Assembly (NCBI GenBank): GCA_964016885.1 | Contig: OZ024748.1 | Location: forward strand, 434,001-498,000 | Reading direction: 5' to 3' | Length of the DNA stretch: 64,000 nucleotides | Source of the DNA: Eledone cirrhosa | Lineage: Eukaryota | Shown here: positions 1 through 64,000 of the stretch, piece by piece | Layout: every line of letters starts with the position of its first letter | Numbering within the stretch: the first letter of the stretch is position 1 | Translations under genes and position numbers: made by a program | Notes under the pieces: model-generated | The model's input: the letters and a program-made list of their open reading frames with translations, nothing else | Database searches by the model: none | What the model was told of the DNA's origin: nothing

Positions 1-23
1 ATTCTCCAGAAAGCCAGACAAGG

Positions 24-68
24 AATATTGGACTAGTTTCGATGTTGTTACATCTCATCAGCAATATT
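24..68 (-). ncRNA. Type I hammerhead ribozyme, family A (canonical core, GUC site)
   Basis: Minus strand: AATATTG-CTGATGA-GATGT(AACA)ACATC-GAAA-CTAG-TC-CAATATT. Same element as 21781-21855. Confidence 0.85.
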
Positions 69-71
69 TAC

Positions 72-2585
72 CTATATATATAAAGGGAAGATGGACATTG
101 TTTAGTCTACCGAACTTGCCTGCTACACCGTTCATCCAATTTTCTTGAAACCTCACACATATATAAAACTCAACGCGTAGAGTGGAATAGGCTACTTGAA
201 ATTTTCGAAAAATGGATAATCGGGCCCTATGACAGAATGTTTTTCGATTCCAATGAAATTTTATGTGAATTCGAACACAAGAACTCTTAGTTTACATCTG
301 GCGCAATAAAAATAAATTTCATATGCCCATATAAGGACGTTCGTTATTGATTGGACGGCCAGCTGCATGTTTTCCCAGCTGTCTCAGGAAACGACCGACC
401 ATTAAAGAGTTTCTTTTCATATTCCACCTTATTCAAGTGGAAATACAGTATTATCCCTATCTGAAAAGGGAACCAAATTTAATGGTGTCTTTTGTGAACC
501 TAAAAGCTGTGAGTAAATTTTCAAACAGTCTTAAATAATCATGCTTTTTGAAAAAAAAATTACTAAATAATACGTTGACCAAGTTGTGTTGTACACATAC
601 AATACAAGTAAAAAAATTTACGTCGTACCAATGTTTTCCTTTTTTAAACAAAAGATTCTAAAAAATTACTTAATTTATAATACAGTCTTTTGCACAGGAA
701 GTGAGTAACTTTTCGGGTGTTTAAACGTAAGTTCACTATGGTTTGTGTCTTCATTATTAGCCCACCTATAATGGCATTTTTTGTTCTGCTTACGACTAAA
801 TGTTATGAGCGTATTTGCAATTAATTGCGCACACGTGCACACCTGCATGCAGATAGACACTGACAGCCAATAAAAAATCGATAACTTGCTTATTAAGATA
901 TCGGTCAAAAAGAGAGATTGAATGTACTTTAGAACATTTTTTGAATATATTGTTCTTTTTGGCATGATATGTCAGAAATATAGCTACTATACACTTTGGT
1001 TATTTTTTGTATCTAAAAAACGGTTCCTTTTGGGTGGATACTTAACGAGAAAAATCCTAGGGTTTTGGACAAGTTTGTTTCAGGCGCTGTATAGACGCCT
1101 ATTTTGTCACACCTTGGTCATGAATTCGTATTCTTTTCCAATAGATATTTTCCGCTCTATAAGGCTCACCAGGATATAAGGCGTATCATTTAAAATCAGG
1201 TCCGCGCAACGGCGTGTAAGGCCAACCAGAAAATGCTATCTTCTTTACTTTTAGTCTAGATCTATTACTTCTGTTAGAGCCGTGATTGATTACCATTGTA
1301 TTATTTATACATAAGGCTCACCGGAGTATAAAGCGCAGAGCTGTTTTTTTAATTAAATTTAATTATTTTAAGTGCAATTTATAGACGGGAAAATTCGGTA
1401 AGTTATTGTAATCATATTTCCAAACCTTCCCATTCACCAGTAACCATGCTAACGAATCTGGAGTCATCTCTCTCTGTATTTAATCACCTCTCTCTAACCT
1501 AACAGCTTCGTTACACGTCGTTATGCCCACACGGAAACGTTCAAGACTTACCTCCAAAAAACGTACAGCTATTGCTTTGAGACAACGAATTAGGCGTTCT
1601 CAGGTATGAGTTCATTCACAATTGATTAATCCTTTATGCAATATTCTCCCTTAATGTTAGCAAGTACTGCGTTTATCCTAACTGTCACCACTTTTAAGCA
1701 ACTACAACATTCTAATCGTAGTTATATTAAATTTATTGTCTTACCTTGATTCCCTTTTGTTAATGTTAGACTTTTCTCATTTACTATTGACACTGCCATT
1801 GGCTTAGCTAACCAGCAGAATTCATTAATTTTCTCTAGGAAACACCTGCTGAGCACAAATCTCGACTCGCTGATAGACGTCTTTCTCGGCTGGTTGAGTC
1901 ACCAACATCACGTACGACAAGGCTTGCTGATGTTCGCCTTCGTCGCCAACAAGCGCTGACGGAGGAATCACCAACATCCCGTCAGACGAGGCTTGAGGCT
2001 GTGGCAAAGGGCAATAACCCTAGATACAATTTTGATCAACTTTTTTTCACCTATAGCAAATTTACCGGGACAGGTTTTTAGCTACTCAAATCTACTTCAG
2101 AGATCACGCATTGATGTAAAAAATCAATAAAACTGAAGCGGGGCTCGACTTTGCGCAAAAAAATAAGGCAAAGTTACACATGGGAAAACTTTTTACAGGA
2201 ACGTCCTATGTTCTTGAAAACTGTCAGAAAAGACTCGCCATTATGCCGCGGTTAAGATAAAGGCCCTTTTAATTCTTCTTCTGCACATGTGAGCGCAAAA
2301 ATTGTAAAAAAAAAAAACCTGAAAGTAATCGACATCTTCACCCTGCTTTAAATTAACTGAACATTCAATATCAAGCGATTTTGACTTCCGTCAGTCGTGC
2401 AGAGAACAATTTCAACGATACACTGTGTAACTACAATTAATAAATTACACACCTGTGTCTACTAACCTATTTTTTTCCATTGAATTTCGAAGTTTTGAAC
2501 CTGTGATGCGCGGGAAGTAACTTTCACACATTCTAACAGACCAAAGGTCGACTTACACCCGGGCAACGCCGGGTACTTCTGCTAG
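72..2585 (+). mobile_element. Non-autonomous Helitron-like element
   Basis: 3' end: hairpin ACCCGGG-CAACG-CCGGGT (2557-2574) then CTAG|T. 5' end CTATATATATAAA resembles the other two Helitrons here. No RepHel ORF seen; 5' boundary approximate. Confidence 0.65.
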
Positions 2586-2613
2586 TATATATATATATAT
2601 ATATATATACATG

Positions 2614-2646
<33 letters not shown>

Positions 2647-2891
2647 GTATGGTATGTATATATATATATATATATATAATATATATATATATATATAGAC
2701 ATGTATATATTATATAATGTGTATGATATATATTTTATGGTCGTGTACTTTTTAATGCATTATTAATAATGCGCTTCTATATAACAGGTTGTATTAATGC
2801 ACGCCTTGATATATTCAACGAACCAGCTTTCATATATATATATATTATGGAATACTGTTGGCTTCTTGCTGCAATCATTTCTATACTTTTC

Positions 2892-3017
<126 letters not shown>

Positions 3018-3104
3018 GTATCTGCATGTGAACGTTTGTGTTTGTGTGTGTATATGCAAATGTATATATACACACACACGAACTTATCCACGATCAAACA
3101 CTCA

Positions 3105-3655
3105 CATTTTTTTCAAAACCACGCTACCTACACCCACACCACGTATAAACACAAACACGCACGTGCGTATCCCCACATATACACACTTAGCCTCCGGAAT
3201 CCCCCCCCCATCCCCCACCCCTCTGACCCTCTCCATCCACACGCACACACCGACTTACACCCCACCCCATGCCCTCACCTTTTCCTGAACATGGAACCTC
3301 GTTCTTCCCCCAACTCTCACATTCACATACACACACACACACACACCCACACATACACCTACACACATACACAAACACCACCTTCAGCCCTCCCCGCTCG
3401 GACCCCCGCCTCCCTCTCCCAACTCCACCCGCCATCACCCCTACACGCCGCACACCCTTCAATCACTTGTTTATTTTTATGTTTATTTTTATGTTTATTT
3501 TTATTTTTATTTGCACTTCTTCAATCGTTTGTCCTCCCCCTTTTTCCTAAATGTCTCTCCACCACTCCCCCACACACCATCGGAACTCTCTTCCTACCCA
3601 CTTTTCTCCTAATAAACTCATATTTGTACTGCCTCTCTGTTTTTGTTCCCGTCTA
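3105..3655 (+). mobile_element. 3' UTR fragment of the PLE family at 8785-11156
   Basis: Diverged reverse complement of ~8800-9300 (CTTCAGCCCTCCCCGCTCGGAC, ATGTCTCTCCACCACTCCCC, GTACTGCCTCTCTGTTTT). Confidence 0.7.
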
Positions 3656-3741
3656 AGATTTAATTATATATATATTATACTATTATATATAACTATATAT
3701 ATATATTATACTATAGATTTAACTATATATATATATATATA

Positions 3742-3909
3742 TAACGAAGGAATTGTTAAGGAACCAGATGGACCATAACGCACCAGAGTACTCAATACTT
3801 AGGAAAAAGTATGACCCCGACGACAGAGCTCAAGCCGTTTCGACGGCTATTTCTGGACTAGAAATAGCCGTCGAAACGGCTTGAGCTCTGCCGTCGGGGT
3901 CATACTTTT

Positions 3910-3915
<6 letters not shown>
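3742..3915. mobile_element. Family F short element, fold-back copy in (TA)n
   Basis: Inverted arms around ~3857 containing GAAACGGCTTGAGCTCTGCCGTCGGGG (3' half of an HHR). Other copies at 11381-11790, 38641-38790, 39460-39640, 58320-58382, 60722-61015. Confidence 0.75.
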
Positions 3916-3947
<32 letters not shown>

Positions 3948-4088
3948 CTGTGTCTGTGTGTCTGTGTGTATGTGTGTGTGTGTTTGTATGAGTTTAAACA
4001 TATATACCCCTATATACACTTACACATTCACACTGACGTATATATATATATGTATATACACACATATATATATATATACATATACATA

Positions 4089-4120
<32 letters not shown>

Positions 4121-4141
4121 CACACACGCATATATATATAT

Positions 4142-4236
<95 letters not shown>

Positions 4237-4893
4237 TATACATATACATACATATATACATATACATACACATATACATACATATATATATATATACATA
4301 AACATATATACACACACATATATATAGTTCTGCCTTTTCTTTACATAACACGTTCATCTCTTCTATAGTCGGAATGAATTTGGTTTACAGAAGATAGATA
4401 TTGTATTTATAGTCTTACTTTATTTTCCCTTTCTTTGGGGTCTTTTTGCTTTTATTTATCCATTATTTCTTTTACATGTTACCTTTTCTCGCTATTTTCC
4501 TGTTTCACTATTTCACTAGATGATGCGCTTGTTGCGTTGAGCGCGGCGTTTGAATAAATTCTATATTGTTGTTACATCATAACTGGGGTAGAATACATTT
4601 GAATATCCGCCATTCATAAAACATTTCTTTCATCTCGAGTATCCTATTTCATGTCTTTGTTGTGTGGGTTCTGCTTTTAATGGAGGACGGACGGACGGAA
4701 CAGTACAGAACAAAACAGAATATAATGTAAGGCGTTGGGGTGTTATGGTTGGGCGTTGGAGTAGATGGGGTGGGGGTATGGTGCGAGGAGGATGGGAACG
4801 AGGATGGGGCAAGGAAGAGGGGGATGGAGATAAAATAATAGTAGTAGCAGCAGCAACAGCAGCAGCAGCAGCAGCAGCAGCAATAGCAGCAGC

Positions 4894-4925
<32 letters not shown>

Positions 4926-4974
4926 AAGTAGTAGATGATGAAGAGAAGTAGGTCTAAAGATGATGATAATTATG

Positions 4975-5085
4975 ATAATTGTTTGTACTTTAGGCACAAG
5001 GCCAGCAATTACCCCAGTGTATTACTGGTACTTTATTTTATCGACCCCGTAAGGATGAAAGGCAAAGTTAATCTCGGCGGGATTG
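4975..5085 (-). mobile_element. tRNA-derived SINE fragment (octopus-type)
   Basis: Shared body GGCACAAGGCCAGCAATTACCCCAGTG..CTGGTACTTTATTTTATCGACCCCGTAAGGATGAAAGGCAAAG; about nine copies in the window. Confidence 0.75.
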
Positions 5086-5277
5086 ATGAGTGGTGATGTT
5101 GATGATGATGATGATGATGATGACGATTGTTGCGGTGGTGGTGATGGTAATGATGTTGATGGCAATGGTGGTGGCGATGATAGTCATGATGATGATGATT
5201 GTCGTGATGGTGAAGGTGATCGCTGTGGTGATAGTGATGGTGGTAGCGGAGGTGGTAGAGGTGATGATGATGATGAC

Positions 5278-5368
<91 letters not shown>

Positions 5369-5531
5369 ATGATGATGATGATGAATGTGTAGGGATTCCA
5401 ATACATATCTGATGTTTTATTGTCTCCTGTGGACATTCACTATTAACACTACACAGCTATAACACTTTTATTACTGGGTACATATATATATATATTATAT
5501 ATATTATATATATATACATACATATATATAT

Positions 5532-6254
5532 AAAAATGAGCGGAGCAAGCAATTATCAAACAATTCTCTAAATAAATTAAAAAACGATTTAAATAATCAC
5601 CTGTTCTATTGCTGTTACCGACGGTTTCACCAATCCAAAGATTGGAATTCCAGAGAATTTCCAATGGAAAGAATTAGATATTCAGACAGCTTATTTCCAT
5701 ACTATAAGGTTGCTAATCTCACAGTAAGTCAATATTTCGCTTCCTGCCTAACGCATGGGGTCAGGCCGTTAAAATGACACACACGCAAAATCAGGGCACA
5801 AGTAAGAGCTGTTTTATTATAAACTTGTTGATAATGCCACTAAAACCAGCAGCACGATACAACGTTTTGTTCTCTACATAAGGAGAAAAATCATAAAAGG
5901 GTATGGATATTTCAACAGGCACTAGGTACCTATAGAAATATGCAAGGTGTTTATAATAGTTGTGGTTCGATGATACTAATTTGAAATACCAGAACAATAT
6001 AAAAATGAATTCTTTCCAGTGGAAATTCTCTGGATTTCCAATCTTTGGATTGGTGAAACCGTCGGTAACAGCAATAGAGCAGGTGATTATTTAAATCGTT
6101 TTTTAATTTATTTAGAGAATTGTTTGATAATTGCTTGCTCCGCTCATTTTTATATTGTTCTGGTATCTCAAATTAGTACCATCGAACCACAACTATTATA
6201 AACACCTTGCATATTTGTATAGGTACCTAGTGCCTGTTGAAATATCCATACCCT

Positions 6255-6258
<4 letters not shown>
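5532..6258. mobile_element. Family B HHR element, permuted unit plus inverted copy
   Basis: 5532-5664 is inverted at 6019-6150, and 5895-6007 is inverted at 6143-6258. HHR on minus at 5611-5690: GCTGT-CTGAATA..GAAA-CCGTCGG-TA-ACAGC (G8 altered). Confidence 0.7.
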
Positions 6259-6286
<28 letters not shown>

Positions 6287-6494
6287 CATACATACATACA
6301 TACATACATACATACATACATACATAAAAAAACGTTGTAACCGGAGGAAGACAGGAAGACGATACTTTGGTTCGTGGAAACGTTCCCTGGCAAAGAACGG
6401 GAAAAAACGAAGATAATACGTCATTATTTGGAGCATATAAATACTGTAGAATAACATAACAAATATGTTTTAAATATATACATAAATAACATAA

Positions 6495-7020
6495 CAAATG
6501 CCTCGATCTTGGAACCATCTGGGTTGTCAAGAAGTGACGGCAAAAGACCTAACGGTCTTACCCTGTGCCCCTGGTCGAGAGGTAGGTGCCTTGTCTGGGA
6601 CGTCACTGTTAGTGACTCCTTTGCTCTTTCCCATATCCTGGATGCTGTGGTAAGGACGAGAGCCACAGCTTCTGCAGCCGAGCGGAGTAAGACCCTCAAA
6701 TCCTCTGCTCTGTCGGCCAGCTACATTTTTCAGCCTGCGACTTTCGAGACGTTTGGGGGAGTCGGGCCGCTGACTGCGAGTTTCCTTTCCTCACTGGCGG
6801 CTCGCCTAATTGAGGTGACTGGCGAATCTCGCGAGGGTGCTTGGCTGTTTCAGCGCATCAGCCTCGCCATCACCCGGGGCAACGCTGCGAGTGTGCTGAC
6901 TTGCCGCAAAAATCATTAGAGAGGTTGCTGTCTTTTGCTCTCGTGTTGGCTCCGTTGTTCACCCCTTCTTTTACATTTTCTTTAATATTGTACCATTGAA
7001 TGAATTTATCTTTCATTTAC
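6495..7020 (+). mobile_element. 5'-truncated CRE-type non-LTR retrotransposon (restriction-like endonuclease C-terminus)
   Basis: ORF 6509..6919: EPSGLSRSDGKRPNGLTLCPWSRGRCLVWDVT..AAERSK..FETFG..LFQRISLAITRGNA. Short 3' UTR ending in (TA)n. Confidence 0.75.
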
Positions 7021-7035
7021 ATATATATATATATA

Positions 7036-7060
7036 TACAAGGGGCTAACATATGCATTTA

Positions 7061-7097
<37 letters not shown>

Positions 7098-7108
7098 GGC
7101 TAACATGC

Positions 7109-7145
<37 letters not shown>

Positions 7146-7168
7146 AGGGGCTAACATATGCATTTATA

Positions 7169-7218
<50 letters not shown>

Positions 7219-7234
7219 AGGGGCTAACATATGC

Positions 7235-7239
<5 letters not shown>
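7036..7239. repeat. Four copies of a ~25-bp motif separated by variable (TA)n
   Basis: ACAAGGGGCTAACATATGCATTTA at ~7036, 7093, 7142, 7216. Confidence 0.85.
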
Positions 7240-7298
<59 letters not shown>

Positions 7299-7304
7299 TG
7301 AAGT

Positions 7305-7578
7305 TTCCGTTGAAAATTGAAAAAGTCATAGGAGTGAAGAGTGCTCTATGTAAGTACCAGAGCAAAATTTAATGTATAATAAACAATACAATATAATTAC
7401 CTCATTACCAGAGGTTTCCCGAATAAGACGAATACGAAAAACGTACTCATTCGTTCGTCGGACAAGGCAATTTAAAACCTTTTTAAATTGCCTTGTCCGA
7501 GGACGTTTTTCGTATTCGTCTTATTCGGGAAACCTCTGGTAATGAGGTAATTATATTGTATTGTTTATTATACATTAT
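7305..7578. mobile_element. Family C HHR element, fold-back
   Basis: Apex ~7479. HHR-like fold on minus at 7396-7471 (core CCGACGA, GAAA-CCTCTGG-TA). Same family as 26511-26588. Confidence 0.72.
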
Positions 7579-8667
7579 ATATATATATTTATATATACAC
7601 ACACAGAGTGAGTGAGATGTGTGTAGGTGTGTGCGTGTTTGTATGTGTGTGTGTGTATGAGTGTATATGTAGGTGTGTATATGTGTGTGTGTGTGTATGT
7701 GTATATGTGTGTGTATGTGTATGTATATGTATGTATATGTGTGTGTGTATGTATGTATGTGTGTGTGTATGTATGTGTGTGTGCGTGTGTGTAAGTGTGT
7801 GTGTGTAAGTATTGAGTGTGTGTGTGTAACAGTGAAACCATGTCTGACCAGTGTGGGAAGTCGTTAAGTTAATGTTTGGCCTTGTGCCATGGTTTAGTGT
7901 TGTGTTGTGTGTGAGTCATTCACACTAGACTGGAGGTCAGTTTACTGGGTGGTCTGGTGAGGAGGAGAGGTGGGAGGAGAGGGGAGTGGGCGGAGAGAAA
8001 AGAGAGTGAGGGGTGAGGGGAGAGAGAGAGGGGACTGGGCGGGGGGGGGAGAAAGGAGAGAGAGAAACAAGTGAGAGATAAAGATGGCCGGAGAGTAGTG
8101 GGCAGAGAGGGAGAGAGGGGGTGAGGGGAAAGTAAGGAAAGTGAAAGGAGAGGTATTGGTGGTGGTGGTTCCTGTCGTCATCTATGTGTTTATGAGTGTG
8201 TGTATGAGTGTGTGTGTGTGTATGTATGTATGTATGGATATGTGTGTGTATGTATAGATAGTTAGCTAGATATGTATGTATGTATCTATGTATGGATATA
8301 TATGTATATATGTATAGATATGTGTATGTATGTATGTATTTGCATATATATGTATGTATGTATGGATAGTATGTATGTATGGATATGTGAGAGTATGTAT
8401 GCATGTATGTGTGTGCATATGTATGTATGCATGTATGTATGTATAAATGTATCTATGTATGTATGTATAGATATGTGTGTGTATGTATATATGTATGAAT
8501 GTATATGCCACTCAATGTATATCTGTGTGTAAATGTATTAAAATCACTGGTGAGAGATCATTGAACGGTGATCTTCAATGGAAAACGATCAATTATGCAC
8601 AAGAGATCGATTTGTTGCCTCTCCCTCCCTCTCATTCCCCCTCTCTCCCTTTTCCTCCCTGTCTTCT

Positions 8668-11156
<2,489 letters not shown>

Positions 11157-11229
11157 TATATATATATATATATATGACTACCTTGATTAAATCTTAACCA
11201 TTTAACATCTCAGGGTATGTCACGTATCA

Positions 11230-11290
11230 TTATATTTTGTCTGATGAGGACGTACTGTTGTACCTCCGAAATATGTATAATAAAATGTAA
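11230..11290 (+). ncRNA. Type I hammerhead ribozyme, family E
   Basis: TTATATTTTGT-CTGATGA-GGACGTAC(TGTT)GTACCTCC-GAAA-TATGTA-TA-ATAAAATGTAA; 11-bp stem I; between (TA)n tracts. Confidence 0.8.
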
Positions 11291-11345
11291 TTGATCAAAA
11301 GAACATCTATTTTATTAATATTTGTATTTTAATATATATATATAT

Positions 11346-11383
<38 letters not shown>

Positions 11384-11602
11384 GGAACGAGTAGGACCCC
11401 GATGGCTGAGCTCAAGCCGTTTCGACGGCTAATTCTGGACTATCAACACATGAATGGGTCTCCTCCACCCCTCTCCCTCTTTCTCCTACTGGCAGGTTTA
11501 ACTACCCCTTCCCTCCACAAATTGCCATCATAGAATTATTATGTCTCAACTACAAACTTTTGACCAATCCCTGTGACAATCACTTTGACCATATATGGAA
11601 TT

Positions 11603-11698
11603 ACCCCTTGAGAAGCTCGGCTGTTCAAATACCAGGATAAAACTTTTCATTTAGTACAGAATTAGCCGTCGAAACGGCTTGAGCTCAGCCGTCGGGGT
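11603..11698 (+). ncRNA. Type I hammerhead ribozyme, family F, U3-A8 covariant core
   Basis: ACCCC-TTGAGAA-GCTCGGCTG..TAGCCGTC-GAAA-CGGCTTGAGCTCAGCCG-TC-GGGGT; long stem III, GUC site. Confidence 0.75.
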
Positions 11699-11787
11699 CC
11701 TACTCGTTCCTATTACCCACTCTACTACCCTAAGTATTGAGTACTTTGGTGCGTTATGGTCAACCTGGTTCCTTATCACATTTCTTC

Positions 11788-11823
<36 letters not shown>

Positions 11824-11824
11824 T

Positions 11825-12076
11825 ATTCTAAGGCGGCTAAAATTCCCGAGATCCATGGACGAGTTCTCTCCAGCGGTCTCTGTCCCTCATTATCGCTGCC
11901 ATGTCCTGCGTCTCCAACAGACCAGTGTCTGTCCTTAGGGCATCAACATACGTTAACCTTGGTCTTCCACTTCTAGTGTGTCCATGGGGACACTGAGTGC
12001 AATGTCAACTCTGGATGTCGGTGAGCATGTCCAGCTAACCTCAGTCTCCTCTGTGTCACTTTTGAGCTGACTTTTA

Positions 12077-12078
<2 letters not shown>
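11825..12078 (-). mobile_element. RTE-type LINE 3' fragment
   Basis: Minus-strand translation KVTQRRLRLAGHAHRH..GRPRLTYVDALRTD..MRDRDRWRELV, typical of an RTE-clade ORF C-terminus. Confidence 0.7.
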
Positions 12079-12109
<31 letters not shown>

Positions 12110-12116
<7 letters not shown>

Positions 12117-12310
12117 TAAAATAACAGATTAAAGTTTAAGCAAAGAATCGCTGCTTTCACCCTTAACGGGATCTTCTGAAACTAACAAAGTCAATCTGTA
12201 AACGCAGAACTGGATATTTCAAAAAACGTTGCAACCGGAGGAAGACAGGAAGACGATACTTTGGTTCGTGGTAACGTTCGCTGGCAAAGAACGGGAAAAA
12301 ACGAATAATA
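12110..12310 (-). mobile_element. Family G HHR-like element
   Basis: HHR-like fold at 12132-12184 on minus (core CAGAAGA). Matches 57769-57843; 12222-12310 recurs at 6325-6420. Confidence 0.65.
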
Positions 12311-13154
12311 AACATGTCATGATATCGATATCGATCAATCAATACTGATCAAGGAATTTCAAGAATAAAAAAAAAAGGCAGAATTTATCGATAAATATTT
12401 TTAATTGATTAGAAATTCGTTGAAATCAACATAAAATGACACAGGAAGTCTGGAAATGTCATTGAGGGGTGAAATACGTACAGTGGGGTAACTGGGTCCC
12501 TTAGGGCTGTGGTGAGTGGGTTTGTGGTGGGATGGGGGTGGTTTGGGCTCGTGGTGGTGGCGAAGTTGGGCCGGTGGTGGTGTTGATGGTGGCAGTGTTG
12601 GTGGTGGTAGTGTTAGGAGTGGTTATGATGATGGTGGTGATGGTGGAGGTGGTAGTGATGGTAGGGGTGGTTGTGATTAGGGTGATGGTCATGGTGGTGG
12701 TAGTGGTGGTGGTGGTGATGGAGGCGGTTGGCTGCTACTGGCGGTGGGGCTGTTGGAGTTGGAGTTGTCGGTGGTGTAGGAAGTCTTCGGGTTGTTGATA
12801 GTGTTGGTATTGGTGGTTGATGGCGGTGGTAGTGATGATGCTTGGGTCTGTTAAACTGGAGGTGGTGTTTGTAGAGGTGGTGTTGGTGGAGGATGTGTTG
12901 GTGGAGATGGTGTTGGTGGAGGTGGGGGTGGTGGCGCGGGAGTCAATTCCTCGCTGGTGGTTCTGTTCACTTTTTTCTGTCTCCAGGGATACTTTAACCG
13001 CTTTTTAAAAAAAGAATTTATTATGATCTACTATTATTATAGTCATCTGCGTTACGACGACATGATGTCAAATTACAAACTGCATCAATGCTTCTTAAGT
13101 CAACCGGATATTTACAGACGCGCACGCACACGCACACACACGCCATATATATAG

Positions 13155-13670
13155 ACCACAACAGAAACACAAACCCTCCATCTCAATTTTACTTTTGATA
13201 ACCATATGAACTGCGTGTGAAACCAGTAAAGTAAATAATTATTCTTAAAAGACTCCAGTTGTATGTTCAATATCTTTTCCTAATATATATATATATATAT
13301 ATTAGAAAGTGAGGTTTTTTTTACAAAATGAAAAATAAGCGAGGTGTCCTACACGAGTGAAAGTATAAAGAAACAAAGATGAAATCGAAAATGCAACTGG
13401 AGTCTTATTTTAAAAAATATATATATATTTATTTGGTTCCTTCACCGGTTTCGCAGTTCTTCTGCCTTTCAAAAGTAGAGTTGAGATGGAGGGTCTGTGG
13501 TTTTTCTCACATTTTCTCAGATGTAAGAAAAACCACAGACCCTCCATCTCAACTCTACTTTTGAAAGGCAGAAGAACTGCGAAACCGGTAAAGGAACCAA
13601 ATAAATATATATATATATATTTTTAAATAAGACTCCAGATGCATTTTCGATTTCATCTTTTTTTCTTTAT
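13155..13670. mobile_element. Family H elements: diverged copy plus ~300-bp fold-back
   Basis: Arms ~13367-13510 and ~13520-13668. HHR-like folds: TTTACTT-TTGATAA..GAAA-CCAG-TA-AAGTAAA (13188-13235) and CTT-TTGAAAG-GCAG(AAGAA)CTGC-GAAA-CCGG-TA-AAG (13558-13593). Confidence 0.62.
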
Positions 13671-14043
13671 ATATATATATATATATAACCTCGTCCTCAA
13701 ACGCACAGATTTGTATATAGTTTTATTTAAATATTTATATGAGATGTGCACCAATAACAGGTCGAACTATGAATCTACTGGCTCCATGAAATTCGATTTA
13801 ACCTTCTGTCAGTGTGTCTGGGTCTTATATATTTGGTCTGCTTTCGTCCTCGTTGTGATTCTATTTGTATGCTTTATATTTGTCTCTCCCTTTTCTCTGT
13901 TAATAAGTAGCTGAAGCCGCATGAGCTAGTGATGCAGCTGTAGGCACAATCCCACCGTATGCGTCGAAACCGGGTTGTTACGTAACAGATAGGCGGTAGC
14001 TGAAGAGTGCGTGTGTCTCATATGTGTTTTTGACCTCGTTGAG

Positions 14044-14151
<108 letters not shown>

Positions 14152-14206
14152 TATATATATATACATGTATATATATATATATGTACATATGTATGTATAT
14201 ATATGC

Positions 14207-14282
<76 letters not shown>

Positions 14283-14287
<5 letters not shown>

Positions 14288-14466
14288 AGCTTTCACCGTA
14301 TTTTTGACTAAAGAAATTTTAGCCTGATAATGGGGTTTAGAACCCTCAGATAAATGGAAAAGGATGAGTATTGACGTACATGGGAGTCGAACCCACATCT
14401 TTGGTTATCCAAACCACTGTGCTACCATTACACCATTGGTGTAATGGTAGCACAGTGGTCTGGATA
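14283..14466 (-). mobile_element. tRNA-headed short element with 5' fold-back
   Basis: Minus strand: A-box TGGTGTAATGGTAGCAC and T-arm GTGGGTTCGACTCCCAT. Palindrome 14406-14466; 3' end at (TA)n. Confidence 0.6.
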
Positions 14467-15580
14467 AAAAGAAATGGATAGGAAGACTAGGAAGCTATTG
14501 ACTATCTACAACATTTTCCACAAGAGGAGTGATGTCGATAGACTCTACTTAAAGAGATCTGAAGGTAGAAGAGGTCTTATCAGCATAGAGGACTGTGTTC
14601 AGATGGAGAAAAACAACCTACACAAATACGTGACTGACAGTAGGGAGCCAATGCTCAGAATTGTACTGAAGGAGAGGACAATAGACCAGGGGATGTACAA
14701 GGAGGAAATAACAAGGAGGGAGAGCAACCTTCAGGAAAAATCCCTTCATAGTACCTTCTTTGAGAAAAATGAATTTAGAGATCCACAGACATGGAACTGG
14801 TTAAAAAGAGGAGACCTTAAAAAGGCTACAGAAGGAATGCTAATGGCTGCGCAAGAGCAGGCCCTCAGAACCAAGTGGGTGAAACACCATATTTACAAGG
14901 AGGAGGCTAACCCACTGTGTAGGATTTGTGGAGAGAGAGAGGAGACTGTGGCTCACATTGTATCCGAGTGTAAACACCTAGCCCAGACTCACTATAAAGG
15001 CTGGAGACATGATGTGATGGGCAGCGTGATCCACTGGCACCTATGCAAAGTAAACAATTTACCACATTCTGAGAAGTGGTATGAGCATAAACCAGAGTCG
15101 GTGATGGAAAACGATCAGGTGAAGGTGCTGTGGGATTTTAGGATACAGACGGACAAGAAACTGGAGCACAATAGGCCTGACCTGGTGGTTTTGGACAAGG
15201 AAAAAAGATCGTGCCTAATTGTAGATGTAGCCTGCCCATTTGACACGAGAGTGCAAGAAAAGGAGAAGGAGAAAATTAACCGATACCAGGACTTAAAGTG
15301 GGAGGTAAAAAGGATTTGGAACTGCCATGAAGTCAGAGTCGTCCCGATTGTCATAGGCGCACTACGTACTATCTCAAAAAGTTTCCAAGGATGCTTAAAG
15401 AAAATTAGTCCAGCCCCGCTATTTGGAACACTTCAAAAGGCATGCTTGCTGGGAACAGCAAAAACCCTCCGATACGTCCTGAATATCTGAGGCTGCAGGT
15501 AGCGGCTTGATATTCATTTCAACAAACTTTCCAGTTAAATAACATCAATGACTGAGACTCAAAGAAAAATAATAATAATT
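14467..15580 (+). mobile_element. 5'-truncated R4/Dong-like non-LTR retrotransposon (RT C-terminus, CCHC, RLE)
   Basis: ORF 14474..15490: RLYLKRSEGRRGL, CRICGEREETVAHIVSEC, RHD, NRPDLVVLD, IVDVACP, EKINRYQDL, VVPIVIGAL. Ends in (TAA)n. Confidence 0.85.
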
Positions 15581-15715
15581 GTTTCTACGTTAGGCACAAG
15601 GCCAGCAAATACCCAGTGTATTACTGGTACTTTATTTTATCGACCCCGTAAGGATGAAAGGCAAAGTTAACCTCGGCGCCAAAGCATGGCATCCGACACT
15701 CTACCAATACTGCCA
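15578..15715 (-). mobile_element. tRNA-derived SINE
   Basis: Same SINE body as 4975-5085. Confidence 0.72.
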
Positions 15716-15749
15716 ATAAATAATAATGAAGATAATAACTCCGATGATT

Positions 15750-15788
<39 letters not shown>

Positions 15789-16702
15789 GTAATGATGATG
15801 GTGATAATAATGATGATGATCATGATGATGATGGTGATGGTAATGATGATGATGATTATGATTATGATGACGACGATGACGACGATGATGATGATGATGA
15901 TGATTATGACGATGATGATGATGATGATGATTATTATTATTATCATTATAATGATGATAATGATTATGATTATTATTATTATTATGATGACGATGATGAT
16001 GATGATGATTATCATTATGACGATAATGATGATGATAATGATGATGATAAACAACAAAAAATAAAAAAAAAACAGCAAAGAAAACAAACAACAAAGATTA
16101 GAAGAAAACGAAAGGAAAAAAACGGAAAAAAAAAAGGAAATGGCTGCTTTTCTGAAAGCGAGAAAATCATTTCAGAAAATTATCAAAGTTAATCGATAAA
16201 TCAATAACAGAACGGATGGTAAAATATCTAATAATGGAATATATTTTATTCTGACTAAACCCTCTTCAGTTTTATTCTGTGTCTCTGTCTCTCTTTGTAA
16301 TTTTACGCATGAACGTGTGTGTGTGTATATGTATGTGTGTGTATGCATGTATGTGTGTTTGTGTTTGTGTTTGTGTGTATGTGTGTATGTGTATATGTAT
16401 GTGTGTGTGTTTGTGTGTGTGTATATATGTATGTGTGTGTGTTTGTGTTTGTGTGTGGGTTTCTGTGTGTATGTACGTGTGTGTGTATATGTATATGTGT
16501 GTGTATAAGTATGTGTTTGTGTGTGGGTTTGTGTGTGTATGAACGTGTGTGTATGTGTATGAATGTGTGTGTATGTATGTATGTGTGTGTGTGTGTGTGT
16601 GTGTATGTTTGTGTGCATGAACGTGTGTGTATGTAATGTATGCATGTGTGTGTGTGTGTGTTTGTGTATGAACGTGTGTATATGTATATGTATATGTATA
16701 TT

Positions 16703-17100
16703 CAGTATCGGAAGAGCGTCGGACAACATGCTTCGCAGCATAGAGTTATGGGCCTTTACGTTCTGAGTTCAAATCCCGCAGAGGTTAACTTTGCCTTTCA
16801 TCCTTACAGGGTCGATAAAATAAAGTACCAGTAATGCACTGGGGTAATTTCTGGCCTTGTGCCAAAAGTAGAAACAATTATTATTATTATTGCTAAAGAC
16901 AGCGGGTTGGTAGAATCGGTAGAGCGTCGGACAATATACTTCGCAGCATAGGGTTACGGCCCTTTACGGCCTGAGTTCAAATCCCGCCGAGGTTAGCTTT
17001 GCCTTTCATCCTTACCGGGTCGATAAAATAAAGGACCAGTAATTTACTGGGTAATTGCTGGCCTTGTGCCAAAAGTAGAAACAATTATTATTATTATTAA
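16703..17100 (+). mobile_element. Two tandem tRNA-derived SINE copies
   Basis: Head AGAATCGGTAGAGCG, B-box GAGTTCAAATCCC, shared body and (TTA)n tails; copies at ~16703-16890 and ~16895-17100. Confidence 0.82.
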
Positions 17101-17224
17101 TGGTAGTATTTATTTGGCATTTGCAGCCATCTTGAATTTTATTATTTTATTTTATTTTATTTCATTTTCGATTCATATTATATATTTGCTGTAGTGTTTG
17201 TTCCTCATTATGTATATATATATA

Positions 17225-18382
<1,158 letters not shown>

Positions 18383-18486
18383 GATATATGTAGATATATA
18401 TATATCGGATGTTGATTTTCGTTAATTCCTGTGCTGAAATACGATTCTCGCTAATTTATATTTGTATATATATATATATATACACA

Positions 18487-18687
<201 letters not shown>

Positions 18688-18817
18688 ATATGTATCTTCT
18701 TTGTATAATCATTTGTTCAGATATGGCTGAATTTCTTCCGAAAATAAACTAGAGGGCCGTTGGCAAATATAGACAAGTGAGGTCACGTGTAATACACACA
18801 TTAGGTCTCTCTTTTTA

Positions 18818-18867
<50 letters not shown>

Positions 18868-19159
18868 ATCTATCTATATCTATCTATTTACCTATCGGCC
18901 GATCGATCTATATATCGGATTTTTATACATACATATATATAAACACACGCACCCAGACACAAGCATATCGATACACACACCTCATGCACATATTTCTTAA
19001 CACAATGGACAAATGAAGTTAAAAGAAAATTTGGAGAAGACTGGCTGGTGGAGAATCTTCGTAGTTTCGGGCGCTAAAGGCAATGGTACTTTTCACAGTG
19101 CAGCAATAACCCCTTAAGTTAGAGAGCTATTCTGGATAGGAATACAATGGCACATGTCA

Positions 19160-19259
<100 letters not shown>

Positions 19260-19260
19260 A

Positions 19261-19325
<65 letters not shown>

Positions 19326-19462
19326 ATGTATGTATATATATGTATATATATATACATATGTATATATATACATATATATGTATACATATATATATATATG
19401 TATATATATGTGTGTGTGTGTATATATATGTATATATATATATGTATATATATATGTAAATA

Positions 19463-19546
<84 letters not shown>

Positions 19547-19547
<1 letters not shown>

Positions 19548-19952
19548 AGGAGGTGAGTTTTATTGTAGTATAATAAAGCAATGCAGATATCGGATAAGTA
19601 GCACTCTACAGTTTGTAGGACTGGAGTATAAATAATATATAAGATCAAAAGATGGTTAAAAGGGTCCAATGTATTTTATTATGCGCATTTCAAAAACAAA
19701 TATCATCATGCGAAGACATTTGCGTTTTCGCCAGATAAAATAGGGAGACATGATATGAAGGTTAAAAAAACACTTGTGAATAGTGCAGTTTTATATATTG
19801 ATTTAAAACTGCACTATTCACAAGTGTTTTTTAACCTTCATATCATGTCTCCCTATTTTATCTGACGAAAACGCAAATGTCTTCGCAATGATATTTGTTT
19901 TTGAAATGCGCATAATAAAATACATGGAACTCTTTTAACCATCTTTTGATCT

Positions 19953-19960
<8 letters not shown>
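19547..19960. mobile_element. Family I HHR element, fold-back
   Basis: Arms ~19633-19795 and ~19800-19960. HHR on + at 19854-19922: TATTTTAT-CTGACGA..GAAA-TGCGCA-TA-ATAAAATA. Other copies at 22345-22510 and 41700-42090. Confidence 0.8.
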
Positions 19961-20050
<90 letters not shown>

Positions 20051-20085
20051 ATATATATATACATATATATATACATATATATATA

Positions 20086-20147
<62 letters not shown>

Positions 20148-20234
20148 AACATATATATGTATATATATACATATATATATACATATATATACATACATAT
20201 GTATATATATATATATGGATATATATATATATAA

Positions 20235-20300
<66 letters not shown>

Positions 20301-20326
20301 ATATATATATACATATATATATGTAT

Positions 20327-20389
<63 letters not shown>

Positions 20390-20392
<3 letters not shown>

Positions 20393-20759
20393 GGTGAACA
20401 CAAAAACACTCCGAGCTTGATTATTGCATTGATATTTGCCGAGCGACAAAAGGGGCAAATATCGAGTGTCAACCGATACCGCATGAGACTTTGTTAGTTT
20501 ATGTAACTGTAGCCACCAATATTGTAAGAATATTTATTTAAGTTTTTCATATTATATATAGTTTACAATAAATCGTTTTCGAATAAGAAAACAGATAAGC
20601 GTAACTGAAGAAGTTATTACAGTTCAAAATATTAGATTTATTGCAGTAAATTACTCAAATGGCGACCTACAATTCTATTTGTATGAAATTCTTAGACGCT
20701 TAAGTAAACATATACACCAAATATATTGAATAAACCAAAGTTTTTGGTCTTCTATTCAA

Positions 20760-20760
<1 letters not shown>
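20390..20760. mobile_element. Possible Tc1/mariner end fragment
   Basis: TA|CAGGGTG terminus directly after (TA)n; no matching right end found. Confidence 0.35.
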
Positions 20761-20843
<83 letters not shown>

Positions 20844-20854
20844 GGGAGGGGTGT

Positions 20855-22163
<1,309 letters not shown>

Positions 22164-22174
22164 ATATCTATCTA

Positions 22175-22323
<149 letters not shown>

Positions 22324-22508
22324 ATACATATATATATATATAAGAAGAAATTAAAAGATGGTTAAAAAAGTTCCATCTATGGAACTTTTTTTAACCATTT
22401 TTTAACCATCTTTTAATTTCTTATATATACTCCAGTCCAATAAACTGTTGAGTGCTACTTATCCTATTTTTGTATTGCTTTATTGTTCTATAATAAAACT
22501 TACCTCCT

Positions 22509-22544
<36 letters not shown>

Positions 22545-22808
22545 TTTATATATACACATATATACACATATATATATATATATATGTGTATATACACACG
22601 CTAAATCTATTTTTTAACTACTATAAATGACATACCAATAACATTAAGACAATGTATTGTCGCCTGAACTACGTAATAGAGTAATAAAGTTATACAAACA
22701 CACATATATACTCGTATATATATGCATTTATATGTCTGCATGTGTATATGTGTGTATAAGTGCGAAAACGATCGAAGATTTTTCGGTCCTATCCGATGAC
22801 TTCGTTTC

Positions 22809-22892
<84 letters not shown>

Positions 22893-22990
22893 AAGTAATT
22901 AAGTTAAATATTTAAGATTTGGCTTCGTTTATTAAAGATGTACTACTATATATATTTCGGTGACTATATATATATATATATATAAGGAAC

Positions 22991-25107
22991 ATGGATAGAT
23001 ACCCTTTGGATTACTCTGTAAAGAATATCCTAGCACCTTCTAACACTCTCTACACGAAAATACTGATAGACAAAGTAGAGAAGGTTGTTAAAAGAATGAG
23101 ATGGAAAGCTTTGATTCTCGATGGACACTTTAACACGGATTCTACGGAATATTTTGACATTAAAACTCATAAATACCCGCAAAGAGTAAAAGATATGACC
23201 GCTTTTGAATTAGACCTAGTTAACCTAATCAACAATATCAATTTTCGTAAGTACTCTAACCCTTTTCAATCTAAACTATCTAATGATATTTCAACATTCA
23301 AATCTTCTAATAATAAGTTCATCTTCTCCGATAAAACTAAAAACCTATATGAAGTTAACAATAATTTACACGACCAACTATTAGATAATATCACCTCTAA
23401 ATACCAAATAGCTAATATAAACACGTATCGTAATATAAATAAGGAAGCTAAAGAATTAGCTGTTTCTTTAAAAATAGATAATAGGACAGAAAAACTTGCT
23501 AAACGTAATGCGTACATCACCCTTAAAGATCACAATCCCGACTTTATTAATCGTCCTAGTTGTAGATTAATCAACCCTGCTAAGACTGATATTGGTCTTG
23601 CCAGCAAAAAAATTTTAAATAATATAAATACACACATTAGAAGTAAGTCTAAATTACTCCAATGGATAAATAGCTCTTCCGTAGTACATTGGTTTAATAA
23701 TATTAAAAACAAAAATAGTTCTAGATTCACCTAATTTGACATTGTAGATTTCTACCCATCTATCACTCAGACCCTTTTAGCGAAAGCTTTAAATTTCGCT
23801 AGAAGGTTTACTAATATCTCCGATATTGAAGAGAATGTCATCTTGCACGCTAGAAACACTCTACTCTTTACTGATAATGACACTTGGGTAAAAATATCTA
23901 ACCCAGAGAGCCCATTCGATGTCTCAATGGGCTCTTATGACAGTGCTGATGTTTGTGATTTGGTCGGCCTATTCCTCCTACATACACTTAAAGAAAAATT
24001 TCCTAACCATATTTTTGGGCTTTATCGCGACGATGGTCTAATACTTTCCCATACCACCATAGGCCATAACTTAGATAGATTAAGGAAAGACTTAATAAAT
24101 ACCTTCGCTAGTTTTAATCTTAAAATTACTATTGACACTAACCTTTCCAATGTAGATTTCCTAGATATAAACCTAGATTTGCCTACTGCTTCTTATAAAC
24201 CATACCATAAACCTAATGAAAACTTAAAATATATAAATAAAGGTTCTTGCCATCCTCCTATAGTTTTTAAAAACTTTATCCCTAATATTAGCCGTAGGAT
24301 CTCCACCCTCTCTTCCTCAGAAGCTATTTTTAATAAGGCATCCCCCTACTATAATAAAGCCCTCCAAAATAGCGGTTTTAGCGAACCGATTAAATACATA
24401 CCCAACTATACTAACTCTATTAAACATAAAAACAGGAAAAGAAAAATAATCTGGTTCACACCCCCCTACTCTCTAGCAGTTAAAACTAATGTAGGCAAAA
24501 AATTCCTAGAGCTCCTAGATAAATATTTCCCTAGAACACATAGATACTATAAGATCTTTAACAGAAACTGTGTCAAAATTAGCTATTCCTGCGGTCCCCC
24601 TATTAAATCCTATATCATCAACAAAAAATCACCTAGAGAAAATCAAAATTGCTCCTGTAGAATCAAAAGTGAATGCCCTTTACAAGGTAAATGCAACACC
24701 AAAGCCATTGTATATGCGGCTAAAGTGACAACCATCAGCAACAACCATCCAGCCACCAGTGAACGATATGTGGGTATGACGCAAGACAAATTCAAAACGC
24801 GTTATTACTCACATGTCGCATCCTTTCGACATCCAGAAAAAAGATTTACAACAGCTCTGGCTAGCAGAATTTGGGATTTGAAAGACCAAGGCATCCAATT
24901 TTGAACCAATCTAAAGAATATGCAAGAGGAACAAAAAAATGCACACTTTGCATAAATGAAAAATATTGGATCTTGCAAAATCTTAAATCACCAAAGACCT
25001 GCCTGAACACAAAGACGGAAATTTTCACCAGTTGCCCACACATGAAATCACACCTGCTTTCCAGCTCATATAAACTTAACACACTTTCAGATACTTATCC
25101 TCCATAA
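22991..25107 (+). mobile_element. Penelope-like retroelement RT + GIY-YIG ORF, pseudogenised
   Basis: KRMRWKA, SDKT, RLINP, in-frame TAA at 23732 then FDIVDFYPSI, MGSYDSADVCDLVG, GLYRDDGL, FLD, CSC..CPLQGKC..IVY..YVGMT..FKTRYYSH. Frameshift ~24900 into CTLCINEK..LNTKTE..CPH. Possibly Naiad-type (not verified). Confidence 0.9.
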
Positions 25108-25171
25108 ACTCTTATTATTCTCTTTATAATTACCCTTTCTGATTTACTTTCATTTTTATCCTTATTAATTT

Positions 25172-25441
25172 CATTTATTTTTATTTTTATTTTTATTTTT
25201 ATTTTTATTTTTATTTTTATTTTTATTTTTATTTTTATTTTTATTTTTATTTTTATTTTTATTTTTATTTTTATTTTTATTTTTATTTTTATTTTTATTT
25301 TTATTTTTATTTTTATTTCTATTTTCATTTTCATTTTCATTTTCATTTTTATTTTTATTTTTATTTTTATTTTTATTTTTATTTTTATTTTTATTTTTAT
25401 TTTTATTTTTATTTTTATTTTTATTTTTATTTTTATTTTTA
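25172..25441. repeat. (TTTTTA)n hexamer array in the PLE 3' region
   Basis: About 45 near-perfect units. Confidence 0.95.
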
Positions 25442-25939
25442 CTTCACATCCACCAATAACCCCCCCCTTTATTCTCCGATTCACTTACCTAATATCTTCA
25501 CTTTCCATTTTTTACTTCCCTATTTTCTTCACTAACTGATTACACTAGTCACTTGCGTTTTCCACTCCAGATATTTTTATTTTTATTATTATTATTTTTA
25601 TTTTTATTTTTTATTTTTGCGCAGCCAATCTTATAATTTTATATTTGTAAATACTTATCCACAAGTTTTTTACACCCTGTATCTACGTGTCTGAACGCCT
25701 TAATGTGTGTATACTTTCTATATATGTACACGAGCGCCTACGTATGTGCGCGAGCGTGCGTGTATATATATATATATATGTGTATGTGTATGTGTATGTG
25801 TCTTTATATCCGTGTTTTTACATCTAGGTTTTTGTTTTGTTTCTTTTTTCTTCCTCCCTTTTTTTACATCCTCATTTTTATGCGTGTGCATGCAAACAGG
25901 TCAATATGCGTGAGTGTAAGTATGTGTGTGTGTGTGTGT

Positions 25940-25982
<43 letters not shown>

Positions 25983-26510
25983 TATCGAATGTATGGATGT
26001 GTAAGTGTGCGTGTGTATATAAGCATGTATATTTTTGTGTTTCTTTTGTGAGATATACGTGTGTGTGTATGCGTGTACCTCTTTTGTCTTCTTTTCTTTA
26101 ATTTTTTCTTTCTAAATTATTGTTCCATTTTTATAAATATATCGAGATTGATACTTTCCTTTAATTATTACACTCTCTTACCTCTTTTACTTCAGCATAT
26201 AAGTGTACGTGTGTGTAGGTGTGTTTATGCGCGTGCCTTCATATTCTTATGATGTATCTATTCTGTCTGTAGTTTACAGATACACAGATACATTTTCCCT
26301 AAAATATATATTTACGCACACTTTTTCACTATACGTATACATTTGTGCATACACATATATGCACATCTGTGAGCGTATATACATACATATACACACACCT
26401 AACTATATTTCTTGAAAGATTTTTATATATTTCATATTGTAATTCATTTGTCTATATATTTTTTTTTGCTTTTCTTGATGAGACTTTCCAAGTATTTACC
26501 CATGTTTTAT

Positions 26511-26588
26511 ATTGCCTCGTCTGACGAACGAATGAAGACGTTTCTTTCGTATTCGTCTCATTCGGGAAACCTCTGGTAATGAGGTAAT
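26511..26588 (+). ncRNA. Type I hammerhead ribozyme, family C
   Basis: ATTGCCTCGT-CTGACGA-ACGAATGA..TCATTCGG-GAAA-CCTCTGG-TA-ATGAGGTAAT; 10-bp stem I; followed by (TA)n. Confidence 0.8.
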
Positions 26589-26669
26589 TATATTGTATTG
26601 ATTTTTATACATTATATATATATATATATAGTTAAATATTAGACAGGAACAAAAAACAGAGAGGCAGAT

Positions 26670-26709
26670 AGATAGATAGACAGATAGATAGATAGATAGA
26701 TAGATAGAC

Positions 26710-26775
<66 letters not shown>

Positions 26776-27060
26776 CAGATAGATAGATAGTTAGATAGAC
26801 AGACAGATAGATCGATAGATAGATAGATATGTTTCTTTATTAGCCACAGGGGCACAAAAGAAGGGGACAAATACAAAGGGGGAAGTTTACATACAATAAA
26901 AACATGTAAAATGTTATCACAAATGCAATAGATAGCTAAACATTAAGATATCTATAAAATATCTACCTTAGTCTATGTTGTAGAAGTAGAACAATGGGTG
27001 TAGGATAAAAAACTGGTAGGACAAAGAAGTCTCTTACACCAGATCTATTTTCTGATATTG
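26670..27060 (-). mobile_element. LINE 3' tail with (TATC)n
   Basis: Minus TTGTGCCCCTGTGGCTAATAAAGAAAC then (TATC)n; matches + copies at ~51165-51280 and ~51440-51600. Confidence 0.6.
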
Positions 27061-27129
27061 GCAGTAACACATTACAGACCTCCTCCACCTTCTACATCTT
27101 GCATTACTATAATAATTACTATTACTATT

Positions 27130-27516
27130 AGCTGTTTTGGTGTTGTGGTGGTCGTGGTGGTTGTTGTTATTGTTGTTGTTGTTAGTGTTGTGGTGGTGGT
27201 GGTGGTGGTGGTTGTTGTTGTGGTGGTGGTTGTTGTTGTGGTTGTTGTGGTTGGTGTTGTGGTGGTGGTGGTGGTTGTTGTTGTTGTTGTTGTTGTTAGT
27301 GTTGTTGTGGTGGTGGTGGTTGTTGTTGTTGTTAGTGTTGTGGTGGTGGTGGTGGTGGTTGTTGTTGTGGTTGGTGTTGCGGTGGTGGTGGTGGTTGTTG
27401 TTGTTGTTGTTGTTGTTAGTGTTGTGGTGGTGGTTGTTGTTGTTGTTGTTAGTGTTGTGGTGGTGGTGGTGGTGGTGGTGGCTGTTGTTGTTGTTGTGGT
27501 TGTTGTTATTGTTGTT

Positions 27517-27561
<45 letters not shown>

Positions 27562-27735
27562 CTTCTTCTTCTTCTTCTTCTTCTTCTTCTTCATCATCAT
27601 CACCTTCCAAATACTACTACTACTACCAGCACCAGCACCACCATCACTACTACTACTACTATTACTATTACTACTATTACCACCATCACCACTACCACCA
27701 CCACCACCACCACCACCACATCACCACCATCACTG

Positions 27736-27794
<59 letters not shown>

Positions 27795-27830
27795 GTTATA
27801 GTTGTTCATATTTCTGTTGTTGTTGTTGAT
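27130..27830. repeat. Compound trinucleotide array (GTT/GGT/CTT/CAC/TAC)
   Basis: Seen directly. Confidence 0.95.
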
Positions 27831-27896
27831 TTAATATACTTAATATATTTTGATATGAATTAATGTTATTTCGTCTCTTGTACTTACTTTTATATA

Positions 27897-27898
27897 AC

Positions 27899-27942
<44 letters not shown>

Positions 27943-30900
27943 TTTTCTTTATTAACCACAAGAGTTTACATAAAGTAGACATTAAGGACAGTACAGGACA
28001 ATACAGGACGGTACAAATGAGCATTTCTGCGTGTAAAAAAAAACCAGAGGATGTAATAAAAAATAACAATGAAAAATTCCCCAATAGGGTGGAAACTTCC
28101 GAGGGACATTTGTGGAGAAAGCCCATTAAAAGGCCACAGTGACCCTGACCACCAGTTTGCCCTCTCCCAGTTTTCCACCTTTAATTTACAGACACCATAC
28201 TCAGAGTATGCCCATTCACTCGGGCCATACTTGCTTCTCTCACCCATCTTTCAACAAAATGCTGGGAAGAGAGCACTTCCCTCTCTACCCTGATTTTCCT
28301 TTTCAAATGAAATTTGAAAAAGTTAATCAGGGCATCACCGAAGAGGTAAGTGCTCGTCTTCAGCCCTTTCAAACGTGTCCACCATACTATCTCTTTCGCC
28401 ATGGCCACCAGACAGATAAATACTGCCTGCCCTTTCCGGCTAAAGGAAGAGGGCGGGGCAATCCTCACGATGGACTCAGCTGATAGCTGGATCCGTCCTA
28501 CACGTGACAGTAGGTGTTCGACATAAACCCACAAGTCAGCAATGCTCGGACACTGGACGAGTGCGTGCAGGACGGTTTCGTCGCCCTGCGCGCATCTCAG
28601 ACATGCCCGGCTGACGGCACCTCCATGCCTGTAGAGTTTATCCCGAACTGGCAAAGCTCCATGGTAGCACTGCTAGGCCAGGGATTTCTGGAAGTTGTCC
28701 TTAGGCCCCGGCCCGAAAGTCCTTCCAAAGAGATTGGCTAGTTGATTTTCGTCGACGCCTAGATTTTCTCCAAGTACGTCGTCGCTCCTCCCCTCCACTA
28801 ATCCTCTATAGAACGCCAAGGTGGAGTTTCCACCGATCACATTGCCCGATTGGTCGAGGGCTGTGAGCGCCTGAAGACATTCCAGTCTCCAAGCGCTCCC
28901 TCTCGGTCTTCGCTTGACCCAGGACTGCAGCTCCGTCAAGGAGACGAGCTGGGGAAAGACGTGTCTAGCAAACGGCGACCACACCTGATCACCGTCGAGG
29001 AAGAGGTGGAGATGTCGTAGCCTGAGCGCGTGTCTGCGCATCATCAGCCACGGCATTCCCAGCCCTCCACGTAGCGGGTGTTGACAGCAGATGGACCGCC
29101 TGACCATCGGAGCGCGTCCCTTCCACAAAAAGCGAAAGAGCAAACGCTCCAGCGCAGTCAGGCGGGGCTTAGAACAAGGTACGACGGTCAGGCGGTAGTA
29201 GATGACGGACGCGATGTACGCGTTAGCCACCTCCGCTCGACCTTTCAGGGATAGCTTCCTCTCCGCCTATTTCTGGGTGAGAGAAGCCACCCTGCTCGTC
29301 ACCTCGTCCCAGCTTTTGCCCGTCTGGAGGTCCGGACCGAACCAGACCCCTAGCAATTTAACCGGTCCAGCGCCCGACGACGCTGTTGGACAGCATGGAC
29401 CTGCCTCTCCAGGTGCCGAGCTGCAGGCCCACTGACTTTTCCTGGTTGATCATTGCTCCTGTCACCGCTTCGTATTCTCTTAGTGTAGTGCCGATCGCCT
29501 CGATGTGTTTGGCGTTCGACACCACTACAGTGACATCGTCCGCATATGCTGACATGGATCTTCCGCATCCTAGTTCGCGCGGGACCCCCTCAACGTCTCC
29601 AGTTTGTGCAGTAATGGCTCGAGAGTCAATACGTAGAAGAGAGACGAGAGGGGACATCCTTGGCGGACCGAGCGCATGATGTTGAACGGTTCCGAAAGGT
29701 AACCGTTCACTCTCACCACGGAGCAGATGTCGCTGTGCATGGCAGCGATCCAGCCTCTGACGACGGGCCCAAAGCCAGCCGCCCTCAGGACTGCCGCTAG
29801 GTAACGATGGTCGACCCTATCGAAAACTTTCGACTGATCTAAATTGATCAAGGACCCACCTGTGCCAGGTTCCCTAGCTACCCTCTCTACGATGTATCGC
29901 ATGAGGTGGAGGTTGCCGTGGATGGATCTGTCGGGAATGGCGCACGTCTGCGCCTCTCCCACCAGACCACCAACGACAAGCGCCAACCTCTTTGCTAGCA
30001 CCTTGTGTTTAGCAGAGTTATGGGCCTGAAATTATCTATGTTAACCCCTTTGTTCGGATCCTTTCTCAGCAGCGTCACAGCTCCTCGGCTCACAGAGCTG
30101 GGAATTCTCCCGTTCTGTTGACAGTTGCAGTAGACGTCCGCCAAGAGGCCTCCGAATAAGTCTGGCATCTGTACGTAAAGTTCATAGGGCAGACCATCCA
30201 AACCAGGCGATTTACCCCTTGTGCAGCCAGTCATTGCCTCCCGTACTTCAGCGGCTGTTATCGGCTTTTCGCAACACTCCGCCTCAGTGGCCGAGAGCCG
30301 CGGCAGTCCGTCGAGGTAGACACTAAAGTCCATCCCTCGATTCGGCCCGCCGCTGCCTCCGAACAGCTAGGCGAAGTGTCGCTGGAAAGCTTCACACATT
30401 TGCCCGGGATCGAGTAGCATGCGCCCGTCGTGGTCCACCAAAACCGGATCGTGGCTTTGTTGCCACGACGCGCCTCCGCCACTCGGGCCCATTGAACGGC
30501 TTTCATCCCCTCGTGTCTGAGAGCACGCACCCTAGCTTTGACAACGCAGCCTTCGTGCTTTGCATTGAAGAATTGGTCAAGGGCCAATTTCGCTGCAAGT
30601 ACGTCGGTCGCGATGCCTTTGCTAAGCGCCTCGTCTAATTTTCTAACTAATTCTCCCTCTGCTCTATTTTTTTCTATTGCTAAAGCCTTACTAAACCTAA
30701 TGGACTCTATTCTAATCGCTCTTTTCAGAGCAAACCACCACTTGTTGTTGACGATGGCCCCCGTCAACGCCCGCTTAACTAGTTCGCACACAGATCACGA
30801 ATTTGTGGTCCGTGTAGCTGACTATCTTGAATTGTGGACAGCCTATGCTAGACCTATCTATTTCCCTACAAAATACTCTATCTAGATATGATCTGGATGA

Positions 30901-33665
30901 CCCTATGCGATTTATCCAAGTCCACATTGGCACATTCGGGAAATCCAATCGGTACCTGTCAGACAGTTCAAAACGCCTGAGCAGGTTGGTGAGGCTCTTG
31001 CACCCTCCTCCCCTATCCGCTAATCCCACACAGTCCCAGCGTGCATCTAAGACGCGTTCCAGTCGCCCACTAACACTAAAGAGCGGGACGTTCCAAGAAA
31101 GGTCTCCAGACGCCGGAAGAAATCAGGCCGCCCTACTCCTGTCTGGGCATAGACGGCCACTAGCCTGAAAGCTTGCCCGTCTCCGCTGGTCACGTCCAGC
31201 ACCACCAACTTACCTTCTGGGTCCAGGAAGATGGCCCGTATGGCGAGATCCAAACCTCTCCGAAAAAGCACAGCAACTCCTCCCCCCGATCCAGGACTGC
31301 TGGGAGATGCGTACACATCGTAGCCGCCGAAGATCGGTGCGAAGGTCCGTGCTTCGGAGATTCTGGTCTCGCTGATGGCCACTACATCTATGTTTAGTGA
31401 CCTGAGGTCGTTGAGCAGGTTGCTCTGCTTTCATGACGACCCCAAGCCACGCGCATTTATGCTGCCTATTCTGAGTGAGGTCATGTTGAAATGGAGTGGA
31501 AAAGATGGGAAAGACCACTTACCTTACTTCTCGTAGAGGAAGGATGGTTTCTCCATCCTTTTCACTGCTTGTGGCCTCCTCCGGAAGGATGTCCTTATAA
31601 ATCCTCCTGGAGAGTGCTTGTCGGAAGTCTCCGATGTCTTTGGGGATTTTTGTTTTAGTGTCATGTACGTTTTCTGTGTGATGCGAGTGATTTGTATGTG
31701 TGGAGGTGGTGTGAACTTTTGGGTTGTTGTGTAGTCTTTTTCTGTGATGCTGGTGTTGTGTTGGATGTAGTGTAATAATTGGTTGTTGTTCAAATTTAAT
31801 GCTGTGTAGTGTGTATCGTTTTGATTGTTTTGTTTTGTTTGCGTTTGTTGTGGGTTTGTTTCTGTTTCGCTTTTTGGTGACTTTGGTGGTGTTGGTGATG
31901 GTGGTGTTGGGGTTAATGATGGTGATGGTGTTGGTGTTTGTGGTGATGGGGTTGGTGATGCTGGTGTAGATGGTAGTATAGCTGTCCTAGCTTTTTTGTT
32001 TGATAGTTTATTTGTTTCCCTCTGTATTTTGTTTTTGGAGGGGGAGGGAAGAGAATTTTTTTCTTTTTTGGTTTCTTTTTCTTTTTTTCTTTTTTCTTGA
32101 TACCGTTTCCCACTCCTCGTTGTCACAATCTGTCTCCAGTTGCGATAGGTCGGGGAGTGGAAAATCCTCCACAGGCGTTGGTTTTGGTTGTGGCGTGGTG
32201 GATGGTGTAGGCGCTGGTGTTAGTTCTGGCGCGTTGGGTGGTGGTGATGTTGGTTTTGCTACTGTTGCTGGGGTTGTTGCTGTTACAGTTGCTTCTGTTG
32301 CTGCTGCTACAGTTGTTGCTGCCATTTCTGCTGCTGGTGGTGTTGATGGTTGAGTCACTGGGGTGGGTAAGAGAGGTGGCCTCAACCTTTTAGCCTGAGG
32401 GCAGAAAGCCCTTAGGTGGGTTCCTTCACCATAAACGACACACCTAGGCCTTCTGCCCTCGACGATTACGGTGAGGTGGCTGCTGTCAGTGAGGTCTATT
32501 ACCTCTGGGATCTCCTCAATGCTTTTTTGGTCCGCTTGGATCAGGAGCTCCATCCCAGATCCGGACCAGTTCCCCTGCTTTTCTTTCGCTATTTCGATTA
32601 TCTTGGTGTTGGCTTCGATGCCGGCGAGGACGGCAGCCATTAGCCAGGGAATTTCGATGGCCGGTGGAACGTGGGTCACCCTGATCTTCACGAGTTTCTG
32701 GTCACAATAGCTTGGGACGAGTGTGAACTCGTCACTTCTTAATGGGGCCATGGAGTGTTCTCTGGCCTCCTGTGGTGTTTCAAAGAACACGTCCACGGTT
32801 CCATATTTCTGCCCACGTCTGATGTGGGGGTTTTTTGCCCACACATGTTCCAAAGCTTTTTGGATTTGGGACTCGGATGCCCGTTCCACTCGGCGCGATT
32901 TTATGTTAATCGTCCGATAAGACACGGTGCATAGGCGCCGATGCTCCATTTTATTAGGGGGGTGGTGAGGTGAGGCTGACCCTGTACCCATTTTTCTTTA
33001 CCATTTTTTTTGCTTCTTCTAATTCCTCCTGAGTTACCTGGAATGCTTCGCACGTTTTTGCTACTCTGGCAAAACTCAGGGTAGTTTTCTTAATTTCATT
33101 GTTGCTGTTGTTGTTATCGTTATTTTTGTTATTGTTAATTTTAGTTTCAGTTGTGGTGGTGGCGTCAGTGGTGTTCGGTGTGGAAGAGTTAATTTGGGTT
33201 GAATACATTTCGATATCACGAGTTAATTTATTTTTTTCTTTTGTTTCTGTTGTCGCTGTGGTGGTGGTGGGGGTGGCGGCTTTAACACCTGCAATCATTT
33301 GTAATGGCGGGAAATGAATGTCTGGCTGAGACAAATTTAAAATATTGCTACTGCTTATATTTTTAGTGTTGGCAAACGTAGTAATATTTACAATGGTTGT
33401 GTCGGTGTGAGGTGTTAGTTTGTGAGGAAGGTGTGACTTTGAGTCGTCCATGATTTTTTAAAGAAAAATTTTTGTTTGATAACTATAAAAGTTTAAATTT
33501 TGGGCTCAAGGCCCCAATCTTTTTGGGTGTCCTTTTCAGATAACAATGTATGTGCACTTATATACAGTAAACAATAAAAACTTTTCCATAAATGCCAATT
33601 TTAAACAACTGAAAATAACAAACCTTTGCGGAGCTCACGATAATACGATTTACTACGTAGGTCGC
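27897..33665 (-). mobile_element. Near full-length, frameshifted Tx1/L1-clade LINE
   Basis: ORF1 pieces 33451-31524 (SFARVA, degenerate zinc knuckle RRPRC..THLRAFCP). ORF2 from ATG 31484: APE (SINARGL, AISETR, LVGDWN, SYLDRVF, TDHK), RT (KSPGLDGL, NFRPITLLN, LDQSKVFDRVDH, VRQGCPLS, AYADDV), CCHC (CLRC..ETVLHALVQC), stop at 28181. (TTA)n tail. Confidence 0.9.
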
Positions 33666-33666
33666 C

Positions 33667-33697
<31 letters not shown>

Positions 33698-33845
33698 TTT
33701 CTACTTTTGGCACAAAGCCAGCAATTACCCCAATGCGTGACTGGTACTTTATTTTATCGACTCTGCAAGGATGAAAGGCAAAGCTACTCTCAGCGGGATT
33801 TGAAATCAGAACGCAAAGGGATGTAACTAAATGCCACAACTCGTG
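33666..33845 (-). mobile_element. tRNA-derived SINE with (TTA)n tail
   Basis: SINE body; its tail abuts the 5' end of the LINE. Confidence 0.72.
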
Positions 33846-33880
33846 ATTACAATATATATATGTGTGTGTGTGTGTGTATG

Positions 33881-33914
<34 letters not shown>

Positions 33915-33950
33915 TGTATGTATGTATGTATGTATGTATGTATGCATGTA

Positions 33951-33995
<45 letters not shown>

Positions 33996-34347
33996 TTATA
34001 TATATATATATTGTTATTTTCACCATGTGGAAACGTAGGTATGAATAAAACCAACCTCCAGATGAAGAACAGATGATGAACAGATGATGAACAGATAAAT
34101 AAACAAATATAAACAAACAAACTAACATATCAAAATACGTTTTTTTTTTTTTTAATCTTCAAAAAATGCTAATAATAAAAATCATATAAAAATCATGAAA
34201 AATTAAAAAAAAAACAACATTATCATATTTTATGACAAACAGAGTAATCGAACTCCCCAGACCTTTTCACTTCTAGAATTGTACCTGCCAACCAATTGGC
34301 TTGTATCCTAGCTTGGCTAGCTTAGATACAGATATTTATGGCAGATG

Positions 34348-34622
34348 TCATGTCTTGATGAACGGGAGTCCTCTGTAGTATGAAAGATCCAGACTAAGAG
34401 GTCTGCAAACTTTCTTCAGCAGCCATTCCTCCATGCAGTCCAGAGCTAAAGGTTGTTGGTTCACGTAGAATTTGTTGGCAAACAAATGTTTCTTTTCTGT
34501 CAAATACAAAATGTCACCAATTCCAAATACGCAGATGTTCCGTACCCATCGACCGAAACATGGGTCACCTTTCTCTCGCCATCCAGCGTATGTAGCTAAC
34601 CACGGTTTCGTGTTAGGGTCTC
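34348..34622 (-). CDS. GCNT1: GCNT-family terminal coding exon (not in ORF track)
   Basis: Acceptor CTATCCAG|GA at 34623|34622; phase 1 matches the upstream donor (G+GA=Gly). Hand translation: GDPNTKPWLATYAGWREKGDPCFGRWVRNICVFGIGDILYLTEKKHLFANKFYVNQQPLALDCMEEWLLKKVCRPLSLDLSYYRGLPFIKT*. Contains the GCNT C-terminal CxGxxVRxxCxFGxGD and LFANKF motifs. Spliced product 456 aa. Confidence 0.92.
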
Positions 34623-35139
34623 CTGGATAGATGGGGGAAGAAGTAGAAGAAGAAAAATGATTTTATGGTTTTTTAGAAGAACATCAAATAAAAAATAAAA
34701 CAAAAGACAAAACATATAGTAAAACAAAATGAAAAAGATAAACATAAGAATTTTAAACATGCGACGGATTCGTCTCCTTACCAGGAAGAAGGGATGGGGT
34801 TATGATTTTAGTGGCTTAACACCACATGAAACAAGCCATGTCACCGACATTTATATAGTAAGAAAAAGTTATGAAAGACTATTACGTAATGGAGTTATAG
34901 TCACTGCAGATTATTGTATAGAAACGACGTAAAACAACAACTGTAGCCTAATGACGTCCGTCATCCTCATACCATTAATTGATGTAGTTCGGTGGTTATT
35001 TTGCTCCGGAGGGTGGATTGGGTCTGGTGAATGAGGTCGAATGTAAAAGTATGGATTAAGTTTGCTTCAACTTGCGAAGGCTTTGGTTTGACCTGAGTAT
35101 ATCCTCGTTCAAACTGGTTTGATCTGGGTATATTTACGT

Positions 35140-35530
35140 TCAAGTTATAAGATATAATTGTAAGCTAGAGTTATAAGCTATACCTATAGGCTACCTATTG
35201 TTATAAGCTATAATTATAAGCTAGAGTTATAAGCTGTACCTATAAGCTAGAGTTATAAACTAGAGTTACAAGCTCTCGTTATAAGCTATAGTTAAACGCT
35301 ATTGTTAAAATAAACTATATTTATGAGCTAGGGTTCTAAGCTATAGTTTTAAGCTCTCGTTATAAGCTATAATTATCAGCTCTCGTTATAACCTAGTTTT
35401 AAGATCTCCTTATAAGCTATAGTTATAAGCTCTCCTTATAAGCTATAGTTCAACGCTATTGTTATAAATAAACTATATTTATGAGCTAGAGTTCTAAGCT
35501 ATATAGCTATAAACTAGAGTTGTCAGCTAC
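35140..35530. repeat. Degenerate 13-bp minisatellite (TTATAAGCTATAG)
   Basis: Repeated TTATAAGCTA core. Confidence 0.8.
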
Positions 35531-36205
35531 GTATAGTTAAACTGGACAAATGAATTAACACGAAACGATAGGACGAGGAGTGAATATATCTGTAGTTAGG
35601 ATATTATAATATTCGATATCGGAAACAGATGGAGTATGATTAACGAGGAATACAGGAAGTTAGATAGGTATTCCACAATTAAGATAATTATTGTAAAATA
35701 GTTTTTTTGCCTGATTACAAAGACATGATTGAGTAGAGATTAGGAGAGGAAAGAAAATGGTAAGAAATTTCTAGAAATACATGAAGTTAAGTGGAGGGAT
35801 GTTTTTCCTCTTTCAGAGGCCAACCGTTTGTTGTTGTTATTGTTGTTGTTGTTGATGTTGTTGATGTTGTTGTTGTTGTAGTTGTTGTAGTTGTTGTGGT
35901 TGATGTTGTAGCGATTGTGTTGTTGTTGTTGCTGCTGCTGCAGTTTCTCGTAATGTTGTTGCTGCAGTTGCTATTATTGTTGTTGTTGTTCTCGTTATTG
36001 TTGTGGGTAATGTTGCTCTAGTTGTTGTTATTGTTATTGCCAGTGTTGTTGTTTTTTTGTTGTTGTTGTTGATGTTATTGTTGCTGTTGCTGCTGCAGTT
36101 GCTGTTATTGTTGTTGTGCCTGTGGTTGTTACCGTTGATGATGTGGTTGTTGTTGTTGTGCCTGTAGTTACCTCCAGCTTAGCAGAGTTCAAGCAGAAAC
36201 CTTAT

Positions 36206-36403
36206 CAGACCTGTCACCCCTCCCCGTCCGACGGGGAGATCTCCCACCCACTTTGGGGTGGGTGAGAGAGGTCTTCTCTTGTGAAAATTGGTACAGCTTT
36301 TATTATGTAAAATCTCCCCATTTTGCCTCATTTACCCCCGCTTTGGGGCACTTTTTATCATGGTACTCCCCGTTTGGGTTTTTAGAGGTTGGTTGGAGTG
36401 TCT
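36206..36403 (+). mobile_element. ~200-bp MITE-like element, copy 1
   Basis: CAGACCTGTCA..CCCCGTCCGACGGGGAGATCT; reverse-complement relative at 54538-54744. Confidence 0.55.
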
Positions 36404-36704
36404 GCTGCATCAAAGCTGGCCAAAGGCTAATCAACAACAACAACAATAAGGATCGTGTTACGGTGCTCCTACTATGGTGTTACAGTAGTGTTACGATGGT
36501 CTTACGGTGGTGTTAGGGGGTTGTTTATAACGTCAGATCAGCCATCTTGGATATTGCCGTGATTTTCTAATAATAGGAAATATGGTTTCCTAAATAATGG
36601 ATGGATGTCGGAAGATTGAGACATGAACATGTTGGATGTATGGCAGGAGCTGATGTAGGATGCGTGTGTGTGTGTATAGGAATGTATAAACACACACACA
36701 CACA

Positions 36705-36741
<37 letters not shown>

Positions 36742-36744
36742 CTA

Positions 36745-36795
<51 letters not shown>

Positions 36796-36798
36796 ACA

Positions 36799-36866
<68 letters not shown>

Positions 36867-36877
36867 TGTGTGTGTAT

Positions 36878-37125
36878 GATGCCTTGGTACTATCACCACC
36901 ATTGGAGGCCTACATTCCACATCTGGCCTTGATATTATTACCAGCATTGGAGGCCTACATTTCACACCTGGCCTTGGGCTTATTAACAGCATTGGAGGCC
37001 TACATTTCACATCTGACCTTGGGGATATTACCAGCATTGGGGGCCTACATTTCACACCTGGCCTTGGTACTATTATCAGCATTGGAGGCCTACATTTCAC
37101 ATCTGACCTTGGGCATATTACCAGT
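36878..37125. repeat. 45-bp minisatellite, ~5.5 copies
   Basis: Unit CAGCATTGGAGGCCTACATTTCACA(C/T)CTG(G/A)CCTTGG..TATTA. Confidence 0.92.
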
Positions 37126-37342
37126 GTAGCAAGGACCTAGTTGTGCTAATCGACTTCGCATTTATATTGTGTGTGCGTCTGTGTATGTCTGTGCGTCAGT
37201 CTGTGTGTGTGCGTCTGTGTGTGCGTCAGTGTGTGTGTGTGAGGTAACCGATAAGATCAATAATGTAGATGAAGGCGGGGGGGGGCTGGTGAAAGATTTA
37301 TATAGAAGAATAATGATAATGAAGAGAGAAGGGGAAATTAAG

Positions 37343-37385
<43 letters not shown>

Positions 37386-37544
37386 GTGTTGTAGTAAAAT
37401 AATGAAGAGAAAGTAAAAAAGATGGAATAAGTATGACTACTCTTACTACTACTACTAATACTTCTACCACTACTGCCACTATTACTAGTGTACTCGAAAC
37501 CCTGTTACATGACAAAAATAACAGCTGGACATCGTTAATAGATT

Positions 37545-38175
37545 TCTACCATCAACACTACCACTACCATCACTACTACCACCACAGCCACTATCACTAC
37601 TATTACGACCAATACCACTACCACCATCACGACTACCACCACCACTACTATTACTACCATCACTACCACCCCCACCATTACTGGTACAACCACCACCACC
37701 ACTACCACCACCATCACTACTACTATCACTACCACCACCATCCCCACCACCACCACCATCACCACCACCACTACCATCACCATCACCACTACCACTACCA
37801 CCACCATCACCACCACTATCATCACCACCACCATCACCACCAGCTCCACCACCACCACCACCACCACCATCACCACCACCACTACTACCACCATCACCAC
37901 TACCACCACCATCACTACTACCACCACTACCACCACCACCAACATCACCACCATCACTACCACCACCACCACCACCACTACCACCACCATCACCACGACC
38001 ACCATCACCACCACCACTACCACCACCATCACTACTACCACCACCAACATCACCACCACAATTACCACCACCATCACCACTACTACCACCACCACCACTA
38101 CCACCACCATCACCTCCACCACCACCAGCACCACCGCCACCACCACCACCACCACCACCACCACCACCACTACCA

Positions 38176-38178
<3 letters not shown>
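37545..38178. repeat. (CAC/CAT/TAC)n array
   Basis: Seen directly. Confidence 0.95.
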
Positions 38179-38224
<46 letters not shown>

Positions 38225-38497
38225 TATATATAAATATATATATATATCGATCTTATAGAGAAGAAAGAGTGGGAGAGGGAGAGGGGGAGAGGGAATGAAA
38301 GAAAGAAAGAGAGGAGGGAGACTGGGAAGAGAGATCGATATATATATATCCTCTTCAAAATATAAACCAATTATTTTTCAATAATAAAAGAAAATATTCC
38401 AAATTTTCTGCTGAAGTCAAAAAACTTTTCTGGGTTTTTTCCTCTTTTTTTTCTTCATTTGTTTCAGATATTTATTTATTCTTTTTCTTTCTTTTAC

Positions 38498-38543
<46 letters not shown>

Positions 38544-38554
38544 ATAGTTGTTAT

Positions 38555-38644
<90 letters not shown>

Positions 38645-38789
38645 CATATTTTAGTCCAGAATTAGCCGTCGAAACGGCTTGAGCTCAGCCGTCGGGGTCC
38701 TACTCGTTCCTATTACCCACTCTACTACCCCAAGTATTGAGTACTTTGGTGCGTTATGGTCCACCTGGTTCCTTACCACATTTCCTCCG

Positions 38790-38822
<33 letters not shown>

Positions 38823-38952
38823 GAAGGCAGCGAATTTTTCAGTGGCTTAGAATCTAGCCCCGCTCGATTTTTTCGCTTTTTTCCATCCACTGAATTATTG
38901 TTATATAAGCTTCCAGTGTCCCTGCATTGCCTGGTGGCTTAGCTGAGAATAG

Positions 38953-39031
38953 ACTCCCTGATGACGTAAGGCTTCTCTACAGGTATTACATAACTGTATT
39001 TATCCCCTTACAGAAACTAATTAGTTGGAGT
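38953..39031 (+). ncRNA. Type I hammerhead ribozyme, family K
   Basis: ACTCC-CTGATGA-CGTAAGG..CCTTACA-GAAA-CTAATTAG-TT-GGAGT, inside a ~260-bp unit flanked by (TA)n. Confidence 0.75.
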
Positions 39032-39078
39032 GAAATTTTAGTAAGTAAGTCAATTTTCATAACTTTCTTATTTACGTC

Positions 39079-39125
<47 letters not shown>

Positions 39126-39328
39126 TATAGATATGTGTGTGTATTCATTTAAAAGGTAAACAGAAATAACAACACAATCGATACAGTATATGGAAGGAAT
39201 ATATTAGGTTAACGCTTGGTATAGCAGGAAGAGGGTCTTAACGTTTGACGCTAGTCCTTCATCAGAAGATAGAATGAGAAATAAGAAAGATTGAAGAGAC
39301 GGGTGGGTGCGGAATCGGAAATACACAC

Positions 39329-39462
<134 letters not shown>

Positions 39463-39732
39463 CGAAGGAAATGTGGTAAGGAACCAGGTGGACCATAACG
39501 CACCAAAGTACTCAATACTTGGGGTAGTAGAGTGGGTAATAGGAACCAGTAAGACCCCGACGGCTGAGCTCAAGCCGTTTCGACGGCTAATTCCGTCGAA
39601 ACGGCTTGAGCTCAGCCGTCGGGGTCTTACTGGTTCCTATATATATATATATATATCTATATATATATATATATATTTCGTTTGTGAATTTGTTTAGCAA
39701 GATTCTTTCTCTGAAATCGTGTGTTGAAACCG

Positions 39733-40297
39733 ATATTGTTATACTTTGGGAGGGTCATGTTGCCAATAAGAAAATAGAATCTACACACAGAAAAGACGCA
39801 ATGTTTAGACAAATCGCAGAGGCAATAAACATAAAAGAATTACAACCAAAATTAAATAGAAAATATGAGTGGAACAGCAACATCACAACTTACAATTAAG
39901 GACAAAATAAAAACACACACACACATAGAACAAACAACCAACCGGTAACATGTAAATAAACAAATAAATAAACAAATATAAACACACACAGACACCCGGA
40001 TGTGGCGCATGCGCAGACTGGGCACACAACACACACACAGAAACAAAATGGCGTAGGACAGAACAAAGGAGAGGCACAAAAACAAAGAAAAGAATCCCCA
40101 GTCCCTGATGAGGTCACAGAATGTGTGACGAAAGAACTTTGACAATATATAAACAACTATCTGGTTGTGGAACCAACCAACCAACCAGAAATTTATAAAT
40201 TTATAAATTCCTAAATTTATAAATTTCTTATAATAAATTGAAGTGAAAGAAACTGGTGCGTGTGTTTCTTATTGGCAACATGACCCTCCCAAAGTAT

Positions 40298-40305
<8 letters not shown>
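39733..40305 (+). mobile_element. PLE 3' end (GIY-YIG C-terminus, 3' UTR, family M HHR) with short 5' inversion
   Basis: Coding tail RQIAEAINIKELQPKLNRKYEWNS (stop 39899). HHR at 40101-40143. 39733-39770 is the reverse complement of ~40266-40305. Ends in (TA)n. Confidence 0.78.
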
Positions 40306-40341
<36 letters not shown>

Positions 40342-40510
40342 TTAATATAGATGAGATTCTACAGGACTAGAACTGTTTCATTCTTTAGAAATCATATGAA
40401 ACAGTTCTAGTCCTGTAGAATCTCATCTATACTAAAACTTTTATACTCTGCAATGTATTGAGTACCTTACTTACTGTGGTTACCTCCGATTCAACCCGGA
40501 ATAAAGTACC

Positions 40511-40564
<54 letters not shown>

Positions 40565-40568
<4 letters not shown>

Positions 40569-40770
40569 GTCCATAGAAAATGTAGGGAAACTCAGACACA
40601 AAAATAGCTGTTGTCAAAATATACAGCTGGTTGCTATAAATAGCTGAGAAGATCGGGTAAAGGCCCCTTGTGGACGGGAAAATATGGGGCCAACGGTCGC
40701 TATGGAGATCGAACCCCCTATCTCTCAGATACCGACTGACTACTCTAACCACTGAACTAAACAGTGGACA
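40565..40770 (-). mobile_element. tRNA-headed short element abutting (TA)n
   Basis: Minus strand: A-box TAGTTCAGTGGTTAGAG, B-box GGTTCGATCTCC. No intact acceptor stem. Confidence 0.55.
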
Positions 40771-41272
40771 CTGAGATCTATCACTGTCTAGATTAAGAGA
40801 TATATCAACAACAACAACATCGTCAACAATATCACCAACAACAACATCAACATCAACAACAACAACAGCAACAACAACATCAACATTATCAGCAACAACA
40901 TCAACAACAGCAACAACAACAACAACAGCAACAGCAACAGCAACAACAGCAACAGCAACAACACCAACACCAACAACAACAACAACAACGGCGGCGGCGG
41001 CGGCAACAACAATGTGTTTTCCGCCATTTTTCTGTGAAGTCATTTCATTGCTATGAGGTAACTGTCATTAACGCCTCATTAACCTGGTTTCATAACTTAA
41101 TGAAGGCCGAGGGTGTTAATTAATCTAAATAATTAATTATCAATCCAAGTGTATCGTTTGTTGTTTGTATCCCGCTTTAGGAGTTGCGTCTTATCCGTGG
41201 CGTAAATAAACGAACTGTTGGACTTAACGACAGACGTGTACTAAATAGAATCTCTTCATATATATATTTAGA

Positions 41273-41426
<154 letters not shown>

Positions 41427-41512
41427 GTAAAAGGTAAACAGAAATAACAACACAATCGGTACAGTATATGAAAGGATATATTAGGTTAATGCTTGATATA
41501 GCAGGAAGAGGG

Positions 41513-41548
41513 TCTTAACGTTTCGGACGCTAGTCCTTCATCAGAAGA
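41513..41548 (-). ncRNA. Minimal hammerhead (PLE-type), family L
   Basis: TCTT-CTGATGA-AGGAC(TAGC)GTCC-GAAACGTT-AAGA; palindromic ACGT in place of stem III. Copies at 39236-39269 (-, damaged) and 42305-42340 (+). Confidence 0.78.
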
Positions 41549-41686
<138 letters not shown>

Positions 41687-41699
41687 ATATGTATATATA

Positions 41700-42089
41700 T
41701 ATATAATATATAAGATCAAAAGATGGTTAAAAGAGTTCCATGTATTTTATTATGCGCATTTCAAAAACAAATATCATCATGCAATAAGATTTGTGTTTTC
41801 ATCAGATAAAATAGGAAGACATGATATGAAGGTTAAAAAAACACTTGTGAATAGTGCAGTTTTAAATCAACATATATGTTGATTTAAAACTTCCTATTTT
41901 ATCTGATGAAAACACAAATATTATTGCATGATGATATTTGTTTTTGAAATGCGCATAATAAAATACATGGAACTCTTTTAACCATCTTTTGATCTTATAT
42001 ATTATGTATACTCCAGTCCTACAAACTGTAGAGTGCTTCTTATCCGATATCTGCATTGCTTTATTGTACTACAATAAAACTCACCTCCT

Positions 42090-42090
<1 letters not shown>
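41700..42090. mobile_element. Family I fold-back with intact HHR cores on both strands
   Basis: HHR at 41743-41813 (-) and 41895-41965 (+), both CTGATGA..GAAA-TGCGCA-TA. Confidence 0.8.
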
Positions 42091-42158
<68 letters not shown>

Positions 42159-42370
42159 AATGAAAATAAAATTAATGTATGCAAAATGCCAACAATATAT
42201 ATATATATATATGTCGACATGAATGGACCTGTTATTTTTATCTAAAGATACTTTTTCCAATTCCACCCCACCTGTCCCTTCAATCTATCTAATTTCTCAT
42301 TCTTTCTTCTGATGAAGGACTAGCGTCCGAAATGTTAAGACCCTCTTCCTGCTATTTCAAGCATTAACCT

Positions 42371-42753
42371 TTAGAATAAGTGGTATTAGTAAACATATTT
42401 GTGTTACAATTGTATGAAGAATAAGAATAGCAGTGTGTGTTTATACTGGTTTACTTCATAGAAGTGAATAATGAAACGTACATATATTTTACCATTCATG
42501 GTGAGGAGGCTGGAGTCTCCTTAGGCTGTTGGTGAGTTGAGGATTTGCTCTGCATTCTGGCGTGTTGTTAAGGAGACTGCTGCGAAACGTCAAAGAGCGA
42601 GAGTTGATCTTTCAGCCTCTTACTTATAGTGGCCAAGAGGACGTAACTCCTTTTACCTCCTGTAGGCGACAACAGGGGTCACTACCGTCACAAAGGGACG
42701 CAACTCTTATTTTAGTTCTGATGGTCTCCCCGCAAGGGGGTGGGAGCGCTACA
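42371..42753 (-). mobile_element. Candidate solo LTR inserted in a family L element
   Basis: 383-bp insert that splits sequence contiguous in the 41425-41550 copy. 5-bp duplication AACCT (42366-70 and 42754-58). Minus strand starts TGTAG; the other end is imperfect. Confidence 0.55.
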
Positions 42754-42836
42754 AACCTAATATATCCCTTCCATATACTGCACCGATTGTGTTGTTATTT
42801 CTGTTTATCTTTTACATACATATATCTATCTATCAA

Positions 42837-42870
<34 letters not shown>

Positions 42871-43321
42871 TATGTGTGTGTGTGCGTGCGCGCGCGTGTG
42901 TGTTCATTAGGCCTGTCTGTATGTATATATATATATGTATATATATATACATATATATATGCATATATACATATATACATAGATATACATGTATAAATGT
43001 ATATATGTGTGTGCATATACATACATACATACATACACACATATATATATACATGTATGTATACCAATTTGCATAGGCCTATTCACTCCCTCATCCCATC
43101 CCCCCTCTCCTCCCTTCCTCTCTATCCCACCCACACTCTCTCACTACCCCACCCGAGGAGTTCTGTGTGTGAAATGTGTAAATAAAATATTGGGAGTAGT
43201 TTAAAGTGTGAAATGTGTAAAACACAGCTATTGATTTTACTTTTAATTAAAACAAATAATATCGATTTGTTGTTGATTTCCTGAATAAGTTAACAATGGA
43301 ACACCACTAATGATGTGTTTG

Positions 43322-43372
<51 letters not shown>

Positions 43373-43433
43373 CTGGCAGGAGGTTGTATATTTTGTCGTT
43401 CCTGGGACGTTTAGCCCTAGGATGGGAAAATGC

Positions 43434-43512
43434 TTCTCTGATGAGCTTTGGTTTTCCATCATGAATCCATCGGATTTATGAGGTTTTACAAAGCGAAACT
43501 GATCAGTAAGGG
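43434..43512 (+). ncRNA. Type I hammerhead ribozyme, family N
   Basis: TTCT-CTGATGA-GCTTTG..CAAAGC-GAAA-CTGATCAG-TA-AGGG; extended stem II; unit flanked by (TA)n. Confidence 0.75.
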
Positions 43513-43594
43513 CCACTAGAAGAGGTAAATATTTATATTATATTTTTTTAATGTATTTTGAAAAATTGATTGAATTTTACTTGTTCTGCTTATC

Positions 43595-43656
<62 letters not shown>

Positions 43657-43676
43657 TTGGTGCTCTGAAATAGCGA

Positions 43677-44090
43677 TATATATATATATATGAATGTATA
43701 TATAGTGTATTTTGCAATACACTGTATGCTTAATTAAAAGCATTTCGAAGACCTTACCCTATTGTTTTAGAGTAGTGACAGTCTCACTTACTTTAAATTT
43801 TCAGCAAACAGGGGAGATAAAGCTGACAGAGCTCTGTTTCGTACTGATTGGTACTTATCAAAGCCAAGTACTTCAGCTGTTTGCTGATAAGTACCTGGCT
43901 TTGATAAGTACCAATCAGTACGAAACAGAGCTGTGTCAGCTTTATCTCCCCTGTTTGCTGAAACTTTAAAGTAAGTGAGACTGTCACTACTCTAAAACAA
44001 TAGGGTAAGGTCTTCGAAATGCTTTTAATTAAGCATACAGTGTATTTCAAAATACACTATATATACATTCATATATATATATATATATAT
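43677..44090. repeat. ~410-bp near-perfect palindrome in (TA)n
   Basis: Mirror ORFs 43712..43969(+) and 43793..44050(-) place the centre at ~43881. Confidence 0.92.
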
Positions 44091-44444
44091 TTCCGTCAAC
44101 AACTTACTGGCGAAACAGATCACTTTGGATTTGTACGTGTGTTATATAGTTATAGAGGTATTTATTTACGCTTTAATTTATATTTTTAATTATCGTGTCT
44201 ATATTCTGCCTTTCATAGGTTATAGATTCCATACACTGGGGGTTTTCCCTGTTTTATTGATGGCGCACTGTATCTTTCTATGATGTGTTACCTTTTCAAA
44301 ATATCGTATTTTAAAGTGCCCAGGATTTCCTCTCCTTTGAGCACATTATTTACAGTGAGCGGCGAGAGTGTTAAAGGGAACATTGGTAGGCTTTTGAAAT
44401 AGATAGTATCAACGACAACAACAACATTGATGACAATAACAACA

Positions 44445-44630
44445 ACAATAACATGTGGTGGAGGTGAGACAACAGTTTCTGACAGTAATGTGTACCATAT
44501 AGGTGGTGCCAGATGTACAGTAACATGTGGAGGAGGTGAGACAGCAGTTTCTGACAGTAATGTGTACCATATAGGTGGTGCTAGATACACAATAACATGT
44601 GTGGAGGAGGTGAGAGAGATGTTTCTGACG
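44445..44630. repeat. 72-bp tandem repeat, ~2.6 copies
   Basis: TAACATGTG at 44449, 44521, 44593. Confidence 0.88.
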
Positions 44631-44699
44631 ATAATTCGTTCCAAAGTTGTCTTGGTGTAAAAGCTATAAGATAAAACCTGAAGTTTGCTCTCATTAACA

Positions 44700-44857
44700 T
44701 CATTTTCAAATTGCCCCCTTGAACATTCAAATTTCCCTCTTGATTATTCAAATTTCCCCCTTGAAAATGCAAATTTCCATCTTGAATATTCAAATTGCCC
44801 CCTTGAATATTCAAATCGCTCTCCTGGGGGGCGTGCGCCCCACGTTGGGAACCACTG
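44700..44857 (-). mobile_element. hAT-like terminus with 21-bp subterminal repeats
   Basis: Minus CAGTGGTTCCCAAC end; about five copies of TTCAAATT(T/G)CCCCCTTGAA. Confidence 0.55.
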
Positions 44858-45490
44858 CTCTATAATAACGAGATGGGTTCTACCAGATTCAAAATACTCC
44901 AAAAGACAGCATATGTCACTATATCGTGCTACTACGATTCTACCAGAAGTTACGGCTCCATACATCACTATCGTTTCTATTTATATTCACATTTCTTAAC
45001 AGTAACCTAGTTATGGCTCAGAACATTTGCTAAGTTATGATTCAAACACCAGCTGAATCTTCTTGATATCAAACCACACAAAGCAGTGTATATATCAATA
45101 GAAGGTATTTTAAAGGATAAACTCGAAGGCTTCTAAGCGTTAGAGTTGTGGAACATCAGAGAGCCTTAATTATGATGCAGTCAGTGTGTGTATATAAACG
45201 GTCCTTTAAAGGATAAATTGGAAGACCATAAATATTGGAGTTTTAAAACATTAGGGAGCCTTAATTATGGCCCGGATTGTGTATATAGAAGGTCTTTTAA
45301 AGGATAAACTGGAAATATATATATAAATAAATGTATATATATATATATATATATATAAGTTTATCCCGGGTTCAATCGGGGGTAACCACAGTAAGTAAGG
45401 TACTCAATACAAAGCTTCCTCATGATTTCTCATGAATGATACATATATATATTTATTTATATATATATAATATATATATATTATATTATA

Positions 45491-45565
<75 letters not shown>

Positions 45566-45566
<1 letters not shown>

Positions 45567-45848
45567 TAGCAGTGGTACCCGGCGTTGCACGGGATAAGGT
45601 ATTACGAAATATATAACCGCCTTAGCTAAGCTTAGTATTGCCACAACCACGGCTGGCAAAGAAGTAAGGGTGCGGCGGTACGTAAGTAAGCAACACTGTG
45701 GCTTAAAACGTGAGGAAGAAGTTGTGTGCACTTACCAACTGTTTGGGGAATGAGTGTGAGATTTGTCTTAACCGGAGGCTTCTCGAGTTTTAGGGATTCA
45801 AACTCACACTTACACAGACAGACATCCTCAGTTTTATATATATATAGA
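45566..45848 (-). mobile_element. Complete 283-bp non-autonomous Helitron
   Basis: Minus: A|TCTATATATATA..CCCGTG-CAACG-CCGGG..CTAG|T. Canonical TC/CTAG ends, subterminal hairpin, AT target. Confidence 0.85.
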
Positions 45849-45859
45849 TAAATATAGTA

Positions 45860-45995
45860 ATAATTGTTTCTACTTTTGGCACAAGGCCAGCAATTATTCC
45901 AGTGTATTACTGGTACTTTATTTTACCGACCCCATAAGGATGAAAGGCAAAGTTAACCTCGGCGGGATTTGAACTCAGACCATAAAGGGCCGTAT
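45860..45995 (-). mobile_element. tRNA-derived SINE
   Basis: SINE body and B-box. Confidence 0.75.
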
Positions 45996-46043
45996 AGTAA
46001 TAATAATAAATGTGAAGACTAAAATCTTTAATCTGTTATTTTA

Positions 46044-46159
<116 letters not shown>

Positions 46160-46305
46160 CGTGTGTGTGGGTTGTGTTGGTGAAGAATATGATAAACTGG
46201 TGCGGAATTGGAATAAAATGTCCATAAATGGTAGAGAATCACAGTTGGAACTTTACAAAGACAAAACACACAAACACACAGACACACACACATACACACA
46301 CACAT

Positions 46306-46338
<33 letters not shown>

Positions 46339-46851
46339 CAGAGAGAGAGAGAGAGGGGGGGGTAGAGCATATGCTGTAAGCCCAATCAATACAGCCAATG
46401 CTGATATCAGATCGATATGATTGCCTTTGCCGAAAGTTGGATATAAATAACTTAAACACGTAACAACATATGTACATATACATGTGACAGGGCCAGATAA
46501 AGTTCTTTTTAAAGTCCTAAGCACTTAAAAGATTATAGCGTCCCCACCCTACCATGTATAGAAAGTCTGCAATTTTTTTCTTTTAGGACTGTAAATATAT
46601 TCAATTTTAATACAATGGCACCTCCCACTTCCCTTAATGTACTAAACATGGGTTTGTTTTTGTTTAATGAAGGGCCGGACTTTCACCTGCTCAGACTTTA
46701 AGCTATATGAAATTTAGGGCCTCTCTCTAAAAAATAATATATATATTCTTATTAACTGTACTTCGATGTTACTGTTGAACGAACGCATAACGAGGGTCAT
46801 CAGAAATAAAGCATAGCATAATAAGGCTGTTTCAATCGAATATTATTGGAT

Positions 46852-47050
46852 TTGCAGTATCGGTAGAGAGTCGGTCACCATGCTTTGCAGTATAGTGTTA
46901 CGGCCTTTTACGGTCTGAGTTCAAATCCCGCCGAGGTTAACTTTGCCTTTCATCCTTACGGGGTTGATAAAATAAAGTACTGGAGTCGATTTAATCAACT
47001 TTCCCCTCTCCCGAATTACTGGACTTTTGCCTATACTAGAAACCATTATT
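46852..47050 (+). mobile_element. tRNA-derived SINE (variant 3' tail)
   Basis: A-box and B-box (GAGTTCAAATCCC) plus shared body. Confidence 0.75.
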
Positions 47051-47142
47051 ATTCGATATCAAACCCATAAATACATTAATATAATTATCATTTTTATAGT
47101 AATGATAACGAATAAATAATATATGTATATATATATATATAT

Positions 47143-47610
47143 ATTGTTATACTTTGGGAGGGTCATGTTGCCAATAAGAAACACGCACCAGTTGCTTTCA
47201 CTTCAATTTATTATAATAAATTTATAATAAATTTATAAATTTATAAATTTCTGGTTGGTTGGTTGGTTCCACAACCAGATAGTTGTTTATATATTGTCAT
47301 AGTTCTTTCGTCACACACTCTGTGACCTCTTCAGTGACTGGGGATTCCGTTCTTTGTTTCTGTGCCTCTCCTTTGTTCTGTCCTACGCCATTTTGTTTCT
47401 GCATTACCTTAAGGAGTTTGGTATCAAAAAGATTACTTAACAAATGTTCTTGCATAAAATGGTGGAAGATTTTCAGGCAAATATAAACACTTTAAACAGA
47501 AACAAAATGGCGTAGGACAGAACAAAGGAGAGGCACAGAAACAAAGAACGGAATCCCCAGTCACTGAAGAGGTCACAGAGTGTGTGACGAAAGAACTATG
47601 ACAATATATA
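47143..47610. mobile_element. Family M PLE-end fold-back with captured host loop
   Basis: Arms 47288-47401 and 47497-47610. HHRs at 47296-47338(-) and 47560-47602(+). Loop 47401-47496 equals 48231-48326. Confidence 0.85.
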
Positions 47611-47828
47611 GGAGGCTGGACTGGTGTAATTCCTTAAACGTTTATTATACTATGATCATTTCAATGACCGGGTTCAGTATGAATCCGGTGACATCATCAG
47701 GTATTCGAAATTTAACAAAGGAAAATAATCCATGTGGTTGATGATGTCACCGGATTCATACTGAACCCGGTAATTGAAATGTTCATAGTATAATAAACCT
47801 TTAAGGAATTACACCAGTCCAGCCTCCT
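47611..47828. mobile_element. Family O HHR fold-back
   Basis: Arms ~47611-47699 and ~47740-47828. HHR at 47647-47704(-): ATAC-CTGATGA-TGTCACCGG..CCGGTCATT-GAAA-TGATCA-TA-GTAT. Confidence 0.75.
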
Positions 47829-47854
47829 GTTATTTTATAATTATATATATAGAA

Positions 47855-48040
47855 TATAGAAATGGCTTCTACAGGACTAGAATTGTTTCATTCGAAGGAA
47901 ATCATCAAGAAAGGCTTTCCTGATGATTTCCTTCGAATGAAACAATTCTAGTCCTGTAGAAGCCATTTCTATATTAAATATTTATACTCTGCTATGTATT
48001 GAGTACCTTACTTACTGTGGTTACACTCGACTGAACCCGG
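47855..48040. mobile_element. Family J HHR fold-back
   Basis: HHR at 47913-47964(+): GGCTTTC-CTGATGA-TTTC(CTTC)GAAT-GAAA-CA..TG-TA-GAAGCC. Apex ~47913. Confidence 0.78.
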
Positions 48041-48043
48041 GCG

Positions 48044-48111
<68 letters not shown>

Positions 48112-48340
48112 GTTTGGGTATTTAGTGTTAAAGAATAAAAACTAATGATTAAAAAAAATGTTTTAAAAAAAGGGGCCCCCGAGGGTGTGTGAACCTAAGC
48201 TATACCTTATTTAGCTTATAGGTAAGTTCAGCATTACCTTAAGGAGTTTGGTATCAAAAAGATTACTTAACAAATGTTCTTGCATAAAATGGTGGAAGAT
48301 TTTCAGGCAAATATAAACACTTTAAAATACTTTGCCTTAC

Positions 48341-49436
48341 CTTTGTATCCACCAGGTGTGTTCAGATGTTTGTTAATTTGAAGGTGGTTTAAGGTAGCCC
48401 AGTAATATTCATCCGGACTTGAAATGTCTTGCATCCACTCTAGAAGATCGCGGGCTCGTTTATCAAAGAGAATGTACTGAACGAAGCTTTTGCTGAACAC
48501 ACCGTATGCACTGCCCTTCACGATACTGATCTTGTGTGGGGGTGGCGCTTTCCTTTTGTTCGTTCGTTTGATGTAGCTTGTATCGTCTTTACGTGAAAAA
48601 TAAATAGCATGACGGTATTGGTATCGTTCAGGTAACATCCGTTTACCTGTAATACCTTCGATGTCATTGGCTCCGTTGTAGACCTTGAGAATTTCTACGA
48701 GTTCTGCGTTGGTTTTCAACGGATATACCTGACTGGGTAAATTGATGAAATACTTCCAGCTGCCGTTTCGTGATATGAGATCCATCATACAGTTGATGTC
48801 AGCTTGCAGACGAGAGAACGACGAATAGACAACCTCTTCCAATTTGGAAGCAATGAAGACGTTATCGAAACAGGTTACCAATTGTATGACTGCATAGTGG
48901 AGCTGGAACGGTGATTTGGCGTCAATGTGTAAACAATACCAATTATGTGGCCTGTAAATGGCTCGAAGAAGTTTCTCGACTTGGACAAAATCTTTATAAA
49001 ATAAAATACTGTAAGCGAGTGGGAATTTGTGTTCTTCCGGAGATATGTCAAGTATGTAATTATGTTTTTTTTTAAAGCTATCACAGTCTGAAAACTGTCG
49101 AAGGATTTCTTCTTCCGGAGTTGGTTTCATATCCTTCATCACATTCAGTGCTCGTACTAACTCGGTTTCGTTCATATTAAAAATGGCTTCACAATCAACC
49201 GATTTGACGAGGCGGTTTTCCGGATCACAATATGACGGTCGCTTATCTGACGCGGTTCGAATGATTCCTCCGGCGTGTCCCGACCGCCCAGAGCCTTTGT
49301 CATCTCCCACAGAGTGCTTCCTCATCAGCTGGCTTGAGAAAGAGTTCAATTTGAAGACTGCATATGTGAAGGTAACAGTACCAGTAAGAAACAGAAATAT
49401 TAGTAGCTTCTTCCATCGCCGACCAATGCTGTTCAT
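48341..49436 (-). CDS. GCNT1: Core-2/I-branching beta-1,6-N-acetylglucosaminyltransferase (GCNT family, GT14), main coding exon
   Basis: Part of ORF 48303..49619. ATG at 49436 (MNSIGRRWKKLLIFLFLTGTVTFTYAVF: type II membrane anchor). GT14 motifs FPLAYSIL, LLRAIYRPHNWYCLHIDAKS, NVFIASKLEEVVY, RLQADINCM, WKYFINL, PLKTN, KGSAY, SPDEYYWATL. Acceptor (T)n-CAG at 49541-49540; donor AAG|GTAAGG at 48341|48340. The symbol is family-level only; the paralog is not resolved. Confidence 0.93.
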
Positions 49437-49790
49437 AGTCTTGTTCCGTTTCTTCCGTTTCGCTCCTCCGCTCTGTTTCTTGCGAGAGTTGGGCCGCCGT
49501 GAGGAGGAGGAGCAGGAGGAGGAAGAGGACCGGTTTAATCTGAAAAAAAAAAAAAAAAATGGTAAACTCCCTGCATCAGTTGTCAGCTGCCGAGACACTG
49601 CATCCTTTAAGACCTCCATGCTTCCCGAGATTAGCTAACACTATACCTAATGTTCTCCCTCCATACACACGCACACATGTAAATCATGACTCATACACTA
49701 TTCACTTCGCTGACATTTGTATATTATTCTATGTACTATACATGCACCTTTGACGAGATGTAGTGCACCTGAGCACTGTACACAATAATT

Positions 49791-49826
<36 letters not shown>

Positions 49827-49944
49827 TTTTTCCCATCTTGACGACATAGTCGCATATATGTTATGGAATACTGTTAGCTTCTCGCTAAAACAATTTCTAT
49901 ACCTTTCATTTATATGTATATATATATATGTATATACATTTATG

Positions 49945-50546
49945 TTAGGTCACCAGTTGGTGCTACTGGTAACATGTATCCCAGTACAACCTGTCTCATG
50001 GTCGGGTCGTTGGCGACTAAACTGGCAACCCCACCAAGGTTTCTTGGTGAGGAGGGTGACTTTGCACATCCTGCGGGACTAAAAACAAAACCTGTCAAAG
50101 GGCAAAGGAGCTCTTAAGAGTCAATGGCCATCCAAAATCACCGGGAGAGATGACCCCTTAGCCTTTGTCAAGGCAGAATTCTAGGAGAAGGAAAACTCTG
50201 ATATAACACCTGCAACTCTGATGGTATCCAATGATGTTGACATGTTCTTATTTTTGGTAAATATCATCTTGGTTAAGAGAGTGGGACTGGCTTTGTGTAG
50301 TGCCTTTACTCACTATAAAAGCTTCACGGCACAGGCATTGCTTTATATCTGGAGATCTCTCTGCACTTGTCACATGGTACCAGGGCCCAGCACTATGTGT
50401 CAATAATTGTCACAAGTGTAGTGTTTGTACCAGAGTTTTCAAGTCGCTGGCTGGACTAAAAGTCACACTCGTTCAGCGCATCGGTAGGGGTTCTCCTACA
50501 TGGATATAAAGTAGTGGCCGTACTCGAAAACGAGTTGGCAGCCACC

Positions 50547-50550
<4 letters not shown>
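49945..50550 (+). mobile_element. Probable internally deleted RTE-like LINE
   Basis: C2H2-like tail CSVCTRVFKSLAGLKSHTR (frameshifted) at ~50415-50475; ends at (TA)n. Confidence 0.4.
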
Positions 50551-50601
<51 letters not shown>

Positions 50602-51537
50602 AACACACATTAACCCCCCCCCCTATATATATATATATCCGAGACCCACAGTAGACAACTGATGAGAAAAGCCCCCCCCCCTGTTTTTGCTTTCTTCTTA
50701 TTATTATTTTTAAGCGTACCTTAACTAGCAACTACACAGCCATCCTATTCTCCATATATTTTATATATATATACAAACACACTTTTATATACATAGACAA
50801 AGGCTGACAGATAACAGCAGCTTCCTTTTCTCTCGTTTAATTTTGTTGTTTCCGTATATTTTAATTAGTCAATTTCACGATCGTGAATATAGAACAATAG
50901 ATGCTCCCGTCTATCTATCTACCTGATTCTTTTTTCAAATACCACTTTGGAAGAAGAATCAGGATGGAGAGAGAGGTGCTGTACCCCAGCAAGTTTTATG
51001 AAAGGTGGGTGAAATTCTCTCTATATCAGCCTGTAGGTTGAGGAAAAAGAGGAAGAGAGGAAAGGGGTACTCACTCTTCGTACTCCTGGAGATGAGGGTT
51101 GCACATTTTTTCGGGGGTATGTGTTACCCATATGTAATGGGTAACACATTGGGGAAAATCGATTGTTTTTTAAATTGCATTTGTGATAGTATTTTACATG
51201 TTTTTATTGTATGTGAACTTCCCCCTTTGTATTTGTCCCCTCCTTTTGTGCCCCTGTGGCTAATAAAGAAACATATATATCTACTGTAGGTTGAAGAAAA
51301 GAGCAAAAGGAAGAAAGGATCACTTGCACAACATGCTCCTGGAGTTGAAGGTTGTTCTATCTACGTAATATAAAACAACCAATTTGTAACGCCTCCCCCC
51401 TATTGGGGATTTCGATTGTTGAATTTGTTTGTTAAAAATTTTTTTATGTATGTAAAATTTTTTTATGTATGTAAAATCCCCGGCATATGTCTTTGTATTA
51501 TCCCCTTTTCTTGTGCGCCCTTATGGCAAACAAAGAA

Positions 51538-51584
<47 letters not shown>

Positions 51585-52179
51585 AATATATCTATTTATG
51601 CAACGTATGTACGTACAATTAAATAGACATACACACATACACATACACAAACGTACACACTTATACAGACATACATATACACAAACGTACAAACTTATAC
51701 ATACATATTATCGCTTGTATATACATACACATACACACACACTAACATACACATACATACATATTTACACACACGCGCGCGTACACACTTATACACGCAT
51801 ATAACGTTCAAATACCATCGTCTGCATATACATACATATACATACATATACAAATATACTATATTAATCTCTCTTGTATACACATTCATAAAGTTACAAT
51901 GTTATCGTTTGTATACACACACTCATATACACCCATACATACACACATATGCACATATACAAACTTGTATGCATATACATATACAAACATACTATATCTT
52001 TCTCATATACACATTCATAAAGTTACATTATTAGTGTGTATATACACACACACATATATGCACACACGTACACATACACACATATACACACACACATAAG
52101 GATAATATATTATCGTCTGTATATACATATACATTACAAACATACTATATCTTTCTTGTCTACACATTCAAGTTACAAT

Positions 52180-52290
52180 AATTGTTTCTACTTTAGGCAC
52201 AAGGCCAGCAATTACCCAGTGCATTACTGGTACTTTATTTTATCGACCCCGTAAGGATGAAAGGCAAAGTCAACCTCGGCGGGATTTACA
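52180..52290 (-). mobile_element. tRNA-derived SINE fragment
   Basis: SINE body. Confidence 0.72.
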
Positions 52291-52470
52291 ATAATATCGT
52301 TTGTATACACACATAGATATACACACATAGGGTTAATATACTATCGTATGTGTGTGTGTATATATATATATATATACAAAAACTGTATTATCTCTCTTGT
52401 ATACACATTCATAGTTACAATGTTATCACACACACACACATACAGAGAGAGAGCGAGATACACACACACA

Positions 52471-52538
<68 letters not shown>

Positions 52539-52689
52539 TACACATAAGGTCTGCATACTATCGTCTGCATATACATATACAAATATACTATATTAGCTCT
52601 CTTGTATACACACATTCATAAAGTTACAATATTATCACAGACACACACACACACAGAGTGGTAGACATATAGAAATATAGGGGATGAAA

Positions 52690-52780
52690 TATCGACCCCA
52701 GTGCATTACTGGTACTTTATATTATCGACCCATAGAAGGATGAAAGGCAAAGTTGACTTCGGCCTGATTTGAACCCAGAG
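52690..52780 (-). mobile_element. tRNA-derived SINE body fused to the 54-bp array
   Basis: Its B-box GGGTTCAAATC is continuous with the first repeat unit. Confidence 0.75.
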
Positions 52781-54536
52781 AGCAGAGAGAGCCGTGTCTA
52801 TATACATAGAGCGTTCTATCTGTTGAACCCAGAGAGCAGAGAGAGCCGTGTCTATATACATAGAGCGTTCTATCTGTCGAACCCAGAGAGGAGATAGAGC
52901 AGTGTCTGTATACATAGAGCGTTCTATCTGTTGAACCCAGAGAGCAGAGAGAGCCGTGTCTATATACATAGAGCGTTCTATCTGTCGAACCCAGAGAGGA
53001 GATAGAGCAGTGTCTGTATACATAGAGCGTTCTATCTGTCGAACCCAGAGAGCAGAGAGAGCCGTGTCTATATACATAGAGCGTTCTATCTGTCGAACCC
53101 AGAGAGGAGAGGGAGCCGTGTCTATATACATAGAGCGTTCTATCTGTCGAACCCAGAGAGGAGAGGGAGCCGTGTCTATATACATAGAGCGTTCTATCTG
53201 TCGAACCCAGAGAGCAGAGAGAGCCGTGTCTAAATACATAGAGCGTTCTATCTGTCGAACCCAGAGAGGAGAGGGAGCCGTGTCTATATACATAGAGCGT
53301 TCTATCTGTCGAACCCAGAGAGCAGAGAGCGCCGTGTCTATATACATAGAGCGTTCTATCTGTCGAACCCAGAGAGGAAATAGAGCAGTGTCTATATACA
53401 TAGAGCGTTCTATCTGTCGAACCCAGAGAGCAGAGAGCGCCGTGTCTTTATACATAGAGCGTTCTATCTGTCGAACCCAGAGAGGAGATAGAGCAGTGTC
53501 TATATACATAGAGCGTTCTATCTGTCGAACCCAGAGAAGAGATAGAGCAGTGTGTATATACATAGAGCGTTCTATCTGTCGAACCCAGAGAGGAGATAGA
53601 GCCGTGTGTATATACATAGAGCGTTCTATCTGTCGAACCCAGAGAGCAGAGAGAGTCGTGTCTTTATACATAGAGCGTTCTATCTGTCGAACCCAGAGAG
53701 GAGATAGAGCAGTGTCTATATACATAGAGCGTTCTATCTGTCGAACCCAGAGAGGAGATAGAGCCGTGTGTATATACATAGAGCGTTCTATCTGTCGAAC
53801 CCAGAGAGCAGAGAGAGTCGTGTCTTTATACATAGAGCGTTCTATCTGTCGAACCCAGAGAGCAGAGAGAGTCGTGTCTATATACATAGAGCGTTCTATC
53901 TGTCGAGCCCAGGGAGGAGATAGAGCAGTGTGTATATACATAGAGCGTTCTATCTGTTGAACCCAGAGAGGAGAGAGAGCCGTGTCTATATACATAGAGC
54001 GTTCTATCCGTTGAACCCAGAGAGGAGATAGAGCAGTGTGTATATACATAGAGCGTTCTATCTGTTGAACCCAGAGAGGAGAGAGAGCCGTGTCTATATA
54101 CATAGAGCGTTCTATCTGTTGAACCCAGAGAGGAGATAGAGCCATGTGTGTATATACATAGAGCATTCTGTCTGTCGAACCAAAGAGCAGATAGAGCAGT
54201 GTGTGTATACATAGAGCGTTCTATCTGTCGAGCCCAGGGAGGAGATAGAGCAGTCTCTATATACATAGAGCGTTCTATCCGTTGAACCCAGAGAGGAGAT
54301 AGAGCAGTGTGTATATACATAGAGCGTTCTATCTGTTGAACCCAGAGAGGAGAGAGAGCCGTGTCTATATACATAGAGCGTTCTATCTGTTGAACCCAGA
54401 GAGGAGATAGAGCCATGTGTGTATATACATAGAGCATTCTGTCTGTCGAACCAAAGAGCAGATAGAGCAGTGTGTGTATACATAGAGCGTTCTATCTGTT
54501 CAACCCAGAGAGGAGATAGAACCATGTGTGTATATA
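52771..54536. repeat. 54-bp tandem array, ~33 copies
   Basis: Unit GAACCCAGAGAGGAGATAGAGCAGTGTCTATATACATAGAGCGTTCTATCTGTC (period 52771 to 52825); ~271-bp higher-order duplication near the right end. Confidence 0.95.
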
Positions 54537-54537
54537 C

Positions 54538-54744
54538 CAGTCCTGCCAACCACTAAAAGCCCAAACGAGGAGTACCAAGAAAATTATGGCCCAAAACTGC
54601 GGAGAGATGAGGCAAAATGGGAAGATTTCACATAGTGAAAACTATACCCATTTTCACAAAAACGGGGAGAAATGAGCCAAAACGGGGAGAAATGAGCCAA
54701 AACGGGAAGATCTCCCCGTCGGACGGGGAGAGTTGACAGGTCTG
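54538..54744 (-). mobile_element. ~200-bp MITE-like element, copy 2
   Basis: Termini CAGTCCTGCCAAC and GTTGACAGGTCTG; ATATAC on both flanks. Confidence 0.6.
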
Positions 54745-54969
54745 ATATACGTAAAGAATTCTATTTGACGTTCTAACGACTCTGCCAATTCACCGCCATT
54801 TTGTATATTATCGTTATTTTAATGAACGAACGTATCGCTAAATAACAGGAGTTCATTCATAATTTTCAGCCTGTAGTGTCACACATATCCACACACACAG
54901 CTTTAATAAAATGATTCACCATTGCAGTAAACACACGACCTTCGTTATCTAACGCTAGTATTATATACG

Positions 54970-55086
<117 letters not shown>

Positions 55087-55142
55087 ATGTATGTAAAAGG
55101 TAAACAGAAATAACAACATAGTAGGTACAGTATATGTATATA

Positions 55143-55221
<79 letters not shown>

Positions 55222-55263
55222 ATTTATATATATATATGTATATATATATATGTATATATATAT

Positions 55264-55320
<57 letters not shown>

Positions 55321-55339
55321 TACATATGTATATATATAT

Positions 55340-55403
<64 letters not shown>

Positions 55404-55671
55404 TTGTATACAGCATGTGTATGAGGTGTGACTGTGTATATATATGTGTGTATATGTAATGTGACTGTGTGTAGTGTATGTATGAGGTGTAACTGTGTGT
55501 GTGTTCAGAGAGAGTCAATTTCCTGTCTGGTCAGCAAAAATTTCCGCATCTAGCGTACACCACACCATTATTAGTGGTGACATCAATAGAGGGGTGGGTA
55601 GTTGTGGTGGTGGTGGTGGCGGTGGTGGTGGTGGTGGTGTTCGAGGGTAGTGGTGGTGAGTGTGCGAAGGA

Positions 55672-55970
55672 GGTAGATTTGACAACTGTCATTGGTGTGG
55701 AGGGTATATTCGAGATGAGGGACTACTTACTCGCTCGTTTCATAATGTGAGAAAGGGGTAGATTTGACAACTTTTATTGGTGTGGAGGCTATTTTCGAGA
55801 TGAGGGATAACTAACTCACACGTTTTATAATGTGAGAAGGGGGTAGATTTGACAACTGTCATTGGTGTGGAGGGTATATTCGAGATGAGGGACTACTAAC
55901 TTACAGAACAGAACATGGGCACATTTGTTTTGTTTCATAATATGAGAAGTGGGTAGATTTGACAACTACT
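55672..55970. repeat. 85-bp tandem repeat, ~3 copies
   Basis: GGTAGATTTGACAACT at ~55672, 55757, 55842, partial at 55952. Confidence 0.88.
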
Positions 55971-55974
55971 GTTT

Positions 55975-56975
55975 TTCATATTATTGTTGTCGTTACTACT
56001 GTTGTTATTATTATTACTGTTGTTGTTACTGTTGTTTTTGTTGTTATTGTTGTTGTTGTTTCTGTTGTAATTGTTATTGTTGTTATTTCTACTGCTGTTA
56101 TTGTTGTTTTTGTTGTTATTGTTGTTGTTACTGTTGTTATTATTGTTATTGTTATTGTTGTTATTACTGCTGTTATTGTTATTGTCGCTAATGTTGTTTT
56201 TGCTGTTATTGCTGTCGTTGTTACTGTTGATGTTGTTATTGCTGTTACTGTTGTTATTGTTGTTAATTTTGTTGTTACTGTTGTTGTTATTGTTGTTACT
56301 GTTGTTTTTATTACTGTTGTTATGGTTGTTGACACTACTGTTGTTACTGTTGTTACAGTTGCTATTGTTGTTATTGTTGTTGCTACTGTTGCTATTTTTG
56401 TTGCTAATACAACCAGTATTGCCTCTACACTTCACGTGGTGCAGTTATTGCTAATACTACTGTCACTACTACTGCAGCTAGAACTGCTGCTATTGCTGTT
56501 GTTGCTGCTACTGTTGTTGTTGACGTTGTTGTTGCTGCAGTTGTGGCTGTTGTTGTTGTTGTTGTTGTTGTTACTGCTGGTGTTGTTGCTACTGCTACTG
56601 TTGTTGTTGATGTTGTTGCTACTGCTGTAGTTGGTGTTGTTGCTGCTGTTGCTGTTGTTGTTAATGTTGCTGTTGTTACTGCTCTTGTTGTTAGTGTTGT
56701 TGTTGTTGTTGGTGTTGTTGTTGTTGTTGTTGCTGTTGTTGTTGGTGATGTTGCTGTTGTTACTGCTCTTGTTGTTACTGCTGTTGTAGTTAGTGCTGTT
56801 GTTGTTGCTGTTGTTGTTAGTGTTGTTGATGTTGCTGTTGTTCTTATTGTTCTTGGTGTTGATGTTGCTGTTGCTGCTGTCAATGGTGTTGCTACTGCTG
56901 TTGTTGTTGTTGTGGTGTTACTGCTGCAGCTACTGCTGCTACTGCTGTTGCTGCTGTCCCTGCTGCTGTCATTGT
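55975..56975. repeat. (TTG/TTA/CTG)n low-complexity array
   Basis: Seen directly. Confidence 0.93.
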
Positions 56976-57130
56976 TTTATGAGGATGCCGTATAAAATTG
57001 ACCCTAACTGTGTAGCTATGTTGTCAGGCACGTGTGTGTGTGTGCATGTATGTATACACACACCGCACACTTATATGTACGTATGTGTGTGTGTATATAT
57101 GTACATATATATATATGTATACATATGTAT

Positions 57131-57194
<64 letters not shown>

Positions 57195-57574
57195 CATTAT
57201 ATAACATATATATATAATACTTACAATATATACCAAATATATATATACCATATATATATACAGAGAGAGAGAGAGAGAGAGGGGGGGATAGAGAGAGAGA
57301 GACAAAGAAAGAGAGAGAGTATCAGAAGATAACCAACGATGCTATCTTATAAAGCCATGTCTAAAATAGATCTCAGTCAACAACTGAAATTCAATGTTTT
57401 GAATTTCGTTCAAATGTAGTTAAGACTTCTGGAACAGTAACCATCCCGTTCTATGTATATCACAGTGGGAGGTTTATGTCTATCTATCTGTTTATCTGTC
57501 TAGAAAGATATCTATTTATCTATATATCTATGTAACTATGTATATATATATGTATATATATATATATATGTATA

Positions 57575-57922
<348 letters not shown>

Positions 57923-58167
57923 TTTGGTCTACGGTTCTTATATATTTGATATATATTTATCCTTATCGAGCCCTCTTTGGATTTTAGTCTTCAAATTTAT
58001 TATTATTAGTATATATATATATATAGTGGTAGAACACCGGAAGGTAATATCCGTAGTGGTAGAGCACTCAGTCCATGGGACGAGTTAGGTAGAAGTGGTT
58101 ACGAGCTGAGGATCTGCTAAGGTGAAACAATTGTTCTCGGTATGGTGAACTAACTGCTGTGTAACCA

Positions 58168-58311
<144 letters not shown>

Positions 58312-58380
58312 TGTCTATATTTGGACCAGAAATAGCCGTCGAAACGGCTTGAGCTGTGCCGTCGGGGTCATACTTTTTCC

Positions 58381-58425
<45 letters not shown>

Positions 58426-58516
58426 ATGTGCATACACACATTATATAAATTCAATGCTGTAATTTCTAAATTTAAACACACACATGGTTATATATATATA
58501 TACAGTATATATACAG

Positions 58517-58555
<39 letters not shown>

Positions 58556-58660
58556 CTAACTAATTTTATTTGAATTTCTTGTTGAGGAAATTTGTGATAA
58601 GTTCTTTGGGCGGTAGGGATGGGTGGGGTGTTTATAAGCTGCGGTGTAGTGTAAAGCATA

Positions 58661-58837
<177 letters not shown>

Positions 58838-64000: not shown

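Follow-up and report, generated by a model that had tools for sequence, protein, structure and literature searches.

A Penelope-like element fold-back in Eledone cirrhosa with a copy of neighbouring intron DNA as its loop, and the recurrence of such captures in its family

In the window analysed here, a stretch of 64,000 nt from Eledone cirrhosa, the 3' end of a Penelope-like element (PLE) forms a DNA fold-back whose loop is a 96-nt copy of host intron DNA located 621 nt beyond the element edge. The capture is real on the assembly and it is recurrent, nine other fold-backs of the same family carrying a copy of their own flank at the junction. The 96-base loop was probably generated by a DNA-templated template switch, of the end-joining type, during the closing of the PLE insertion. 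No function is indicated for the captured loop.

Loop and source are identical at 96/96 positions, in the same orientation and without further extension either way. The two arms are complementary at 114/114 positions and the loop is placed exactly between them, with one base common to loop and element at each junction; the left junction additionally shows a 4/5 match (TTCTG versus TTCAG). The minus-strand exon next to the source encodes a Core-2/I-branching (GCNT-type) domain (PF02485, E 1.4e-42). Its donor GT starts at 48340, position 48326 being +15 of the intron, and a downstream GCNT exon with C-terminal motifs is located near 34350-34650, so that loop and source are both inside one GCNT-type intron of ~13.7 kb. 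In all these points (exact copy, intronic origin at +15 to +110, position between ~114-bp inverted arms of a PLE 3' end, 1-nt microhomologies) the first-pass annotation was correct. Its description of a ribozyme hairpin has to be replaced, as the 96-mer is the loop of a DNA fold-back and each arm has its own hammerhead-like core. The features are collected in Table 1.

Table 1. Features around the captured loop and its source (positions of the window)
Feature	Positions	Strand	Basis
(TA)n target microsatellite at the left, regular element end	47122..47143	.	sequence; family likewise has a '+254' end then (TA)n
PLE 3' end (pLTR region), 5'-truncated at the family fold-back hot spot; inner 114 bp form the left arm (47288-47401)	47141..47401	-	92-98% to 29 genomic copies
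Minimal type I hammerhead-like motif, left arm (GTCA, CTGAAGA, stem II, GAAA, short helix III, TGAC)	47296..47338	-	sequence reading
Captured 96-nt loop, direct copy; first and last base common to element	47401..47496	+	identity to 48231-48326
Right arm, inverted PLE copy, starting at the same hot spot; irregular end at +109 instead of the usual +310	47497..47610	+	
Minimal hammerhead-like motif, right arm	47560..47602	+	sequence reading
Older fold-back of a second hammerhead-bearing repeat family, 3 mismatches in 90	47610..47828	.	
Fold-back of a third hammerhead-bearing repeat family, 3 mismatches in 66, one-sided extension	47842..48041	.	
Loop source, intron +110 to +15, containing part of a decayed dispersed repeat	48231..48326	+	
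GCNT-type (Core-2/I-branching) coding exon	48341..49538	-	
Second copy of the same PLE family: GIY-YIG C-terminus and inverted 3' piece	39640..40305	+	

Elsewhere in the window, more long fold-backs of other families are found between (TA)n tracts (43676-44086, 38659-39640 and 41703-42005), together with a tandem array of ~29 copies of a 54-bp unit (52663-54529) and a partial tRNA-like match of 36.8 bits (14380-14435).

The element copy at 47141 consists of the non-coding 3' end only and, over 47141-47401, exceeds the paired arm in length. Longer copies of the family continue upstream of this region into GIY-YIG and reverse transcriptase (RT) sequences, and one of them (L258) has an open frame of 859 aa with YSRYVDD and the endonuclease. 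In a longer copy the GIY-YIG domain passes its cut-off (PF01541, E 6e-5) and RVT_1 stays under its own (E 5.6e-4). A C-X4-C-X2-C motif (C-IDKK-C-IT-C) is located ahead of VYIGET, before the nuclease. As given in the available text of Craig et al. (10.1101/2021.04.23.441226), a CX2-5CxxC motif upstream of GIY-YIG is the mark of Neptune and Nematis; by this motif and the (TA)n targets, the element would be an EN+ PLE of the Neptune/Nematis type. The family is young and large, with 150 scored matches at 98-100% among 36,148 candidates. Each arm contains a predicted hammerhead-like core, read from the sequence as CTGAAGA, stem II, GAAA and a 4-bp stem I, in the minimal hammerhead layout described in PMC4209133; the Rfam search gave no hammerhead match here, its matches being to generic hairpin (miRNA) models and none of them reaching the cut-off. 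In L258 the 3' end (279-767) is 88.7% like the reference, and by eye many A-to-G changes surround the hammerhead.

The mapping of PLE fold-back loops to the nearby flank, proposed in the first-pass annotation, was carried out for this one family. A search for inverted pairs of an exact 14-nt motif (the motif opposed to its reverse complement) gave 351 matches at gaps of 0-24 nt, 98 at 25-55 nt, 44 at 56-125 nt and 93 at 126-330 nt (controls, 0), places with three arms being counted twice. Besides the window locus, 156 loci were analysed: the sets with 56-330-nt gaps, whole minus four duplicates, and 25 loci from the shorter sets, some of them hand-picked for a non-element look, with the 0-24 set as such unsampled. 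All 40 loci with gaps of 33-55 nt were viewed as a listing. Flanks were taken on each side to ~5 kb for 100 loci and to 1.5-2 kb for the remainder. At least 15 non-family bases were present at the junction in 29 of the 156 fold-backs, and in nine of these 29 they map to the locus's own flank, at 94-100% identity. Six of the nine are direct copies, of 18 (L133), 23 (L130), 25 (L131), 27 (L132), 126 (L129) and 136 nt (L201); three are inverted, of 80 (L128), 88 (L126) and 146+21 nt (L200, in two pieces). In L132, and likewise in L133, the two arms are identical to each other. L129 shows a 12-nt tandem re-priming, L126 lies in a tandem array and matches its source at 94% (5/88 substitutions), L201 has 1/136 substitution and L200 differs from its source by small gaps only. 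The nine loci are spread over seven contigs, and their sources lie 126-1561 nt from the element edge. With the window locus included, the sources are found on both sides of the element and in both orientations, all ten within 1.6 kb in windows reaching ~4.7 kb. The nine loops had no equally good match in the other 155 loci; the exceptions are L132, with one such match (a repeat), and L133, in its poly-T part.

The remaining 20 non-family inserts are variants, low-complexity or arm-derived, except those of L127 and L208 (20 nt). The complex 39-nt insert at L127:4992-5030 has no source within ~13 kb on either side and is a candidate for a distant or an RNA template. Two loci, L202 and L244, were excluded from the count; their best loop match is local, but it is composed of (TA)n and a widespread repeat and is nearly equalled at other places. 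Flank capture thus amounts to 10 in ~586, or ~2% of the junctions, and to 10/177 for gaps of 33-330 nt. A pattern directed at junctions in which both arms are short had 14 matches, none of them a further capture. Over all families in the 464 kb around the window, only one of 65 fold-backs, that of the window locus, has a loop that is wholly a copy of a non-element neighbour, and there is one further candidate; the 65 are what is left of 136 candidates after removal of low-complexity arms and spacers >1 kb. In another family, L041:6590-7550 and three copies of it in L043-L046 (a segmental duplication) have a spacer of 124 nt; over 103 nt it matches a place ~550 nt away at 94%, possibly an older capture.

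Two readings would deprive the loop of its meaning as a capture. One is that the 96-mer is a dispersed repeat or a part of the element, inserted independently, and the first-pass annotation had itself named a dispersed repeat of the element consensus as the alternative. Some ~75 of the 96 nt do belong to a decayed dispersed repeat, which that annotation had not remarked on, a family with hundreds of candidates (40 of 614 scored) and 42 further matches. These other copies, however, are only 81-90% identical and, among the matches scored, leave the first 21 query bases of the 96-mer uncovered; the 96-mer is absent from the 156 other family junctions and from 29 family copies, and in the 3.0-Gb genome it occurs exactly at two places only, both local, the loop and the intron site. 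At the intron site the repeat runs on to 48333, while at the loop it ends at the loop's edge; this identifies the intron site as the original from which the loop was copied. Independent insertion is therefore already largely refuted and extremely improbable. The decayed repeat also forms tandem arrays with 82-109-nt units at L004, L007 and L010. The other reading, very unlikely, is an artefact of assembly or of long reads. Palindromes are hard to assemble, the identity of loop and source is 100%, and L200 differs from its source in small gaps alone. When 47270-47826 was compared with contigs of runs X1, X2 and X4 and with RAD reads (X13), no junction-bridging piece was among the matches listed from the four runs; such contigs drop rare branches beside very deep repeats, and the loop junctions rest on the assembly. 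The source site itself is confirmed by contigs of X1 and X2 (1.36-1.40 kb) passing unbroken through the source 96-mer; both runs may come from the assembly's own sample. Other fold-backs, joined at this position of the element but lacking a loop, are numerous in the reads and contigs of the four runs. An empty allele was not encountered. Against an artefact, the flanks on either side of the fold-back differ, unlike in read fold-backs, and nine more loci on seven contigs are built alike at this element junction, with loop substitutions (L126, L201) or biological signatures (the re-priming in L129, the two pieces in L200) in some of them.

The architecture of the family bears on how these junctions are closed. 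In 134 of the 156 loci the arms have their outer ends at reference positions +254 and +310, one at each, which leaves a 56-nt tail on the latter; in the others there are two long ends (3), two short ends (1) or irregular ends (18), and (TA)n adjoins both ends in 83 of the first 101 loci. At the centre of the 134 regular loci, the longer arm is the tailed one in 51 cases and the tail-less one in 31, with equal arms in 52. Neither arm contains the other in 31/134, and hence a single cDNA copied back on itself is insufficient, unless a deletion came later. On the other hand, pure twin priming is argued against by arms that invariably seem to belong to a single subfamily (mixed-subfamily arms, which would demonstrate two RNA templates, were not apparent in any of 97 loci), by the symmetry of some centres far from the hot spot, by palindromes that extend into the captured bases at L132 and L131, and by a short 5' fold-back in L258 without the element 3' end. 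Both sets of evidence would be accommodated by the usual synthesis of two cDNA ends, joined through a short snap-back from which the pairing arises. More than 10 extra bases are present at 67/156 junctions; they are mostly element copies, often iterated copies of arm sequence near the junction, flank copies being the ~2% given above. Iterated short copies of arm sequence are seen in L082 (three repeats of a 14-nt unit), L091, L093, L095 and L204, and three-arm junctions, with 70-120 nt of arm again at the centre, in L137, L138, L143, L147, L154, L164 and L230 (several times in the last). Fold-backs with identical junctions and regular spacing, four at G000:C5:12.57-13.14 Mb and three at C10:26.06-26.20 Mb, are likely large tandem duplications.

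At the window locus only the left, tail-less end is regular. The right arm ends at +109 against the neighbouring fold-back (47610..47828), whose left end is without the ~8 nt and without the (TA)n present at its right end. A regular priming site at +109 was considered and dropped, 1/202 ends being located there. The irregular right arm may have been copied from the left arm, which is somewhat favoured by the 0/114 and 0/96 differences, or else it was separately primed and then cut back. The first-pass annotation had proposed that the polymerase returned onto its own product, and this part stands: it is direct at L132 and L131, where the palindrome reaches into captured bases, and fits the irregular right end here. 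A single continuous jump out and back, by contrast, fails for the fold-backs of the family generally.

The preferred explanation, a DNA-templated switch during closing, would proceed as follows. The element nuclease would cut the (TA)n and the RT would make cDNA, usually from both cut strands. A free cDNA 3' end without a pairing partner would prime on a few bases of the nearby chromosome, be extended over 20-170 nt of flank DNA and be released; the released end would then prime a second time, now on the element (on its own product or on the other cDNA), and the gap would be closed. Sources on both sides, in both orientations and within 1.6 kb suit nearby DNA as the template. The exact matches at capture junctions are of 0-5 nt, those of one base being at chance level. 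A rule by which the first cDNA is fixed and the template is a resected 3' overhang fits only 3/9 of the other loci, so that both ends would have to act, unless strand invasion gives access to the template. A side-by-orientation rule, with direct copies coming from the side of the longer arm, is not claimed, the assignment of the copying strand being ambiguous. We infer both the identity of the copying polymerase and the timing of the capture, at insertion and not later. As for the enzyme, end joining of the host polymerase theta type is marginally preferred over the element's own RT, and the genome encodes a POLQ-type helical domain (POLQ/HELQ-type, the two not told apart). As for the timing, divergence of the loops is compatible with the age of the insertions: one substitution was seen against 2.2 expected from arm-arm divergence (P=0.35, with L126 left out), in what is a weak test, and the oldest capture locus, L126, has the most diverged loop.

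A rather unlikely version of these events gives the copying to the element, the Penelope RT, at work on both cut strands simultaneously, hopping to chromosomal DNA up to 1.6 kb away and copying 20-170 bases before closure. If this were true, one could read from the loops, across the genome, how far the PLE integration complex reaches and what the state of its strands is, and PLE fold-backs would continually supply host sequence enclosed in long RNA hairpins. The main rival to capture at insertion, unlikely as well, is later repair, in which a loop-less fold-back was inserted first, the centre of its palindrome broke by cruciform or hairpin cleavage, and end joining patched it from nearby DNA. 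Long palindromes are break-prone, and such repair predicts the same centre-specific, local inserts flanked by microhomology; loop divergence is not above expectation, 7/8 non-tandem loops having no substitution. The same divergence is nevertheless compatible with insertion age, the absence of any difference in arms and loop at the window locus leaves little time for a second event, captures are present in the youngest copies (L132, L133), and equivalent inserts arise in de novo insertion of LINE-1 and R2, as far as these sources (PMC11702581; PMC11371274) describe them. Quite unlikely, finally, is that the element RT left its RNA, jumped to nascent GCNT pre-mRNA, copied +110 to +15 and went on to its own cDNA. 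The first-pass annotation had allowed for local host DNA or pre-mRNA as the template; local host capture recurs in the family (9/156), and the nascent pre-mRNA is not supported. The polarity would fit, as the left arm could be extended only on the minus strand, which has the sense of the pre-mRNA; in the transcript the source precedes the insertion, 4/5 bases could prime, and RT jumps to other RNAs are known in LINE-1 and R2 in the same partial accounts. A resected right flank, however, has identical polarity and makes RNA unnecessary, the sources of all ten captures lie within 1.6 kb of the edge, on both sides and in both orientations, and the copied piece is internal, stopping at +15 and not at the first base of the intron. 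The junctions speak weakly in the same direction: on return to its own product the end has 0 paired bases with left-strand copying and 1 at both junctions with right-strand copying, the 1-nt matches pairing with the own product only if the template was the strand antisense to the pre-mRNA.

Published EN+ PLEs (PMC3846280; Craig et al. 10.1101/2021.04.23.441226) have in common with the present family an RT with C-terminal GIY-YIG, a pLTR with a hammerhead (here a hammerhead-like motif predicted from the sequence), head-to-head inverted 5'-truncated copies, a tail at one end and AT-rich targets. Their tails are of 30-40 nt, and here the tail is of 56 nt and strictly paired with a tail-less end (134/156). 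Frangione et al. (PMC11167929), in the portion available, place the tail between two RT start sites and report that both DNA strands are cut and extended in vitro; the paired outer ends of the present family agree with such start sites on either side of the tail and were counted for the preferred explanation. Self-priming was proposed for PLE inverted junctions by Arkhipova et al. (PMC3846280), and Pen1 spacers of 0.9-1.5 kb, located before the 3' pLTR, show capture of host DNA (PMC3846280; 10.1101/2021.04.23.441226). Unlike the case described here, the available text of these descriptions contains no copy of insertion-site flank inside an inverted junction. No published case of PLE flank capture was found in a search with subscription papers and bioRxiv supplements outside its scope, and the retrozyme preprint 10.64898/2026.07.22.740005, as far as its accessible part goes, does not treat it. 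The origin of PLE head-to-head repeats is called unresolved in the PLE literature available. In this family, hundreds of young junctions are available whose outcomes can be counted (the two fixed outer ends, which arm is the longer at the centre, element versus flank inserts), and this makes the question of their formation testable by side, strand, distance and POLQ dependence.

Outside PLEs the closest likenesses are with other retroelements and with break repair. In R2 PRINT (PMC11371274, as far as available) 'snap-back' 5' junctions arise when the cDNA 3' end primes on cDNA or, less often, on nearby target DNA, in an engineered, single-primed system at one rDNA site; here, in contrast, the copies are heritable and genomic, there are two regular element ends, and capture is followed by return to element DNA. 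Three LINE-1 insertions with DNA templated near the site are described in the accessible part of PMC11702581. LINE-1 twin priming, in a different retroelement class, joins arms from different parts of the RNA, whereas here the arms repeat the same part. The inserts made by polymerase theta, as described in the available text of PMC12426944, are copied from break flanks with minimal priming, iteration and patchwork, and are generally <25 bp. Flank copying (10 loci including the window locus), matches of 0-5 nt and iteration in L082, L129 and L200 are common to both; 6/10 captures here are of 80-167 nt, up to 146+21 nt, with sources up to 1.6 kb away, and as this is above the polymerase theta norm the process may be said to work like polymerase theta without membership of that class. 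The type of event would thus be one already known for LINE-1, R2 and break repair, of which capture in PLE fold-backs appears to be a variant.
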